A stretch of DNA of 64,000 bases, taken from contig JBGATH010000006.1 of NCBI GenBank assembly GCA_044229235.1, positions 10,760 to 74,759 of the forward strand, written 5' to 3'. Below are positions 1-64,000 of this stretch, in pieces (position 1 is the stretch's first letter; each line of letters opens with the position of its first letter). The notes beneath the pieces are model-generated. The model made no database searches. It saw nothing but the letters and a program-made list of their open reading frames with translations, and was not told where the DNA came from. Origin of the DNA: Usitatibacteraceae bacterium. GTDB taxonomy: Bacteria > Pseudomonadota > Gammaproteobacteria > Burkholderiales > Usitatibacteraceae. The position numbers and the translations under genes are program-made.

Positions 1-178
1 CTCGCCGGCTTTCGCCGAGATCGGCCAAACGGTCAGCAAAGGCCAGACGCTTTGCATCATCGAAGCCATGAAGCTGCTCAATGAAATCGAGTCTGACGCT
101 TCCGGTGTCATCAAAGCCATCCTTGTCGAAAATGGCCAACCGGTGGAATATGGCCAACCGCTGTTTGTCCTCGAGTAG
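1..178 (+). CDS. accB: acetyl-CoA carboxylase biotin carboxyl carrier protein, C-terminal fragment (5' end outside window)
   Basis: Reading from nt 2 gives ...[45 protein letters not shown], with the biotinyl-lysine EAMK motif. Stop TAG at 176-178. Lies directly upstream of accC. Confidence 0.9.
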
Positions 179-229
179 GGCCGGGAACTCGCCATGGCGG
201 TATTTAACGCAGGCTCCCGGCAGGGGGCC

Positions 230-1597
230 ATGTTTGAAAAAGTCCTCATCGCCAATCGCGGAGAAATCGCCCTGCGCATCCAGAGGGCTTGCCGTGAGTT
301 GGGCATCAAGACGGTTGCAGTGCATTCGGAGGCGGACGCCGACGCGAAATACGTGATGCTTGCGGACGAGTCGGTTTGCATCGGGCCCGCCCCGTCTCGT
401 GACAGCTACCTGAACATTCCGGCGATCATCAGCGCGGCTGAGGTAACGGATGCCCAGGCAATTCATCCGGGATATGGCTTTCTGTCCGAAAACGCGGACT
501 TTGCCGAGCGCGTGGAAAACTCGGGATTCGTTTTCATCGGGCCGCGCCCCGAGAATATTCGTACCATGGGCGACAAGGTGTCGGCCAAGGCCGCCATGCG
601 CAAGGTCGGCATTCCCTGCGTGCCGGGTTCGGAAGGCGCGCTCCCGGAAGACCCAAAGGAAATTCGCAAGATCGCTGCCGCCGTGGGCTATCCCGTGATC
701 ATCAAGGCGGCAGGCGGTGGCGGCGGCCGCGGCATGCGGGTCGTTCACACCGAGGCTGCCTTGGTCAATGCCGTGCAGATGACCCGCACCGAAGCGCAAA
801 GCGCCTTCGGCAACCCCATGGTCTACCTGGAAAAGTTTCTGGAAAACCCCAGACACATCGAGATTCAGGTGCTGGCCGACGAACATCGCAATGCCATATT
901 TCTCTGGGAGCGCGACTGCTCCATGCAGCGGCGGCACCAGAAGATCATCGAAGAGGCGCCCGCCCCCGACCTGAAGTCTCGCCTGCGGGATCGAATCGGT
1001 GAACGCTGCTCCGAAGCCTGCATAAAACTGGGTTATCGCGGCGCCGGAACATTTGAATTCCTCTACGAAAACGACGAGTTCTACTTCATTGAAATGAACA
1101 CGCGGGTTCAGGTCGAACACCCGGTCAGTGAAATGATTACCGGCGTCGACATCGTGCAGGAGCAAATTCGCATCGCAAGCGGCCAGAAACTGCGCTACCG
1201 GCAGAAAGACATACAGCTGCGGGGGCACGCTGTGGAGTGTCGCATCAATGCCGAAAACCCGACGTCCTTTGTCCCGTCGCCAGGCCGGATCACGCGCTTT
1301 CATGTGCCGGGAGGCCCCGGTATCCGGGTGGATTCGCACGTCTATGCGGACTACTTTGTTCCGCCTCATTACGACTCCCTCATTGCCAAGGTGATCGCGC
1401 ACGGCGACACGCGGGAACAGGCGTTTGCGCGCATGCGAACCGCGCTTTCTGAAATGGTGGTCGAGGGAATCCAGACGAACCTGCCCCTGCATCAGGAGTT
1501 GATGAATGATGCCGCGTTTGTTCGGGGCGGGACCTCCATTCATTTCCTTGAGCAGCGCATGGCAAAGCTCAAGAAAATCGCGGGAGAAGCTGCTTGA
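230..1597 (+). CDS. accC: acetyl-CoA carboxylase biotin carboxylase subunit
   Basis: [33 protein letters not shown]..., the [13 protein letters not shown]-grasp loop and [12 protein letters not shown] are collinear with E. coli AccC. The ORF opens at 194, but the conserved N-terminus starts at the ATG at 230. Confidence 0.95.
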
Positions 1598-1627
1598 AAC
1601 GCGGTTCGGGCCCCCTCTGGTGACAAC

Positions 1628-2527
1628 TTGATCGGGCGCAGTATTCGTTTCGAGATGCCGCGCGATTCTGCGGACGCGCTATCGGACAGGTTGCTGGAAG
1701 TCGGGGCTCTGTCTGTTTCGGTGGAGGATGCATTCGAAGGCACCAGTGCGGAGCAGCCCATTTTTGGTGAGCCAGGTTCATCCGCCGGTCTGTGGGACAG
1801 GTGCTGCGTGACGGCAATGTTTACGCCGGATGCCAATATTGAACAGTTGGTGGAAGAAGCTTGTCTGCAGCTGAAGATTGACCTGCCCACCTTCGAAGTG
1901 ACGTCGGTGGAAGATGCGGACTGGGTGAAAAACAATCGGGACCAATTCCAGCCGATCCGGATCAGCCCGCGCATCTGGATCGTCCCAACCTGGCACGACG
2001 CGCCGGACGCCGCAGCAACAAACATCGTTCTTGATCCCGGAGCGGCTTTTGGCACTGGAAGCCATCCCACGACGCGCCTTTGCCTCCAGTGGCTGGACGC
2101 GCATCGCAATGAACTTGCCGGTACCGCGGTGCTCGATTACGGTTGCGGATCAGGAATACTGGCCATTTCCGCAATGAAACTCGGCGCTCGGCGCGCCTGG
2201 GGCGTGGACATCGACCAGAACGCAATCGAGGCGGCTGCTTTCAATGCAACGCAGAACGAGGTCACCGTCCAGTTTTCCGGCACGGACCGGCCGCTGGAGG
2301 CACAGGCGGGCATCACGCTCGCCAACATTCTGGCCAATCCACTCAAAGTGCTCGCGCCACTGCTTGCTTCCCACACGACACCGGGGGGGTACCTGGTGCT
2401 CGCCGGGATACTCGATCATCAGGCCGACGAGATTATTGAAATCTACGCAGATTGGTTCGACATGGCTGTCTGGCGACGCGACGAGGGCTGGTCGTGCATA
2501 GCCGGGGTACGAAGGATGGCGGCTTAA
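1628..2527 (+). CDS. prmA: ribosomal protein L11 methyltransferase
   Basis: LDPGAAFGTGSHPTTRLCLQWLD and the SAM motif VLDYGCGSGILAI; conserved accBC-prmA synteny. TTG at 1628 is the only start after the in-frame accC stop. Confidence 0.9.
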   Translation: MIGRSIRFEMPRDSADALSDRLLEVGALSVSVEDAFEGTSAEQPIFGEPGSSAGLWDRCCVTAMFTPDANIEQLVEEACLQLKIDLPTFEVTSVEDADWVKNNRDQFQPIRISPRIWIVPTWHDAPDAAATNIVLDPGAAFGTGSHPTTRLCLQWLDAHRNELAGTAVLDYGCGSGILAISAMKLGARRAWGVDIDQNAIEAAAFNATQNEVTVQFSGTDRPLEAQAGITLANILANPLKVLAPLLASHTTPGGYLVLAGILDHQADEIIEIYADWFDMAVWRRDEGWSCIAGVRRMAA

Positions 2528-2548
2528 CGGCTCGGTTATACTCGCGCC

Positions 2549-3511
2549 ATGCTGTTGACCACCTGTCCAAATTGCGCGGCGCAATTCAAGGTACAACCTG
2601 AGCAACTGAACGTTCGACAAGGTCGCGTCATGTGCGGTCGCTGCCGCCAGGTCTTCGATGCGTTCCAGTCGTTGACGCGCATTGAGGACAGCGCCTTCCG
2701 AATTGAACAGTCGGACGAGCAGGCGCCGCAGGCGGGTGCGGCAGGAATCGAGGCGCCGGAAACCGTTGAAGCCAGCGACCCGATATTCATGCGCGGTGAG
2801 CCGGCGCCCTTTCCGGAACTCGCTGCGCTGGAAACCCCGGCGAGCGAAGCTGAATTAGAACCCGTCGCCAGCGTATCTCGAAACAGCCGTGCCGAAGGTC
2901 ATAAAGAGCCGGCGGTATCGATGCCAGAGCAGGGGGCATCACTTTTGCCTGAGACAAACCCACCGGGCTTTGTTCTCGAGCCGGAAAACCTGCTGCTGGC
3001 CGCCCCACCGCGCGACTATCAGCCACAAGCAACACGAAGCGGTGCATGGAGTGGCGCGGCATTCCTGTTGGGTCTCGTCATGCTGACACAGCTGGTTTAT
3101 CTGTTTCGGTCCCAGATTGCACAGCAGTTTCCCGTGTCGCGGCCGGCATTGGCTGCGGTCTGCGAATGGGCGGGCTGCACCGTGCCGCGCAGCAGGGATG
3201 AGTCGGCGATTCGCATCGAGGCCTCCGACCTCGTCGAGGCTCCGGGGAGAACCGGCCGAATACTTTTCACCGCCACGATTTCGAATCGGGGCAATGCCGG
3301 TCAGGATTATCCGACCCTGGAGCTTCGCCTTTCCGACAGTTCAAACCAGACCGTCGTGTCGCGTGTAATGGTGCCGGCGGAGTATCTGGGCCGCGCCATT
3401 GGCAAGGACGAATTCATCCCACCAGGTGGCGAGGCATTCGTGAACATGCAGATCGAACTGCAGGGCAAAGCCCCGGCTTCTGGCTACGGCGTGCGCGCGT
3501 TCTATCCCTGA
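2549..3511 (+). CDS. zinc-ribbon (MJ0042-type) / DUF3426-like membrane protein
   Basis: N-terminal CPNC...CGRC zinc ribbon, a low-complexity linker, one TM helix (AFLLGLVMLTQLVYLF) and a C-terminal beta-rich domain. This is a usual neighbour of prmA in beta/gammaproteobacteria. Confidence 0.75.
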   Translation: MLLTTCPNCAAQFKVQPEQLNVRQGRVMCGRCRQVFDAFQSLTRIEDSAFRIEQSDEQAPQAGAAGIEAPETVEASDPIFMRGEPAPFPELAALETPASEAELEPVASVSRNSRAEGHKEPAVSMPEQGASLLPETNPPGFVLEPENLLLAAPPRDYQPQATRSGAWSGAAFLLGLVMLTQLVYLFRSQIAQQFPVSRPALAAVCEWAGCTVPRSRDESAIRIEASDLVEAPGRTGRILFTATISNRGNAGQDYPTLELRLSDSSNQTVVSRVMVPAEYLGRAIGKDEFIPPGGEAFVNMQIELQGKAPASGYGVRAFYP

Positions 3512-3556
3512 CGCCTTATAGTCTGAAGGCGTCAGCGACTTCGCTTCTGTTCGGCT

Positions 3557-5995
3557 TTACCTGTTTGCTGCGCCTTGCAAAGCATGCACCATGTTGTCGA
3601 CTGCGCGATCGACGACTGATGCTTCATCGATGCGCCTTACCTGACCAGACTTGAGTTGCTGTTCGAGTACATCGGGCGCGATGGAGAACGCTTCGTCTGA
3701 GCCCGGACACGTAAACAGATAGACCCCGCGATGCGGGCTGATCCACGAGAGTTTGGCGCGCACCTTGCGATCGCCCAGTTGCCGAAACTCGACCCAGCTA
3801 CCGCGCCTAAGCTCAACTGGAATAGCCTCGTTCGAAGTCATGTGGACAGGTGCTGCCAATTCTCCCGCCGGCGAATCAAAATTCATCACCTCCTGGATCG
3901 ACACGCCTGCCTCGCTGAAGTGAATGCGGGCGAATCCGGCCCTGGCGGCGATACGGGCAGCGTCGGTGCGCGCGCTTTCCTCCGCGACCAGCCTTTCAAA
4001 CAGCGGGCCCGTCGACGTGTTCGGAGGCGAGGCGCCCAAGAGTTCTGCCACGCTGCCACCGCGAAGGCCGGCCTTTACGGCGGCAGCGTGGCAATCGACC
4101 AACGACGCGAAGAACCGCACGCGATCCTCGGTTTCAACAGCCGCGACTTCCATCCCCGAATGCAGCTGCTCCAAGAGGCCCGGAAGCAGACCAACCAATC
4201 GCCTCCGCTCGACTGCACCCTGCTTGGGCAATACACTCCAGATCAACTCGTCGGCGGCTTCCAGTGACGCCACGAACTGTGCCTGCCGCCCACCTTCGCG
4301 AAGATAGACGCGCTCCAGTACACGCGTCCAGGGACCGCGAAGCAGGGCGAAAACCGTTGATGGAAGGTCGGCAGCTGCACAGCGCCGGTCAATTTCATCC
4401 TGAGCAATCATGCGCGCCATTTCACGGCGCTCCTGTTCGAACACGATCCTCGCGGACTTTTCAACAAATTCCGCGCTGTCTTTCTCCTGTTCGGCCAGAA
4501 AGCTTTCCAGGTCGGCCAGTGAATCCGCAAACAGCTGCACATCGGTTTCGAATTCGACATGGATGTGATCAACGATCGCCGCTATTTTTTTGAAGAGCGG
4601 TGCGTTGGCCTGGCTGGCGCCGTGGAATCCGATCGATGCTTCGGCGAGCCTGTCGAGCAGTCGTCTGGTTGGGTGCTGTTTTCTTGAAAAGAATGATTTG
4701 TCGAGGATGGCTACTTTCAGCACCGGAATTTGCAGTCTTGCCAGCAAGCCTTTTACGTCGGCCGGAATCGCGCTGTCCTCGAAGATGTAGTCGAAAAGCA
4801 TCGCGACGATGTCAATCGTCATGACATCGAGTGGCGAGCTGTGGGCGCAGATGACCTGCGACTTGAGCGCGCGCAGTGTGCTCATGGCCTCGCCTTCGGG
4901 CACCTGCCGTCCTTCGTCGGTGGCGTCAAACGGCCGCATCGCGGACGCGGAACGCAGTTGCAACGCGGACAGCGCGGAAAGTAGCTGCACAGTCGGCATC
5001 CTGCTGGCGCCCTCGGCGATCGCGCGTAGTGCCGCGGACAGCGTGACGCCAGCTGCAGGCGGCGCAGGTGCGAAGCTGCCGGTCGTAACACCGTAGGTCG
5101 GCGGCGCAGCGCTGCCCGCGGCCATGTCGGGATCGAACATGCTTCCCCCGGCGAGCAGCTGCTTGAGTGTCGAGTAGATTTCGCCTGCAGAGCCGGTCGG
5201 TGTGCCCGATTCCTGCAAGCCCTCAGGTTTTGCAAATGGGTCGGTGGCAGGCAAAGGTTTCGGTACCACGCTGGTTCGTGCCTTTCGGTAACCAGGCCGA
5301 ATTTGCGGCAGTATTTTTCGCGAAACCAGCAATGCGTTGATATCGTGATAAATCGTCAGCATCTCGCGTGACATGTGTTGCTCCGCCAGCCGCATGACTG
5401 TCAGCTTGGTTTGATAGCCTGATGTCATCTGGTCGCACGCCACCTTGAGCGCATTGATGATCGTGTTTGGCGACATCGGATTGGCGTCATCGGTGATGTC
5501 AGGGTCCGCCATCAGGTAGCCCATGCGTTGGGAAAGCGCGCCCAACTCGTCGTTGCATCTTTCAGACAGGCGCCTGGCGATGTCGCTTACCGCGAGCTTT
5601 TCCTCCAGATCCGAGTCCTCGACCAGGGACAAGGAAAGTCCACCGAAGCCATCAGTCGTCGAAACATGCTGTTCGGCCGTTCCCGCGACCTTTCTTTCGA
5701 AAAGGCTCACGAAGTGCATCCTGAAAGCAGCCTCGATTTCGCTTCGCTTCTCGTGAGCTTGCGATCTGGCATCAAGATAAACGCCTTGAGACGAGCGATC
5801 AGTTGCGGCACTGGCAAGTTGGAAAAGCTCGTCCTCAATCTTGTCGAGTGTATTTGCCAGGACCGCAGTAATTCGCTTCAGTGCAAGTTCCCTGCAATCG
5901 GCTATCAACCCGACCGACTCGGGGTTCATCGAACGTCGGACCGGGCTGGTGGGGTCCCTGAACGGTAATACGTTGTCTCTGGTCGGCGTGTCCAT
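3557..5995 (-). CDS. large conserved hypothetical protein, DUF1631-like
   Basis: 812-aa ORF with normal amino-acid composition. Its size and motifs (..LLRGPWTRVL.., C-terminal RRGSWVEF) recall the DUF1631 family. Family assignment is from memory only. Confidence 0.6.
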   Translation of the reverse strand: MDTPTRDNVLPFRDPTSPVRRSMNPESVGLIADCRELALKRITAVLANTLDKIEDELFQLASAATDRSSQGVYLDARSQAHEKRSEIEAAFRMHFVSLFERKVAGTAEQHVSTTDGFGGLSLSLVEDSDLEEKLAVSDIARRLSERCNDELGALSQRMGYLMADPDITDDANPMSPNTIINALKVACDQMTSGYQTKLTVMRLAEQHMSREMLTIYHDINALLVSRKILPQIRPGYRKARTSVVPKPLPATDPFAKPEGLQESGTPTGSAGEIYSTLKQLLAGGSMFDPDMAAGSAAPPTYGVTTGSFAPAPPAAGVTLSAALRAIAEGASRMPTVQLLSALSALQLRSASAMRPFDATDEGRQVPEGEAMSTLRALKSQVICAHSSPLDVMTIDIVAMLFDYIFEDSAIPADVKGLLARLQIPVLKVAILDKSFFSRKQHPTRRLLDRLAEASIGFHGASQANAPLFKKIAAIVDHIHVEFETDVQLFADSLADLESFLAEQEKDSAEFVEKSARIVFEQERREMARMIAQDEIDRRCAAADLPSTVFALLRGPWTRVLERVYLREGGRQAQFVASLEAADELIWSVLPKQGAVERRRLVGLLPGLLEQLHSGMEVAAVETEDRVRFFASLVDCHAAAVKAGLRGGSVAELLGASPPNTSTGPLFERLVAEESARTDAARIAARAGFARIHFSEAGVSIQEVMNFDSPAGELAAPVHMTSNEAIPVELRRGSWVEFRQLGDRKVRAKLSWISPHRGVYLFTCPGSDEAFSIAPDVLEQQLKSGQVRRIDEASVVDRAVDNMVHALQGAANR

Positions 5996-6478
5996 AGCTG
6001 TCTCCGCGCGCCCGAAGGCGCAAGCACCTGTCAGAGGGCAAACAAGACGCGAAGCGCCGGCACCGGAATGGGTAAGCGGATCTGGCAGAGGTCAAGTCGC
6101 CGCTGTGTGCAAATGCAGCGTCAGCAGCCAGGCTAGGAAGCTAGCCCTTGCGCGCCGCGATTGCCGCTCGCGCGGCAGCACGTCAATGCGCACCTTCACT
6201 CTGGCAATCCCGCTATCCACGGATTACTGGCATCCGCCGGACCGGAGACTTTGCGCCCCCACCTTTCGATGAGTTTGCCCTGTTTCAGAATTCGCTCTGT
6301 TGTTTGCTTTGTAATGCGGAGTGCGCCGAGTCCATCGAAGCGAACCCGTCAATCCCAATTTACAAGAATTGACAATCAATCGTCAATGCGGCCCTTCTAC
6401 CGTTCAGCCGCCCGCCGATGCCTTCGGACGGCTGGGTGGTGGGCGCTATAATTTGCCTTTGCCCGAAGAGCCGAGTTC

Positions 6479-7414
6479 ATGCCTGTTCTCATCTGTGGTT
6501 CCATCGCTTACGACACCATCATGGTTTTCCACGGCGAATTCAAGACGCACATCCTCCCGGATCAGATTCACATCCTGAATGTGGCGTTTGTTGTTCCCGA
6601 CATGCGCCGCGAATTTGGTGGAACAGCCGGCAATATTGCCTACAACCTGAAGCTGCTCGGTGGCGACCCCTTGATCATGGCGACCGTTGGGGACGACTTT
6701 GGTCCTTACAAGGAGCGCTTGGACAAGCTGGACATCAAGCGTACCCACGTGCGAGAGATCGCCGGCGCCTACATGCCCCAGGCGTTCATTACGACCGACC
6801 TGGATGCCAACCAGATCACGGCATTCCATCCTGGCGCGATGGCGTCGTCGTATCTGAACAAGGTCGGCGATGCCAAGGATGTGACGCTTGGCATCGTTGC
6901 GCCTGATTCACGCGATGGAATGTTGCAGCACGCCTCCCAGTTTCACGATCACAAGATTCCGTTCATATTTGACCCCGGTCAGGCATTGCCCGTGTTCAAC
7001 GGCGATGAGTTGCGCCATTTCATTGAACTTGCCGATTATGTTGCCGTCAATGACTATGAAGCCCGCGTGCTGGAGGAGCGTACCGGTGAATCACTTTCCA
7101 AACTCACGGAACGGGTGAAAGCGCTTTTCGTCACCAAAGGCGCTGATGGCTCGGTGATTTATGCTGATGGTCAACAAATTTCCATCCCGAGCGTTAGAGA
7201 AAACAGGCGGGTGGATCCCACCGGGTGCGGCGACGCCTATCGCGCAGGGCTGCTGCTGGGCATGGAGCGTGGATGGTCTTGGCAAAAGATCGGCCGCTTG
7301 GGCAACACGATGGGCAGCATCAAGATTGAGCATCGCGGCCCGCAGGGGCATCATCCATCGCGAGAGGATATCGAGACGCGGTACGCTGAAGCATTTGATG
7401 AGCCGCTCTGGTAA
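6479..7414 (+). CDS. PfkB-family carbohydrate/nucleoside kinase
   Basis: N-terminal GSIAYD..GGTAGNIAYNL and C-terminal DPTGCGDAYRAG (PfkB signature 2). Confidence 0.85.
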   Translation: MPVLICGSIAYDTIMVFHGEFKTHILPDQIHILNVAFVVPDMRREFGGTAGNIAYNLKLLGGDPLIMATVGDDFGPYKERLDKLDIKRTHVREIAGAYMPQAFITTDLDANQITAFHPGAMASSYLNKVGDAKDVTLGIVAPDSRDGMLQHASQFHDHKIPFIFDPGQALPVFNGDELRHFIELADYVAVNDYEARVLEERTGESLSKLTERVKALFVTKGADGSVIYADGQQISIPSVRENRRVDPTGCGDAYRAGLLLGMERGWSWQKIGRLGNTMGSIKIEHRGPQGHHPSREDIETRYAEAFDEPLW

Positions 7415-7435
7415 ATTTGATAGAAGGAGTCAAAC

Positions 7436-7900
7436 ATGAACAGAAAACTGGTTGTTTGCACAACATTGTTGGTCGCGACCTTCCTCGCCGGGTGTGCGGC
7501 TCCTGGGCTGGGCGGTGGCAATTATTCCCGCGCGCAGGTGCGCGGAGAACAGACCGTGCGATTTGGTGTTGTGGAAAGCGTGCGCGATGTTGTTATTGAC
7601 GCTCGTGATACGGGCACTGGAACCTTGGCGGGGGCGGCAATCGGCGGCGTCGCGGGTTCCACATTGGGCGGCGGCCATCGTGCCAATGCGGTTGGCGCAA
7701 TTGCGGGTGCCGTTGTTGGCGGAATCGTCGGCAGCGCCGTCGAAAAGAACGCAAACGATCGTCGGGGCGTTGAGGTCACTGTGCGCATCGAAGGTGGCAA
7801 GATCATCGCGGTCACGCAGGAAAAAGATGAAGAATTCCGCGTTGGGGATCGCGTTCGCATCCTGTCTGGCCAGGGAGCTACGCGCGTGACTCGCGAGTAA
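7436..7900 (+). CDS. glycine-zipper outer-membrane lipoprotein (SlyB / 17-kDa antigen-like)
   Basis: SD AAGGAG before the ATG; lipobox LAGC; glycine zipper GAAIGGVAGSTLGGG...GAIAGAVVGGIVGSA. Confidence 0.85.
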   Translation: MNRKLVVCTTLLVATFLAGCAAPGLGGGNYSRAQVRGEQTVRFGVVESVRDVVIDARDTGTGTLAGAAIGGVAGSTLGGGHRANAVGAIAGAVVGGIVGSAVEKNANDRRGVEVTVRIEGGKIIAVTQEKDEEFRVGDRVRILSGQGATRVTRE

Positions 7901-7920
7901 GTCTGATTCAATATTGTCCG

Positions 7921-7950
7921 AGGGGGCGCCGATGGCGCCCTTTCAATTTA
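7921..7950 (+). terminator. putative rho-independent terminator after the slyB-like gene
   Basis: GGGCGCC-GAT-GGCGCCC hairpin followed by TTTCAATTT. The loop is short, so confidence is moderate. Confidence 0.45.
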
Positions 7951-7995
7951 TAGCGCGATGCGCCCGGCCAGGCAGGCTTCAAGTACCATCCTGCC

Positions 7996-8814
7996 ATGGC
8001 AAATGATGGCGACATGAGGGTAGCAGCCGGAAAAGTATCTCGGATCGTCCGCATACTGCGGTGGTCCCGGCTTTTGATGCATGTGGGCGTCGGCTTGTTT
8101 GTTGTCGGCGCGCTTTTCCCGCGCGTAAGCCCGGCTCGGCGATCCAGCATTACGCAGCGTTGGTCGGCAAAGCTGCTTCGCATCCTCAATGTCGTCTTGT
8201 CGGTGCGTGGTTCGGTCCCCGATGCGGGAGCACGTAATGTCATCGTGGCATCGAATCATGTGTCCTGGGTGGACATCTTCGTCATCAATGCAGCCCATCC
8301 GGCGCGCTTTGTCGCCAAGGCGGAGATTCGCGACTGGCCAATTGCGGGCTGGCTGGTGGATCGCGCCGGGACCATCTTTATCCGCCGCACCCGTCGCAGC
8401 GATACGGCAAAGATCAACGAAACAATGCACAACGTGCTTGCGGAAGGTGCGTCAATAGGCTTCTTTCCCGAGGGGACGACAACCAGCGGCGACAAACTGC
8501 TCAAGTTTCACACCTCCCTATTCGAGCCGGCGGTAGTCAATCGTGCGGTGCTTGCGCCGGCCGCGGTTCGCTACCGCGATAGTCACGGCGCGCCAAGCCA
8601 GGCGATTGCCTTCATCGGCGAGTTAAGTTTCACGGAGTCAGTCGGCTTGATCATCAGCCAGCCATCCGTGATTGCTGAAATCACCTTTGCACCACCGATT
8701 CCGGCCGAGGGGCTGAACCGGCGAGAACTTGCGAGCCTGTCCGAATCAGCAATTGCCGACATTCTTGAACTACCGCGGCCGAGTGCACATCAACGCTTCT
8801 CCAGCGATGTATAG
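7996..8814 (+). CDS. lysophospholipid (1-acyl-sn-glycerol-3-phosphate) acyltransferase family protein
   Basis: HX4D motif NHVSWVDIFV and the FPEGTTT motif; N-terminal TM segment. Start is uncertain (ATG at 7996 or 8014). Confidence 0.8.
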   Translation: MANDGDMRVAAGKVSRIVRILRWSRLLMHVGVGLFVVGALFPRVSPARRSSITQRWSAKLLRILNVVLSVRGSVPDAGARNVIVASNHVSWVDIFVINAAHPARFVAKAEIRDWPIAGWLVDRAGTIFIRRTRRSDTAKINETMHNVLAEGASIGFFPEGTTTSGDKLLKFHTSLFEPAVVNRAVLAPAAVRYRDSHGAPSQAIAFIGELSFTESVGLIISQPSVIAEITFAPPIPAEGLNRRELASLSESAIADILELPRPSAHQRFSSDV

Positions 8815-8848
8815 CCTTTAAGCATGGGCATCGCGTAAAGAGTGTGCG

Positions 8849-10825
8849 CTAACTGATAAAGAGCCTGATTTCTGCTTTTGCCAACAGTTCCGGGGTGCCC
8901 GCGAGGACCAGCACGTCACCGGCTGCCAGCCGCGCACCAGGCTCGAATTCGCTCTGCTTGAGCCCTTGTCGCCGCAAGGCGGTCAGATGTACGCCCAGCG
9001 ACTCGAGTCCAAGCGATGCGATGGTCTTGCCGACAGAAACCGAACCCTCCTCGATCACAAATGACTGCAGTCTTGGCTGCTGGGAATCTAGTTGTGAATC
9101 CTCCAGGTCGGTCACGCCGGGGAAAAAGCCGCGCATCAACTGGTAACGTTCTGCGCGGACCTGCTGCAGGCGGGCGAGCACTTTGTTCAGCGGAATTCCG
9201 AGCAAAAGCATCGTTTGTGTCGCCAGCATCAGCGAACCTTCGATCACCTCGGCGACGATTTCAGCTGCACCCGCAGCTTTGAGTTTCTCGACGTCGCTAT
9301 CGTCAAAGGTGCGTACGATAACCGGAACGCTGGGTCGCAGTTCACGCACATGCGACAAGATGGTCAGCGCCGCATGGGTGTCGCCAAAGCTGACCACCAC
9401 GGCGGCCGCCCTTGGCAGGCCGGCGGCGGTCAATACTTCCTGCCGCGCTGCATCTCCATACATCACCGCATCGCCAGCGGCGGCTGCCTGTTTTACCCGC
9501 ATGGGATCGGCATCGAGGGCGATGAAGGGAATATTCTGATCCTCAAGGAACCTGGCCAGGTTCTGACCCGACCTGCCGTAACCGCAGACGATGACATGTG
9601 CTTTCTTGCTCATCGACCGGATGGCCAGCTGCTGCAGCTGCACTGCCCGCATTTCCCATTCGGTGCTTACCAGCCGCATGATCAGGCGTTCGCTGTTTGC
9701 CAATATCAGCGGTGACATGAGCATGGAAATGAGCATGGCCGCCAGCACCACCTGAATCGTTGAGGCAGGAAGCGCGTGGTATCGTTCGGCCAGCGAAAGC
9801 AGCACGAAACCGAATTCACCTGCCGGAGCCAGCGCCAGTCCGCATCGCAAGGCTACCGCACGCTCGTTTCGAAGGGCCAGCGCAATCGACACGATGAGCA
9901 GGAACTTGACGGTAATCAGCGCCACCAGCACCAGCAGGATCATGCCAAGATGCGCAAGCAAACTCTGGATGTTCAGCAACATGCCGATCGTGACAAAAAA
10001 CAGGCCCAGCAAGACATCGCGAAACGGCTTGATGTAATCTTCAACCTGATAGCGATACTCGGTTTCGGAAATCAGCATTCCGGCAAGAAATGCGCCCAAA
10101 GCCAATGACAAGCCTGCCAGTTCCGTCGCCCAGGCGAGACCAAGCGTAACCAGGAGAACTGCGAGCACAAAAAGCTCGGACGACTTCTGCTCGGCAATCA
10201 CATGGAACAGTGGTCGCATGATGCGTTGACCGAGCACCAGAATTACCGCCAGAACCGCCCCCGCCTTCAACATCGCCGAGCCGATTTCAATTGCAATCTG
10301 CTCCCCAGACAGCGCCAATGCAGGCGTGAGCACCAACAGCGGTATCACCGCCAGATCTTGAAACAGCAGTACGCCCATGATCTGCTTTCCATGGTGCGAA
10401 TGAAGCTGAGTCTGCTCTGCAAGAACCTTGGATATGATGGCAGTGGAAGACATGGCGACGATGCCACCCAATATGAGACCGCTTTGCCAGCCCAGCCCGG
10501 AAGCCAACGCCACAGCCATGACTGCCGCAATCGACAGGCCGACCTGAAGGCCGCCAAAACCGACCACAATCCGGCGCATCGCCACAAGTTGGGGTAACGA
10601 GAACTCCAGCCCGATTGAAAACATCAGAAACACCACGCCGAATTCGGCGAGATAGCGTGTACTCGCAGAGTCCGGTACAAAATTCAGCGCATTGGGACCA
10701 ACCATCACACCGACCAGCAGGTAGCCCAGGATCGCCGGCATGTTCGCGCGGCGAAACACCGCCACCACGACCACAGCAGTGGCAAGCAGAATCACAACCA
10801 GCGGCAGTGTTTCGTGTTGGAACAT
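8849..10825 (-). CDS. monovalent cation:proton antiporter-2 (CPA2, Kef/YbaL-type) with RCK domains
   Basis: From MFQHETLPLVVILLATAVV there are about 12 TM helices, then the Rossmann motif VIVCGYGRSGQ and a TrkA-C-like end. The ORF continues 60 codons upstream (to 11005), but that part is Arg/Pro/Cys-rich and overlaps kdsD. Confidence 0.85.
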   Translation of the reverse strand: MFQHETLPLVVILLATAVVVVAVFRRANMPAILGYLLVGVMVGPNALNFVPDSASTRYLAEFGVVFLMFSIGLEFSLPQLVAMRRIVVGFGGLQVGLSIAAVMAVALASGLGWQSGLILGGIVAMSSTAIISKVLAEQTQLHSHHGKQIMGVLLFQDLAVIPLLVLTPALALSGEQIAIEIGSAMLKAGAVLAVILVLGQRIMRPLFHVIAEQKSSELFVLAVLLVTLGLAWATELAGLSLALGAFLAGMLISETEYRYQVEDYIKPFRDVLLGLFFVTIGMLLNIQSLLAHLGMILLVLVALITVKFLLIVSIALALRNERAVALRCGLALAPAGEFGFVLLSLAERYHALPASTIQVVLAAMLISMLMSPLILANSERLIMRLVSTEWEMRAVQLQQLAIRSMSKKAHVIVCGYGRSGQNLARFLEDQNIPFIALDADPMRVKQAAAAGDAVMYGDAARQEVLTAAGLPRAAAVVVSFGDTHAALTILSHVRELRPSVPVIVRTFDDSDVEKLKAAGAAEIVAEVIEGSLMLATQTMLLLGIPLNKVLARLQQVRAERYQLMRGFFPGVTDLEDSQLDSQQPRLQSFVIEEGSVSVGKTIASLGLESLGVHLTALRRQGLKQSEFEPGARLAAGDVLVLAGTPELLAKAEIRLFIS

Positions 10826-10869
10826 GTGGCGTGATGGTCGCTGCGAGCAGTTGACATTAGAATGGTGCC

Positions 10870-11886
10870 ATGGAGAGTCTATTACAACCGCGTGCCGTCT
10901 CGGACACTGAGCGCACCCTGCGTTTGGCCAAAGAAACGCTGGATATCGAGGCTGATGCAGTGCGCGCGCTTTCGATGCGGCTGGGGAGCGCTTTTGTTGC
11001 CGCACATAAATTGCTGTTTGACGTGGTCGAACGGCAGGGCAGGGTCGTTGTTACCGGCATGGGAAAAAGCGGCCATGTCGGTGGAAAAATAGCGTCGACG
11101 CTTGCCTCGACCGGCACCCCGGCGTTCTTCATGCATCCCGGCGAAGCCAGCCACGGCGATCTGGGCATGATTACCTCCGGCGACGTGGTCATTGCCATTT
11201 CCAATTCCGGCGAATCGGATGAAATCCTGAAAATCCTTCCGCAGCTGAAACGCCGCGGCACTCCGATCATCGCCATTACCGGTCGGGCGAGCTCGACCCT
11301 GGCAAACGCAGCCACGGTGCACCTGGACGCCGCGGTGGACAAGGAAGCCTGTCCTTTGAATCTTGCCCCGACGGCCAGCACCACCGCCACGCTGGCGCTC
11401 GGAGATGCGCTGGCAGTGACTCTGCTCGATGCGCGTGGCTTTGGCGAAGAGGATTACGCCATGCACCATCCGGGCGGTTCGCTCGGCCGACGTCTCCTCC
11501 TGCATGTGAGTGACGTCATGGTGACGGGCGATCGGGTGCCCAGGGTGACAGCCGATGCGCTGCTGCCGGCAGCCATCGTGGAAATGTCGAACAAAGGCTT
11601 GGGAATGACCGCGGTGGTCGATCTCGGTGACCACGTCATCGGCGTTTTCAGCGATGGCGACCTGCGCCGTGCTCTTGCCGCACACGACAGTATTCGTAAC
11701 ATGCCCGTTACGCAGGTGATGACCCATGCGCCCAAGACGATTGCACCGGGCAAACTTGCAGTCGAAGCGGCCGAAATGATCCAGCGCTACAAGATCGGCT
11801 CGAGCGGCCTGTTGGTTGTCGATGCCGAGAACAAGTTGATCGGCGCAGTGCACGTGCTTGAGCTGATGCGCGCAGGCGTGCTGTGA
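10870..11886 (+). CDS. kdsD: arabinose-5-phosphate isomerase (SIS + tandem CBS)
   Basis: VVVTGMGKSGHVGGKIASTLASTGTPAFFMHPGEASHGDLGMI plus C-terminal CBS pairs. Confidence 0.9.
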   Translation: MESLLQPRAVSDTERTLRLAKETLDIEADAVRALSMRLGSAFVAAHKLLFDVVERQGRVVVTGMGKSGHVGGKIASTLASTGTPAFFMHPGEASHGDLGMITSGDVVIAISNSGESDEILKILPQLKRRGTPIIAITGRASSTLANAATVHLDAAVDKEACPLNLAPTASTTATLALGDALAVTLLDARGFGEEDYAMHHPGGSLGRRLLLHVSDVMVTGDRVPRVTADALLPAAIVEMSNKGLGMTAVVDLGDHVIGVFSDGDLRRALAAHDSIRNMPVTQVMTHAPKTIAPGKLAVEAAEMIQRYKIGSSGLLVVDAENKLIGAVHVLELMRAGVL

Positions 11887-12440
11887 TGCGATGGGAGCCA
11901 CCCGCAGGGGTCAACGAGGACGTGATGGTACGTGCGGCGAAGACTCGCCTGGCAGTCTTTGATGTCGACGGCGTCCTCACCGACGGATCATTAAGATACG
12001 GCAGCGACGGCGAGCAGGAAAAAGTCTTCAACACGCTCGATGGTCACGGATTAAAGATGCTGGCGGAGTCCGGCGTCACACTCGCCATCATTTCAGGGCG
12101 CAGTTCATCAGCGCTGGCACGTCGCGCCAAGGATCTCGGAATAACGCATCTGCATATGGGTATCGCCGACAAGCGCAAGGTATTCGATGGCTTGATCGCT
12201 GAGCTGTCGATCAGTCCAGCAGAATGCGCTGGACTGGGTGATGATGTCGTCGACCTGCCATTCCTGTTGCGCTGCGGCTTCGCGGCGGGCGTCCCGACTT
12301 GTCCCACCTACATGCGCGGATACCTGCATTACGTTACCACTGCAGAGGGCGGCCACGGCGCGGTGCGCGAGTTCTGTGAGGTGATCATGCACGCGCAGGG
12401 CGCGCTGATGCCGGCGTTGCAAAAATACGTCCATCCGTAA
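11883..12440 (+). CDS. kdsC: 3-deoxy-D-manno-octulosonate 8-phosphate phosphatase (HAD)
   Basis: HAD motif FDVDGVLTDG and GDDVVDLP. GTGATG overlap with the kdsD stop. Confidence 0.85.
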   Translation: MMRWEPPAGVNEDVMVRAAKTRLAVFDVDGVLTDGSLRYGSDGEQEKVFNTLDGHGLKMLAESGVTLAIISGRSSSALARRAKDLGITHLHMGIADKRKVFDGLIAELSISPAECAGLGDDVVDLPFLLRCGFAAGVPTCPTYMRGYLHYVTTAEGGHGAVREFCEVIMHAQGALMPALQKYVHP

Positions 12441-12862
12441 TGCTCTGGCTCAAGTCCTTTCACATCATCTTCGTCATTACCTGGTTTGCCGGGCTTTTCT
12501 ACCTGCCGCGGCTATTCGTATATCACGCGATGACCGAGGCACAAGATACGATTTCACTTGAGCGCTTCAAGGTGATGGAACGCAAGCTCTATTTTGGGAT
12601 CATGATGCCAAGCATGGTCATCACGCTGGTGCTTGGAACTTGGCTTTGGCTCGGGTTCGGGTTCACGGGCGGCTGGCTGCACGCCAAGCTGGCTTTGGTC
12701 GTGGGACTTGTTGCATATCAGTTTTACCTGGGCAAATTGATGGTTGATTTTCGTAATGACAAGAATCGGCACGGCCATGTCTTTTATCGGTGGCTGAATG
12801 AGATCCCGGCCCTGCCGCTGTTGGTGGGCATTGTTCTGCTCGTCGTACTGAAGCCGTTTTGA
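12440..12862 (+). CDS. hemJ: protoporphyrinogen oxidase HemJ (UPF0093 membrane protein)
   Basis: MLWLKSFHIIFVITWFAGLFYLPRLFVYH..; 140 aa with 4 TM helices. Confidence 0.8.
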   Translation: MLWLKSFHIIFVITWFAGLFYLPRLFVYHAMTEAQDTISLERFKVMERKLYFGIMMPSMVITLVLGTWLWLGFGFTGGWLHAKLALVVGLVAYQFYLGKLMVDFRNDKNRHGHVFYRWLNEIPALPLLVGIVLLVVLKPF

Positions 12863-14022
12863 GCGACCACTATTTCGCGCCTTGTCCACGCGGACTCGCC
12901 GGAGTCCTGGCAGACGAGCTTGCATCGCTGGGCGCAAAGAACGTAATCGCGCAGGAGGCAGGCGTCGCGTTCGACGCTGATCTGGCGACCGCCTACCGCT
13001 CCAACCTGCGCTCGCGCGTAGCCAGCCGCATTTTGTGGCGGGTCGCGCATTTTCCGTACGAGAATGAACAGCACATTTACGATGCGGCGTTTATGCAACC
13101 GTGGCCGTCCTGGTTCGATGTGGGCCGCACAATCAAGGTCGAAATCAACGCCCATCGTTGCCCGCTGAAGAGCCTGGATTTCATCACGCTGCGCATCAAG
13201 GACGCGGTGTGCGACAAGTTTCGCGAGCAGGTCGGTGCACGTCCGTCGGTGGACGCGCGCGCGCCGGATATCCGCATTCACGCCTTTCTCGATGCGACGC
13301 ATGCCAGCATTTACCTCGACTTGTCCGGCGAGCCGCTGTTCAAGCGTGGATACCGCGAGCATACCGGCGAGGCGCCACTCAAGAAAAACCTTGCGGCCGG
13401 CATCATCCTGCTTTCAGGATGGGATTGTCGCGAAGCCTTTCTGGACGCGATGTGCGGCAGCGGCACTTTTCTCGTCGAGGCCGCCGAAATGGCGCTGGCC
13501 ATCGCGCCAGGCCTGTCAGGCGGGAAGCAGCGTGATTTTGCCTTGAGCCGGTTCAAGGTCTTTGACCGCGCGGTCTGGGATCGAGAAGTGGAGGCTGCAC
13601 GCGCCGCGCAGTTACCCCGGCCCGCGCAGCCGCTGCCGATCTACGGTTCCGACAAGTTTGGCTATGCGATTACCGATGCAAGGGAGAACCTGGCGGCGAA
13701 CCAGTTGCTGGATATGGTTCACCTCAAACAGGCAAACGTGACTGAAATATCAGCGCCCGCGGCGTCGGGCGTGTGGATAAGCAATCCGCCGTACGGCGAA
13801 CGGCTTGGGGCTACCGAGGATCTGGCGCAGCTCTATCCAAAACTGGGTGACTTGCTGAAGCAGAAATTCGCAGGCTGGCGGGCGTATTTCTTTACTGGAG
13901 ATCCGCAATTGCCGAAACTCATCCGGCTGTCGGCCAGCAAGCGGACGCCGCTGTTCAACGGCAAGCTGGAGTGCCGATTACTCGAATACAAAGTGGTTGC
14001 GGGCAGCAATCGCCGCGTTTAG
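12859..14022 (+). CDS. THUMP-domain class I SAM-dependent RNA methyltransferase (RlmL N-half-like, COG0116)
   Basis: THUMP-type N-terminus, SAM motif DAMCGSGTFLVEA and the catalytic NPPYGERL. Confidence 0.85.
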   Translation: MSDHYFAPCPRGLAGVLADELASLGAKNVIAQEAGVAFDADLATAYRSNLRSRVASRILWRVAHFPYENEQHIYDAAFMQPWPSWFDVGRTIKVEINAHRCPLKSLDFITLRIKDAVCDKFREQVGARPSVDARAPDIRIHAFLDATHASIYLDLSGEPLFKRGYREHTGEAPLKKNLAAGIILLSGWDCREAFLDAMCGSGTFLVEAAEMALAIAPGLSGGKQRDFALSRFKVFDRAVWDREVEAARAAQLPRPAQPLPIYGSDKFGYAITDARENLAANQLLDMVHLKQANVTEISAPAASGVWISNPPYGERLGATEDLAQLYPKLGDLLKQKFAGWRAYFFTGDPQLPKLIRLSASKRTPLFNGKLECRLLEYKVVAGSNRRV

Positions 14023-14804
14023 GCGTCCTTGTGAACAATCAGCCGGTTCCGGTGCCGGAACAGCGATTCGGGCGCGATGCCTGTCATCGACCTCACAGTT
14101 CGCGACAGATGCGCTGAATCGGCAAAACCAGCAGAAAGCGCGGCGCTGGTCAGCGACTCGCCCGCAATGGCGAGGTCCAGTGCACGGCGCATCTTGGCCC
14201 AAAGTACGTAGCGCCTCACCGGTACACCCACTTCGCTCTTGAAAATGTGGGCGAGGCGCGATGATGACAGGTGCACCTTTCCCGCAAGCGCTTCGATGCT
14301 GCCGTACAGTTCGGGGGACTCCCTCAGGAACGACAGGGCCGCCTCGACCCGCGCATCGAGCTTGGGCGCATAGGCTGGCGCGGCAGCGGCCAGACCAAAC
14401 AGGCTGTCAATCGACCGGCCAGCTTCGGCCAGAGTCAACAACGGATGCGTGAGCGGGGCCATCAGGTTCCCCAGGCCATCGCGGCAGGGAAACGCACGCG
14501 GCACTTCGGCCGCCTCTCCCACCACCGCACGAAAGCTTGCACTTTCCGGCTCCCAAAACAGGGCTGCGATATCAGTGCTGACGGCCTCGGTCGAATACTC
14601 GGTGCCCGATGGAATGAAAATGACCTCGTCTTCGAGCAGGTTGCCATCTGCCAGCGCCACATGAAGCCTGGTACCGGGGGCCGCCAGCCAGGTGGCAGCG
14701 TGATTGCGGTGATTGCTGGTGGCGAGGCTTGGTCCGACGTAAAGGAAGCGGTCATGCCAGACGTACAGGTGGATGACCATGTCTGTCGAACGCATGTCAC
14801 CCAT
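14019..14804 (-). CDS. AraC-family transcriptional regulator
   Basis: C-terminal double HTH (..SIEALAGKVHLSSSRLAHIFK...AALSAGFADSAHLSRTVRSMTGIAP). Its stop overlaps the stop of the convergent methyltransferase gene. Confidence 0.85.
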   Translation of the reverse strand: MGDMRSTDMVIHLYVWHDRFLYVGPSLATSNHRNHAATWLAAPGTRLHVALADGNLLEDEVIFIPSGTEYSTEAVSTDIAALFWEPESASFRAVVGEAAEVPRAFPCRDGLGNLMAPLTHPLLTLAEAGRSIDSLFGLAAAAPAYAPKLDARVEAALSFLRESPELYGSIEALAGKVHLSSSRLAHIFKSEVGVPVRRYVLWAKMRRALDLAIAGESLTSAALSAGFADSAHLSRTVRSMTGIAPESLFRHRNRLIVHKDA

Positions 14805-14932
14805 GGATAGCAGGTATGTTCAAAAGGTCAGCCAGTTTGTTCAAGCGATCGGCAGGATTGTTCAAGTGGGTGGGCTGATGCGACCACATACTGAAAGTGC
14901 GCCTGGTCATGGGCGCGGCACAGGAGCAGATC

Positions 14933-15091
14933 ATGAAACGGATTACACGCTACTTGAATCAGCCGGAAGGCGTCTTAATTGCCGCACTGGTGTTCGTGCT
15001 GGTCTGCAGCGCAATTTCACTGCTGCAGGCCGTTGCCGCGGGATCAGGTGTCGAAACGCTGATTGCGCCTATCTTCGTCTCGGTCAGCTGA
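14933..15091 (+). CDS. possible small membrane protein (52 aa)
   Basis: AGGAG lies 7 nt before the ATG at 14933. MKRITRYLNQPEGVLIAALVFVLVCSAISLL.. has one TM helix. No homology recognised. Confidence 0.3.
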   Translation: MKRITRYLNQPEGVLIAALVFVLVCSAISLLQAVAAGSGVETLIAPIFVSVS

Positions 15092-15124
15092 GCGGAAGCC
15101 GGGCAAAGCCGACTTGGGCGAGAG

Positions 15125-16264
15125 CTACTTGACGATTTCGAGGTGATCGAGACCCGACGCGAGGTCCTTTTCCTTGGCACTCTTGCCTTCGAGTTTTATC
15201 TTGAGGCGAAGGTCATTCAGCGAGTCCGCATTGCGTAGCGCATCCTCGTAGGAAATCATGTCGGCTTCATACAAGTCAAAAAGCGCCATGTCGAAGGTCT
15301 GCATGCCAAGTTCCCGCGAGCGCTTCATCACTTCCTTGATTTCGTGAACCTCGCCCTTGAAGATCAGGTCCTGAATCAAGGGTGAGTTCAGCAGAATCTC
15401 GATCGCAGCGACCCGGCCCTTGCCTTCCTTCTTCGGAATCAGGCGCTGTGATACGAACGCCTTGAGGTTGAGCGACAAGTCCATCAGCAGCTGCTGGCGG
15501 CGTTCCTCGGGAAAGAAGTTAATGATCCGGTCCAGTGCCTGATTGGTAGAGTTGGCGTGCAGCGTGGACATGCAAAGATGCCCTGTTTCGGCGAATGCGA
15601 TGGCGTAATCCATGGTTTCCCGGTCGCGAATTTCGCCGATTAGGATGACGTCCGGCGCTTGGCGCAGGGTATTTTTTAGTGCCGCAAACCAGTTCTCGGT
15701 GTCGACGCCGATTTCGCGCTGGGTGATCACGCAGTTCTTGTGATCGTGCACATATTCCACCGGGTCTTCGATGGTAATGATGTGGCCGTAGCTGTTCTCG
15801 TTGCGAAAGCCGATCATCGCGGCCAGCGTGGTCGATTTTCCCGAGCCGGTTCCACCGACGAGGATTACCAGCCCGCGCTTGGTCATGCACACGTCCTTGA
15901 GCACGACTGGCAGGTTCAAGTCTTCGAATTTCGGGATGGTGGTGGTGATGGTCCGCAGAACCAGTCCGACGCGACCCTGTTGCATGAAGGCATTTACGCG
16001 ATAACGGCCGATACCAGAGGGCGCGATGGCGAAGTTACATTCCTTGGTGGCCTCGAATTCTGCCGCCTGCTTGTCGGTCATGATTGATCGCGCAATTTCA
16101 GCCGTATGGACCGGTGACAGGCTGGTCTGCGAAACGGGCGTCATTTTGCCGTCGATTTTCATCGCCGGCGGGAACCCTGCCGTGATGAATAAATCGGATG
16201 CCCGCTTGGCGAGCATCGCTCTCAGCAAATCATGGACAAACTTTAGTGCCTGTTCTCGTTCCAT
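15125..16264 (-). CDS. pilU: type IV pilus retraction ATPase PilU
   Basis: PilT/PilU family: Walker A GGTGSGKSTT, Asp box and His box. Sits downstream of pilT. Confidence 0.9.
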   Translation of the reverse strand: MEREQALKFVHDLLRAMLAKRASDLFITAGFPPAMKIDGKMTPVSQTSLSPVHTAEIARSIMTDKQAAEFEATKECNFAIAPSGIGRYRVNAFMQQGRVGLVLRTITTTIPKFEDLNLPVVLKDVCMTKRGLVILVGGTGSGKSTTLAAMIGFRNENSYGHIITIEDPVEYVHDHKNCVITQREIGVDTENWFAALKNTLRQAPDVILIGEIRDRETMDYAIAFAETGHLCMSTLHANSTNQALDRIINFFPEERRQQLLMDLSLNLKAFVSQRLIPKKEGKGRVAAIEILLNSPLIQDLIFKGEVHEIKEVMKRSRELGMQTFDMALFDLYEADMISYEDALRNADSLNDLRLKIKLEGKSAKEKDLASGLDHLEIVK

Positions 16265-16297
16265 ATTGACCTCGGTCGGGGCGCTGGCGACGCCTTA

Positions 16298-17338
16298 TCA
16301 GTTGAAAGCATCCTTGTTGGAGGCCTTGTTGCGCGCTTCTGCGACGGTAACGATGCTGCGGCGAACCAGGTCAGCAAGGTTCTGGTCCAAAGTCTGCATG
16401 CCGATGGCCTGTCCGGTCTGGATGGCGGAATACATCTGCGCCACCTTGGCTTCGCGAATCAGGTTGCGGATGGCCGGCGTGCCGATCATGATTTCATGAG
16501 CGGCAACACGTCCGTTACCATCTTTGGTCTTGCATAGGGTTTGCGAAATGACCGCGCGCAGCGACTCGGACAGCATGGCGCGGATCATTTCCTTTTCCGC
16601 CGCCGGGAATACGTCGATGATGCGGTCGACCGTCTTCGCTGCGGAACTGGTGTGCAAGGTACCGAACACCAGGTGTCCGGTTTCGGCGGCGGTCATCGCC
16701 AGCCGGATGGTCTCAAGGTCGCGCATTTCACCGACCAGAATAATGTCCGGGTCTTCCCGCAGGGCGGACTTGAGTGCGTTTGCGAATGACAGCGTGTGCG
16801 GGCCGACCTCTCGCTGGTTGATCAGGCACTTCTTCGACTCGTGCACAAACTCGATCGGATCCTCGACCGTCAGGATGTGGCCAAACTCGTTTTCATTAAC
16901 GTGGTTGACCATGGCGGCCAGGGTGGTCGATTTCCCGGAGCCGGTTGGCCCGGTGACAAGCACGAGGCCGCGAGGCTGGTTGGAAATCTCGGCGAAAATC
17001 TTCGGCGCATTCAGATCTTCAAGCGACAGGATCTTGGAAGGAATGGTCCGCATGACCGCGCCGGCGCCGCGCTGATGGTTGAACGCGTTGACGCGAAAGC
17101 GCGCTAGGTTGGGTATTTCAAACGAAAAGTCGCATTCGAGGTTTTCCTCGTAATGCTTGCGCTGCCCGTCATTCATGATGTCGTACACCATGCCGTGGAC
17201 ATCATCGTGCGTAAGCGCCGGGACGTTAATGCGCCGAACGTCGCCGTGCACCCGGATCATCGGCGGCAATCCCGCCGAAAGATGCAGGTCGGAAGCCTTG
17301 TTCTTGACGCCAAATGCAAGGAGTTCGGCAATTTCCAT
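16298..17338 (-). CDS. pilT: type IV pilus twitching-motility ATPase PilT
   Basis: MEIAELLAFGVKNKASDLHLSAGLPPMIRVHGD.., Walker A GPTGSGKSTT and the AIRNLIRE motif. Confidence 0.95.
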   Translation of the reverse strand: MEIAELLAFGVKNKASDLHLSAGLPPMIRVHGDVRRINVPALTHDDVHGMVYDIMNDGQRKHYEENLECDFSFEIPNLARFRVNAFNHQRGAGAVMRTIPSKILSLEDLNAPKIFAEISNQPRGLVLVTGPTGSGKSTTLAAMVNHVNENEFGHILTVEDPIEFVHESKKCLINQREVGPHTLSFANALKSALREDPDIILVGEMRDLETIRLAMTAAETGHLVFGTLHTSSAAKTVDRIIDVFPAAEKEMIRAMLSESLRAVISQTLCKTKDGNGRVAAHEIMIGTPAIRNLIREAKVAQMYSAIQTGQAIGMQTLDQNLADLVRRSIVTVAEARNKASNKDAFN

Positions 17339-17464
17339 TTATACTTTTCCCCGGTGAGCGATGGGTCGCATCACGACAGACTGCCAGCAGGAACCCAAAA
17401 CCGATTGATGGGCTGTGAACGCCACTAACCGACGGAAATACATCGGTTTTTTTCTGCAGAGATT

Positions 17465-18154
17465 ATGTGCCCAATCGAATCGAACTTGCAACACGTGCGC
17501 AGGGATATCGATGCCGCGATCGCGGCACTGCCGGCACGCGTGCGCCAAGAGGTCACACTCGTTGCCGTGTCCAAGACCAAGTCAGCGGCTGAAATCCGCC
17601 GGGCTTTCGACGCCGGGCAGCGTGCTTTCGGTGAAAACTATGCGCAGGAAGCGGTGCGGAAGATTGGCGAACTGGCTGATTTGCGGCCGCGCGGAATCGA
17701 ATGGCATTTCATTGGGCCATTGCAGAGCAACAAGGCGGCCCTGGTCGCCCGGAACTTCGACTGGGTGCATAGTGTTGATCGGCTCAAGATCGCCGGCCTG
17801 CTGGCCAGGAGCCGTGAACAAACGCCGCTGAACGTCTGCATACAGGTGAACGTGAGCGGCGAATCAAGCAAGGGCGGCATTATCGCAAGCGAGGTGCCCG
17901 ATTTTGCGAACGAAGTTGCGGCACTGCCGTTGCTGCGGTTGCGAGGACTGATGACCATTATCGAGAACACGCCGGACGTCGCGGCGAAGCGCGCCCAGTT
18001 TCGCCTGATGCGCGAAAGTTTCGGCCAACTCCGGCAAAGCGGCTACCAGGTTGATACGTTGTCGATGGGTATGTCGCAGGACTTTCGTCTGGCGATTGAG
18101 GAGGGCTCAACCATGGTTCGCATCGGTAGCGCAATTTTTGGAGCGAGAACGTGA
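17465..18154 (+). CDS. yggS: YggS-family pyridoxal-phosphate homeostasis protein
   Basis: LVAVSKTK (PLP lysine), WHFIGPLQSNK, MGMSQDF. Confidence 0.9.
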   Translation: MCPIESNLQHVRRDIDAAIAALPARVRQEVTLVAVSKTKSAAEIRRAFDAGQRAFGENYAQEAVRKIGELADLRPRGIEWHFIGPLQSNKAALVARNFDWVHSVDRLKIAGLLARSREQTPLNVCIQVNVSGESSKGGIIASEVPDFANEVAALPLLRLRGLMTIIENTPDVAAKRAQFRLMRESFGQLRQSGYQVDTLSMGMSQDFRLAIEEGSTMVRIGSAIFGART

Positions 18155-18996
18155 AAGTATTGTTTGTAGGTGGCGGCAACATGGCGCAGGCCATTATTGG
18201 CGGCCTGCTGGCCAAGGGGCTGACCACGGACGACGTTCAAGCGATTGAACCGTTTGCGCCCACCCGCGCCAGCCTTGATGGTTTGGGGGTGCGGAATACA
18301 GTTTCTCTGCAGCCCGGGCAACTCGACTGCGACGCGATCGTATTGGCCGTGAAACCGCAGGTGATGCATGAGGCACTGGTGCCGTTCGCCGGGCGCCTCA
18401 ACGGCCAACTCGTGATCAGCATTGCCGCCGGCGTCCGCTGCGGAAACATCGCCGGGTGGCTCTCGGCAGGTAATTCAGCATATCCGAACATCGTGCGGGC
18501 CATGCCCAACACGCCCGCGCTGATCCACGCCGGGGTCACCGGGCTGTTTGCGGCCAGCGGGGTCCCGCCAGAAAGCCGGACAGCCGCGGAATCGTTGATG
18601 GCAGCCGTTGGCAAAACAACCTGGTTTGCGGAAGAGAGCATGCTGGACGCCGTTACCGCCGTATCGGGCAGCGGGCCCGCATACGTTTTCTACTTCATCG
18701 AGGCGCTGGAAAAGGCGGCGATCCAGATGGGGTTCGGTCCAGTCGATGCGCGCATATTCGCAGTCGAGACTTTTCTTGGTGGCGCCAGGCTGGCCGCACA
18801 AAGTGCGGAGGGTCCGGAAGAACTGCGCCGCAAGGTCACATCAAAGCGGGGCACGACTGAACGAGCGCTGGATGTGTTCGAGCAGTACCAGCTCGCCGAC
18901 AAGTTCATCGAGGGGGTCAAAGCGGCATGCCTGCGGTCGCGTGAGCTGGGCGACGAGCTTGGTCGCGTCAGCAATTCCGGGAGCGCTGGACCATGA
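18151..18996 (+). CDS. proC: pyrroline-5-carboxylate reductase
   Basis: VGGGNMAQAIIGGL Rossmann motif and the PNTPALI..SGSGPAYVFYFIEAL signature. GTGA overlap with yggS. Confidence 0.9.
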   Translation: MKVLFVGGGNMAQAIIGGLLAKGLTTDDVQAIEPFAPTRASLDGLGVRNTVSLQPGQLDCDAIVLAVKPQVMHEALVPFAGRLNGQLVISIAAGVRCGNIAGWLSAGNSAYPNIVRAMPNTPALIHAGVTGLFAASGVPPESRTAAESLMAAVGKTTWFAEESMLDAVTAVSGSGPAYVFYFIEALEKAAIQMGFGPVDARIFAVETFLGGARLAAQSAEGPEELRRKVTSKRGTTERALDVFEQYQLADKFIEGVKAACLRSRELGDELGRVSNSGSAGP

Positions 18997-19583
18997 TCAT
19001 GCAAGCGGTCATCTATGTGCTGGAAACCATCTTTCACCTGTTTGTGCTGGCGGTGCTGACACGCTTCTACGCGCAGGCCCTGCGCGCGCCGTTTCGCAAC
19101 CCGATTGCGGATTTTGTTGTCGCCTTGACCAACTTTGCAGTCAAGCCCATGCGAAGAGTCATTCCCGGGGCGCTCGGGCTCGACCTCGCATCGCTGCTGG
19201 TTGCCTGGGCCGCCGAAATCCTGCTGCTGGTGATCATTTATGCGCTGGTGAGCACTCAGGCGTTCGTGAATCCCGGATTCTGGCCCACCATCCTGATGCT
19301 GGCACTGGTCAAGCTGATAAAGCTTTCGCTCTACCTCCTGCTCGGCGTGGTGCTGATCCAGGCCCTCCTGTCCTGGTTCAATCCCTTCCACCCGATCCGC
19401 TCATTTTTTGATGCGCTGTCGCGACCATTCCTGCGTCCCCTGCAGCGACTCATTCCGCCGGTGGGCGGGGTGGACCTTGCGCCGCTGGTGTTGCTGATCG
19501 TTCTGCAGGTGATCCTGATGGCACCCATCGCGTGGCTGGAGAGCGAAGTCGGGACCATCATCCTGCGCCTGTTCGCCAATTGA
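18993..19583 (+). CDS. yggT: YggT-family membrane protein
   Basis: Two YGGT repeats (..NPIADFVVALTNFAVKPMRRVIP.. / ..LSRPFLRPLQRLIPPVGGVDLAPLV). ATGA overlap with proC. Confidence 0.85.
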   Translation: MIMQAVIYVLETIFHLFVLAVLTRFYAQALRAPFRNPIADFVVALTNFAVKPMRRVIPGALGLDLASLLVAWAAEILLLVIIYALVSTQAFVNPGFWPTILMLALVKLIKLSLYLLLGVVLIQALLSWFNPFHPIRSFFDALSRPFLRPLQRLIPPVGGVDLAPLVLLIVLQVILMAPIAWLESEVGTIILRLFAN

Positions 19584-19696
19584 CCGGGCCCCGGCTGGCC
19601 GGAGGCGCGTCCAGCCTCGATCACCCGGCAACATCGCGCCTTTGGGCTCGATGCGCTACACTTTCGCGATAACAGCACTTCAGGTAACCCGCCAAA

Positions 19697-21847
19697 GTGG
19701 ATTTCGACCCGACGATCAATACGCGATTTGAATCCGAAATCGCCCGCTACCATGTCTGGCGCGAAGAATTGACGCGTTCGGTACACGAGTATCACGACTG
19801 GCTCGAGCGCACCAATCAGCTCGACGTGCAGCAGTCCATTCGATTTTACGACCTGCTTGAAACGCTCAATCGGGGACGGCTCCAGCTTGCGTTCCTGGCC
19901 GAGTTCTCGCGCGGCAAGTCGGAGCTGATCAACGCGCTGTTTTTCTCCTCTTTCAAGGAGCGGCTGCTGCCCTCCGATGTGGGGCGGACCACCATGTGTC
20001 CGACCGAGATTTTCCACGATCCGAACGAGGAGCCGTACCTCAAACTGCTGTCGGTGGAGACGCGCTACCGCGATGAATCCATCTCGCAGTTGAAAAACAT
20101 GCCGGTCGAGTGGTCGAAAATCCGCCTGAATGTCGACAGCGCCAAGGACATGAAGCAGGCGCTTTCTGCGCTGGCCGATACCAAGCGGGTGTATGCGCTG
20201 GATGCCCGCATGATGGGGCTCATCCCGATGTTTGACGACTCGGGCGAGGGACCCAAGGAAGACGACATTGTCGAAGTGCCGGCCTGGCGCTACGCCATCA
20301 TCAACTATCCGCACCCGCTGTTGACCAATGGCCTGTCGATACTCGACACGCCCGGCCTGAATGCCCTTGGACTGGAGCCGGAGCTGACGCTTTCGACCGT
20401 GCCCAATGCCCACGCCGTACTGTTTTTGCTCAGCATCGATACAGGCGTCACCAAGAGCGATCTTGAGATCTGGGACCGATACGTGAAGGCCGGGCTTCCC
20501 GCAAAGATCGCCGTGCTCAACAAGATCGATCTGATGTGGGACGAACTCAAGACCGAGCCGGAAATTCGTGCCGGCATGCAGCGCATGATGGAGACGACAT
20601 GCGCGCAGCTCGGCCTGCCGCCGGAGAAAGTATTCGCGCTTTCAGCGCAGAAAGCGCTCCTGGGCCGCATCAAGGGTGACCAGGAAATGGTCGAGCGCTC
20701 CGGCATCGGGCGGCTCGAGTCGTACCTGGCCAATGAAATCATCCCGATCAAGCGCCAGCTGCTGGCAAAGGCTGTCACCAACGAGATCGGCGCCATGATG
20801 GTTGCCAGCCATCGCAGCTGTACCCAGAAGCTCGAAGCCAACCAGTTGCAACTCAACGAACTGGCCTCGCTTGCGGGAAAGAGCCGCGAACTGACCATGA
20901 AGCTCTGGCAAAAGGTCAGCGAGGAAAAAGAGGCCTACAACAACGCGCTCACCGAATACAAGGTGCAGCGTACCGCCTTCAACCAGAAGCGTAACGCGCT
21001 GATGGACGTATTCAACCCGACCAAACTCGATGTCGTCTGTTCGCGCAGCCTGCAGGCCATCAACGACTCATGGACCACGCCCGGCCTCACCCGCGGCATG
21101 CGTGAGCTCATCAAGCTGGTCACCGACGAATTCAACAGTGTCAGCATGGCAGGCGAGGATGTCCTGCGCCTCATGGAGGGCGTCTACAACACCTTCCACC
21201 AGCGCTTCAAGTTCGAAAAAATGGATTTCCCGACGCTTGACTTCAACGGTCCACGCGCAAAACTGGCGGCGCTGGTTTTTGAGACCGAGCAGTTCTGCAA
21301 GGATCCGGTCAATATCATGATGACCGAAAAGCGCTACATGGTACGCAAGTTCTGGCGCATGCTGGTGGATCAGGCGCGCAGGATTTTCAACGAAGCCCGT
21401 TCGGATACCGAGCGGTGGCTGGCTGCCGTACCATTGCCGCTGGAAACCCAGATCAAGGATCACAAGGCACAGTTGCAGGCGCGCCTCGATTCGCTCGCCA
21501 AGGTCAATGAGCGCGGTGGCGCAATCAATGAAGAAGTCAACAAGCTCCAGGCGCAGCGCAAGGAAATCCAGCGCCAGATACAGATGATTACCGCGCTGAT
21601 CCTGAAGGTGCGCGATGTCGGCCCGTCGCCGGACGGCACGGCCGGCGACCAGACGATGCGCGTGGCGAGCCCCGCCAAGGCGGTCGCCTCCAGCGTTGCG
21701 ACCGAGGCGCAGCCGCTCATGCCTGTATCCGAGACCCCGCCAGAGTTCATGAAGACCCAGAAAATGGCCGCAGTAAAGACAGACCCCCCGGCCGAATTCA
21801 TGACCACACAGAAACTGGACCTGAACGCGCTCGGCAAACCTTCGTAG
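19697..21847 (+). CDS. bacterial dynamin-like GTPase
   Basis: G1 AEFSRGKSELINAL, G2 GRTTMCPTE, G3 ILDTPGLNA, G4 VLNKIDL, followed by a long helical stalk. GTG start. Confidence 0.8.
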   Translation: MDFDPTINTRFESEIARYHVWREELTRSVHEYHDWLERTNQLDVQQSIRFYDLLETLNRGRLQLAFLAEFSRGKSELINALFFSSFKERLLPSDVGRTTMCPTEIFHDPNEEPYLKLLSVETRYRDESISQLKNMPVEWSKIRLNVDSAKDMKQALSALADTKRVYALDARMMGLIPMFDDSGEGPKEDDIVEVPAWRYAIINYPHPLLTNGLSILDTPGLNALGLEPELTLSTVPNAHAVLFLLSIDTGVTKSDLEIWDRYVKAGLPAKIAVLNKIDLMWDELKTEPEIRAGMQRMMETTCAQLGLPPEKVFALSAQKALLGRIKGDQEMVERSGIGRLESYLANEIIPIKRQLLAKAVTNEIGAMMVASHRSCTQKLEANQLQLNELASLAGKSRELTMKLWQKVSEEKEAYNNALTEYKVQRTAFNQKRNALMDVFNPTKLDVVCSRSLQAINDSWTTPGLTRGMRELIKLVTDEFNSVSMAGEDVLRLMEGVYNTFHQRFKFEKMDFPTLDFNGPRAKLAALVFETEQFCKDPVNIMMTEKRYMVRKFWRMLVDQARRIFNEARSDTERWLAAVPLPLETQIKDHKAQLQARLDSLAKVNERGGAINEEVNKLQAQRKEIQRQIQMITALILKVRDVGPSPDGTAGDQTMRVASPAKAVASSVATEAQPLMPVSETPPEFMKTQKMAAVKTDPPAEFMTTQKLDLNALGKPS

Positions 21848-21894
21848 AGCGACCGGCCGTCAGGCCGTGGCGATGCCCAATCAGTTTGTGGCGG

Positions 21895-23346
21895 TTACAC
21901 CAGGATGACGTCGTACTGTTCCTGTGTGTACGAGGTTTCCACCGAAAGCGAGATGGGCTTTTTGATGAAGTCCTCAAGCATGGTCAGGCTTTGTGATTCT
22001 TCGTCGAGGAAGCGGTCAATCACGGACTGCGACGCGAGGATACGAAACTCCCGCGTTTCGAACTGGCGCGCGGACCGCATGATTTCGCGCAGGATTTCAT
22101 AGCAAACAGTCTGCGCGGACTTGATTTCGCCCCGCCCCGCGCAGGTCGGGCACGGCTCGCAAAGAACATGTGCGAGACTCTCGCGCGTGCGCTTGCGGGT
22201 CATCTCCACCAGGCCCAATTGCGTGAAGCCGTTGACGGTAATCCGGGTGCGGTCACGCGACAGCGACTTATTGAACTCGGCCAGCACCGCGTTGCGATGT
22301 TCGTCGTTGTCCATGTCGATGAAGTCGACGATGATGATGCCGCCGAGGTTGCGAAGTCGCAGCTGGCGGGCGATGGCCTGCGTGGCCTCCAGGTTGGTTT
22401 TGAATATCGTGTCGTCGAAGCTGCGACCGGAGACAAAGGCGCCCGTATTCACATCCACCGTCGTCAACGCCTCGGTCTGGTCGATGATGACGTAGCCACC
22501 TGACTTGAGATCGACGCGCCTTTCCAGTGCGCGCTCGATCTCATCCTCGGCGGCAAACAGGTCAAACAAAGGCCGCTCGCCGCTGTAGTGCTCCAGCACC
22601 GACAGCGAGCTGCGCATGTAGCGCTCCGCAAAATTGACCATGCGCGCATAGGTCTCGCGTGAATCCACCACAATGCGCTCGGTATCCTTTGAAACCAGGT
22701 CGCGCAACACCCGCAATGCCAGGTCCAGGTCCTGGTACAGCAGCATTTGTGGCGGCGCGGTCTTGGCGGTTTCGGTGATGCCGCGCCAGAGTTTGACCAG
22801 GTACTCGATGTCGGCCGTCAGCTCTTCATCGGTTGCTGCCTCGGCCACGGTACGCACGATGAAGCCGCCATCGGCGCCCTCAGGCAGCAGGTGGTGTACC
22901 CGTTCACGCAGTTGCTCGCGCTCGGCTTCGTCTTCGATGCGCTGCGAGATACCGATATGCTGGTCGCCCGGCAGATACACCAGCAGCCGCCCGGCGATGG
23001 AAATCTGGGTCGACAGGCGGGCACCCTTGCTGCCGATGGGATCCTTGATCACCTGAACAACCAGGGTCTGACCTTCGTGAAGCAGCTTTTCAATCGGTTT
23101 TTGCTCGCCCGATTTGTTCGAGGACCAGATATCGGCAACGTGCAGGAACGCGGCGCGCGCCAGCCCGATTTCGATGAACGCTGACTGCATGCCGGGCAGC
23201 ACCCGTCCCACACGACCCAGGTATATGTTTCCCACCAGGCCGCGATTCGAGATGCGTTCCACGTGCAATTCCTGCACGGCACCGAGTTCCATGACGGCAA
23301 CCCGCGTTTCCTGCGGTGTGACATTGATGAGGATTTGCTCGTTCAA
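21895..23346 (-). CDS. rng: ribonuclease G (RNase E/G family)
   Basis: (M)NEQILINVTPQETRVAV..VGNIYLGRVGRVLPGMQSAFIEIG is collinear with E. coli Rng. The ORF could also start at TTG 23382; TTG 23346 matches the family N-terminus. Confidence 0.9.
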   Translation of the reverse strand: MNEQILINVTPQETRVAVMELGAVQELHVERISNRGLVGNIYLGRVGRVLPGMQSAFIEIGLARAAFLHVADIWSSNKSGEQKPIEKLLHEGQTLVVQVIKDPIGSKGARLSTQISIAGRLLVYLPGDQHIGISQRIEDEAEREQLRERVHHLLPEGADGGFIVRTVAEAATDEELTADIEYLVKLWRGITETAKTAPPQMLLYQDLDLALRVLRDLVSKDTERIVVDSRETYARMVNFAERYMRSSLSVLEHYSGERPLFDLFAAEDEIERALERRVDLKSGGYVIIDQTEALTTVDVNTGAFVSGRSFDDTIFKTNLEATQAIARQLRLRNLGGIIIVDFIDMDNDEHRNAVLAEFNKSLSRDRTRITVNGFTQLGLVEMTRKRTRESLAHVLCEPCPTCAGRGEIKSAQTVCYEILREIMRSARQFETREFRILASQSVIDRFLDEESQSLTMLEDFIKKPISLSVETSYTQEQYDVILV

Positions 23347-23434
23347 AGCGGTACTTTCGGCACCAGCGCCAAGGCCGGGCAAGGAACTTCATGGCTTACT
23401 TGGTCGGCGCGGTGTTTGTTGCCGCCGCACTGCC

Positions 23435-24046
23435 CTAGAGGGGCACGCCGCATTGTCTCAGCAGAGTCGCAGTCTCGTAAAGCGGCAATCCCATGACACC
23501 CGAGTAGCTGCCGGACAATTTGGCGATGAACTTGGCGGCTATGCCCTGGACGGCGTAGGCGCCGGCCTTGTCCATCGGCTCACCGGTTTCGACATAACGC
23601 TTGATCTCTTCCTCGGTGAGCGGGGCAAAGGTGACGAAGCTGGTGGTGAGCACCTGTTTCACTTCATTGTCCACCGCGACGGCAATCGCGGTCAGCACCT
23701 GGTGCGATTCGCCGGCCAGCCTGGTGAGGATGCGCACCGCGTCGGCCTTGTCCGATGGCTTGCCGAGAATATTGCCATCCAGGGTAACCGTCGTGTCCGC
23801 CGTCAGGATCGGGCGCGACGGCAGCTTGCGCTGGCGCATGACCTGCATCGCCATATCCGATTTCATGCGGACGATGCGCTCGACATAGGTATGTGCAGTT
23901 TCGTGCGGCAGCGGCGTTTCGTCGACATCGATGCGTGGTGCCTGTTCGCGCATCATCAGCAACTCATAGTGCACGCCGATCTGCTTGAGCAGTTCGCGAC
24001 GGCGCGGACTTTTGGAGGCGAGGTAAATGATGTTGGCAGGAAGCAT
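23435..24046 (-). CDS. maf: Maf-family nucleoside-triphosphate pyrophosphatase
   Basis: IYLASKSPRRRELLKQIG...KAGAYAVQG. Confidence 0.9.
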   Translation of the reverse strand: MLPANIIYLASKSPRRRELLKQIGVHYELLMMREQAPRIDVDETPLPHETAHTYVERIVRMKSDMAMQVMRQRKLPSRPILTADTTVTLDGNILGKPSDKADAVRILTRLAGESHQVLTAIAVAVDNEVKQVLTTSFVTFAPLTEEEIKRYVETGEPMDKAGAYAVQGIAAKFIAKLSGSYSGVMGLPLYETATLLRQCGVPL

Positions 24047-24055
24047 GAAGCTATT

Positions 24056-24523
24056 TTATTCCCGATGGTAGGGGTGGTTGTTGTGCAGTGACCAGGCGCG
24101 ATACAACTGCTCGGCCAGCATCACCCGCACCATGCCGTGCGGCAGCGTGCAGCCCGATAAGGCGATGGTGCGCCGGGCAGACTTTTTGACCGCCGGCGCG
24201 ATTCCGTCGGCACTGCCGATGATGAAACACGGGCTTACTCCCTGATCCATCCATTCACGCAGCCAGCCGGCCAGCAGGGCGGTGGTCAACGATGTCCCGC
24301 GCTCATCGAGCACGATGCGCTCGGCATTGCGCGGTACGGCCGCGTCGATGCGCGCGCCTTCCAGTGCCAGAACCCGTTCGACGGTTTTGGATGCGCGGTC
24401 CTCCGGCTTCAGCTCGATCAGCTCGACGCGGGCTTCCGGTGGCATGCGCCGGGTGTACTCCTCAAAACCGGCCTGTACCCAGCCGGGCATGCGATGGCCG
24501 AGGGCGAGGATGCTCAGCTTCAC
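24056..24523 (-). CDS. rlmH: 23S rRNA (pseudouridine1915-N3)-methyltransferase
   Basis: (V)KLSILALGHRMPGWVQAGFEEYTRRM...FIIGSADG..LSGCTLPHGMVRVMLAEQLYRA; 155 aa from GTG 24523. The upstream 20 codons of the ORF run into a REP hairpin. Confidence 0.9.
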   Translation of the reverse strand: MKLSILALGHRMPGWVQAGFEEYTRRMPPEARVELIELKPEDRASKTVERVLALEGARIDAAVPRNAERIVLDERGTSLTTALLAGWLREWMDQGVSPCFIIGSADGIAPAVKKSARRTIALSGCTLPHGMVRVMLAEQLYRAWSLHNNHPYHRE

Positions 24524-24551
24524 AATGCGCTGCAAACGGCAACGAACAGAT

Positions 24552-24617
24552 AAACCCCAGCATTGGCGAGCCTTCCAGGCCATTTTTGGCCTGGAAGGCC
24601 CGCCAATGCTGGGGTTT
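24552..24617. repeat. REP-like palindromic element, copy A
   Basis: 30-nt arms AAACCCCAGCATTGGCGAGCCTTCCAGGCC / GGCCTGGAAGGCCCGCCAATGCTGGGGTTT (1 mismatch), loop ATTTTT. Intergenic between rsfS and rlmH. Confidence 0.85.
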
Positions 24618-24655
24618 GGCCCTCGTTCTGATGGCGCGCTGACATGATGCCGCGG

Positions 24656-25267
24656 CTAGTCCGCGGCCGCCTTGCGCTTGCGCACAGCCGGTTTTTTCGC
24701 TGCCGTTTTGGCTGTTGCCGCAGTCTTTGCTGTGTTGCTGACGCGGTTCTTCGTCACGGCACCCTTGCCGGTGGCTGCCGGTTTTTTCTTGATCGCGGCC
24801 GGTTTCTTCGTCGTCTTCGATTCGGCCGTCCTGGTCCGGGATTTCGCGGTGGCGCTTGCCGGCTTTTTCACCGTGGTCTTGCCCGGCTTGGCAGCGCTTG
24901 CCTTGGGGATCGCCTTGGCGCGCGCCGGCTTGGGAAACTCGAGCTTGCCTTCGCCCCAGAGCTCTTCAAGCTTGTAGTGCTCGCGAACCGCCGGTTGCAT
25001 GATGTGCACCACCACGTCGCCGCAATCGACCAGCACCCACTCGCCGGATGCCTCTCCCTCGGTGCCGTAAATCCAGCCGCCGGCCTCCCTGACTTTGTCC
25101 ATCACGTTGCGGGCCAGCGCCTTGGTCTGGCGGTTGGAATCGGCGCTGGCGACGGCGAGGTAGTCAAAAACCGATGTGAGCTTGCTGACATTGATGAGTT
25201 TGATGTCGCGTGCCTTGATGTCTTCGAGCGCATCGATGACAACGGCGGTGAGTTTCTTGTTAGCCAA
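24656..25267 (-). CDS. rsfS: ribosome silencing factor RsfS with Lys/Ala/Pro-rich C-terminal extension
   Basis: The RsfS core (..DYLAVASADSNRQTKALARNV...WVLVDCGDVVVHIMQPAVREHYKLEELW) is followed by about 90 aa of AKP-rich sequence. The likely start is TTG 25267, preceded by AGGAGA; the ORF opens at 25309. Confidence 0.85.
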   Translation of the reverse strand: MANKKLTAVVIDALEDIKARDIKLINVSKLTSVFDYLAVASADSNRQTKALARNVMDKVREAGGWIYGTEGEASGEWVLVDCGDVVVHIMQPAVREHYKLEELWGEGKLEFPKPARAKAIPKASAAKPGKTTVKKPASATAKSRTRTAESKTTKKPAAIKKKPAATGKGAVTKNRVSNTAKTAATAKTAAKKPAVRKRKAAAD

Positions 25268-25958
25268 CTTTGTTTCTCTCCTCGGGAAGGTACAGCCGAT
25301 GCTGCTCAATATAATCGCAAACTGCGTCAGGTGTCAGGCCGCGGATGGGCTCGCCGCGCGCAACTTTTTCACGAATGGTCGTTGAAGACACCGGCGGTGG
25401 CGCGCTGCCCAGTCGCACTACTGCGCCTGCAGCCTCAACATGCGTCTGCAGCAGGCCGGCGAGTCGTGGTTCGATCGCCGTCCACAATTCGCGCGAACAG
25501 GTGTACTTGCTCAGCGGGCTGGCCGCGCGCTCGATGACCGCAAAATGGGCCATGTTGAACAGCTCCTGCCAGCGGTGCCAGGTATCAAGGCGCGAAAAGG
25601 CATCGCTGCCAATCAGCCAGACCAGTCCTGTCTGGCTGCCGTATTGGCGGCGCAGTTCCATAAGCGTGTCAAAGGTGTAAGTCGCCCCGGTGCGATGCAA
25701 CTCGCGTTCGTCCACGCTGATGCCGGCGCACCCGGCCGCCGCCAACCTCAGCATGGCCACGCGATGCTGCGCCGGTGCCAGCAACTGGCTCGCCTTTTGA
25801 TAGGGGTTACCCGCGGGCAGCAGGATCAGCGCAGCGGTTTCGAGTTGCGCGAGCGCAGCCTTGGCAAGCGCAATGTGCCCGGCATGCACCGGGTCGAATG
25901 TGCCACCAAACAGAGCGATGGGTTTCAACTGGCGCCGGCGCTCACGGCTGGCAATCAA
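25260..25958 (-). CDS. nadD: nicotinate-nucleotide adenylyltransferase
   Basis: [19 protein letters not shown] (HxGH) and the C-terminal SSTTIR motif. Confidence 0.9.
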
Positions 25959-27271
25959 TTACGAATCTGGCCATCACCGAATACCACCCACTTCTGCGAG
26001 GTGAGACCCTCCAGGCCGACCGGGCCGCGCGCATGCAGCTTGTCGGTGGAAATGCCGATCTCCGCGCCAAGGCCGTATTCGAAGCCGTCGGCAAAGCGGG
26101 TGGACGCGTTGATCATCACCGAACTGGAATCGACTTCGCGCAGAAAACGCATCGCCCGCGAATGATCCTCGGTGACGATTGCTTCGGTGTGTTGCGAACC
26201 GTAGTGGCTGATGTGCGCCATCGCCTCGTCGATGCCCGCAACCACGCGAATCGATACAATCGGCGCCAAATACTCGGTATGGAAATCGGCATCGGTGGCG
26301 TCCTGGATGCCTTGCAGGCCGGCCGATTCGAGAATCACGCGGCTCGCGGCGCAGGTGCGCATTTCCACTCCCTTGGCTGCGTAAATCTTGCCAATCAGAG
26401 GGAGAACCTCAGCAGAAACGCTGCGAGCCACCAACAGTGTCTCCATCGTGTTGCATGGCGCATAGCGCTGCGTCTTGGCGTTGTCGGCAATACGCACGGC
26501 CTTTTCGAGGTCTGCGCGATCGTCGATATAAACGTGACAGATGCCATCGAGGTGCTTGATCACCGGCACACGCGATTCCTCCGCAACTCGCGATGTGAGG
26601 CTTTTGCCGCCACGCGGAATGATCACGTCGATGACACCACGCATGCCCAGCATTTCGCCGACGGCAGCCCGGTCGGTCGTCGCGACCAGCTGCACGGCAT
26701 TAGCCGACAGGCCGGCAGCTTCCAGCCCCGCGCGCATTGCCGCGTGGATGGCCTGGTTGCTCGCCAGCGCTTCCGAGCCGCCCCGCAGGATGCAGGCGTT
26801 GCCCGATTTCAGGCAAAGCGCTGCCGCGTCCGCCGTCACGTTGGGTCGCGATTCGTAAATCATGCCGATCACGCCCAATGGCACGCGCATCCTGCCGACC
26901 TGGATACCCGAAGGCCGAAATTTGAGGTCGCTGATCTCGCCAACGGGGTCCGCCAGCGCCGCAACTTCACGCAGCCCGGCCGCCATGGCCGCAACCGATC
27001 TTTGGGTCAGCGTGAGGCGGTCGAGGAAAGCGCCGTCCTGACCGTTGTCGCGCGCGCGGCCAACGTCTTGCGCATTGGCGGATAGTATCGCTGCGGCATG
27101 TTGCTCAATGCTGTTCGCGGCCTCAACCAGCGCCTGGTTCTTTCTGGCCGTGCTGGCACGCGCCAGCTCCCGCGCGGCGGTTCTGGCCGCTGTGCCCACC
27201 TGGCGCATGTAGTCCGCCACAGCGTTGGCCGGGTCGCTGCCCAAAGGGGAAAAGTCGTGCATCTGGTTCAT
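25955..27271 (-). CDS. proA: glutamate-5-semialdehyde dehydrogenase (gamma-glutamyl phosphate reductase)
   Basis: ..[30 protein letters not shown]...CNTMETLLV.. (catalytic Cys). Confidence 0.9.
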
Positions 27272-27274
27272 GCG

Positions 27275-28270
27275 TCAGGCTGCTTTCATCAGGGGCTTGC
27301 CGGCTACGCCAAACGCGAGTTCGGCCAGCGCATCCCACGGATCGTTCGGATTCAGCCCCTTAATCATGCGGTCGATTTCCGCTGCCTGCAAGAGCAGCGC
27401 CCTGAGGCTATCGATTGAATGGCGGCGGGCGAGGCGGTCCAGGTCCCGGGCCTTGGCGGGATGTGGCGGCCTGCCGGAGCGCGTCAAGCCGCGTAATCGG
27501 GCCAGCAAACGAATTTCGTTGGTGATTACCCAAAGAATCAGCGGCGGCGCCTCTCCTTCGGCCTTGAGTCCGTCCAACATGCGGCGGATGCGCGCGGCAT
27601 CGCCCGCCTGCACGGCCTCAACCAACTGGAACGGGCTGAAGCGTGACACGTCGGCAATGCTGTCCTCCAGCAGTTCGAGGGATATTTCGCCCGGCGCGCA
27701 CAACAGGCCGAGCTTCCTGATTTCCTGCTGCGCAGCCAGCAGGTTGCCCTCCACCCGGTCGGCGAGGAACTCAAGCGACTCGCTGCTTGCCGACTGCTGC
27801 TGCCGCGCCAGCCGCGCCCCCAGCCACTGCGGCAGGCGGTTGCGGTCGATGGGCACCGCCTCGATCATGACGGCGGTTGACTCCAGCGCCAAAAACCATT
27901 TGGCCTGCCGTCCCTGCCAGTCGATATCGGGCAGGGTCAACAATGTGACCGTGTCGCCGGGCAGGCGCTGGCAATACTGTTCGAGCGCCGCCGAGCCATC
28001 GCGTCCCGGTTTGCCGCCGGGAATGCGAATTTCCATGAGTCGTTGGGTGGCGAACAGCGAAAGCTCACTGCTGGCCGACAGCAGTCTCGACCAGTCGAAT
28101 CCGGCCTCCGCCGTGAGTACCTCGCGCTCGGCATAGCCCGCGGCCCGCGCCCGTTCACGCAGCGCGTCGGCGGCTTCCAGCGCGGTCAGGGGTTCCGGTC
28201 CGTAGACCACATAGAGCGGTGCAAGCGTCGACGGTGGCCGCTCGAGGAACTGTTCAGCGGTAAGGCGCAA
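27275..28270 (-). CDS. holA: DNA polymerase III delta subunit
   Basis: LYVVYGPEPL start region, 331 aa, and position in the conserved leuS-lptE-holA context. Confidence 0.8.
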   Translation of the reverse strand: MRLTAEQFLERPPSTLAPLYVVYGPEPLTALEAADALRERARAAGYAEREVLTAEAGFDWSRLLSASSELSLFATQRLMEIRIPGGKPGRDGSAALEQYCQRLPGDTVTLLTLPDIDWQGRQAKWFLALESTAVMIEAVPIDRNRLPQWLGARLARQQQSASSESLEFLADRVEGNLLAAQQEIRKLGLLCAPGEISLELLEDSIADVSRFSPFQLVEAVQAGDAARIRRMLDGLKAEGEAPPLILWVITNEIRLLARLRGLTRSGRPPHPAKARDLDRLARRHSIDSLRALLLQAAEIDRMIKGLNPNDPWDALAELAFGVAGKPLMKAA

Positions 28271-28285
28271 GGTGGTTTCGAGGCG

Positions 28286-29164
28286 TCAGTAGGAAATGAT
28301 AAGTGTACGCGTCTCACTGCCGCTGCAGGTTGCCGTGGCGCAGGACCCCGCCTGTCCGCCGGCGATCTGCCCGGTCGCGGTGAAGGCTTGGGGCGTGCCA
28401 TTGCCGGTGCCCGAACTGGCGGACAGGCTCAGCGTGTAGGTGAGTCCCAGCAGCACGCTTGACGCAGCATCGAATGCCAGTGTGTACGGCAATCCCGTGG
28501 TGCACTGGACGCCGAAGGGGGTGCTGGCGCTGACCAGGCCGGCCTGGAACGAGGTGTAGTTGAAAGTGATATTGGAGGGGAACGAGGAAAACTGGCAGTT
28601 CGCGGTCGTGATCACGGTGACACCGAAGCCACCTGTCGCCAGCACGGCCAGCGTTCCGCTGTCCCGCAGAGTTACGCCCACGCTATCTGTATAAGTACCC
28701 GCCGGACGCACTGCCTGAGATCCGGGCAGGCGCAAATAGAAAACGGCGGTGGTGGTGGCGGAAGTTCCCACCGCGCCGAACGCCAGGGTGCCACTGAAGC
28801 GCGTCGCAGCTGCGTCCTGCCAACGATTGGCATTCGTGTAGGTAGGTACGCGATAGGCTTCGTAATTGTAGCGATTGGTGGTGGCGCCGAGCTGGACGCG
28901 GTTTTGTGCGCCGGCAGCGTGTATCCCGTTGTCGGCCCCCAGCGACCAGTTCAAGGTGGCTGCATCACCCCCTGCGCGTGTGCAGGTGATGGAATAGCTG
29001 CCGGTGGTCACGTTGTTACCCGCCACCGTGGGCGAGTAGGCGGTAACGATCGAGGTTACCGAGACACTGCACGTGAAGGCCTGCGCCGCCGGCACTCCAA
29101 GCAGAACCGCAAGGGCCCATGCTCGCAGGGCATGTCGCGCGATCGAGGGCAGGGTGATGTTCAT
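28286..29164 (-). CDS. two-domain spore-coat-U (SCPU) pilus subunit, probable tip/adhesin (CsuE position)
   Basis: Signal peptide ending AQA. Two SCPU-like halves, each starting with a C-containing strand (FTCSVSVTS.. / ANCQFSSFPSNITF..), and the end ..GSCATATCSGSETRTLIISY resembles the major subunit end ..GNCATTTCTN...TLTVTY. ATGA overlap with the usher stop. Confidence 0.75.
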   Translation of the reverse strand: MNITLPSIARHALRAWALAVLLGVPAAQAFTCSVSVTSIVTAYSPTVAGNNVTTGSYSITCTRAGGDAATLNWSLGADNGIHAAGAQNRVQLGATTNRYNYEAYRVPTYTNANRWQDAAATRFSGTLAFGAVGTSATTTAVFYLRLPGSQAVRPAGTYTDSVGVTLRDSGTLAVLATGGFGVTVITTANCQFSSFPSNITFNYTSFQAGLVSASTPFGVQCTTGLPYTLAFDAASSVLLGLTYTLSLSASSGTGNGTPQAFTATGQIAGGQAGSCATATCSGSETRTLIISY

Positions 29165-31956
29165 CGCTTGACTCCGCTGCATTTGACCGGACCGATTCGC
29201 GCGATGTCTTCGAGCTTGCCGGTCGGCATGTCAATTTTCATTCGGCAGGTGCTTCCGTTCCAGGCAAGTTCCAGGGAGTTTAATGCCTGCAATCCGGTTA
29301 CAAATGCCTCTCCTCGGCGCGCGACGAAGAACTCCTTGTTGTCACCGGCAAGCTTGAGTTCCGCGCCGGCAGGTGCGACATCGCCGTCATCGAACACAAT
29401 CTTGATGAGTGCCGCCCTGCCGCTACGAACCGGAAACTTCACCTTGATGCCGACCCGTGAGCCGGGAACCACATTCTGTTCGATATCGTCGATCTCGGCA
29501 TTGATCGGCAGTTCGCCCGGGTCGAGGCGAATCGAATTGCGGCGATAGGGTATGAGCCGCGGGATCAATGCGGTGCCGTCTGCGTCGGTGCGCGCGAAGG
29601 TACTGCTCTGGAAACCGACACCAACATTGGCATAGCCGGGCACTTCCACGACCGCGAAGCTTTCCTGGATGCGGCGCGAGGCGAAGAAACGTCCATCGAC
29701 AAATACCAGGCCTCCCTGCATGCCCAGTCGAGCAGTTTTCTGGTTGCGGGAAACGCTTACGTCGCTGGTGACCTGCCCTTTGCTTCCCTGATAGTAGGCG
29801 CCGGCTTCTGCCAATTCACCCCCGCCCCGTGTGCCGCCGAGCGCCCGCCAACCCAGGCCGTTCTCGGCCCCTAGCGGCCGGCTGACCGTGGCGTAGGCAT
29901 CCGTCTGGCCGGCGCGCCGCGAAACGCTGGCTGTCGCGGTGACAGTTTGATCCAGCGGCACGAACAGGCTCATGCCAACCGTATCCGCGCTCAACGAGCC
30001 GGTGACGCGCGTGAGGCTGACGGTGACGGAACTACCTTTGGCAAAGCGCCAGGAATAGTTGGCCGAGTAGGTCGAAAGCGGGCCTCGGTCAAAGCTGTTG
30101 ATGCGCGCATAGCCCACACCCAGATAACCGAGTTGCTCGGACGAATAGGTGTAGCTTGCCGATATCTGCGTGCTGTAGCCGAGGCTTGTCGTATCCTGTC
30201 CCAGGAGCCGGAACGCGCGGTTGCTGCCCTCGGCGCGGAAAGTAAAGCCATGCCGCAGGCTATTGTGTTGCAGGCCGGCCAGCCACTGATGGCCACGACC
30301 CGCCAGCCGGTCGTCGCTGATCGACATGCCGAACTCGCCAAGCACTTGCCCCGGCAATTCCACCGTGGCACCGACACCTGCGCTGTAGGTATCCTTGCCG
30401 ATCTCACCATGAGTTTCGAGTGTCCAGCGATTGTTGATGCCATAACGCCAGACGCCGGCGCCGAAGCGCTTGCCGTAATCCGCACTTTTAATGCCGATGT
30501 TCTTGCGCACCGCACCGGCATCGAGGCTCCAGTCGGAAAGTCCTTCGGCCAACATGTTGCTGCTGCTGAAGAAGTTCTGCACCAGCACCGTTTCGCGACC
30601 GAGTACGTCTCGAACGACCACGCGGGCCTGCCCGCTGCCGGTCAGCAAGGGAAAATTGTCGATTACGAATGGGCCGGTGGGCACCTTGGAGGTCTGGCGC
30701 AGGGAGTCATTTATGTAGAGCTCCACCGTGCTCGGCGCGCTGGACTGACCTGCTATCGTTGGAATCGGCTGCGAGATGAAGCCAGGGGAAAAACCGAAGT
30801 TGCGCGAAATCTGCAACCCGCCGAAATAGGTTGAGCGTCCGAAGCTTCCGCCCTTGGTAGTGCTGTCGCCGAGCCGCAGGGTAAGGTCCTGTTGCGGGAA
30901 ATCGCGGGTGAAAGAGGTTTCAAGGCGGCGCCAGCTGCTCTTGTCGCCGGTCACGCTGCCATCGTTGAGGATATTGCGACCGACATGGGTGCTCGTCAGC
31001 ACGCCCAGCTCGCCGGAGGCGCCGACCTCGACCAGCGCGCCAAGGTCCCGCGACGCGTCCACGCCGCGCGTATTGCTAAAGGTCTGCGTGAGATCGTAGT
31101 TGACGAAAGCTGCTGGCAAGGCGGGTGATACCGGCAACTTGGTTTCACTTGCCTGAGAAAGCCGTGTCGCCGCAAACGCCCCTGGCAGAAACTTCAAATC
31201 CACCGACTGATTGGCAATGTTCATCTGCGCTTCAAAGCCGGGTACGGACGCCAGTGAATACCAGGTCTGCCCGCGTTCGCTGATCGCGCGCGCGTCGGGT
31301 CGGCGATTCAAGCGCCATTCCTCGAATGCGTCCTCGGGTGCATAGAGCATGCCATTGCGTTCCATCAGCAACCAGTTGCCGGTCTTGGCGCCATTGATGG
31401 TCACTTCCAGCGGGACGAGACGTGTTTCTCCGGTTGCCGCATCGCGGGGCGGCGCAGGCGCAGGCGTCGCCGCCGGGGCCCGGGATGCCGTCGCGGGCGC
31501 GGAAACAGCTGGTGTCGGTGGAATGCTCGGCGCGATCGGCGCCAGGTTGGCACGCGCAAGCGCGCCGGGCTGGTTGCTCTTCAGATCCAGCAGCTTTTCC
31601 TTGAAATAGTGAACGGCTTCAAGTTGAGGCACCGCGGCGAGCGAGAACCAGATTTGCCCGAACGCTTCGACGCCGGAAGCGTTCAGACGACGCGATAAAC
31701 CCAGTCGCTGAAAAAGCTCGGGCGGCGCGAACAGGGCGCCCTTGTGATCCAGCAGAGACCAGCGCCCCGCAGACTTGCCGTTTAGCAGGACATCCAGCGA
31801 CACGACTTGCCCGGCGGGGCTGACCGCCTTGGCCGGTGTGGCACTGGTCGCGCGGGCGTGCCCGTCAGGCGTGAGCGAAAACGCCAGGAAACCGGCGGTT
31901 GCAAGGCTGGCAAATCGGTTCGCGAATCGCGCTGACGTTGGCTTGGGCAGAATCAT
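29161..31956 (-). CDS. fimbrial outer-membrane usher (archaic/sigma, CsuD-like) with duplicated N-terminal domain
   Basis: 931 aa with a beta-barrel-type composition and a C-terminal region typical of ushers. Sits between the PapD-like chaperone and pilin genes. Residues ~51-126 and ~180-255 are paralogous. Confidence 0.85.
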   Translation of the reverse strand: MILPKPTSARFANRFASLATAGFLAFSLTPDGHARATSATPAKAVSPAGQVVSLDVLLNGKSAGRWSLLDHKGALFAPPELFQRLGLSRRLNASGVEAFGQIWFSLAAVPQLEAVHYFKEKLLDLKSNQPGALARANLAPIAPSIPPTPAVSAPATASRAPAATPAPAPPRDAATGETRLVPLEVTINGAKTGNWLLMERNGMLYAPEDAFEEWRLNRRPDARAISERGQTWYSLASVPGFEAQMNIANQSVDLKFLPGAFAATRLSQASETKLPVSPALPAAFVNYDLTQTFSNTRGVDASRDLGALVEVGASGELGVLTSTHVGRNILNDGSVTGDKSSWRRLETSFTRDFPQQDLTLRLGDSTTKGGSFGRSTYFGGLQISRNFGFSPGFISQPIPTIAGQSSAPSTVELYINDSLRQTSKVPTGPFVIDNFPLLTGSGQARVVVRDVLGRETVLVQNFFSSSNMLAEGLSDWSLDAGAVRKNIGIKSADYGKRFGAGVWRYGINNRWTLETHGEIGKDTYSAGVGATVELPGQVLGEFGMSISDDRLAGRGHQWLAGLQHNSLRHGFTFRAEGSNRAFRLLGQDTTSLGYSTQISASYTYSSEQLGYLGVGYARINSFDRGPLSTYSANYSWRFAKGSSVTVSLTRVTGSLSADTVGMSLFVPLDQTVTATASVSRRAGQTDAYATVSRPLGAENGLGWRALGGTRGGGELAEAGAYYQGSKGQVTSDVSVSRNQKTARLGMQGGLVFVDGRFFASRRIQESFAVVEVPGYANVGVGFQSSTFARTDADGTALIPRLIPYRRNSIRLDPGELPINAEIDDIEQNVVPGSRVGIKVKFPVRSGRAALIKIVFDDGDVAPAGAELKLAGDNKEFFVARRGEAFVTGLQALNSLELAWNGSTCRMKIDMPTGKLEDIARIGPVKCSGVKR

Positions 31957-31978
31957 GCTTCATGGAGGCTTGCGGCCG

Positions 31979-32731
31979 TCAGGGAAACATGACTGGGAAG
32001 GATTGTGTTTTGCTGTCGTCGAAGGCGACAGCCAGGTCGAGCGCGCCCTTGGCGATCGGATCGGTCAGCTTTACAGGGATGGACTTGCTGGCGCCTGGCA
32101 GTATGTAGATCCCTCCCTCGAAGCGAGCCTCAACCTTTTCGCCGCGCTTGAGCTGGAATTCCCTGATCTGGGCGTAGGCCGTTCCGGTATTCCTGCAGGT
32201 CACCGTGAGGTCCTTGCCATTGCTCGACGCGGAACATGCGACGTCGCGCGCGGCGATTGGAGGTGTAATGAACACGGGCATCGACAGCGCCAGCGCAATC
32301 GGTACCTGGATGGTCGCGTTCTTGGGTTGCGTCGCCTCCGGAATCTCGCGCAGGATCAGCCGGTAGGTCAGTTGCCTCGACGCGTCCGCGGGCTTCAATA
32401 GTGCCAGTCGCACGACCTGGCGCGCCTTGGGTGCCAATTTGATGATGGGGGGCGAGAGTATCAAATCCTCGGTGAGAGTCAGTTGGTCGGTGCCATCCGG
32501 CTTCTGGCGCCAGTCATTGAGGTCCGCCTGAAGCGCAACCGGTTCATCGCCTTCATTGACGATCGTGACCGCAACCGCGCGATCCTTGGGCGTCATGTAG
32601 ATACGCACCGGCGTGACTGAAAACACGCCGGCGTCGGCGGCCGGCACCGCGATAATGGCGGCCAGCAAAAACGCAAATCGCGCCCATGGGGCGCGACCGG
32701 CAGAGACTCTGGATATCAATCGTGTATTCAT
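31979..32731 (-). CDS. fimbrial periplasmic chaperone (PapD-like, CsuC-like)
   Basis: Signal peptide, then FSVTPVRIYMTPKDRAVAVTIVNEGDEPVALQ.. (typical chaperone strand A/B); 250 aa. Confidence 0.85.
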   Translation of the reverse strand: MNTRLISRVSAGRAPWARFAFLLAAIIAVPAADAGVFSVTPVRIYMTPKDRAVAVTIVNEGDEPVALQADLNDWRQKPDGTDQLTLTEDLILSPPIIKLAPKARQVVRLALLKPADASRQLTYRLILREIPEATQPKNATIQVPIALALSMPVFITPPIAARDVACSASSNGKDLTVTCRNTGTAYAQIREFQLKRGEKVEARFEGGIYILPGASKSIPVKLTDPIAKGALDLAVAFDDSKTQSFPVMFP

Positions 32732-32755
32732 TTCGGTTTCACGGCTTGGTAAGTC

Positions 32756-33172
32756 CTAGAAGCTGACGAGCATTTCCAGCGGCCCGTTGTCCTCGTCGAC
32801 GCGATAAATTCGCATCGCGGTGACGGTCCCGGTGCCGAGCATGTTATCGGCACTACCCGCCAGCGAGGCTTCCACCCAGTGGCCCGGGCCGAAACTGAAG
32901 CGAAATGCCCCGCCGTGAACACCGGCGAACGGTCTGCCCGGTTGCGGCGAAATATCCACAAACTGGCCGGTCTGGCACGCCACGCGGACGACGGCGTTGG
33001 TTTGCGCGCTTAGCGATTCACTGATACAAACTCCGCGCCCGCCAGTTGGCGCGGACTCAGAGACAAGGGAGATATTCACGTTGAAATGACCCACCTGGTT
33101 GCGCGCGCCAGCCATACCCGAAGGTATCGCGGCCAGCGCGAGCAGCAGTGCGGCCCTGGTGATGGCCATCAA
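32756..33172 (-). CDS. secreted protein, divergent SCPU-like minor pilus subunit (tentative)
   Basis: Signal peptide; FNVNISLVSE..GVCISESL..VACQTG echoes the SCPU N-terminal strand and Cys pattern. Operonic, with 22-24 nt gaps. Confidence 0.55.
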   Translation of the reverse strand: MMAITRAALLLALAAIPSGMAGARNQVGHFNVNISLVSESAPTGGRGVCISESLSAQTNAVVRVACQTGQFVDISPQPGRPFAGVHGGAFRFSFGPGHWVEASLAGSADNMLGTGTVTAMRIYRVDEDNGPLEMLVSF

Positions 33173-33194
33173 TTGCGAGTCTGCGGGGGCAGGC

Positions 33195-33662
33195 TTAGTA
33201 CGTAACCGTCAACGTCTTGCCGCGATTGGTCGCAGCCGCGTTAGTACAGGTCGTGGTCGCGCAATTGCCTGACTGGTTTGCGGCCATGCTGCCGGTCACC
33301 GTGAAAGCCTGGGCGGCGCCGGTACCGGTTTGCGCGGCCGCCGGAACGGTGAGCGTATAGGCCAGATTGACGGCATCATCGGTCACGTCGGCGGTACCGC
33401 CGCCGTTGGTGGTGGTCAGCGCCATCGTGTATTGCAGACCCGGCGTGCAGGTCACATTGAAAGCACCACTGCCAGCGTTAGGTGTCGAGGCGGTGTTCTG
33501 GAACGACGTGTAATCGAAAGTCACGTCTGCGATCGTGCCCAGCGTGCAGACCGAGGTCAAGTTAATGACGACGTTGAACGTGCCGGTCGTCGTCGCGGCC
33601 TGGCCGGTGGAACCAAACAGCAGTCCGATCGCCGCGGCCGAAGCCAAAAGAATCTTTTTCAT
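33195..33662 (-). CDS. spore-coat-U (SCPU) major pilin (CsuA/B-like)
   Basis: GGAGGG SD before the ATG at 33662. MKKILLASAAAIGLLFGSTGQA signal, TFNVVINLTSVCTL.., C-terminal GNCATTTC...KTLTVTY. Confidence 0.85.
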   Translation of the reverse strand: MKKILLASAAAIGLLFGSTGQAATTTGTFNVVINLTSVCTLGTIADVTFDYTSFQNTASTPNAGSGAFNVTCTPGLQYTMALTTTNGGGTADVTDDAVNLAYTLTVPAAAQTGTGAAQAFTVTGSMAANQSGNCATTTCTNAAATNRGKTLTVTY

Positions 33663-33874
33663 ACTCCCTCCAATGTTCAAAGAAAACAGACAATAAGCCC
33701 AAGGTACATGAACATGGTAGGCGAGGGGCTACCAAGCGTCAATTCCGTTCGTCACCGACGAGCGGAAATTGTCCCTAAAAAACAGATACAAGGCTCTGGT
33801 TTCTCACCCAATTTGGCGAAAAAGTGACTTTTCGCACAGGCAGGCCGGCCAAATTGGTCAGCGAACACTTACTT

Positions 33875-34378
33875 TTATCGCTTGATCGCCGACATGCGCC
33901 GCAGGATTTGGCCTGCAGCATCGCGCTCCATATCCAGATAAAGCAGGGCTTCCTCCTGCTGTTTCGCGATAACCTGCGAGTCGTCATAGGTAAGGATGCG
34001 CTGCAACTGAATTTCGCTCGTCGGAATGGCGACGCCGCCTTTGTTGTCCACCAACTGGTAGCGCACGGTGAGCTTAAGCTGGTACTCACGAACACGGCCG
34101 CCGCCCGAAAGCGACAGAATCAGGCGGTCGCGCTTTTCGTCAACGATATTGAGCTGCGCTTCGGCGTCTTTGGCGACAGTTGTCAGCTTGGTCGGGCTGT
34201 TGGTCAGCTCCCGTTGTAACCGTTTGGCAATCTGCGAGGTACCGGCAGCCGAAACGTAAACGCTGCCGAACGGAACGTTGTACTCGCCGCGCAGATGGAA
34301 ACCGCAAGCCGACAGGAAACCGGCAAGCAGCAGCAGCCCGGCGCTGAACTTTCCCCGGCGCGCGTTAAACGACCACAT
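33875..34378 (-). CDS. lptE: LPS-assembly lipoprotein LptE
   Basis: Lipobox LSAC followed by GFHLRG; overlaps the leuS stop as in other proteobacteria. Confidence 0.85.
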
Positions 34379-37070
34379 TGACCAGTTTTCCAGGAACGAC
34401 GATTACTTTCTTCACGGGCTTGCCTTCGGTGTGGCGCTTGACTCCTTCATCCGCCAGCGCCAGCGTTTCGATCGCATCCTTGCCGGCGGCCTTGGGTACG
34501 CGGATGCTGCCGCGCAGCTTGCCGTTCACCTGCACCACCATCTCGATTTCGTCCTGCTCCAGCGCCGCCGCGTCCGGCTCGGGCCACGGCGCGTCGATGA
34601 TCGGGCCGGCTTCGGTCGCAAAACCGAGGTCTTGCCATAGCACATGTGTGATGTGCGGGCAGGCGGGGTAAAGCGTCTTCAGCAGAATCCCGAATCCTTC
34701 AACAATGGTTTGTGCTTGGTGGGGCACCCAACGGGTCTGCGCTGGGGAGTCCGGTCGCGCCTCAGCGCCCACGCCGATCGCCTCAAGAATGTTCAGCATC
34801 TTCATTGCGGCGGAAACAACCGTGTTGTATTGGAGCCTAGAGAAATCAAAGTTCGCTTGTCGAAGTGCGAGGTGCAACTCCCGTCGCGCATCTTTCCAAA
34901 CGCGATCCGCTTTCGACCAATCGGTCGTGGGGATGAAAGCGGGGCTTCGAACGAATTCGAACGATGCCTGGTTTCGTACAGCGAAATTCCACACCCGTCG
35001 CAGGTAGCGCTGCGTGCCTTCCACGCCGGCGCTCGACCACTCGATGGTCTGTTCCGGCGGGCTGGCGAACATGGTGAACAACCGCGCCGCATCGGCGCCA
35101 AAGGTGTCGATCATGTCCTGCGGATCCACGCCGTTGAGCTTGGACTTGGACATCGTGCCCACGCCGCCGTAATCCACTGCCGAGCCGTCCGACTTGAGTC
35201 GATGCGACGCCGGCTTGCCTGCCGCATCCATGAGCGTTTCGACCTCGTCCGGCGGGAAGTACTCGATGCCACCCTTGTCGGTGCGCCGCGAATAGATGTG
35301 ATTGAGCACCATGCCCTGGCACAGCAGGTTGGTGAACGGCTCATCGATTTTCACCAGGCCCAGGTCGCGCATCACCTTGGTCCAGAAACGTGCGTACAGC
35401 AGATGCAGTACCGCATGGGTGATGCCGCCGATGTACTGGTCCATCGGCATCCAGTAGTCGTTGCACGCCGACACCATCTTGTCGTGGTAGTCCGCTGCGG
35501 TGTTGGGCGAGGTGTAGCGCATGTAATACCAGCTCGAATCGACGAAGGTATCCATGGTGTCGGTTTCGCGCGTGGCCGGCTTGCCGCACTTGGGGCAGGC
35601 GCAATTCAGGAAGCGCTCGTCTTTTTTCAGCGGGTTGCTGAAGCCATCTGGAATGAGATCCTGCGGCAACACCACCGGCAAGTCCTGGTCCGGTACCGGC
35701 ACATCGCCACAGGTATCGCAATGGATGATCGGGATCGGCGTGCCCCAGAATCGCTGGCGCGAAATGCTCCAATCGCGCAGGCGGTATTGGGTCTTTTTCT
35801 CGCCGCCGTTGGCGGCCGTTTGCGCGGCGACGTAGTCGATGGCGGCGTCGTAATCCATCCCGTTCATCGGGCCTGATTCGATGCAAACACCATAGTCGCC
35901 GTAGTGGGACTGCCAGGCATCCAACGCATAGGGTTTGCCGAGTTCAATCACCTGCTTGATCGGCAGGCCATACTTCTTGGCAAACGCAAAGTCGCGCTCG
36001 TCGTGGCCGGGCACGCCCATGACCGCGCCGTCGCCGTAGCTCATCAGTACGTAATTTCCGACCCACACTTCCACCTTCGCGCCCGTGAGCGGGTGGGTAA
36101 CGAACAATCCCGTCGCCACGCCCTTTTTTTCCATGGTGGCGAGGTCCGCTTCCATCACCGTGCCGCGCCTGGCCTCATCGATGAAGGCGGCGACTTTGGT
36201 GTCGCGGCCGGCGGCGATCACGGCCAGTGGATGCTCAGGAGCGACCGCGCAGAAGGTCACGCCCATGATGGTGTCGGCGCGGGTGGTGAAGACGAACAAT
36301 TTGCCGTCTCCGACCAGCTTGCCCGCAGCATCCTTGATGTCGTGCGAGAAGGCGAAACGCACGCCGACCGATTTGCCGATCCAGTTTTCCTGCATGGCGC
36401 GCACGCTGGCGGGCCAGCCGGTGAGCTTGTTGGCCACGCAGTCGAGTAACTCCTCGGCGTAACCGGTGATACCCATGTAGTAACCGGGGATCTCGCGCTT
36501 TTCGACTGGTGCGCCGGAACGCCAGCCACGGCCATCGATCACCTGCTCGTTGGCCAGCACCGTCTGGTCCACCGGGTCCCAGTTCACCACCTGGGTCTTT
36601 TTGTAGACGATGCCTTTCTCCAGCATGCGCAGAAAGAACCACTGATTCCATTTGTAGTACTCGGGATCACAGGTGGCGAATTCACGCGACCAGTCGATTG
36701 CCCAGCCCATCGCCTGGCACTGCTTCTTCATGTAGGCGATGTTCTCGTAAGTCCACTTTGCCGGCGCCACCTTGTTTTTCAGCGCGGCGTTTTCGGCTGG
36801 CAACCCGAAGGCATCCCAACCCATCGGCTGAAGCACGTTGAAACCCTTCATGCGCAACTGGCGCGCCATCATGTCGTTGATGGTGTAGTTGCGTACGTGT
36901 CCCATGTGCAGCTTGCCGGAAGGGTAGGGCAGCATGGAACACGCATAGAACTTCGGCTTCGGCTGGCCGTGTTTGTCCGTGGCGTGTTCGACGACGCGAT
37001 AGGCATCGGTTTGCGTCCATTCCGCTTGTGCGCGGGCCTCGACTTGGCGATGCTGGTACTGGGATTCCAT
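34365..37070 (-). CDS. leuS: leucine--tRNA ligase
   Basis: [18 protein letters not shown].., HIGH-type motif [20 protein letters not shown] (GTMSKSKLN). The ORF extends 15 codons further to 37115, but the family N-terminus matches ATG 37070. Confidence 0.95.
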
Positions 37071-37226
37071 GGGGGAGAAACGCGAAGAAAATGCGGGTGA
37101 TTTGAGAGGCGTCATTATACATGTTGGGTCATTTCCTCCCTCTGGGGCGGAGGTGAACGCACCCGTTTTTCACAGGGGAAATTGAGTCGGCGCCGTATAA
37201 TGCCCATCACTCTTTGATCGCTGCCG

Positions 37227-39539
37227 ATGAACGCTCCCGCGCAATCCTCCCTGCTACCGCCCCGACTGCTGGAAAACCTCAACCCGCCGCAGCAACAGGC
37301 GGTAACGCTGGGCCACGAATCGGCGTTGGTATTGGCGGGCGCAGGCTCCGGCAAGACGCGCGTGCTGACCACCCGCATCGCCTACCTGATCCAGACCGGG
37401 CAAGTGAGCCCGGCGGGCATTCTCGCGGTGACGTTCACCAACAAGGCCGCCAAGGAAATGCTCACCCGCCTCTCGGCGATGATGCCCATCAACACGCGTG
37501 GCATGTGGATCGGCACCTTTCACGGCCTCTGCAACCGCATGCTGCGCGCGCACTATCGCGATGCCAGGCTGCCGCAGACCTTCCAGATTCTCGATTCGGC
37601 CGACCAGCAATCGGCGGTCAAGCGCTTGTTGAAGTCGCTCAACGTCGACGAGGAAAAGTACAAACCGCGCGAATTGTGCTGGTTCATCAACAGCGCCAAG
37701 GACCAGGGCCTGCGCGCCGACGCGGTTGAAGCGCACGACGAATTCACCCGCCGCCAGGTCGAGCTGTACGCCGCCTACGACGATCAGTGCCAGCGCGAAG
37801 GCGTGGTCGATTTCGCCGAGCTGCTGTTGCGAAGTTACGAGCTGCTGGGAAAAAATCTCGCCCTGCGTGAACACTACTGCCAACGCTTCCGCTTCATCCT
37901 GGTTGATGAGTTCCAGGACACCAACCGCCTGCAGTACCAGTGGATCCGGCTGCTGGCCGGCGGCGGTGCGGCGATGTTTGCCGTGGGCGACGACGACCAG
38001 AGCATCTACAAATTTCGCGGCGCGGAAGTCGGCAATATGCGCGACTTCCAGCGCGATTTCGCCGGGCAGAACGTCATCAAGCTCGAGCAGAACTACCGAT
38101 CGCACAGCAATATCCTTGATGCCGCCAACGCGGTTATCGCGCACAACAAGGACAGGCTGGGCAAGAACCTGTGGACCGACGCCGGCAAGGGCGAACCGAT
38201 CCGGGTGTATGCGGGCGCCTCCGACAACGACGAGGCCACGTTCATCGTCGAGGAAGTGAAGACCCTCAATCGCAGCGGCATGGCGCTGTGCGACATGGCA
38301 TTGCTGTACCGATCCAATGCGCAGTCACGGGTTCTCGAGCACACGCTGTTCCGTGCCGGTGTGGCTTATCGCGTCTACGGTGGCTTGCGGTTTTTCGAGC
38401 GCCAGGAAATCAAGCACGCTCTCGCCTACCTCCGGCTGGCGGCCAACCCGGATGATGATGGCGCGTTTTCACGCGTGGTGAACGTGCCGCCGCGCGGCAT
38501 CGGCGCACGCACCATCGAGCAGGTGCAGGAACTGGCCAAGCGCGACAACTCGTCGATGCATGCGGCTGCGTCCACCGGCATTGCCAAGGGCGAGATCAGC
38601 GGACGTGCGGCCACCAGCGTTGGCGCGTTCCTGCGGGTGGTGGAAGCGCTCAAGGCGGCGTCGACGGCAGTGTCGCTGCAGGAACTGGCGGACGAATGCC
38701 TTGAGAAAAGCGGCCTGCGTGCCCATTACCAGGCCGAGCGCGAGGGTGCGGACCGGCTGGAAAACCTGGCGGAACTGGTCACCGCCACGGCGCAGTTCCA
38801 GGAAGAATACGAAGGTGAAGATACCTCGCTGGTCGGCTTTCTCACCCACGCCAGCCTCGAAGCGGGTGAACACGAAGCCGGGGTGAATGAAGATGCGCTG
38901 CAACTCATGACGGTGCACTCGGCAAAGGGCCTTGAATTCAAGGCTGTGTTCCTGAGCGGTTTGGAGGAAGGGCTGTTCCCGCACGAGAATTCGATCACCG
39001 ATCTCGACGGACTCGAGGAAGAGCGCCGGCTCATGTACGTGGCTGTCACGCGAGCCCGCGAGCGCCTGTACCTGTCGTACGCCGGCCAGCGCATGTTGCA
39101 TGGCCAGACCCGCTACGGCATCGTCTCGCGGTTTGTCGAAGAGATTCCGGCGGGCCTGTGCAAGTGGATCGTGGTGCCGGAGCGCCAGGCGGGCTATCTC
39201 GCCGGCAACCACATGTACCCGTCGGCGCATGGTGCCGGTGGCGGGCACGCCCAGCAGGCCTGGGGTGGGTACGTGGGCAACCGCGGCATCCGCCAATCCG
39301 AAGCGGACGCCAGGTACGGACGCGAAGGTGCGCCCGACACTTCGCGCGCCGGCTTTGAAACCTCACGCCCCGACGCGCAGCCGTTTGCGGTCGGACAGAA
39401 TGTCGCCCATGCCAAATTCGGTGAGGGCGTGGTGCTGAACTACGAAGGCCGAGGGCTCGATGCGCGGGTACAGGTGAAGTTTCGCGACGAGGGCACCAAA
39501 TGGCTGGCGCTGCAGTACGCGAAACTGACCGCCGCCTGA
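37227..39539 (+). CDS. uvrD: ATP-dependent DNA helicase II (UvrD)
   Basis: LNPPQQQAV, Walker A AGAGSGKTRVL, DEFQDTN, and the C-terminal ..GQNVAHAKFGEGVVLNYEG.. domain as in E. coli UvrD. Confidence 0.9.
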   Translation: MNAPAQSSLLPPRLLENLNPPQQQAVTLGHESALVLAGAGSGKTRVLTTRIAYLIQTGQVSPAGILAVTFTNKAAKEMLTRLSAMMPINTRGMWIGTFHGLCNRMLRAHYRDARLPQTFQILDSADQQSAVKRLLKSLNVDEEKYKPRELCWFINSAKDQGLRADAVEAHDEFTRRQVELYAAYDDQCQREGVVDFAELLLRSYELLGKNLALREHYCQRFRFILVDEFQDTNRLQYQWIRLLAGGGAAMFAVGDDDQSIYKFRGAEVGNMRDFQRDFAGQNVIKLEQNYRSHSNILDAANAVIAHNKDRLGKNLWTDAGKGEPIRVYAGASDNDEATFIVEEVKTLNRSGMALCDMALLYRSNAQSRVLEHTLFRAGVAYRVYGGLRFFERQEIKHALAYLRLAANPDDDGAFSRVVNVPPRGIGARTIEQVQELAKRDNSSMHAAASTGIAKGEISGRAATSVGAFLRVVEALKAASTAVSLQELADECLEKSGLRAHYQAEREGADRLENLAELVTATAQFQEEYEGEDTSLVGFLTHASLEAGEHEAGVNEDALQLMTVHSAKGLEFKAVFLSGLEEGLFPHENSITDLDGLEEERRLMYVAVTRARERLYLSYAGQRMLHGQTRYGIVSRFVEEIPAGLCKWIVVPERQAGYLAGNHMYPSAHGAGGGHAQQAWGGYVGNRGIRQSEADARYGREGAPDTSRAGFETSRPDAQPFAVGQNVAHAKFGEGVVLNYEGRGLDARVQVKFRDEGTKWLALQYAKLTAA

Positions 39540-39553
39540 AAAGGTTGAAAGCA

Positions 39554-39619
39554 AAACACCAGCATTGGCGCGCCCTCCAGGCCGAAAATGCCCGGAAAGC
39601 CGCGCCAATGCTGGTGTTT
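39554..39619. repeat. REP-like palindromic element, copy B
   Basis: AAACACCAGCATTGGCGCG...CGCGCCAATGCTGGTGTTT with a partly degenerate inner stem. Same family as copy A but inverted. Lies between the convergent uvrD and the binding-protein gene. Confidence 0.8.
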
Positions 39620-39624
39620 GATAC

Positions 39625-40749
39625 CTAGCTTCGCAAGTCCCCGTTCTGCCGGATGACGGCGATGTCGACGAACTTGCCGCCGTGGCGAAAGCCGGGCTTG
39701 AAGTCGATGACGAAGCCGCCGACATCGGTGCGCCCCATGCCCGACAGCGCGCGTTGCAGCGACTCGCGGCCGACGTCCTTGCCGGCGCGGCGCATGCCCT
39801 CGGTCAGCACTTTGGCGGCCATGCAGGCTTCAATCGCCGTCACCGACATGGTGCCGGTCTGGCCAAAAGCGGCCCACGCTTCGACGCATTCCTTGACGAT
39901 CGGCACGCTGGTGGTTTTTGCCGTCGGCACGGTGAGCGCAACCGAGATGCCGGCCGCCTCCGCGCCCAATGCCTTCGCGATCTGACTGGCGCCGGCGAAT
40001 GACAGGCTGGTAACCATGTACTGCTTGTTGGCAGCCTTGAGCTTCTTAACCATTTGCGCGACCGGCGCATAAAGGGTGGTGACAACCAGAATCTGCGGAT
40101 CCGAGGCGATGACTTCCTGCACGCTGCTGTCGGCGAGTTCGACATTTCGCTTGATGGCAACGCTTACCGGCTTCTTGCCGAATTTCTCAAGCGACTTCGA
40201 CACCGTTTCAAAGTTCTGCTTTCCCACCGTGTCGTCGTAGTGCAACACCGTTACCCGCGTCGAACCCAGGCTGCCCCAGAAGTTGACGATTTTGTCGATT
40301 TCGTCGGCATAGGTGGCGCGTACGGTGTAGACGAATTCGTTCTGCTTGCGGATGGTGTCGGCGCCGGTGAATGGCCCGAAGAAGGGCACGTGATGCTGTT
40401 TCACCATGGGCATGGCCGGGATGCTGAGCGTGGAAGAAGCATAGCCAAACAGCGCAACGACACCGCTTTCCTCGACCAGCTTCCTGGTGTTTTCCGCCGC
40501 AGCCTTGGTGTCATTCTTGTCATCCAGCGTGAGCAACTTGATCTTCTGCCCGTTAACGCCACCGGCGTCATTGATTTTCTTGAAATACGCCAGCGCGCCG
40601 TTGCGGATGTCGTTGCCCAGATCCGCATTGCCACCGGAAAGCGGCGCCGACTGCCCGATCAAAATCTCGGCTGCGCCCGCAGGGCATGCAGCGAAAAACA
40701 GGGCCAACCATGTGGCAAGCATGTTGGCGTGCAGGACTGACTTGAACAT
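39625..40749 (-). CDS. ABC-transporter periplasmic substrate-binding protein (branched-chain amino acid / LivK-type)
   Basis: Signal peptide; IGQSAPLSGGNADLGNDIRNGALAYFKKINDAGGVNGQKIKL.. typical of Peripla_BP_6. No cognate permease genes are adjacent. Confidence 0.8.
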   Translation of the reverse strand: MFKSVLHANMLATWLALFFAACPAGAAEILIGQSAPLSGGNADLGNDIRNGALAYFKKINDAGGVNGQKIKLLTLDDKNDTKAAAENTRKLVEESGVVALFGYASSTLSIPAMPMVKQHHVPFFGPFTGADTIRKQNEFVYTVRATYADEIDKIVNFWGSLGSTRVTVLHYDDTVGKQNFETVSKSLEKFGKKPVSVAIKRNVELADSSVQEVIASDPQILVVTTLYAPVAQMVKKLKAANKQYMVTSLSFAGASQIAKALGAEAAGISVALTVPTAKTTSVPIVKECVEAWAAFGQTGTMSVTAIEACMAAKVLTEGMRRAGKDVGRESLQRALSGMGRTDVGGFVIDFKPGFRHGGKFVDIAVIRQNGDLRS

Positions 40750-40886
40750 GGCAACCTCGCAAGGGAATTGCTAACACTGCAGGCCAGGCTAGGCCGCAGA
40801 CGTTCAGATCAGCTTACAACTTGGCAGCGAGATTTGCCAGACGTTAAGGCCACATTTATTAACGGCGCCTGCTTTGACCGCAGTTC

Positions 40887-41645
40887 TCAGGCGTCGCCGG
40901 GTGGCGTTGCCGAAGGAGGAGGCTCGGCCGCGGCGCGCTCCTCGGCGAACACGTGGCGGTAGCTGGTGTAGTTGCTGATTGCGTACACGGGCAGCCATAC
41001 CAGCAGCCCGAGTGCCCAGGGCAGGATTGCCACCAGCAGTGCCGCGAACAGCAGGATGGCGAACACCACCATCGGCACCAGATTCCCGACCAGCGCATAA
41101 AAGCTCCAGCGAATGGCGTGCGTTGGCGGCATGGGATTGAATGCGAGCAGAGGCGTGGCAAACCACACGACCGCGTTGATGATCATCATCAGCAACAGCG
41201 CCAGGGTGAACACGCCGATATTGCCCGTCAGCATGGCGGCGAACGCCTGCGCGTCGATTGTGCCGTTGGCATTGGTGGCGATTTCCCCGGGAAAATCGAG
41301 CGCGCCGAGGAGCAGCACCACGACGGTGTTGGCCAGCAGCACGATTGCGCCGAGCGAGATCAGCGCCCTGCCGTTCAAGCGTAACGCGGCGAACAGGAAG
41401 CTCATGTTGAGCGGTCGCCCCGCGTCCTGTTCGCGGGCGGCCAGCATCATGCCGGCGAACAGTGCCGGCTGCAGCATGGTGGCAATCGGTGCGCCGATTA
41501 CCGGGATGATCTTGTAGAGGCCAAGCGTCAACAGGATCCAGGACGAGGTCAGCCCGATCCATGCCACCGGCTGTGCTTTGAAGAGCAGGAAGGCCTGTTT
41601 GATCCAGACCATGCCTGCCCCGGCGCTTTGATCGACGACGCGCAT
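40887..41645 (-). CDS. polytopic membrane protein (BPSS1780/DUF2189-like, tentative)
   Basis: 252 aa with about 5-6 TM helices, starts 3 nt after the thrB stop, GGAGG upstream. Family name is from memory only. Confidence 0.6.
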   Translation of the reverse strand: MRVVDQSAGAGMVWIKQAFLLFKAQPVAWIGLTSSWILLTLGLYKIIPVIGAPIATMLQPALFAGMMLAAREQDAGRPLNMSFLFAALRLNGRALISLGAIVLLANTVVVLLLGALDFPGEIATNANGTIDAQAFAAMLTGNIGVFTLALLLMMIINAVVWFATPLLAFNPMPPTHAIRWSFYALVGNLVPMVVFAILLFAALLVAILPWALGLLVWLPVYAISNYTSYRHVFAEERAAAEPPPSATPPGDA

Positions 41646-41648
41646 GGC

Positions 41649-42638
41649 TCAGTCGCCTCCCGCATTCTGGCGTATCGACGCCAAATGCCCGGCTGCGTTG
41701 GCGATGTGATGGCGCAACAGGCGCTCGGTAAACGGGTGATCCTTGGGGTGGGTGAGCTCCGAGTCGCGCGGGAAATGGTGGTAGCCCAGCCGTCCAAGCC
41801 AGGTGCGCAGGGCCGCCGCGCGCAACATCTGTGGCCAGGCAGCACACTCGGCCTCGGTGAACGGCCGTACCGAGGCATAGCCCTTGAGCAGCGCCGCGGT
41901 GTTGGCCGCATGCAAGGCAGCCTCGGGGTAGCGTGCGAAATCGAGGCACCAGTCGTTCACGGTAACGGCCACATCGAACAGCAGCTGCTCGTCGCAGGCG
42001 AAATAGAAGTCGATCATCTGTGGCGTGTGATGCGTGCCGTGGTCGTCCCACAGGATGTTGTCGCGAAACAGGTCGCCGTGCACCACGCCGCGCGGCAGGC
42101 CGAGCGCATCAAAGCCGGCCTGGAAAAGCAGTTCGTCCGCCAGCAAGGCAGATTCGCTGACCGAAAGATGCCGCTTCAATTCTGCCGCATAGCTTTTCCA
42201 CCAGTCGAGCCCGCGCCAGTTGGGCATGTGCAGCGTAAACGACTGTGCTGCGGCGTGCATGCGCGCGAGTGCCGCACCCACGGCGAAGCAGTCGGCTGGT
42301 GTCGGATGGGCGATGTCGTTGCCCGCGAGGCGTGTGACCAGTGCTGCCGGCTTGCCGTGCAACTCGAACAGGACGCGCCCGCCAGCGGCTGCCACCGGTG
42401 CCGCGCACGCCACGCCGTGCGCATGCAGATGGGTCATCAGGCCCATGTAGAAATCCAGATCCTTTCGCGGAATCTTTTCGAAAATGGTCAGGACGTAACG
42501 ACCCTGGGTGGTGGTGACGAAGAAATTCGAATTCTCCACGCCCGCTGCAATGTTCTGGAAGTCGATGATGTCGCCGACGTGATACGGCGCCACGAAGGCG
42601 CGGGCTTCATCGACGGTGACAGGGGTAAAAACACTCAT
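41649..42638 (-). CDS. thrB: homoserine kinase (APH-fold, Pseudomonas type)
   Basis: MSVFTPVTVDEARAFVAPYHVGDIIDFQNIAAGVENSNFFVTT..GRYVLTIFE and the catalytic ..VHGDLFRDNIL. Confidence 0.85.
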   Translation of the reverse strand: MSVFTPVTVDEARAFVAPYHVGDIIDFQNIAAGVENSNFFVTTTQGRYVLTIFEKIPRKDLDFYMGLMTHLHAHGVACAAPVAAAGGRVLFELHGKPAALVTRLAGNDIAHPTPADCFAVGAALARMHAAAQSFTLHMPNWRGLDWWKSYAAELKRHLSVSESALLADELLFQAGFDALGLPRGVVHGDLFRDNILWDDHGTHHTPQMIDFYFACDEQLLFDVAVTVNDWCLDFARYPEAALHAANTAALLKGYASVRPFTEAECAAWPQMLRAAALRTWLGRLGYHHFPRDSELTHPKDHPFTERLLRHHIANAAGHLASIRQNAGGD

Positions 42639-42766
42639 GGCGGCGCAGTCCCGCGGGGCGGGCGTCGTGGAAAAGGGGGCGTTGCGTTGAACCTCGCGCG
42701 ACCCCGCGCTGGCGGGTACTTGGCGCGTATGAACAGAATGCGGATGGCGAGCTTACCGCAATCAGT

Positions 42767-43135
42767 TTACTTCCACTCGATCAGCACCCACATCGGCACC
42801 GCGTACTTCAGGTCCGGGCCATCCATGCGGGTGAATTTGCCATCGCCCTTTTCGTCGATCAGCGTGTACGCCGGGCCTTTAGCGGGTCGCACGTACTGCT
42901 TGTACAGCTTGCCCTTTACGCGGTGTTCTTCGATGGTGTCGTCGCCGACCTTGCGCACTGTCACTTCCGGCACGCGCACCGTGTCCTTGGGCAGGGCCTG
43001 GCCGCTTTTCACCTTTGCCGGCGAGGCGACGGTATCCACCACTTCCGTACCCTTGGGCTTCGGACGTTCCGGGCTTTGTGCGGCGGCATCAAAGGCAAAT
43101 GTGGCAATGGTGGCGAGGATGATCAGCGAGCGCAT
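42767..43135 (-). CDS. DUF2782-like secreted protein
   Basis: Signal peptide; ..IEEHRVKGKLYKQYVRPAKGPAYTLID.. Sits between thrB and polA, as in pseudomonads. Confidence 0.65.
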   Translation of the reverse strand: MRSLIILATIATFAFDAAAQSPERPKPKGTEVVDTVASPAKVKSGQALPKDTVRVPEVTVRKVGDDTIEEHRVKGKLYKQYVRPAKGPAYTLIDEKGDGKFTRMDGPDLKYAVPMWVLIEWK

Positions 43136-43190
43136 GGTGGAGCTTTCAAGAGAGTTGACGGCGGTGCGAAGTGTGGCGCGCGAGGGAACG

Positions 43191-43988
43191 CTAGAGACTC
43201 ATCTCCAGCGCCTTCTCGCCCTCGTTGGGCATGAAGCTGCGATTAGCATAATGTTCGAATATCGCATCGACGACACCTTGCGGATCGTCAATGACCTTGA
43301 AGATATCCACGTCGGACGCGTTGATGACTTTTTCGTTCACCAGCGTGGTCTTGAACCAGTCCACCAGGCCTTTCCAGAATTCGCTGCCGACGAGGATCAC
43401 CGGAATCTTTCTGATCTTGCCGGTCTGGATCAGCGTCAGTGCCTCGGTAAGTTCATCCAGCGTACCGAAGCCGCCGGGCATCACCACGTAAGCGCCGGCG
43501 TGCTTTACGAACATCACCTTGCGCGCGAAGAAGTGCTGGAACGTCAGCGACACGTCCTGGAAGCCGTTGCCGCCCTGCTCAAACGGCAACAGGATGTTGA
43601 GTCCCACACTGGGACTCTTGCCGGACGACGCGCCCTTGTTGGCCGCTTCCATGATGCCGGGGCCGCCGCCGGAGACCACCGAAAAGCCCGAGTTGGAAAG
43701 CTTCAGCGCGATTTCCTCGGTGAGGGCGTAATACGGGTGGCCTTCCTTGAGGCGCGCGCTGCCGAAGATGGCCACCGCCGGCGCCACCGCGGTCAGGCGG
43801 TCAGCCGCCGTAACCATTTCAGCGATAATGTTGAACATCCACCACGAGTCGCGCGCCGCCGTCAGCGACTGCTTTTGCAACTCGGGATCCGCCATCTGCG
43901 GAATCTTCGGCCCCGGCGACTTGCCGAAGGCGCTACCGGTCTTCAGTTCGACCAGCTTTTCTTTCTTTTCCATACCCAGAACAGGCAC
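43191..43988 (-). CDS. LOG-family nucleotide 5'-monophosphate nucleosidase (TIGR00730)
   Basis: GGGPGIMEAAN and PGGFGTLDELTEAL motifs. Start is ATG 43988 or 43973. Confidence 0.85.
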   Translation of the reverse strand: MPVLGMEKKEKLVELKTGSAFGKSPGPKIPQMADPELQKQSLTAARDSWWMFNIIAEMVTAADRLTAVAPAVAIFGSARLKEGHPYYALTEEIALKLSNSGFSVVSGGGPGIMEAANKGASSGKSPSVGLNILLPFEQGGNGFQDVSLTFQHFFARKVMFVKHAGAYVVMPGGFGTLDELTEALTLIQTGKIRKIPVILVGSEFWKGLVDWFKTTLVNEKVINASDVDIFKVIDDPQGVVDAIFEHYANRSFMPNEGEKALEMSL

Positions 43989-43996
43989 TTTCTCGC

Positions 43997-46894
43997 ATGA
44001 GCACTGCCGAAAACACCAGCCAGCGTCCGCGTTTGTTGCTCGTCGATATTTCGAGCTATTTCTATCGCGCGTTTCACGCCATGCCGGACTTCCGTTCCCC
44101 GGCGGGCGAGCCCACCGGCGCGATCTTCGGCGTGGCCAATATGCTCAACAAATTGCGTGAGGAATATCCGGCCGATTATAGCGCCTGCGTTTTTGACCCC
44201 CGGGGCAAAACCTTTCGCGACGACATCTATCCCGAGTACAAAGCCAACCGCGAAAAAATGCCCGAGGAGCTGGCCCACCAGATCGGCCACATCCGCGAAG
44301 TGGCGGAGGCATTGGGCTGGCCGTGCATCGAGGTGGCCGGCATGGAAGCCGACGACGTCATCGGCACGCTCACGAAACACGCCGTGTCGCGCGGTGTGGA
44401 AACCATCATCTCCACCGGCGACAAGGACCTTGCACAGCTCGTCGAGGAGGGCGTGCTCTGGTACAACACCATGTCCAACGAAAAGCTGGGCGTGCAAGGC
44501 ATCACCGAAAAATTCGGCGTACCGCCCAATCGCATCATCGATTACCTGGCGCTGATGGGCGATACCGTGGACAACGTTCCCGGCGTGGAAAAGGTTGGTC
44601 CGAAGACCGCGGCCAAGTGGATTGCCGAGTACGGCTCGCTCGACAACATCATCGCCAACGCGCCCAACATCAAGGGTGTAGTCGGCGAGAACCTGCGCAA
44701 AGCGCTGGACTGGTTGCCTACCGGCCGCACGCTGGTCACGGTGAAGTGCGACGTGCCGCTGCCGTTCGATTTCGACACCATCGATCACAAGGCGCGTGAC
44801 ATCGCGCGGCTTGACAAGCTGTACGAGCACTTCGGCTTCAGGGGCATGCGCGCGGCCTTGCACAAGGGCGCGGGGCCGGTGGCCGAGTCTGCGGGCGACG
44901 GCTTGTTCAAGCAGGCGGCGAAGGACTCGAATGCGTCGCGGTGGTCGGCGGGTCAAATCCCTCCCGGCCTCCCTTTAGGAAAGGGAGGAGCGGATTCGGA
45001 ACACGCAAGCGCCTCGCAGGCTGGATCCCCCCCCTTTCCTAAAGGGGGGCCGGGGGGGATTTACCCTGCCCACACCTTCAACGCCACCCGCAACTACGAA
45101 TGCATCCTCACCGACGCGCAGCTCGATGCGTGGATTGCCAAGCTCAACGCCACCGAACTCGTCGCCCTCGACACCGAAACCACCAGCCTCGACCCGATGA
45201 GCGCGCGAATCGTCGGCCTTTCCTTTGCCTGTGTGGCCGGTGAAGCAGCCTATCTGCCGCTGAACCACATCTACCCCGGCGCACCCGATCAGCTGAACTT
45301 CGACACCTGCATCGCCAGGCTGCGCCCATGGCTGGAAGACGGTAGCAAAAAGAAGCTCGGCCAGAACATCAAGTACGACCTCCACGTATTCGCCAACCAC
45401 GGCATTCGGATTCAAGGTTACCAGCACGACACCCTGCTGCAGTCGTACGTGCTGGAAAGCCACCACCGCCACGACATGACCTCGCTGGCCACGCGTCATC
45501 TCAACGCCACCGACACCATCGCGTTTGAGGACGTCGCCGGCAAGGGCGCGTCGCAGATCAGTTTTGATCAGGTCTCCATTGAGGTCGCCACTAAATATTC
45601 GGCCGAGGACTCCGACGTCACGCTTCAGCTGCACGAAGCGCTGTATCCGCAAGTCGCGGGCGATGACAAGCTGAAGTTTGTGTACGAGAACATCGAAATG
45701 CCGACCACGCATGTGCTCCTGACCATCGAGCGCAACGGCGTGCTGATCGATGCGGCGCTGCTGGACAAGCAAAGCGGCGAACTCGGCCAGAAGATGCTGG
45801 AGCTGGAAACGAAAGCGCATGAACTCGCCGGCCAGCCTTTCAACCTCGGCTCGCCCAAGCAGCTGGGCGAAATTTTCTTCGACCGCATGAAGCTGCCGGT
45901 CATCAAGAAAACGCCGGGTGGCGCACCCAGCACGGACGAGGAAGTGCTGACCAAGCTAGCCGAGGACTACCCGCTGCCCAAGACCATTCTCGAATACCGC
46001 AGCGTGTCGAAGTTGAAGAGCACCTACACCGACAAGCTGCCGAAGATGGTGAACGCGAAAACCGGGCGCGTTCACACCAACTACGGGCAGGCCGTGGCCG
46101 TCACCGGCCGCCTGTCGTCCAACGACCCGAACCTGCAAAACATCCCGGTGCGCACAGCCGAGGGCCGCCGCATCCGTGAGGCCTTCATCGCGCCGCCCGG
46201 CAGCGTGATTGTGTCGGCCGACTACTCGCAGATCGAACTGCGCATCATGGCGCACCTCTCCGGCGACAAAGGGCTGCTCACCGCCTTTGCCGAAGGCCGC
46301 GACGTGCATCAGGCCACCGCCGCCGAAGTGTTCGGCGTTGCATTGCCGGACGTCACCAGCGAGCAACGGCGCTACGCCAAGGTGATCAACTTCGGCCTTA
46401 TTTACGGCATGAGCGCCTTCGGCCTCGCGAGCAACCTCGGCATTGAGCGCGCCGCGGCAGCGAGCTACATCGACCGCTACTTCGCGCGCTACCCCGGCGT
46501 GAAAGCCTACATGGACCGCACCCGCACCGAGGCGCATGAAAACGGCTACGTCGAAACCGTGTTCGGCCGCCGCCTGTGGCTGCCCGACATCAAGAGCGGC
46601 AACCAGGGCCGCCGCCAGGGGGCAGAGCGCGCAGCCATCAATGCCCCCATGCAAGGCACCGCCGCCGATCTCATCAAGCTCGCCATGATCGCCGTGCAGG
46701 GCTGGTTGGAAACCGAAAAGCTCGCCACGCGCATGATCATGCAGGTGCACGACGAACTGGTGTTGGAAGTGCCGGAATCAGAACTCGACCGCGTGAAGGC
46801 AAAGGTGCCGGAACTGATGGCCGGCGTGGCGAAGCTGGACGTGCCGCTGGTGGCGGAGCCGGGGGTGGGGAGGAATTGGGAGGAGGCGCACTAG
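43997..46894 (+). CDS. polA: DNA polymerase I
   Basis: 5'-nuclease N-terminus (LLLVDISSYFYRAFHA), 3'-5' exo motif ALDTETTSLD, polymerase motifs DYSQIELRIMAH, RRYAKVINFGLIYG, QVHDEL. Confidence 0.95.
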   Translation: MSTAENTSQRPRLLLVDISSYFYRAFHAMPDFRSPAGEPTGAIFGVANMLNKLREEYPADYSACVFDPRGKTFRDDIYPEYKANREKMPEELAHQIGHIREVAEALGWPCIEVAGMEADDVIGTLTKHAVSRGVETIISTGDKDLAQLVEEGVLWYNTMSNEKLGVQGITEKFGVPPNRIIDYLALMGDTVDNVPGVEKVGPKTAAKWIAEYGSLDNIIANAPNIKGVVGENLRKALDWLPTGRTLVTVKCDVPLPFDFDTIDHKARDIARLDKLYEHFGFRGMRAALHKGAGPVAESAGDGLFKQAAKDSNASRWSAGQIPPGLPLGKGGADSEHASASQAGSPPFPKGGPGGIYPAHTFNATRNYECILTDAQLDAWIAKLNATELVALDTETTSLDPMSARIVGLSFACVAGEAAYLPLNHIYPGAPDQLNFDTCIARLRPWLEDGSKKKLGQNIKYDLHVFANHGIRIQGYQHDTLLQSYVLESHHRHDMTSLATRHLNATDTIAFEDVAGKGASQISFDQVSIEVATKYSAEDSDVTLQLHEALYPQVAGDDKLKFVYENIEMPTTHVLLTIERNGVLIDAALLDKQSGELGQKMLELETKAHELAGQPFNLGSPKQLGEIFFDRMKLPVIKKTPGGAPSTDEEVLTKLAEDYPLPKTILEYRSVSKLKSTYTDKLPKMVNAKTGRVHTNYGQAVAVTGRLSSNDPNLQNIPVRTAEGRRIREAFIAPPGSVIVSADYSQIELRIMAHLSGDKGLLTAFAEGRDVHQATAAEVFGVALPDVTSEQRRYAKVINFGLIYGMSAFGLASNLGIERAAAASYIDRYFARYPGVKAYMDRTRTEAHENGYVETVFGRRLWLPDIKSGNQGRRQGAERAAINAPMQGTAADLIKLAMIAVQGWLETEKLATRMIMQVHDELVLEVPESELDRVKAKVPELMAGVAKLDVPLVAEPGVGRNWEEAH
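44955..45062. repeat. 108-bp nested palindromic (MITE/RPE-like) element inside the polA reading frame
   Basis: 34-nt terminal inverted repeats AAATCCCTCCCGGCCTCCCTTTAGGAAAGGGAGG / CCCCCCTTTCCTAAAGGGGGGCCGGGGGGGATTT (31/34 complementary). Each arm contains its own 9-bp hairpin. Length is 36 codons. Confidence 0.8.
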
Positions 46895-47154
46895 TTCGTC
46901 GGCGAATTACAAGCGCACGACAAAAGGCGATTCATGCCACGGGCGGCGGCCGTACAAATTGATTTTCGACCTTTGGCGCCTCACTCATGCGGTTATGCTT
47001 TGTTCGCCAACTCCTTGCTTGGTGTATGGGGCGAGCGCTGGAAGCGCGGTAGTCAGATCTGGTCTGGGGCGGAATTGCGAGTACACGCGCCCATCGACGA
47101 TCAGAGTTCAAGTTATCCATTTTCAATGCGAATTGAAGTCCAAGGAGGGGCAAA

Positions 47155-47691
47155 ATGAACGTTCCTTTGCTTATGGGTGGAATCGTTGCAGTTTTGGTGA
47201 TAACGCCTGCCAAAGGCCAAGAACTCGACATAAAGGGAATTAAGCTCGGGATGACGATGGATCAAGTGGCTACCTTGCACGTTGATTTTCGATGTCCCCC
47301 TATAGAACTGTGCATGATCCCAGGCAAACATGCAGTTGCGTCGATGCGAACTTTTGCGGATAGCTCCGTGGAAAAATGGGTTCTAGACTTTCGCGATGGC
47401 GGAAAATTGGGAGCAATAAGCGTCTACCTTGATTCGGCCGTAGCAACAAAGGCGATGCAGGCGCTTACGGAGAAATTTGGTAAGGCTGAAAAAACCGACG
47501 AGACAGAGTTCAAGACTCAGGGCGGCCTGAGGGCCAAGCAGGTCACAATGACTTGGGGAAGACCCGAAGCGTTTCTACAGGTGAAGTCGCCATACGGGAA
47601 TATTCGAGAAATGGTAGTGCGTCTTTCTTCCACCAGTTTTCTAGAGTCAAGAAACAAGTCGGCTGTGGGTAAAGCAAAGAGTGATCTCTAA
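47155..47691 (+). CDS. orphan secreted/anchored protein on an AT-richer islet
   Basis: AAGGAGG SD. N-terminal hydrophobic segment LLMGGIVAVLVITPAKG. Codon usage is visibly A/T3-rich, unlike the neighbours. No family recognised. Confidence 0.6.
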   Translation: MNVPLLMGGIVAVLVITPAKGQELDIKGIKLGMTMDQVATLHVDFRCPPIELCMIPGKHAVASMRTFADSSVEKWVLDFRDGGKLGAISVYLDSAVATKAMQALTEKFGKAEKTDETEFKTQGGLRAKQVTMTWGRPEAFLQVKSPYGNIREMVVRLSSTSFLESRNKSAVGKAKSDL

Positions 47692-47774
47692 TCTAACGAG
47701 GTATTGTGCTCACCGGGCAGTTCGATGGATCCGACCGCAATGATTTCTTTCAGAAACTGACTTCATGACGTGGC

Positions 47775-47806
47775 AACGGCGGACTTTGGTCCGCCGTTTT
47801 TCTTTT
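47775..47806 (+). terminator. rho-independent terminator
   Basis: AACGGCGGAC-TTTG-GTCCGCCGTT followed by TTTCTTTT. Confidence 0.75.
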
Positions 47807-47882
47807 GCGTGTCGTTGCCCGCTTTTCTGACGCAGCGCGCAGTCAGCGTGTCTCCTTTGCCTTTCTGGATTCACGCGATGAG

Positions 47883-47950
47883 CAAACTCAAGCACTGGCG
47901 CGGTGTCTGGCGGCTTTTCAGCCCGAAAGCCGCGCCAGTGCTGGAGTTTG
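47883..47950. repeat. REP-like palindromic element, copy C
   Basis: CAAACTCAAGCACTGGCGCGG...CCGCGCCAGTGCTGGAGTTTG with inner stem GCGGCTTT/AAAGCCGC. Confidence 0.8.
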
Positions 47951-48078
47951 GCATTTTTTAGCTCAGGCGTTAAGCGTGGGCGACGGTGAACGATGGCAGC
48001 ACCGGGTCGGGCACCAAGGCCGCGATGACGGCGTGCGGGGCGCAGCGGGTGCCGCGGGTTTGGCTTGCGCCCGGTGCA

Positions 48079-48528
48079 CTACTGATCCGGAATGTCCGGT
48101 TCCACCAATTGGGCGAGTTGCGTCAGTGACTCCTGCCAGCCGAGGTAACACATCTCGGTCGGAATCATCGCCGGGATGCCCGACTGCACCACGCTGAGCT
48201 CGGTGCCGCACAGCACTGCTCGCAGTGTCACCGCGCATTCCATGGCGCCGGGCAGGTTGGGATCGTCGAAACGGTCGGTGTAGCGGATCTTTTCATTGGG
48301 CACCAGCTCGAGATACTCGCCGCCAAACGAATGACCGTTGCCGGTGGTGAAGTTGGTGAACGCCATCTTGAACGTGCCCCCCACCTTCGCGTCGATGTGA
48401 TGAACGGTGCAGGTGAAGCCGAAGGGCGGCAGCCATTTGGCAAGCGCCGCGGCGTCCAGAAAGGCGCGATAGACGCGTTCCGGTTTGGCGCGCAATACGC
48501 GGTGCAACCGCACTGTTCCTGTTGTCAT
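48079..48528 (-). CDS. SRPBCC (AHSA1/START-like) domain protein
   Basis: AGGAGG SD before ATG 48528. VRLHRVLRAKPERVYRAFLDAAALAKWLPP.. is typical of Aha1-like SRPBCC proteins. The upstream 115 codons of the ORF are rejected. Confidence 0.8.
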   Translation of the reverse strand: MTTGTVRLHRVLRAKPERVYRAFLDAAALAKWLPPFGFTCTVHHIDAKVGGTFKMAFTNFTTGNGHSFGGEYLELVPNEKIRYTDRFDDPNLPGAMECAVTLRAVLCGTELSVVQSGIPAMIPTEMCYLGWQESLTQLAQLVEPDIPDQ

Positions 48529-48750
48529 GAATCGTTCCTCCTGTGGTGTTCGCGGCATCAATCTGGCCAAGGTGTGGCCCGACTGCCCCACGACTCGAAG
48601 TAGCACTCTACGCATAACCGCAGGGTTTGTATCGCCACCCGCCCGTAAGACTCCGCACCTGCGCATCGGGTCGGACGCACCTGCCGGCGGGCAACTGCAG
48701 GGCCGGCGCAAATCGCCTAGACTCAGCGCTCGAACTTCAGGAGGCCGCCA

Positions 48751-50223
48751 ATGACATCCCGCCACGACCCCGAAGGCCTGCGCCTGCCGGTCAAGCTCGA
48801 CTCCACCTCCAACGGGGAGTACCAGCCGCTGCCATTGGCCCCGGTGCATCACCACGCCAATCATCTCGCGCACGAAACGGCCACGGCCAGCGCGAAAAAA
48901 CTCGGCGTGGATCGCCGCAGCTTCATGGTCTCGGCCTGTGGTGTGGCCGGCTCATTGCTCGGCATGAATGCGGCCTACGCGCAGGCCGGCAAGCGCGGCG
49001 GATTTTTCGAGATCGACAAGACCGCGGCACTGGACCAGGTGGCGGCCCGGTCTGCGCTGGATGGCAACGAGTTCATCTTTGATGTTCAAGGCCATTTCGT
49101 GAACCCGACCGGCGCGTGGATACGCCGCCTGCCACCGACCGCGCGACCGCTGCGTATGCCCAAGACCGCCGCCGATGGCAGCTGCGCGCCGGGAAAGGGC
49201 AAGGGCGACCTGGACTACCTGCAGTGCATCGGCCAGGACGAATTCATCAAGGACGTGTTCATGGATTCCGACACCGACCTGATGGTGCTGTCGTTTGTGC
49301 CGTCCAGGCGACTCGACGAACCACTCACCATCGAGGAGGCATTCGCCACCTCGCGCATCGTCGAAAAGCTCGATGGCACACACCGGCTCTATATCCACGG
49401 CCGGGTGAACCCGAACTCGCCGGGCGACATCGAGGCCATGGATGAACTTGCGGCGCGTTACAAGATTGCCGCGTGGAAGACCTATACGCAGTGGGGGCCG
49501 GACGGCAACGGTTTTTTCCTCGACGACGAGGTGGGCATCAAGTTCATCGACAAGGCCGTGAAGCTGGGCATTCGCAACATCGCCGTGCACAAGGGGCTCG
49601 CCTTCGGCAAGAAGTCTTATCAGCATTCCACCTGCGAGGACATCGGCCGAATTGCCAAGCGCTACCCACACGTGAATTTCCTGATCTATCACTCCGGCTT
49701 CGTGACCGATTCCGTGGAGGGGCCGTACGACGAGAAGCGTATCGATGGCATCGACGCGCTGGTGACCAGTCTCATCAAGAACAACGTGAAGCCGGGAAGC
49801 AATGTCTATGCTGAACTGGGTTCAACCTGGCGACTGTTGATGCGTGATCCGGACTCGGCGGCGCACGCGCTCGGCAAGTTGTTCAAGTACTGTGGGCCGG
49901 ATAATGTGTTGTGGGGAACCGATTCGATCTGGTATGGCTCGCCGCAGGACCAGATTCAGGCATTTCGCTCCTTTCAGATTGCCCCTGCGTTCCGCGACAA
50001 ATACGGCTACCCGCAAATGACGCCGGCCTTGCGCGCCAAGGTGTTCGGCCTGAATGCACTCAAGATCTATCCGGTGACGGATGAGGTGCTGAAGCAACAT
50101 GTTCGCAGCGACAGGGTGGCGCGCGAACGCGAAGAGTATCGCGAGCGGCCCGATCCCAGCTTTGTGACCTACGGCCCGCGCAATCGGCGTGAGTTTCTGA
50201 ACCTGAAGAAGTGGGAAGCGTAG
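48751..50223 (+). CDS. amidohydrolase-family protein with internal twin-arginine motif
   Basis: AGGAGG SD. DRRSFMVSACGVAGSLLGMNAAYAQ (Tat-like) lies about 53 aa into the ORF. The C-terminal 400 aa resemble the amidohydrolase_2 TIM barrel (..IAVHKG..YHSG..WGTDS). Confidence 0.75.
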   Translation: MTSRHDPEGLRLPVKLDSTSNGEYQPLPLAPVHHHANHLAHETATASAKKLGVDRRSFMVSACGVAGSLLGMNAAYAQAGKRGGFFEIDKTAALDQVAARSALDGNEFIFDVQGHFVNPTGAWIRRLPPTARPLRMPKTAADGSCAPGKGKGDLDYLQCIGQDEFIKDVFMDSDTDLMVLSFVPSRRLDEPLTIEEAFATSRIVEKLDGTHRLYIHGRVNPNSPGDIEAMDELAARYKIAAWKTYTQWGPDGNGFFLDDEVGIKFIDKAVKLGIRNIAVHKGLAFGKKSYQHSTCEDIGRIAKRYPHVNFLIYHSGFVTDSVEGPYDEKRIDGIDALVTSLIKNNVKPGSNVYAELGSTWRLLMRDPDSAAHALGKLFKYCGPDNVLWGTDSIWYGSPQDQIQAFRSFQIAPAFRDKYGYPQMTPALRAKVFGLNALKIYPVTDEVLKQHVRSDRVAREREEYRERPDPSFVTYGPRNRREFLNLKKWEA

Positions 50224-50354
50224 CGCCGGCTGCACCCAAGATCTGTCCGCGTGTGTCGTGGCGCGGTCGTCCAGCGCGGTTTCGCGCTATGTTTCGATTC
50301 CGACCGGGCGTGCGCTTCGCTGATTGGTCCCGGTCACCACCATGGGAGTTGTGC

Positions 50355-51164
50355 ATGCATAAATGGATTTGCAGGCTTTCGGTCAGCCTTCTTGCCGCCA
50401 CCGTGTTCGCCAGCAGCGCGGCGCCGGCACCGGGCGGCACGCCGCGCGCCGCTGCGCCAGTCCCGGTCTATGCGATTCTTTCGCTGGTCGGCGACCGACT
50501 CGACATCATCGTCCGGCGTACCCAGACAGGGACACACATCAACAACAACCTGCGCGACATGGTGCCGATCGCCGAACCGGTATTCGACAATTCTGCCGTG
50601 ACGGCTGCTGCGAAGGCGATCGCGCGGGCCCAGCCCAAGGCGGAGCTGGCCGCCATCAATACGCGCAGCGCGACGCTGTTCGACAAGCAGCGAAGCCTGT
50701 TTGTCGACGACAACGGTGTGCTGACGATGCCGGACGCCATTCGCGATGCGGTCCGTGCACAAGGTGCAACCCGGCTGATATTGATCCTGAAGCATCGTGA
50801 CGATGCCTTGTTCAAATTTGCCACGGGCACCCGTGACGGTGCCGGCAAGCTCGAAGGCCTGGGTTTTTACGTGGATGGCACGTGGGCGACGCGCACCCTG
50901 GACGAAGATACCGGAACCTACCGGATCGGCCAGGGATTCATCGCCCCCTACGCCTACATCAGCGTGATGCTTGCTGACTTTCCCTCCGGTGCCATTCGCG
51001 GCCGCAAGAACATGACGGGCTCGTTCATGGCCGGCGCGGGAGGGGCGGAGCGGGATATCGGCGAGCCGTGGAATGCGCTGTCTTCCGCGGACAAGGTTCG
51101 GCTGGTTAATCGGCTTGTCGAACGCGAAGTTGATGCCGCGGTGGCGGAGCTGGTCGCGAAGTAG
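50355..51164 (+). CDS. secreted hypothetical protein
   Basis: MHKWICRLSVSLLAATVFASSAA signal peptide; 269 aa; no family recognised. The ORF opens at 50211, but that part overlaps the preceding gene end. Confidence 0.6.
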   Translation: MHKWICRLSVSLLAATVFASSAAPAPGGTPRAAAPVPVYAILSLVGDRLDIIVRRTQTGTHINNNLRDMVPIAEPVFDNSAVTAAAKAIARAQPKAELAAINTRSATLFDKQRSLFVDDNGVLTMPDAIRDAVRAQGATRLILILKHRDDALFKFATGTRDGAGKLEGLGFYVDGTWATRTLDEDTGTYRIGQGFIAPYAYISVMLADFPSGAIRGRKNMTGSFMAGAGGAERDIGEPWNALSSADKVRLVNRLVEREVDAAVAELVAK

Positions 51165-51197
51165 CGCGATTCGCGCGGGCTGCGGGCACTCCAAATG

Positions 51198-51224
51198 AAA
51201 AAGGCGGACCGAAGTCCGCCTTTT
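51198..51224. terminator. bidirectional rho-independent terminator
   Basis: AAAAA-GGCGGAC-CGAA-GTCCGCC-TTTT between convergent genes. Confidence 0.8.
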
Positions 51225-51294
51225 CTTGTGCTGCAAATGTACTACCGGTTACTGCTGTGACTCCACCGTGAGTCCGACCAACCAGGAAATGTGT

Positions 51295-51528
51295 TCAGGC
51301 TTGGCTGGTTGCGCGCGGTGCGGTCACCACCATCGTTTCGAGTTTTACCGCCGGCGCGATGCGGGGGGCGGTGACGACGATGACGTCCAGTTTCTGTACG
51401 GCAGCCTTCGGTGCGGCTTCAGCAGCATTGCTGTTGAACAGTCCGCCGGCGACGAACAGCAGGCTGACGGCGAGGATGGTGGCGCTGGCGATGTTGTCTT
51501 TGTTGCTGCGGGTATTGATGGTGTTCAT
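51295..51528 (-). CDS. 77-aa exported mini-protein with two tandem TonB-box-like motifs
   Basis: AAGGAG lies 6 nt before the ATG. The signal-peptide-like N-terminus ends AEA, followed by KLDVIVVTAPR-IAPAV-KLETMVVTAPR. A terminator lies downstream. Confidence 0.7.
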   Translation of the reverse strand: MNTINTRSNKDNIASATILAVSLLFVAGGLFNSNAAEAAPKAAVQKLDVIVVTAPRIAPAVKLETMVVTAPRATSQA

Positions 51529-51695
51529 GTGTGGCTCCTTGTGGTCGGTGGTGGGTGCTGCGTTGTTGATGAGCGAACTTTACGACCCCACCACAAGGGG
51601 CTCAAACGGATTGCGACCAATCGCTGAAAGTGGCGCGCGGAACGCGGTTTTGACTGACGAATTGGATCGCGCTCACCGGCAATGACTGCCGGAAT

Positions 51696-52484
51696 CTAGG
51701 CTATTGGCGCGCTGCCTGGCGCTTGCCCAAAGGTCTTTTCGCCGAGCTTCGGCGCATTGACGTCGGCAAAAGCCAACATCGCACCAAAGCGCATATCGGC
51801 CGGTTCGTCGAAACCCGTTTCGCCTTCCCAGGTCTTCGGGTTTCGAAAAGTGCCAAACAGCATGTCCCACAGAGGGAAGTCGCTGTAGTTATAGCGGTGC
51901 AGGCCACGCTGATGGTGAATGCAGTGTGCCTCCGGACGCTGAAACAGGTAGCCGATCCATGGGGGAGTTCGCACGTTCCAGTGCTGGAAAAAAGCGTTGA
52001 AGGCGCCGAGATTGCCGAGAATGGCCGCAGCCAGCGGGTCGACGCCGAGTATGAACAGCGCCGTCAACACCGGCAGCAGTATGTACATCACCAGATCGGT
52101 CGGATGGCTGCAGTTGGCGGCATAGATATTGAGGTGGCGCGGCGAGTGATGCAGCTGGTGAAATCCGCGCCACAGCGGGTTGAATTCATGGCTGGCGCGA
52201 TGCCAGGCAAAGGTGACGAAGGTGATGATCATGTGGCCGATGAGCACACTGAGCAGCACGCCGACCGCAGACAGGTTGAAAAGTCGGTGCTCGCGCAGCC
52301 AGTCCTCGGGTATCAGCAGCGGCAGGACGGTATTCATGATCGCGCCGTAGAAAAACAGGCCGATGCCGATCCAGTGCCAGCGGCGGACTTTCGGAAACTT
52401 GCGGGCCGGCCAGATCAGCTCTATCACCAGCATGACAATGAATGCGACCGGAACCATCGCAACAATGATCTCTTCGACGCTCAT
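51696..52484 (-). CDS. fatty-acid hydroxylase / sterol desaturase superfamily membrane protein
   Basis: Di-iron His boxes HRASHE, HQLHHS, HCIHHQ. 4 TM helices in the N-terminal half. Confidence 0.85.
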   Translation of the reverse strand: MSVEEIIVAMVPVAFIVMLVIELIWPARKFPKVRRWHWIGIGLFFYGAIMNTVLPLLIPEDWLREHRLFNLSAVGVLLSVLIGHMIITFVTFAWHRASHEFNPLWRGFHQLHHSPRHLNIYAANCSHPTDLVMYILLPVLTALFILGVDPLAAAILGNLGAFNAFFQHWNVRTPPWIGYLFQRPEAHCIHHQRGLHRYNYSDFPLWDMLFGTFRNPKTWEGETGFDEPADMRFGAMLAFADVNAPKLGEKTFGQAPGSAPIA

Positions 52485-52606
52485 GGCGGCACCTCCCAGT
52501 TTTCAGTGAAATCATAACCGGCAGGAGATTTGATGTCGCCGGCACGCGCACTACGCAGGCTGGGTGCCGGCGGATGCGTTCGGGGCCAACCTTGGCGTTT
52601 GAAAGC

Positions 52607-52985
52607 AAAAAGGCGGACCGAAGTCCGCCTTTTCTTGTGCTGCAAATGTACTACCGGTTACTGCTGTGACTCCACCGTGAGTCCGACCAACCAGGACATG
52701 TGTTCAGGCTTGGCTGGTTGCGCGCGGTGCAGTGACGACCATCGTTTCGAGCTTCACGGCCGGCACGATGCGCGTGGCGGTGACGACGATGGTGTCCAAT
52801 TTTTGTACGGCAGCCTTCGGTGCGGCTTCAGCAGCATTGCTGTTGAGGCGCTGGCGATGTTGTCTTTGTTGCTGCGGGTATTGATGGTGTTCATGTGTGG
52901 CTCCTTGTGGTCGGTGGTGGGTGCTGCGTTGTTGATGAGCGAACTTTACGACCCCACCACAAGGGGCTCAAACGGATTGCGACCA
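52607..52985 (-). repeat. direct repeat unit 2
   Basis: See unit 1. It includes a second copy of the GGCGGAC-CGAA-GTCCGCC terminator at 52607-52633. Confidence 0.9.
52704..52894 (-). pseudogene. frameshifted paralogue of the TonB-box mini-gene
   Basis: A 43-bp deletion removes the hydrophobic core of the signal peptide and shifts the frame. The downstream old frame still reads AEAAPKAAVQKLDTIVVTATRIVPAVKLETMVVTAPRATSQA*. Confidence 0.7.
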
Positions 52986-53190
52986 AATGGCGAAAGTAGC
53001 GTGCGAAATGCAAACTACTGTGCTGAATTGCGTGTCGGGCGGGCGATTTCCGCCGGCTGGAGGGGCGCGGCGAGCGTTTCATGCACCTGCCGGTCGCAAA
53101 TTTCGATACCGGTGAAGCCGACGGAAAAAACGCGAAACAGGGCATTCCGACAGGCATACACTGGCCTGATCCCTGTCGAAGGAGAGACAC

Positions 53191-53706
53191 ATGAATAAAC
53201 TCGCGATGGCAATCCTGACGTCTGGCGCCGTGTTGATCGGTACGCAGGCACATGCTGCTGACGGTGCCGTGGTCGGCGCGGTCGAGGGCGCAATTGTGGG
53301 CAGCCATTTTGGCGGCGCACACGGCGCCGTGGCAGGCGCCATCATCGGTACCGTGATCGGCAGCGCGGTGGACGATAACGTCGATCGTCGCGGGCAAACC
53401 CGATATGCGCGCGAAGTGGTGCGGTATGAGCCCCGCTACGCGCCAGCCTATGAACCGACCCCGGTGTATTACGGGCCGACCGTGACCTATGCACAGCCGA
53501 TCTACCAACCGTACAACGAGCCGGCTTACGTGCGCTATGACGAGCCGCGCGTGGTCTACGTTCAACCGGCGGTTTATTCGTATCCGGTGGTCTATGGCGG
53601 CTATCGCGCGCCGCCATACGTGGGGCGCTACTCTGCGCCGCGCCACAGTCATTACGCGTCGTCGCGTCACGGTTACCACGACCGTCGTGGCGGCAACCGC
53701 TACTGA
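53191..53706 (+). CDS. glycine-zipper protein with Tyr/Pro-rich C-terminal tail
   Basis: GAAGGAGA SD; signal peptide ..GTQAHA; GAVVGAVEGAIVGSHFGGAHGAVAGAIIGTVIGSA; then about 110 aa rich in Y, P and R. Confidence 0.75.
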   Translation: MNKLAMAILTSGAVLIGTQAHAADGAVVGAVEGAIVGSHFGGAHGAVAGAIIGTVIGSAVDDNVDRRGQTRYAREVVRYEPRYAPAYEPTPVYYGPTVTYAQPIYQPYNEPAYVRYDEPRVVYVQPAVYSYPVVYGGYRAPPYVGRYSAPRHSHYASSRHGYHDRRGGNRY

Positions 53707-53744
53707 TCCAGGCGCTCGCCCGAACCGGGGCCAACACAAACGGC

Positions 53745-53778
53745 AAAACGGCGGACTTCGGTCCGCCGTTTGCGTTTT
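53745..53778. terminator. bidirectional rho-independent terminator
   Basis: AAAACGGCGGAC-TTCG-GTCCGCCGTTTGCGTTTT between convergent genes. Confidence 0.75.
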
Positions 53779-53817
53779 GGCATTCGGCCGGTGAATTGGA
53801 CCGAAGCTCGGCTTGCG

Positions 53818-55266
53818 CTAAAAATCCGGCTGCACCGGAATGGCCCTGTGCTGGTAGCCTTCACGCGGGAATCGATTGCCGCGCTTGATGGTCATGACGA
53901 TCGATTGCACATTCCTGATGTCAGCGGTCGGGTCGCTCTTCAGCAGCACCATGCTGGCATATTTGCCGGGCGCCAGTGTGCCGAAGTCGCCGGCCTTGCC
54001 GAGCGCGGTGGCGGCATTGCGCGTGGCGGCGACGATGGCTTCATATGGCGTGAGGCCGCCATGCTGTACCAGCGCCTCCAGCTCGGCGTGCAGCGCCGGC
54101 CAGGGATTGTTCTCACCGGCGTCGGCGTCGGTGCCGGCCAGGATCGGTACGCCGGCGGCGTGCATGGCGCGCGTGATGCCGCCGGCCAGCGCGATCGGGC
54201 AACGCGTGGAGGGCTTGGGTGTGCCGTCCGGATTTTTCTGTGGCTGATACACGCCCAGCGTGGCGTCCATCATCGTGCCGGATCGGGCCATGGCGGCGAT
54301 GTAGTTCACGATGCCGGGATCGGCCGCAGTGAGCTCCGCGTAGGAAGGCTCCTTACTATGCCCATAGCTTTGCTTGTCCGGCTCACGGATGTAGCGGGCA
54401 ACCATGCAGACATGCGATACCGACGTGGCACCGAGTGAATCATAGGGCGTAGCCGGATAAACCTGCTGGTGGGTCCACACCGGGAAGCCGCGCTGCCTGG
54501 CTGCGCTGATCAGGTTGCGCACCAGTTCGCCGGGCAGGTTGGCGTAGATTTTCAGGCCGGTGGCGCCAGTGCCGCGTGCCTGCGCGATCACGGCAGCCAG
54601 ATCGGATTTCTCCGTGACCGCATACAGCCAGGGTACGTCACCCGATTTCAGCCCCAGCGATGAGGACTGGGTACGTGGGTCCTCGAAGAAACTCGGACCT
54701 GCCACCAGCGCGCCGTAATAGATATCCGGCGACGGAATTTCATTGATCAGGGCTGCGCGCGACAGGTCGGCCAGGGCGCGTGCATCGCCGGCCATGTCGC
54801 GCACGCCGGTCACGCCGCCGTAGAGATTGCGCCGGAGCTCGGCTTCGGCCAGCGCGCGCGCCGGCCAGGTGGCGTAATGCACATGTGAATCGATTAGCCC
54901 GGGCATGGCGAACAGGTTGTTTGCCTCGACGACCTCGGCGCCCTGGCTGTCGGCGGCAGTGAGTTGCGCAACCGGAACGATCGACTGGATGCGCTCGCCG
55001 TCAACGACGATGGCTATTCCGGGTCTGGGGGCAGCCGTTGCGCCGTCGGCCGCACTGATGAGCGTGACGCCACGGTAGATGACTTTGCCAGTGGCCTGGC
55101 CGGCACGCTTCGCGAAGGTCGTCTTTGTCGGTTTGCCGCGATCGACCGCAGGGGCCGGCGGCGCCGCATTGGCACCCGGCGGCACAGGCGCAGCTTCATG
55201 TGAGAGTGTCGCGCAGCTTGACCATGTCGCGATCAGCAGCACCAATTTGCGAACAAATGGCTTCAT
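53818..55266 (-). CDS. secreted amidohydrolase-family metallohydrolase
   Basis: Signal peptide; GLIDSHVHY metal-binding motif; ..AGTDA.. near the C-terminus; 482 aa. Confidence 0.8.
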   Translation of the reverse strand: MKPFVRKLVLLIATWSSCATLSHEAAPVPPGANAAPPAPAVDRGKPTKTTFAKRAGQATGKVIYRGVTLISAADGATAAPRPGIAIVVDGERIQSIVPVAQLTAADSQGAEVVEANNLFAMPGLIDSHVHYATWPARALAEAELRRNLYGGVTGVRDMAGDARALADLSRAALINEIPSPDIYYGALVAGPSFFEDPRTQSSSLGLKSGDVPWLYAVTEKSDLAAVIAQARGTGATGLKIYANLPGELVRNLISAARQRGFPVWTHQQVYPATPYDSLGATSVSHVCMVARYIREPDKQSYGHSKEPSYAELTAADPGIVNYIAAMARSGTMMDATLGVYQPQKNPDGTPKPSTRCPIALAGGITRAMHAAGVPILAGTDADAGENNPWPALHAELEALVQHGGLTPYEAIVAATRNAATALGKAGDFGTLAPGKYASMVLLKSDPTADIRNVQSIVMTIKRGNRFPREGYQHRAIPVQPDF

Positions 55267-55345
55267 TGTTTCCCCACGGCAGGATTCGATTTGAGCCCTA
55301 CGCTAACCCACCACCGCGACCGACTCAACGTTTTTTTGTTGGCGG

Positions 55346-55414
55346 ACTCAATGGCCAAACTCAAGCATTGGCGCGCCTGCTGGCGGCTTTTTGGCCTGGG
55401 AGCCTCGCCAGTGC
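55346..55414. repeat. REP-like palindromic element, copy D
   Basis: CAAACTCAAGCATTGGCGCGCC...CGCCAGTGCTAGAGTTTTG; closest to copy C. Confidence 0.75.
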
Positions 55415-55526
55415 TAGAGTTTTGCCGCTGACTGTCATCCACCCGCCGGATCAAATCCGCGAGGATGCCGGCGCGCGTCCAAGCGGGAATGCCGGGCGCC
55501 TGCCCGGCTTCTCATGGAGTCTGAAC

Positions 55527-56351
55527 ATGCCCGTCTGGCCGTCGCGTCTCGTCGCTTTGATTTTCGCTTTGCTGGTCACCTGCCACGCCAGCGCCGATCC
55601 ACAACCGGGAACTTCCGCGGAGAAGCCCGCCAAGGTAATGCTGCTGGGCTTGTTCCACTTCGACAACCCCGGGCTCGACGCGGTCAAGTTCACGCCGATC
55701 GACGTCATGCAGGCAAAGGAGCAGGCTTACCTGCAGGCCTTGTCGACGCGCATTGCGGCCTTTAAGCCGACCAAGGTGCTCCTCGAATATCCGCAGCAGA
55801 GTGACGAACTCATCAACCAGCGCTATGCGGATTACCTCGCGGGCAGGTACGAACTGAAGTTGAACGAGATCTACCAGCTGGGCTTTCGCATTGCCAAGCT
55901 GGCCGGACTCAAGCGCGTGCATGGCTTCGACGAACGCGACTCGCCGTCCGATGGCGCGCTGTGGGAATACCTAGCGAAGGACGCGCCCGCGACCATGAAG
56001 GAAGTGGAAGAACTGATTGCCGCATTGTCCAGGCGTTTCCAGCACGAGCACCGCACCATGAGCCTGCGGGACCTTCTGCGCAAAAGCAATTCGCCGCAAG
56101 ACGACAATCTCAACAAGAGTTTCTACCTGATGCTAAACGACGTCGGCGCCAGCCAGCGCAAGTTTGTCGGCGCCGACGCGGCGGCGCAATGGTGGCAGCG
56201 AAATTTCCGCATGTATGCCAATGTGCAGCTTCACGCTGCCCCGGGTGAGCGTGTGGTGGTGATTGCCGGCGCCGGCCACACCGCCATCCTGCGCGACCTG
56301 GTGAAGGCGGATCCGAAGCGGGTGGAGGAGAAGGTGGCGCCGTACCTCTAG
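55527..56351 (+). CDS. secreted protein, possibly DUF5694 / TraB-GumN-ChaN-like
   Basis: GGAG SD; MPVWPSRLVALIFALLVTCHASA signal; ..VMLLGLFHFDNPGLD.. ...AGAGHTAIL. Family is from memory. The ORF's upstream 134 codons cross REP copy D and are rejected. Confidence 0.6.
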   Translation: MPVWPSRLVALIFALLVTCHASADPQPGTSAEKPAKVMLLGLFHFDNPGLDAVKFTPIDVMQAKEQAYLQALSTRIAAFKPTKVLLEYPQQSDELINQRYADYLAGRYELKLNEIYQLGFRIAKLAGLKRVHGFDERDSPSDGALWEYLAKDAPATMKEVEELIAALSRRFQHEHRTMSLRDLLRKSNSPQDDNLNKSFYLMLNDVGASQRKFVGADAAAQWWQRNFRMYANVQLHAAPGERVVVIAGAGHTAILRDLVKADPKRVEEKVAPYL

Positions 56352-56415
56352 TGACCGCAGCGCCGGCGCGACGCGGGCATTCCGGTCGCTGACCGGCGCG
56401 CTGAAGATTGGTTGC

Positions 56416-56775
56416 TCAACCCGGATTGTTTGCGATATCCACCAGGCACTCCCGACCCTTGGCGGTAATCTCGAAGCCGCTCGCGTTCGCAGCGATATGG
56501 CCCTTGCGGCCCAGGAAAGCGGCGACTGCCGCGTCCAGCTTTGTGGCCGGATCGGCGGCGATGGCGCGCAGGCCGTTTATGCAGTGGTTCATGAACAGTG
56601 CTTCGCTGCCTTTTTCGGTGAGCGCGTAACTGCCATCCTTGCGATGGATGAGCAGCTTGATTCCGCACAGGTGCTTGGCATTGCGCGCCACGCAGGCGCT
56701 GGGCTTGGCCGATTTTGCCAGCCGCTTTACTTCCTCAAGTGCGTCGAATTCGTCCCGGCTCAGGTGGTGGTTCAT
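56416..56775 (-). CDS. hypothetical protein with two internally similar halves
   Basis: 119 aa. ..LIHRKDGSYALTEKGSEAL.. and ..HIAANASGFEITAKGRECL.. look like two winged-helix wings. Lies 60 nt downstream of the cytochrome c gene. Confidence 0.5.
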   Translation of the reverse strand: MNHHLSRDEFDALEEVKRLAKSAKPSACVARNAKHLCGIKLLIHRKDGSYALTEKGSEALFMNHCINGLRAIAADPATKLDAAVAAFLGRKGHIAANASGFEITAKGRECLVDIANNPG

Positions 56776-56835
56776 GTCAGTTCTCGGCGTTTGGCGCGTT
56801 AGCAGTTCCGCGCGGGGCAGGCACCATGGTACGCG

Positions 56836-57681
56836 CTACCCGGGCCGGGACCGCAGGAACGCGTACACCGCCGCCACTTCCTCGTCCGAAAAATACGCAA
56901 AACGACTTAACGCGACCTGGGACATCAGCCCCAGCTTGCGATTGCCCACCGCGATGCCGGTGCGCATGAGTGTGGCGAAGTGCTCCGATGTATAGGCTTG
57001 CGCCATCACGTGCAGGTTCGGCGAACCGTCCTGGCCCTGAAAATTCGGACCATGGCACTCGCTGCAGACGGTGCGCGCCAGATAGCGTCCGAAGTCAACC
57101 GGATTGGCGCGATCCGGCATGCGCTCAGGTCGGCCAAGCTTTTCGATCTCTTCGCGTATGGAAAGGAAATTTCTGCGGACAATTTCCCAGCGTTGCAGCG
57201 GGCCGTAGGCGAGCTCGCGCTGCAGCCCGTTCAGCGCCGTTTCGCTGCGAATGAAGGCGATGATGCGGGCCATGTCTTCATCGCCAAGATGAAACATCAT
57301 GTTCGAAGGCATGTCCCACACGCTTTCGCCATTGGCGCGCACGCCTTCACGCACGGTGCGCGCCATGGCATCCGGCTGGAGTTCACGCGCAACACGGGTA
57401 AGGTCCGGCGCGACCACGCGTCCGGCGAGCAGACTGTCTTCCCACACCCTGCCTTCCAGGGTCTTGCCATGGCAACCGCCGTAGCAGCCGCGCAGTCGTG
57501 CAAGACGCTTCCCCTCGGTGATCGACGCCGCGTCGGTGGGCAAAGCCAGATTGACCAGCGGCGCCTGGTACTGGCGGCGAAGTTGGTATTCCGACGCAAT
57601 GTAGACGTATGCGAGCACCAAAATCGCCAGCCCCGCGCACGCGGCCAGAACAGTCAGGAGGATGCGCAGCGCGGGTCTCAT
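56836..57681 (-). CDS. membrane-anchored dihaem cytochrome c
   Basis: N-terminal TM helix (ILLTVLAACAGLAILVLAYVYI) and two CXXCH motifs (CYGGCHG, CSECHG). Start at ATG 57681 rather than the ORF opening at 57762. Confidence 0.8.
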   Translation of the reverse strand: MRPALRILLTVLAACAGLAILVLAYVYIASEYQLRRQYQAPLVNLALPTDAASITEGKRLARLRGCYGGCHGKTLEGRVWEDSLLAGRVVAPDLTRVARELQPDAMARTVREGVRANGESVWDMPSNMMFHLGDEDMARIIAFIRSETALNGLQRELAYGPLQRWEIVRRNFLSIREEIEKLGRPERMPDRANPVDFGRYLARTVCSECHGPNFQGQDGSPNLHVMAQAYTSEHFATLMRTGIAVGNRKLGLMSQVALSRFAYFSDEEVAAVYAFLRSRPG

Positions 57682-57827
57682 GGCGCCGATTATCGAGCAA
57701 ATTGCGCAATGGCGCCGCCACCTGCCGCCAGGTTCCCTCGAATGCGATACCACCCTGCCCATGCGGCACGGCAGGCGCTAAACTTCGTCAGCCGTACCCG
57801 TGAATGCCCACTTTGGAGATCCATGCC

Positions 57828-58481
57828 ATGAACGTATTTTCAGCAGCCAGTTCCCGCGCAGCCGGGGCCCTCGCCGTTTGCCTCGTCGTGCTCGCGGGTT
57901 GCGCGACGGCGCCACCGCAGGAGGTGGCCGGGCCCAACGATCCGGCGGCACTGGCGGCAATCCGGCAGGCCTATATGAAGCTCGCCGAGCAGAAGACCTG
58001 GCGCTCGCGCATGACCTCGGTGTCGGACGGCAAGACCACAACCTCAACGGCGTCGTTTGTACAGCCCGACCGTTTCCACATGGTGTCGGAACAGGTCGAG
58101 CAGATTTATGTCGCCGGGACGGCGTACATGAAGGTTGACGGCAAGTGGCAGAAACTGCCGCTCAATTTCGGCAACATCATCGAGCAGTACCGCAAGGATC
58201 CGGCTTTGCTGGAAAGCAGCGTGCGCGGTGCAGCTTCGCTGGGCAAGGAATTGGTCGATGGCAAGCCGATGAGCATCTACCGCTACTACAGCAGCGCGAA
58301 AATTGCCGGCGGCCTGGTCAGCGGCGGCGCATGGAGCAAGCTGTGGGTGGATGGCGGCGGCATGCCGCGAAAGGTGGAATCGGAAAGCCGCGGACAGGCA
58401 CTGGGCTTCAGCAGCATGTCGACATCGACCATTGTCTATTACGATTTTGGCGCGTCGATTCGCATCAATCCGCCAATTTGA
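57828..58481 (+). CDS. hypothetical lipoprotein
   Basis: MNVFSAASSRAAGALAVCLVVLAGC lipobox; beta-rich mature part; no family recognised with confidence. Confidence 0.65.
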   Translation: MNVFSAASSRAAGALAVCLVVLAGCATAPPQEVAGPNDPAALAAIRQAYMKLAEQKTWRSRMTSVSDGKTTTSTASFVQPDRFHMVSEQVEQIYVAGTAYMKVDGKWQKLPLNFGNIIEQYRKDPALLESSVRGAASLGKELVDGKPMSIYRYYSSAKIAGGLVSGGAWSKLWVDGGGMPRKVESESRGQALGFSSMSTSTIVYYDFGASIRINPPI

Positions 58482-58727
58482 AACCTGTTGCCGGCGCCCG
58501 GCAAAAAAACGCTTGCGAATGTGGCGCGCAGTTCGCCGGCTGCAGGTAGCGGCGAGCGACGCAGATCAGTAATTGCGAGGCAGAATATTTCGCGCCAGCC
58601 ATACGCCGGTAAATCGCCCATGTATGCCACCGATCATTGAGCGGAAGCAGGCTTGCGCATATAGTGAGGCCGACAGTTAACAACCCGGCACGACATTCGT
58701 CGCGCCACATTCCCGATCTGGTCAGGC

Positions 58728-59348
58728 ATGGATCCGCGCACTGCAAAAATCAGCAAGGCACTTCTCGACATGGCGCGAATTGCCGATACCGCATTGCACC
58801 AGACAGAGAAGGGTCGGCGCGCGCTCGCGGAAAAGCTTCTCGACGGCGATGATTTCAATGTCCTGGAGCGTATTGACGGCCTGCGTTCGGTCGAGCACCT
58901 GATCGCCATCTCGGACGACGTGGTCAATGTCCACGCGCTGCTCGGCCAACTGCTGGCGGCCGGCTTCGCAACCGGCACGCCGGAAACGGCCCCTGCCGCC
59001 GCCCGGGCGACTGCGCCATTGCTCGTTGCCGAGCCGGAAAAGATCGAGCTGTCCGGGCCGGCCGTCGCCACGAAGCCCCCGCAGCTGGGGACCGTTGCCG
59101 TCGATGAGGTGTCGATCGCCAAGCGGTTGCTGGTGGCCGAGGCGCGTCATTTGTTCGGGGAAACAGCGGCGCGGTTACAACCCAAGATCGAGGCCTGCAA
59201 TTCGATCGAAGAGATCTACGACATGATCGTGAAATTCCAGGAGCACCTCGCCAAAACCGGCAAAGTGGACCAGGACTTGTTCCTCGATCGCCTCAGCAAA
59301 GGTCTTGCAGAAGCCAAGCGGCGCGCGGCGGCCGGTGCGGCGCCCTAG
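58728..59348 (+). CDS. hypothetical protein (helical ends, Ala/Pro-rich middle)
   Basis: 206-aa ORF with ordinary composition, no signal peptide and a weak SD. No family recognised. Confidence 0.45.
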   Translation: MDPRTAKISKALLDMARIADTALHQTEKGRRALAEKLLDGDDFNVLERIDGLRSVEHLIAISDDVVNVHALLGQLLAAGFATGTPETAPAAARATAPLLVAEPEKIELSGPAVATKPPQLGTVAVDEVSIAKRLLVAEARHLFGETAARLQPKIEACNSIEEIYDMIVKFQEHLAKTGKVDQDLFLDRLSKGLAEAKRRAAAGAAP

Positions 59349-59373
59349 TCGCCAGGAAGCGTGGCGGCGGGAT

Positions 59374-59547
59374 TCAAAGAAACTTCACCGGCGTTGTGTG
59401 GGAGGTTGCCATGACCAGCGTAATGGCGTCCAGGCAGTCCTTTTCGTTGTGATAGCTCTCGCCGGATTCGGCGATCTTCTTGCCGTTGTCGGCCAGCAGA
59501 ATCCAGCGCCACTCGTGCTGCTGGTCCAGGAACATGTGGAACGTCAC
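59374..59547 (-). CDS. YegP/DUF1508-like small protein
   Basis: (V)TFHMFLDQQHEWRWILLADNGKKIAESGESYHNEKDCLDAI.. matches the DUF1508 pattern (..W-R-W/F-x-L-x-A-x-N-G..I-A-x-S-E-x-Y). AAGGAG lies 7 nt before GTG 59547; GTGA overlap with the transporter stop. Confidence 0.65.
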   Translation of the reverse strand: MTFHMFLDQQHEWRWILLADNGKKIAESGESYHNEKDCLDAITLVMATSHTTPVKFL

Positions 59548-61049
59548 GGCATGACTCCTTTCGCGCCAACTCTGGCAGGATCGGTCTCCGCGGCAGGCGA
59601 CGACGCCAGCCACAGGAAAAGGTAGGTGAGTGCACCATTGAGCACGAGCAGCTCAATGCCTATCTGGTAGCCGCCGGGGCGCGCGGCAAGAAACTTCTGC
59701 AGCAGGAAACTGATGAGTGGGGCCGCCAGGGCAGCGGTCACGATCGCGCTGCCGCTGGAAAGACTGCGCCGCGTGAACAAACCGAAGCAGAACAGGCCAA
59801 GCAGCGGTCCATACGTATAGCCGGCCACAACCAGAATTGTACCGATGATGGATTGGTCATTGAGCCAGCGAAACACCATCACCAGAAGGAAGAACAGCAA
59901 GGCAAAGGAGATGTGAGTGACTTGCCGGATTCGCTTCGCCGCCGCGTCGCCGAGACCGGTCCTGCGCTGAATGCCCAGTATGTCGATACAGAATGACGAC
60001 GTCAGCGCGGTCAGCGCACCATCCGCACTGGGAAACAATGCCGAGATGAGCGCGACGAAGAACACGATCTGCACCCATGCCGGGAACTGCTGCATGACGA
60101 TGGTCGGGAATAGCTGATCTCCCGCCCCGCTGATGCCCTTCGCTTGGGCGAACATGCTGAGCAGCGCGCCCAGCACAAGGAACAGCAGGTTGACGAAAAC
60201 CAGCACGACGCTGAACACAAACATGTTTTTCTGCGAATCCCGAAGGTTGGGAACGCTGATGTTCTTCTGCATCATTTCCTGGTCGAGACCGGTCATGGCG
60301 ATGGCGATGAATGCACCGCCCAGTACCTGCTTGAGCCAGAATGCCGCAGCGCTTGGATCGTTGTTCCAGACGTTTGTCATGGGGCTGGCTTCGAGCATCT
60401 TCCAAAGCGCACTCCAGTTACCGCCGAGTGCGTCAGCCAGGAAATTCACGCAAATCAGCAGACCGCCGAGCATGCAGGCTGTCTGCAAGGTATCGGTGAA
60501 CACGATGGTCTTGACGCCGCCCTGAAAGGTATAGAGCCAGATCATGAGCAGGATGCCAAGGGTGGTGGCAAAGAACGGCACGCCGGCCGGTTCGCCGACC
60601 AGCAGATGCAGGACATTGACCACCAGATACAGGCGTGCCGTGGCACCAAGTGTGCGCGAGAGAATGAAAAACGACGCTCCTGTCTTGTGTGCTGCAACAC
60701 CGAATCGCCGGTCGAGATAGTCGTAAATTGATGTCAGTTGAAGCCGGTAGTACAGAGGCAGCAGCACCAGCGCCACGATGGTGAAGCCAAGCCAGTTGCC
60801 GATCACCACCTGCAGGTAGGTCCAGCCGCTGCCGGCGACCGTTCCCGGCACGCTGATGAACGTGACGCCGGATAGCGATGTGCCGACCATGCCGAACGCC
60901 ACCAACGCCCAGTTGCTCTTGCGATTGCCAATGAAGAACGCCTCGTTGGTGGCGTGACGCCCGGTTGCCCATGCCAGTACCAGCAGAAGCAGGAAATACG
61001 CGACGATGATCGCCAGCAGGTGAACGTTGGACATGGGGCCAAGGGTCAA
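59544..61049 (-). CDS. sodium:solute symporter (SSS) family transporter
   Basis: About 13 TM helices; N-terminal ..FFIGNRKSNWALVAFGMVGTSLSGVTFISVPG.. is typical of SSF. Start at 61049 or 61034. Confidence 0.85.
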   Translation of the reverse strand: MTLGPMSNVHLLAIIVAYFLLLLVLAWATGRHATNEAFFIGNRKSNWALVAFGMVGTSLSGVTFISVPGTVAGSGWTYLQVVIGNWLGFTIVALVLLPLYYRLQLTSIYDYLDRRFGVAAHKTGASFFILSRTLGATARLYLVVNVLHLLVGEPAGVPFFATTLGILLMIWLYTFQGGVKTIVFTDTLQTACMLGGLLICVNFLADALGGNWSALWKMLEASPMTNVWNNDPSAAAFWLKQVLGGAFIAIAMTGLDQEMMQKNISVPNLRDSQKNMFVFSVVLVFVNLLFLVLGALLSMFAQAKGISGAGDQLFPTIVMQQFPAWVQIVFFVALISALFPSADGALTALTSSFCIDILGIQRRTGLGDAAAKRIRQVTHISFALLFFLLVMVFRWLNDQSIIGTILVVAGYTYGPLLGLFCFGLFTRRSLSSGSAIVTAALAAPLISFLLQKFLAARPGGYQIGIELLVLNGALTYLFLWLASSPAAETDPARVGAKGVMP

Positions 61050-61273
61050 TGGAACGGCCTGGGGAACCTCTGAACAAGTAGCCGGGGTTCCGGAATATTT
61101 GATCAGCGCCTACCAAGCATAGTGGCACATCACGCTCGACTCAAGCGAAGCCGTGAGGCGCGCCTTGCTGATTCCGCAATGTGGCCGAATGGTGCCGCTG
61201 GCATTTGTGGATAACGTCGCAACCCGATGTCGCAGAAGCGCGCAGTGATCGCGCCGGCGTCGTGACGCTGGGG

Positions 61274-62161
61274 TCATGCGGGCTGCTTCCAGTCGATCTG
61301 CTGTACCAGCCAGTTGCGGAACGCGACGATCTTGGCCTTGTTGGCGTGCTGCTGAAGGCAAACGAGGAAGTAGCGGCTTTCCGAAGGGATTTCGATGTCA
61401 AACAGTTTCACCAGCCGGCCCGTCCTGAGGTCGCTTTCCACCAGCGAGCGGCGGGTGAGTGCGATGCCTTCACCGGCAATGGCCTGCTGCAGGAAAAGCG
61501 CGGCATCGTTGTAGATCACCCCCTGCTGCGGAGGCGTGTGGTCCAGGCCGGCTGCGGCAAACCATTTTTCCCAATAGCCTGGTTCCAGCCTGAACAAGGG
61601 CAAGCCTTTGAGTTGCGATGGCTTCTTCGGCAATCGCCCGTCGCGAAAACTTGGACTGCAAACCGGCAGGTAGCTGTCGCCAGCCAGATGCAGGGAATAC
61701 AGGCCTGGCCAGGGTCCCTGGCCGTAGCGTATTGCGACGTCGACACCATCGGTCAAGAAGTTGGCGCGTGCCTGGTTGGCTTCCACCGATACCTGGTACT
61801 CGGGGTGCGCTTCCAGAAAGCTGCCTACCCGTGGCATCAGCCAGCGGCTGGCGAACGACGGCAGCACGCTGATCACCAGTTTGTGTTCGCGCGCGGCGGG
61901 ACTGACCGCCTCCACTGCGTCGGCAACCTGCTGCAGTGCGGTGCGCACGTGCTCCGCCAGGGCGGCGCCCTCGGGTGTGAGCTCAACGCGCCGGCCTATG
62001 CGCGCAAACACCGGTACGCCAAGGTATTCCTCCAGCGAGCGTATCTGGTGGCTGATCGCCCCGTGGGTCACGTGCAATTCCTCGGCTGCCGCCGAAAAGC
62101 TGGAAAGCCGCGCGGCCGCTTCAAGGACGGGAAGGGTGCTCAACGGGGGCAGCTTTCGCAT
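61274..62161 (-). CDS. LysR-family transcriptional regulator (GcvA-like)
   Basis: LPPLSTLPVLEAAARLSSFSAAAEELHVTHGAISHQIRSLEEYLGVPVF HTH plus a substrate-binding domain. Confidence 0.9.
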   Translation of the reverse strand: MRKLPPLSTLPVLEAAARLSSFSAAAEELHVTHGAISHQIRSLEEYLGVPVFARIGRRVELTPEGAALAEHVRTALQQVADAVEAVSPAAREHKLVISVLPSFASRWLMPRVGSFLEAHPEYQVSVEANQARANFLTDGVDVAIRYGQGPWPGLYSLHLAGDSYLPVCSPSFRDGRLPKKPSQLKGLPLFRLEPGYWEKWFAAAGLDHTPPQQGVIYNDAALFLQQAIAGEGIALTRRSLVESDLRTGRLVKLFDIEIPSESRYFLVCLQQHANKAKIVAFRNWLVQQIDWKQPA

Positions 62162-62172
62162 GACCTTAAATA

Positions 62173-62185
62173 TGAAAAATATTCA
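62173..62185. promoter_or_regulatory. candidate LysR T-N11-A box in divergent promoter
   Basis: TGAAAAATATTCA (TGAA-N5-TTCA dyad) within a larger AT-rich imperfect palindrome at 62162-62196, 12 nt from the LysR start codon. Confidence 0.4.
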
Positions 62186-62275
62186 CATTAAAGGTCAAAA
62201 GATATCGATTGTAGCGGCAGTTTGTCAAGCATAAAGTGCGATCACTGAGACAGAAAAGTCGTCTCGTCTTCAAAG

Positions 62276-62722
62276 ATGACCAAGGAGAAATACGTGAGAA
62301 AAATACACTTGAACGTGCCGGACAACAGCCAATTGCGCGTGCAGCTTCGGGACCACCAGGTTTTCACGACCGAGCAGGCCGAAGGCCTGGTGCTGGAGTG
62401 TTTGCGTGGCGGCGTGTGGGTGACGTTTGACGGCGATTACGCCGACCATTTCCTGCAGCCCGGCGAGCGTTTTGCCGTGGCGGGTCGTGGACATGCCGTC
62501 ATCCAGGCGCTGGAGGACAGCGAGATTGCACTAATTCCGAAACGTCAGGATCTGCCGGAGTCGATTGGCCGGCAGATACCTCTGGTGAGTCAGGGCACCA
62601 AGGCAACTCGGGAAGCCGTGCCAGCCCACCGCTCATCTCTGGCGGAATGCGCCACGGATTGCTGGCGTAACGTCATCGCGAGCTTTTCCGCGGCGCGCCT
62701 TGGGCTGGAGCGAACCTTCTAG
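62276..62722 (+). CDS. DUF2917-like protein
   Basis: ..LVLECLRGGVWVTFDGDYADHFLQPGERF.. cupin-like pattern; divergent from the LysR gene, as is usual for this family (from memory). GTG 62294, preceded by AAGGAG, may be the true start. Confidence 0.6.
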   Translation: MTKEKYVRKIHLNVPDNSQLRVQLRDHQVFTTEQAEGLVLECLRGGVWVTFDGDYADHFLQPGERFAVAGRGHAVIQALEDSEIALIPKRQDLPESIGRQIPLVSQGTKATREAVPAHRSSLAECATDCWRNVIASFSAARLGLERTF

Positions 62723-62732
62723 TGCCGGGGGC

Positions 62733-63230
62733 TCAAGGCTTTGCGGCGCCGGGGTCGCGCAACGTCTTCGCGAACCAGTCATCCAGCATCTGCTTTTCGT
62801 ACCGGATCAGGTCGCTGGTGTCGTAGCGCGGGCGGTGGCGCAGGTAATTCATGTCGTTGATGCGCGCCTCGCCACTTTTGACGATGGCGCCTTTGCTTTC
62901 CACGCGGTAACGAATCTGGATGGTGGGCCAGTCAGCCCCGCCCTTCAATATGCGGACATCGTGCGTACCGCGGTACTGCGGCTCGATGCGACCGGCAAGA
63001 TCAATGTCGAGCACATCGATCACCAGGTCCTGTCCCGCGGGCAACTGCGCACCCAGCTTGCTGAAATGTGCCAGCAGTTCCTTCATGACGCGGTCCTTGT
63101 CGGCCTGCATGAAAGGCATGTCCACATAGTTTTCCGGCTTGACGAACGTGACGCTGACTGCGGCGCTGGCCGCGTGGCTGACACCAAGACCGCAAAGTCC
63201 TGCCACCAAAAGTGATTGAACGGATTTCAT
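62733..63230 (-). CDS. DUF3016-like periplasmic protein
   Basis: Signal peptide ..SHAASA; VTFVKPENYVDM...LVIDVLDIDLAG..; 165 aa. Family is from memory. Confidence 0.6.
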   Translation of the reverse strand: MKSVQSLLVAGLCGLGVSHAASAAVSVTFVKPENYVDMPFMQADKDRVMKELLAHFSKLGAQLPAGQDLVIDVLDIDLAGRIEPQYRGTHDVRILKGGADWPTIQIRYRVESKGAIVKSGEARINDMNYLRHRPRYDTSDLIRYEKQMLDDWFAKTLRDPGAAKP

Positions 63231-63570
63231 GATCGCTCCTTTGCGCCGGGCGCGGGTGGCGCATCTATGGATATTACGCGCGACCGGCCCGAACGGTTGT
63301 CTACCGGCCCATAGCGCCTACATTCGACAGCTTGTAGCCCGAAACATTCCGTTGGCGGGCGTGGCCGGCGGCGAGTGTCAGGAGAAGTCCACCCCGACCT
63401 CGCGCAGGATGACGCGGCTGTAGGTTTCCGTCACGCCTGCCGTGGAACTGGCTGCACAACGCAACGGCTTGCCGCGTGGACGGGCCGGCGGCCGACCTGC
63501 CGTTCACGCCGGATTCTCGAAGTCAGTTGCCCGCGTGGCAAAATTGCGCCAACCCTTTACGGAGTCGGGC

Positions 63571-64000
63571 ATGAGCGCGAAAACACTTTTTGATTTGACC
63601 GGTCGTGTCGCCTTGATTACCGGCGGCTCGCGAGGCCTTGGTTTGCAAATCGCACACGGCTACGGCGCAATGGGCGCGAAGTTGGCACTAACTGCTCGTA
63701 AAGCTGACGAGCTGGAAGGTGCGCGCGCCGAACTGGCCGGCAAGGGCTACGACGTGTTCGTTGTGGCCAGCGACCTTTCCCAACCCGCCACAGTGGGTCC
63801 GATGGTTGATGCCGTTCTGGCCCATTTCGGCCGCATCGATATCCTGGTCAACAACGCCGGCGCCTCGTGGGGTGCCCCAGCCGAGTCCTACCCGATCGAA
63901 GCGTGGAACAAGGTGATGAACACCAATGTGACCGGCGCGTTCCTGGTCGCGCAGCAGGTCGCCGCGAAGAGCATGATCCCCAACAAGCGTGGTGCGATCA
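63571..64000 (+). CDS. short-chain dehydrogenase/reductase, N-terminal part (3' end outside window)
   Basis: MSAKTLFDLTGRVALITGGSRGLGLQIA.. (TGxxxGxG) and the NNAG motif. Open to the window end, so absent from the ORF track. Confidence 0.85.
   Translation, partial: MSAKTLFDLTGRVALITGGSRGLGLQIAHGYGAMGAKLALTARKADELEGARAELAGKGYDVFVVASDLSQPATVGPMVDAVLAHFGRIDILVNNAGASWGAPAESYPIEAWNKVMNTNVTGAFLVAQQVAAKSMIPNKRGAI

What the first reader, a model, noticed from the sequence alone, without database searches (positions are those of the whole stretch)
44955..45062. 108-bp nested palindromic element inserted in frame in the polA inter-domain linker
SEEN: the element has 34-nt terminal inverted repeats that are 31/34 complementary. 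Each arm contains its own perfect 9-bp hairpin (CCTCCCTTT-AGG-AAAGGGAGG and CCCCCCTTT-CCT-AAAGGGGGG). The two hairpins differ by compensatory T/A to C/G changes. The length is exactly 36 codons, and the element reads through as QIPPGLPLGKGGADSEHASASQAGSPPFPKGGPGGI. It lies between the 5'-nuclease domain and the 3'-5' exonuclease domain (..YECILTDAQLDAWIAKL..). It also places C8, G6 and G7 homopolymer runs inside an essential gene. KNOWN: Rickettsia palindromic elements are the known precedent for palindromic repeats inserted in frame into protein genes. INFERENCE: this looks like a MITE-like element tolerated in a flexible linker. I saw only this one copy in the window.
Basis: partly seen in the sequence, partly recalled or inferred. 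Interest (0 to 1): 0.6.

Follow-up and report, generated by a model that had tools for sequence, protein, structure and literature searches.

The report
Triplex-type repeat units inside polA linker
The 108-base palindrome inside the DNA polymerase I gene is two copies of a small selfish DNA repeat that is common between genes in this genome. The copies are read through as a floppy extra stretch of the linker between two enzyme domains; this is a known kind of event, but here the repeat is tied to a small nuclease gene that may move it.

Summary
Window 44955-45062 is a nested palindrome, read in frame, in the disordered PolA linker between the 5'-nuclease and the 3'-5' exonuclease domains.

It is not a one-off and probably not a single 108-bp MITE. 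Each arm is one unit of a genus-wide repeat family.
- This genome holds about 139 units, and only the polA pair lies deep inside a real gene.
- 33 of 60 sampled sister species carry the family.
- The unit is a 9-bp hairpin plus a 'head' that co-varies with the stem in mirror fashion. This is the layout of the E. coli BoxC/PIT/TM 'intrastrand triplex' repeats.

The 38-nt spacer has no other copy in the genome. The canonical doublet has the opposite orientation. A relative's sequence suggests two single-unit insertions flanking ancestral linker codons. The net gain is 33 aa, not 36.

Related lineages carry other units at the same linker site, so the site has been hit repeatedly.

The two RAYT-like genes are flanked by a different repeat. 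A DUF559 (Vsr-like) nuclease gene is bracketed by these units in several genomes, and the canonical doublet looks like that cassette with the gene deleted.

REP-tagged PolA is already published. This scan has also found triplex-type repeats in polA, and the DUF559 link, before on other DNA (CPR bacteria).

The parts
43997..46894 (+). polA (DNA polymerase I, 965 aa) that carries the insert
   Evidence: ORF and translation. Pfam domains are 5_3_exonuc_N 12-174, 5_3_exonuc 175-266, DNA_pol_A_exo1 367-553 and DNA_pol_A 588-963.
44955..44988 (+). Left repeat unit (subfamily TCCCTCC), pyrimidine-strand orientation. Head is 44955-44965 (third-strand segment 44958-44965) and hairpin is 44968-44988.
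   Evidence: The same unit occurs at 97-100% identity elsewhere in the genome, for example C30:63037 and C7:9855.
44989..45028 (+). Unique spacer. It is probably ancestral linker codons (D S ... S Q A G S) plus a 15-nt expansion.
   Evidence: No other copy in the genome. In relative L063 the spacer DNA matches the ancestral heptapeptide codons of non-carriers. Comparison with the nearest non-carrier L067.
45029..45062 (-). Right repeat unit (subfamily TCCCCCC) in inverted orientation. Hairpin is 45029-45049, loop 45050-45051, and purine head 45052-45062.
   Evidence: The unit with this genome's typical AGG loop matches the family.
45063..45074 (+). Four codons (Y P A H). They are either the degenerate tail of the right unit or the remnant of the ancestral heptapeptide.
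   Evidence: They align with F G G Q in L063, which is the canonical unit tail GGGATTT-TCGGTGG, and with S G A Q in P0002. Unresolved.
45027..45034 (+). C8 homopolymer. G6 lies at 45044-45049 and G7 at 45052-45058.
   Evidence: A simulated -1C gives a stop at residue 400 and +1C a stop at residue 348. No length variant was seen in contigs of four runs, but contigs cannot show rare variants.

Best explanation
The palindrome is two units, each about 34-45 nt, of a dispersed repeat family that is otherwise extragenic. Each unit is a pyrimidine arm, a 3-nt loop, a purine arm, a short loop and a 'head'. The head is the mirror image of the pyrimidine arm. This is the layout of the BoxC/PIT/TM 'intrastrand triplex' repeats. 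The two units belong to different subfamilies and face each other. They sit in the disordered linker between the 5'-nuclease and 3'-5' exonuclease domains of PolA. There they are transcribed and translated as a Pro/Gly/Lys-rich extension of the linker. They are most likely neutral passengers: only in-frame, stop-free insertions in a tolerant linker survive selection on polA. Shown: family membership, copy numbers, extragenic habit, mirror co-variation, position in a low-confidence linker, absence from most orthologues, and recurrence of other units at the same site. Inferred: (a) the pair arose as two single-unit insertions flanking the ancestral heptapeptide codons; (b) the allele spread among related lineages by recombination; (c) the units are moved or homogenised by a cognate DUF559 (Vsr-like PD-(D/E)XK) endonuclease whose gene they bracket, with the common heads-inward doublet being that cassette minus its gene.
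For: Family: BLAST finds about 100 matches to the arm in the genome. There are 155 hairpins of the type YYYCCTTT-N3-AAAGGRRR against 0 for the swapped-arm control. There are 139 full units in 70 clusters. The pattern count is 98 in G000, at least 1 in 33 of 60 genus genomes, and 0 for the reversed control everywhere.

Extragenic habit: only the two polA units lie at least 60 codons inside an ORF with coding GC3. A relaxed screen adds one doubtful 167-codon ORF.

Triplex layout: the head equals the purine arm, read in the same direction, at 7.14 of 8 positions. Shuffled pairings give 5.98, with a maximum of 6.19 in 1000 shuffles. Six subfamilies all obey the rule. The layout matches the TM_ECO description (PMC4666352).

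Linker: Pfam boundaries. AlphaFold pLDDT is below 50 for residues 291-355 and 85-98 in the flanking domains.

Insertion: about 75 non-carriers have exactly 13 aa between RWS and T[RK]xY, while the window has 46.

Recurrence at the same site:
- A single inverted unit in P0004 and P0008.
- A different triplex-type unit in 17 PolAs.
- Further units about 25 codons upstream.
- Units in other genera: P0054, P0091 and L090.

Two-insertion model: in L063, 2 + 7 + 4 ancestral residues are retained, the spacer DNA matches ancestral codons, and the right unit carries the canonical tail.

DNA-level conservation: 4-fold sites inside the units are identical in 9/9, 8/8 and 6/7 comparisons, against about 0.60 elsewhere in polA. 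The polA units carry each genome's own loop flavour.

DUF559 link:
- All 5 DUF559 genes of G000 have triplex-type units adjacent. The one at C2:53516-53896 is bracketed by this family, and its stop codon lies in the hairpin loop.
- Orthologues in G014, G077, G017, G004, G045, G005 and G065 have the units 7-46 nt upstream and/or overlapping the 3' end.
- The cassette sits in two different chromosomal contexts.
- Units are far more numerous in genomes with the cognate gene: median 13 against 0, Mann-Whitney p = 3e-8. Phylogenetic non-independence is not corrected.
- The 30-nt gap of the canonical doublet matches the 5' and 3' ends of the cassette.

Reality of the sequence: independent runs carry it.
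Against: No act of transposition, target-site duplication or empty-site/filled-site pair at strain level was seen, so mobility is inferred from distribution only.

The window's two units lack the canonical tail. The YPAH codons can equally be read as remnants of the ancestral heptapeptide, which would favour a single doublet insertion.

The three doublet carriers are not a clade on the rest-of-PolA tree. Starred branches force at least 3 changes, and the AU test gives p = 0.004 with the group named after seeing the tree. This needs recombination, several losses or several gains. The recombination signal is modest: a shared flank signature KDSNA, and a 120-nt sliding window on few sites.

Triplex formation is a sequence inference; it was not measured. 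Holder et al. did not detect stable triplexes in vivo for TM_ECO.

The DUF559 association is correlative, and kin genomes are not independent.

Neutrality of the insert for PolA is assumed, not tested.
Confidence: 0.8

Rival explanations
1. A single 108-bp MITE/REPIN-like element with 34-nt terminal inverted repeats inserted once, as a unit, into the linker.
For: The two arms are 31/34 complementary and the whole folds into one long hairpin. Four other heads-outward pairs of 105-110 bp exist in the genome. Three PolAs carry the same left-unit/spacer/right-unit order, and the spacer 3' ends look alike (S/A-Q-G-x-T/S before PPF). The YPAH codons could be what is left of the ancestral EPxxxQA.
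Against: The spacer has no other copy in the genome, and the other 105-110-bp pairs have unrelated spacers. The arms belong to two different subfamilies. The family's canonical doublet is heads-inward with a 30-nt gap in 21 of 30 cases. In L063 the spacer matches ancestral linker codons and residue counts add up to 13 ancestral + 13 + 15. Single units occur alone at this site in other lineages.
Confidence: 0.15
2. The units are classical REPs moved in trans by a RAYT (REP-associated tyrosine transposase).
For: The genome encodes two Y1_Tnp (PF01797) proteins at C23 and C6. REP/REPIN-RAYT is the best-studied system for such repeats (PMC3116915, PMC3333891, listed).
Against: Both Y1_Tnp genes are flanked by a different inverted repeat (AATAAATGGGGTCAGAC...), and no unit of this family lies on their contigs. 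The units lack the GTAG or CGTC tag that defines the two REP superfamilies of Di Nocera et al. (PMC3733652). A DUF559 gene, not a RAYT, is the gene bracketed by these units in several genomes.
Confidence: 0.08
3. The insert has been co-opted. Either its RNA/DNA structure pauses ribosomes or polymerases between the two PolA modules, or its C8/G7 tracts act as a slippage switch. The switch would yield a 5'-nuclease-only protein and a repair-deficient (mutator) state.
For: Synonymous sites inside the units are conserved far above the gene's background. The structure is very stable. A one-base slip truncates the protein just after the 5'-nuclease domain, at residue 348 or 400. Di Nocera et al. speculate that REP insertions in replication and repair genes are not fortuitous and might favour mutator states (PMC3733652).
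Against: Most species of the genus lack any insert. Carriers differ in unit type, number and position. The left hairpin has decayed in L063. The synonymous conservation is equally explained by recent insertion or by conversion from the genome's many other copies, whose loop flavour the polA units share. No indel variant was seen at the tracts, though only contigs were available.
Confidence: 0.06
4. Assembly or binning artefact: a repeat wrongly joined into polA in a metagenome-assembled genome.
For: The genome is a draft of 83 contigs from a bioreactor metagenome. Repeats often break or mis-join assemblies, and Logan unitigs do break at the units.
Against: Three other studies' runs give pieces with zero differences that overlap across the left junction, the whole element and the right junction. 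The reading frame stays open through it. Two other metagenomic PolAs carry the homologous doublet.
Confidence: 0.01

Closest known systems
BoxC / PIT elements / TM_ECO intrastrand-triplex motifs of E. coli and other Proteobacteria (Holder et al. 2015, PMC4666352; Hoyne and Maher as cited there)
   Same: The unit is 34-37 nt. It has a 9-nt pyrimidine arm, a short loop, a 9-nt purine arm, a roughly 3-nt loop (CCG in the polA right unit, as in TM_ECO type B) and a second purine block that can pair as a third strand. Both are multi-copy and intergenic. Both often occur as inverted pairs that combine two types. Copy number varies widely between close relatives. Neither has a known transposase.
   Different: The sequence differs. 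There are 0 matches to the TM_ECO consensus in this genome, and the stems end in TTT/AAA with an ATTT head. TM_ECO is reported as always intergenic, whereas here two units are translated inside polA. The units here bracket a DUF559 gene, which that paper does not report.
Intragenic REPs in replication and repair genes (Di Nocera et al. 2013, PMC3733652)
   Same: Short palindromic repeats, singly or as dimers, are read in frame and encode 20-30 or more residues. The genes hit include DNA polymerase I. Often this is the only REP-tagged coding sequence of the species. The authors propose tolerance in flexible linkers. Here polA is the only clear intragenic site among 139 units.
   Different: Those REPs carry a GTAG or CGTC tag and some are tied to RAYTs. 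These units carry neither tag and are not next to the genome's Y1 transposase genes.
Rickettsia palindromic elements (RPE), as cited in PMC3733652
   Same: Palindromic repeats are inserted in frame into genes that stay functional, adding a peptide segment.
   Different: RPEs decorate many genes of one genome; here it is one gene. There is no sequence relation, the host group differs and the unit architecture differs. This comparison rests on the cited review text and general knowledge, not on a sequence test.
REPIN-RAYT and MITE-IS pairs (non-autonomous doublets derived from an autonomous element; PMC3116915, PMC3337134 listed)
   Same: The heads-inward doublet with a fixed 30-nt gap keeps the first and last ~12 nt of the DUF559 cassette. 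This is like a REPIN or MITE that keeps the ends of its parent.
   Different: The candidate enzyme is a Vsr-like PD-(D/E)XK nuclease (DUF559), not a Y1 or DDE transposase. No transposition has been shown.

Membership tests
Intrastrand triplex motif repeats (BoxC/PIT/TM) | Three consecutive blocks (pyrimidine arm, purine arm, third-strand block) with short loops and 8 or more compatible triads | tested here: met
   The head matches the purine arm in the third-strand register at 7.14 of 8 positions over 139 units, against a shuffled maximum of 6.19. Six subfamilies co-vary. The two polA units are TCCCTCC/AGGGAGG and TCCCCCC/AGGGGGG.
Intrastrand triplex motif repeats (BoxC/PIT/TM) | Match to the TM_ECO consensus CCCTCNCCC-N3-6-GGGNGAGGG-N3-GGGNGAGGG | tested here: not met
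   There are 0 strict matches in the genome. The family is a separate sequence family with the same layout. Units next to other DUF559 genes (for example at C37) come close to the consensus.
Intrastrand triplex motif repeats (BoxC/PIT/TM) | Multi-copy, intergenic, inverted pairs combining two types | tested here: met
   139 units, 32 doublets and 9 arrays. Pairs of unlike subfamilies occur in G077 and G000. Only polA is intragenic.
Intrastrand triplex motif repeats (BoxC/PIT/TM) | A triplex actually forms (CD/NMR/footprint) | not testable with these tools
   ViennaRNA models only Watson-Crick pairs.
REP/REPIN with RAYT | A RAYT (Y1_Tnp) gene flanked by the same repeats | tested here: not met
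   The two PF01797 hits, on C23 and C6, are flanked by a different 26-29-nt inverted repeat. No unit of this family lies on those contigs.
REP/REPIN with RAYT | GTAG or CGTC tetranucleotide tag at the foot of the hairpin | tested here: not met
   The unit consensus is ...CCG(A/C)AAAT-head...hairpin and carries no GTAG or CGTC tag. Tag definition from PMC3733652.
REP/REPIN with RAYT | The doublet replicates as a unit, with the same spacer at many loci | tested here: not met
   The polA spacer is unique. The heads-inward 30-nt-gap doublets do share gap ends, but that is a different arrangement.
MITE (DDE-type) | Terminal inverted repeats plus a target-site duplication and many copies of the whole element | tested here: inconclusive
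   Inverted arms are present and there is no second copy of the whole. A possible duplication around the single unit of L064 could not be told from chance, and none is evident in the window.
Rickettsia palindromic elements | In-frame palindromic insert in a gene that stays intact | tested here: met
   Open frame of 965 aa with all PolA domains scoring normally.
Rickettsia palindromic elements | Sequence relation to RPE families; many genes decorated in one genome | tested here: not met
   Only polA is decorated. Sequence relation to RPEs was not tested. Rfam gives no family match.
DUF559-bracketed triplex-repeat cassette (lead from this scan's earlier notes, unpublished as far as the library shows) | A DUF559 gene flanked on both sides by inverted units of the same family, heads toward the gene | tested here: met
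   G000 C2:53516-53896, G014 C329 and G077 C29. Further cases are G017, G004, G045, G005 and G065. A literature search for DUF559 with 'repeat' gave nothing relevant.

The most novel reading that the evidence does not exclude
Triplex-type mini-repeats (the long-unexplained BoxC/PIT/TM class) are the non-autonomous offspring of small selfish cassettes that encode a DUF559 Vsr-like endonuclease. The nuclease recognises the hairpin-plus-head structure and drives spread and homogenisation of the units. This would explain their conservation at synonymous sites inside polA, and possibly the repeated hits in replication and repair genes.
Probability: 0.3. Interest if true: 0.75.

Novelty: new member of a known kind. 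Interest (0 to 1): 0.45.

Why it matters
The insert itself is ordinary. In-frame palindromic repeats in linkers of replication and repair proteins, DNA polymerase I included, are on record.

Three results add something.
- A well-sampled betaproteobacterial genus shows the same linker site hit repeatedly by at least two triplex-type repeat families. This makes the site a natural experiment on what a linker tolerates.
- The unit shows three-way co-variation (head, pyrimidine arm, purine arm) over six subfamilies. This is comparative evidence that the third-strand segment matters.
- The family is tied to a DUF559 nuclease cassette, with miniature gene-less derivatives. This gives a directly testable candidate for the enzyme behind a repeat class that has had no known mobiliser for three decades.

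Tried and rejected
- A fuzzy-regex census of the genome timed out and was replaced by blastn-short and regex.
- The first pattern for the genus search had the wrong spacing and under-counted; it was corrected.
- DNA for P0002 and P0081 could not be fetched because the sample files were too large. The doublet of P0002 was therefore compared only as protein.
- The single genome-contig scan with PolA returned only more distant genera at 57-65% identity and did not name the organism. The genus remains unnamed ('Betaproteobacteria bacterium' MAGs).
- The hairpin-density comparison of linker against the rest of polA over those 80 loci was spoiled by my N-spacer and is not used, apart from noting L090.
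- No RNA holder was listed among the sequencing runs, so nothing can be said on expression.
- Contigs showed no indels at the homopolymers but cannot show rare variants.
- Rfam gave only sub-threshold chance hits.
- A target-site duplication was looked for by eye around the units in L064, L065 and the window. It could not be established.
- The look-up of this scan's notes by sequence found nothing.
Full report
**1. The observation**

The sequence at 44955-45062 is as described. The two 34-nt arms are 31/34 complementary, and each holds a perfect 9-bp hairpin with a 3-nt loop. A degenerate pattern for the hairpin matches twice in the window against none in 100 shuffles. The 128 nt around it fold at -92.4 kcal/mol as RNA (z = -7.75) and -46.8 kcal/mol as DNA (z = -6.4).

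The element lies in the 965-aa polA ORF 43997-46894 and is read through. It occupies residues 320-355, between Pfam 5_3_exonuc (ends at 266) and DNA_pol_A_exo1 (starts at 367). An AlphaFold model built on 39 PolA sequences gives pLDDT below 50 for residues 291-355. The flanking domains score 85-98.

The C8, G6 and G7 runs are present. Contig pieces from three other studies' metagenomes match without a single difference across both junctions and the whole element. The insert is therefore not an assembly artefact.

**2. It is a pair of units of a large repeat family**

The arm, but not the whole 108 bp, recurs throughout the genome.
- BLAST finds about 100 matches to the arm.
- There are 155 hairpins of the type YYYCCTTT-N3-AAAGGRRR, against 0 for a swapped-arm control.
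- There are 139 complete units in 70 clusters: 29 singlets, 32 doublets and 9 arrays of 3-9 units.
- A strict pattern counts 98 copies here and at least one in 33 of 60 other species of the genus. A reversed-pattern control gives zero everywhere.
- The genome behind relative P0004 holds 86 copies.
- A screen for units lying at least 60 codons inside an ORF with coding-like GC3 returns only the two polA units. A relaxed screen adds one doubtful 167-codon ORF.

The family is thus a REP-like extragenic repeat, and polA is its one clear intragenic site.

**3. Architecture of the unit**

Upstream of the hairpin each unit has a 'head' (AAAT plus a pyrimidine run). Across 139 units the head, transliterated T/C to A/G and read in the same direction, equals the purine arm at 7.14 of 8 positions. 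Shuffled head-arm pairings give 5.98, with a maximum of 6.19 in 1000 shuffles.

Six subfamilies all obey this rule: TCCCTCT, TCTCCCT, TCCCCCT, TCCCTCC, TCCTCCT and TCCCCCC.

On the G-rich strand the unit reads as pyrimidine arm, 3-nt loop, purine arm, 2-3-nt loop and purine block. This is the layout of the BoxC/PIT/TM_ECO 'intrastrand triplex motifs'. Those motifs have these properties (Holder et al. 2015, PMC4666352):
- They are 34-37 nt long.
- They are always intergenic in E. coli.
- They are often paired in inverted orientation, combining two types.
- Their number varies greatly between relatives.
- They are not linked to any transposon.

The sequence here is different; there are no matches to the TM_ECO consensus. 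Whether a triplex forms cannot be tested with these tools.

**4. The 108 bp is probably not one mobile element**

The 38-nt spacer has no second copy in the genome. The other heads-outward pairs of similar length have unrelated spacers. The family's canonical doublet is heads-inward with a gap of exactly 30 nt in 21 of 30 such pairs.

About 75 PolA orthologues without an insert all have exactly 13 residues between RWS and T[RK]xY. The window has 46, a net gain of 33 rather than 36.

In relative L063 (P0003) the counts add up as follows:
- 2 + 7 + 4 ancestral residues;
- a 13-residue left unit;
- a 15-residue right unit that ends in the family's canonical tail.

The L063 spacer DNA (GACCCGGCGCAA...) matches the ancestral heptapeptide codons of non-carriers (GAGCCG..GCGCAA). 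The window fits the same scheme with a 15-nt expansion of the spacer.

I therefore favour two single-unit insertions flanking ancestral codons. The window's own flanks are degenerate, however, and a single doublet insertion is not excluded.

**5. Recurrence and history**

The same linker is decorated in many relatives.
- A single inverted unit of this family sits directly after RWSAG, before the heptapeptide, in P0004 and P0008. Its position differs from the window's right unit, so it is a separate event.
- A different triplex-type unit (peptide SPLPSVGEGAEGGRG) sits at that site in 17 PolAs. On DNA it is a hairpin, a mini-hairpin loop and a purine block.
- Further such units lie about 25 codons upstream in others.
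- PolAs of more distant genera carry two or three units: P0054, P0091 and L090.

On a PolA tree built without the linker columns, the three doublet carriers fall in one well-supported clade of 24 rows but are not each other's closest relatives. An AU test rejects their monophyly at p = 0.004, with the group named after seeing the tree.

The three carriers alone share the flank signature KDSNA. A sliding comparison shows the window nearer to L063 than to its overall nearest relative only around the linker. The simplest reading is one origin of the doublet allele followed by recombination among related lineages. This is inference.

**6. DNA-level conservation**

At 4-fold degenerate sites the window matches L063, L064 and L065 in 9/9, 8/8 and 6/7 positions inside the units. 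Elsewhere in polA the match is about 0.60.

The polA units also carry each genome's own loop flavour: AGG here, and TGC in the genome of L064, whose polA unit is identical to other copies in that genome. This points to recent insertion or conversion from the genome's repeat pool, rather than selection on the peptide. Selection on the structure cannot be excluded.

**7. What moves the units**

The genome's two Y1_Tnp (RAYT/IS200-like) genes are flanked by a different inverted repeat.

I then followed a lead from this scan's earlier notes on other genomes and searched for DUF559.
- All five DUF559 genes of this genome have triplex-type units directly adjacent.
- The gene at C2:53516-53896 is bracketed by units of this very family. 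Its last seven codons and its stop codon lie inside the 3' unit.
- Orthologues at 51-73% identity occur in 16-18 of 60 genus genomes and in the genome of L064.
- Where positions could be compared, a unit lies 7-46 nt upstream and/or overlaps the 3' end. This holds in G014, G077, G017, G004, G005 and G065. It also holds in G045, whose only unit is that one.
- The cassette sits in two unrelated chromosomal contexts.
- All 26 sampled genomes with no unit lack the cognate gene. Every genome with 19 or more units has it, except one that is 80% complete. The Mann-Whitney test gives p = 3e-8, without correction for relatedness.
- The 30-nt gap of the canonical doublet reproduces the first and last ~12 nt of the cassette, as in a miniature derivative.
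- The second unit type seen in PolA linkers flanks another DUF559 paralogue.

I found no paper linking DUF559 with such repeats. The link is correlative, and no nuclease activity or transposition has been shown.

**8. Comparison with what is known, and verdict**

In-frame palindromic repeats are known from Rickettsia. Di Nocera et al. (PMC3733652) report them for GTAG/CGTC REPs in several species. They note that many lie in replication and repair genes including DNA polymerase I, that these are often the only REP-tagged genes of a species, and that flexible linkers may tolerate them. The triplex-type unit layout is also known (PMC4666352).

This scan has already reported triplex-type repeats in frame in polA of CPR bacteria and their DUF559 link. 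I reached the triplex reading and the Holder paper independently, before that look-up. The DUF559 lead came from those notes and was tested here.

The finding is real and well explained. It is a new member of a known kind. Its added value is the recurrent-site picture and a replicated, testable candidate for the mobilising enzyme.

Noticed in passing
G000:C2:53516-53896 (minus strand; locus L153), outside the window: A DUF559 (Vsr-like) gene is bracketed by inverted units of the same repeat family as the polA insert. Its stop codon lies in the hairpin loop of the 3' unit. Orthologous cassettes occur in many genus genomes in two chromosomal contexts.
   Followed up: yes
G000:C37:4005-4322, C25:7593-7907, C53:28905-29213, C58:1739-2053: The four other DUF559 genes each have their own triplex-type hairpin-plus-purine-block units directly adjacent. 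The C37 units are close to the E. coli TM_ECO consensus. C53 and C58 are paralogous fdhD-DUF559-mobA regions.
   Followed up: partly
G000:C6:4176-4499 and C23:21887-22219 (loci L062, L061): Two Y1_Tnp (RAYT/IS200-like) ORFs of about 245 aa are each flanked by a 26-29-nt inverted repeat (AATAAATGGGGTCAGAC...). This repeat is unrelated to the polA repeat. Only a handful of similar sites exist in the genome.
   Followed up: partly
Relatives' PolA linkers: L066:1808-2026, L043, L032; proteins P0030, P0052, P0060, P0081 and others: A second repeat type (peptide SPLPxxGEGAEGGRG) is inserted at the same site after RWSAG in 17 PolAs. On DNA it is a hairpin, a GCCGAAGGC mini-hairpin and a GGGAGAGGGG block. 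It is also inserted at a second site about 25 codons upstream in many others, in various states of decay.
   Followed up: partly
P0054 (L068), P0091/P0107 and L090 (PolAs of other betaproteobacterial genera): Two or three tandem repeat-derived peptide units (PPFxKGG; PPYPPLSKGG; PSLPLEGGG) lie in the same inter-domain linker. The linker is therefore a sink for such repeats beyond this genus.
   Followed up: no
G000:C58:135087-136011, C80:15579-16307, C47:22533-23080, C66:20851-21236: Arrays of 4-9 units are present, mostly in alternating orientation with periods of about 105-145 nt. One subfamily has a long 45-nt head (AAATCCCCCAAGC...GCTTGCCCCCTTT).
   Followed up: no
polA, window about 44840-45290 (residues ~280-430): Around the linker the window's polA is nearer to L063 than to its overall nearest relative L067. 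The three doublet carriers alone share the flank KDSNA. This suggests a mosaic gene formed by recombination.
   Followed up: partly
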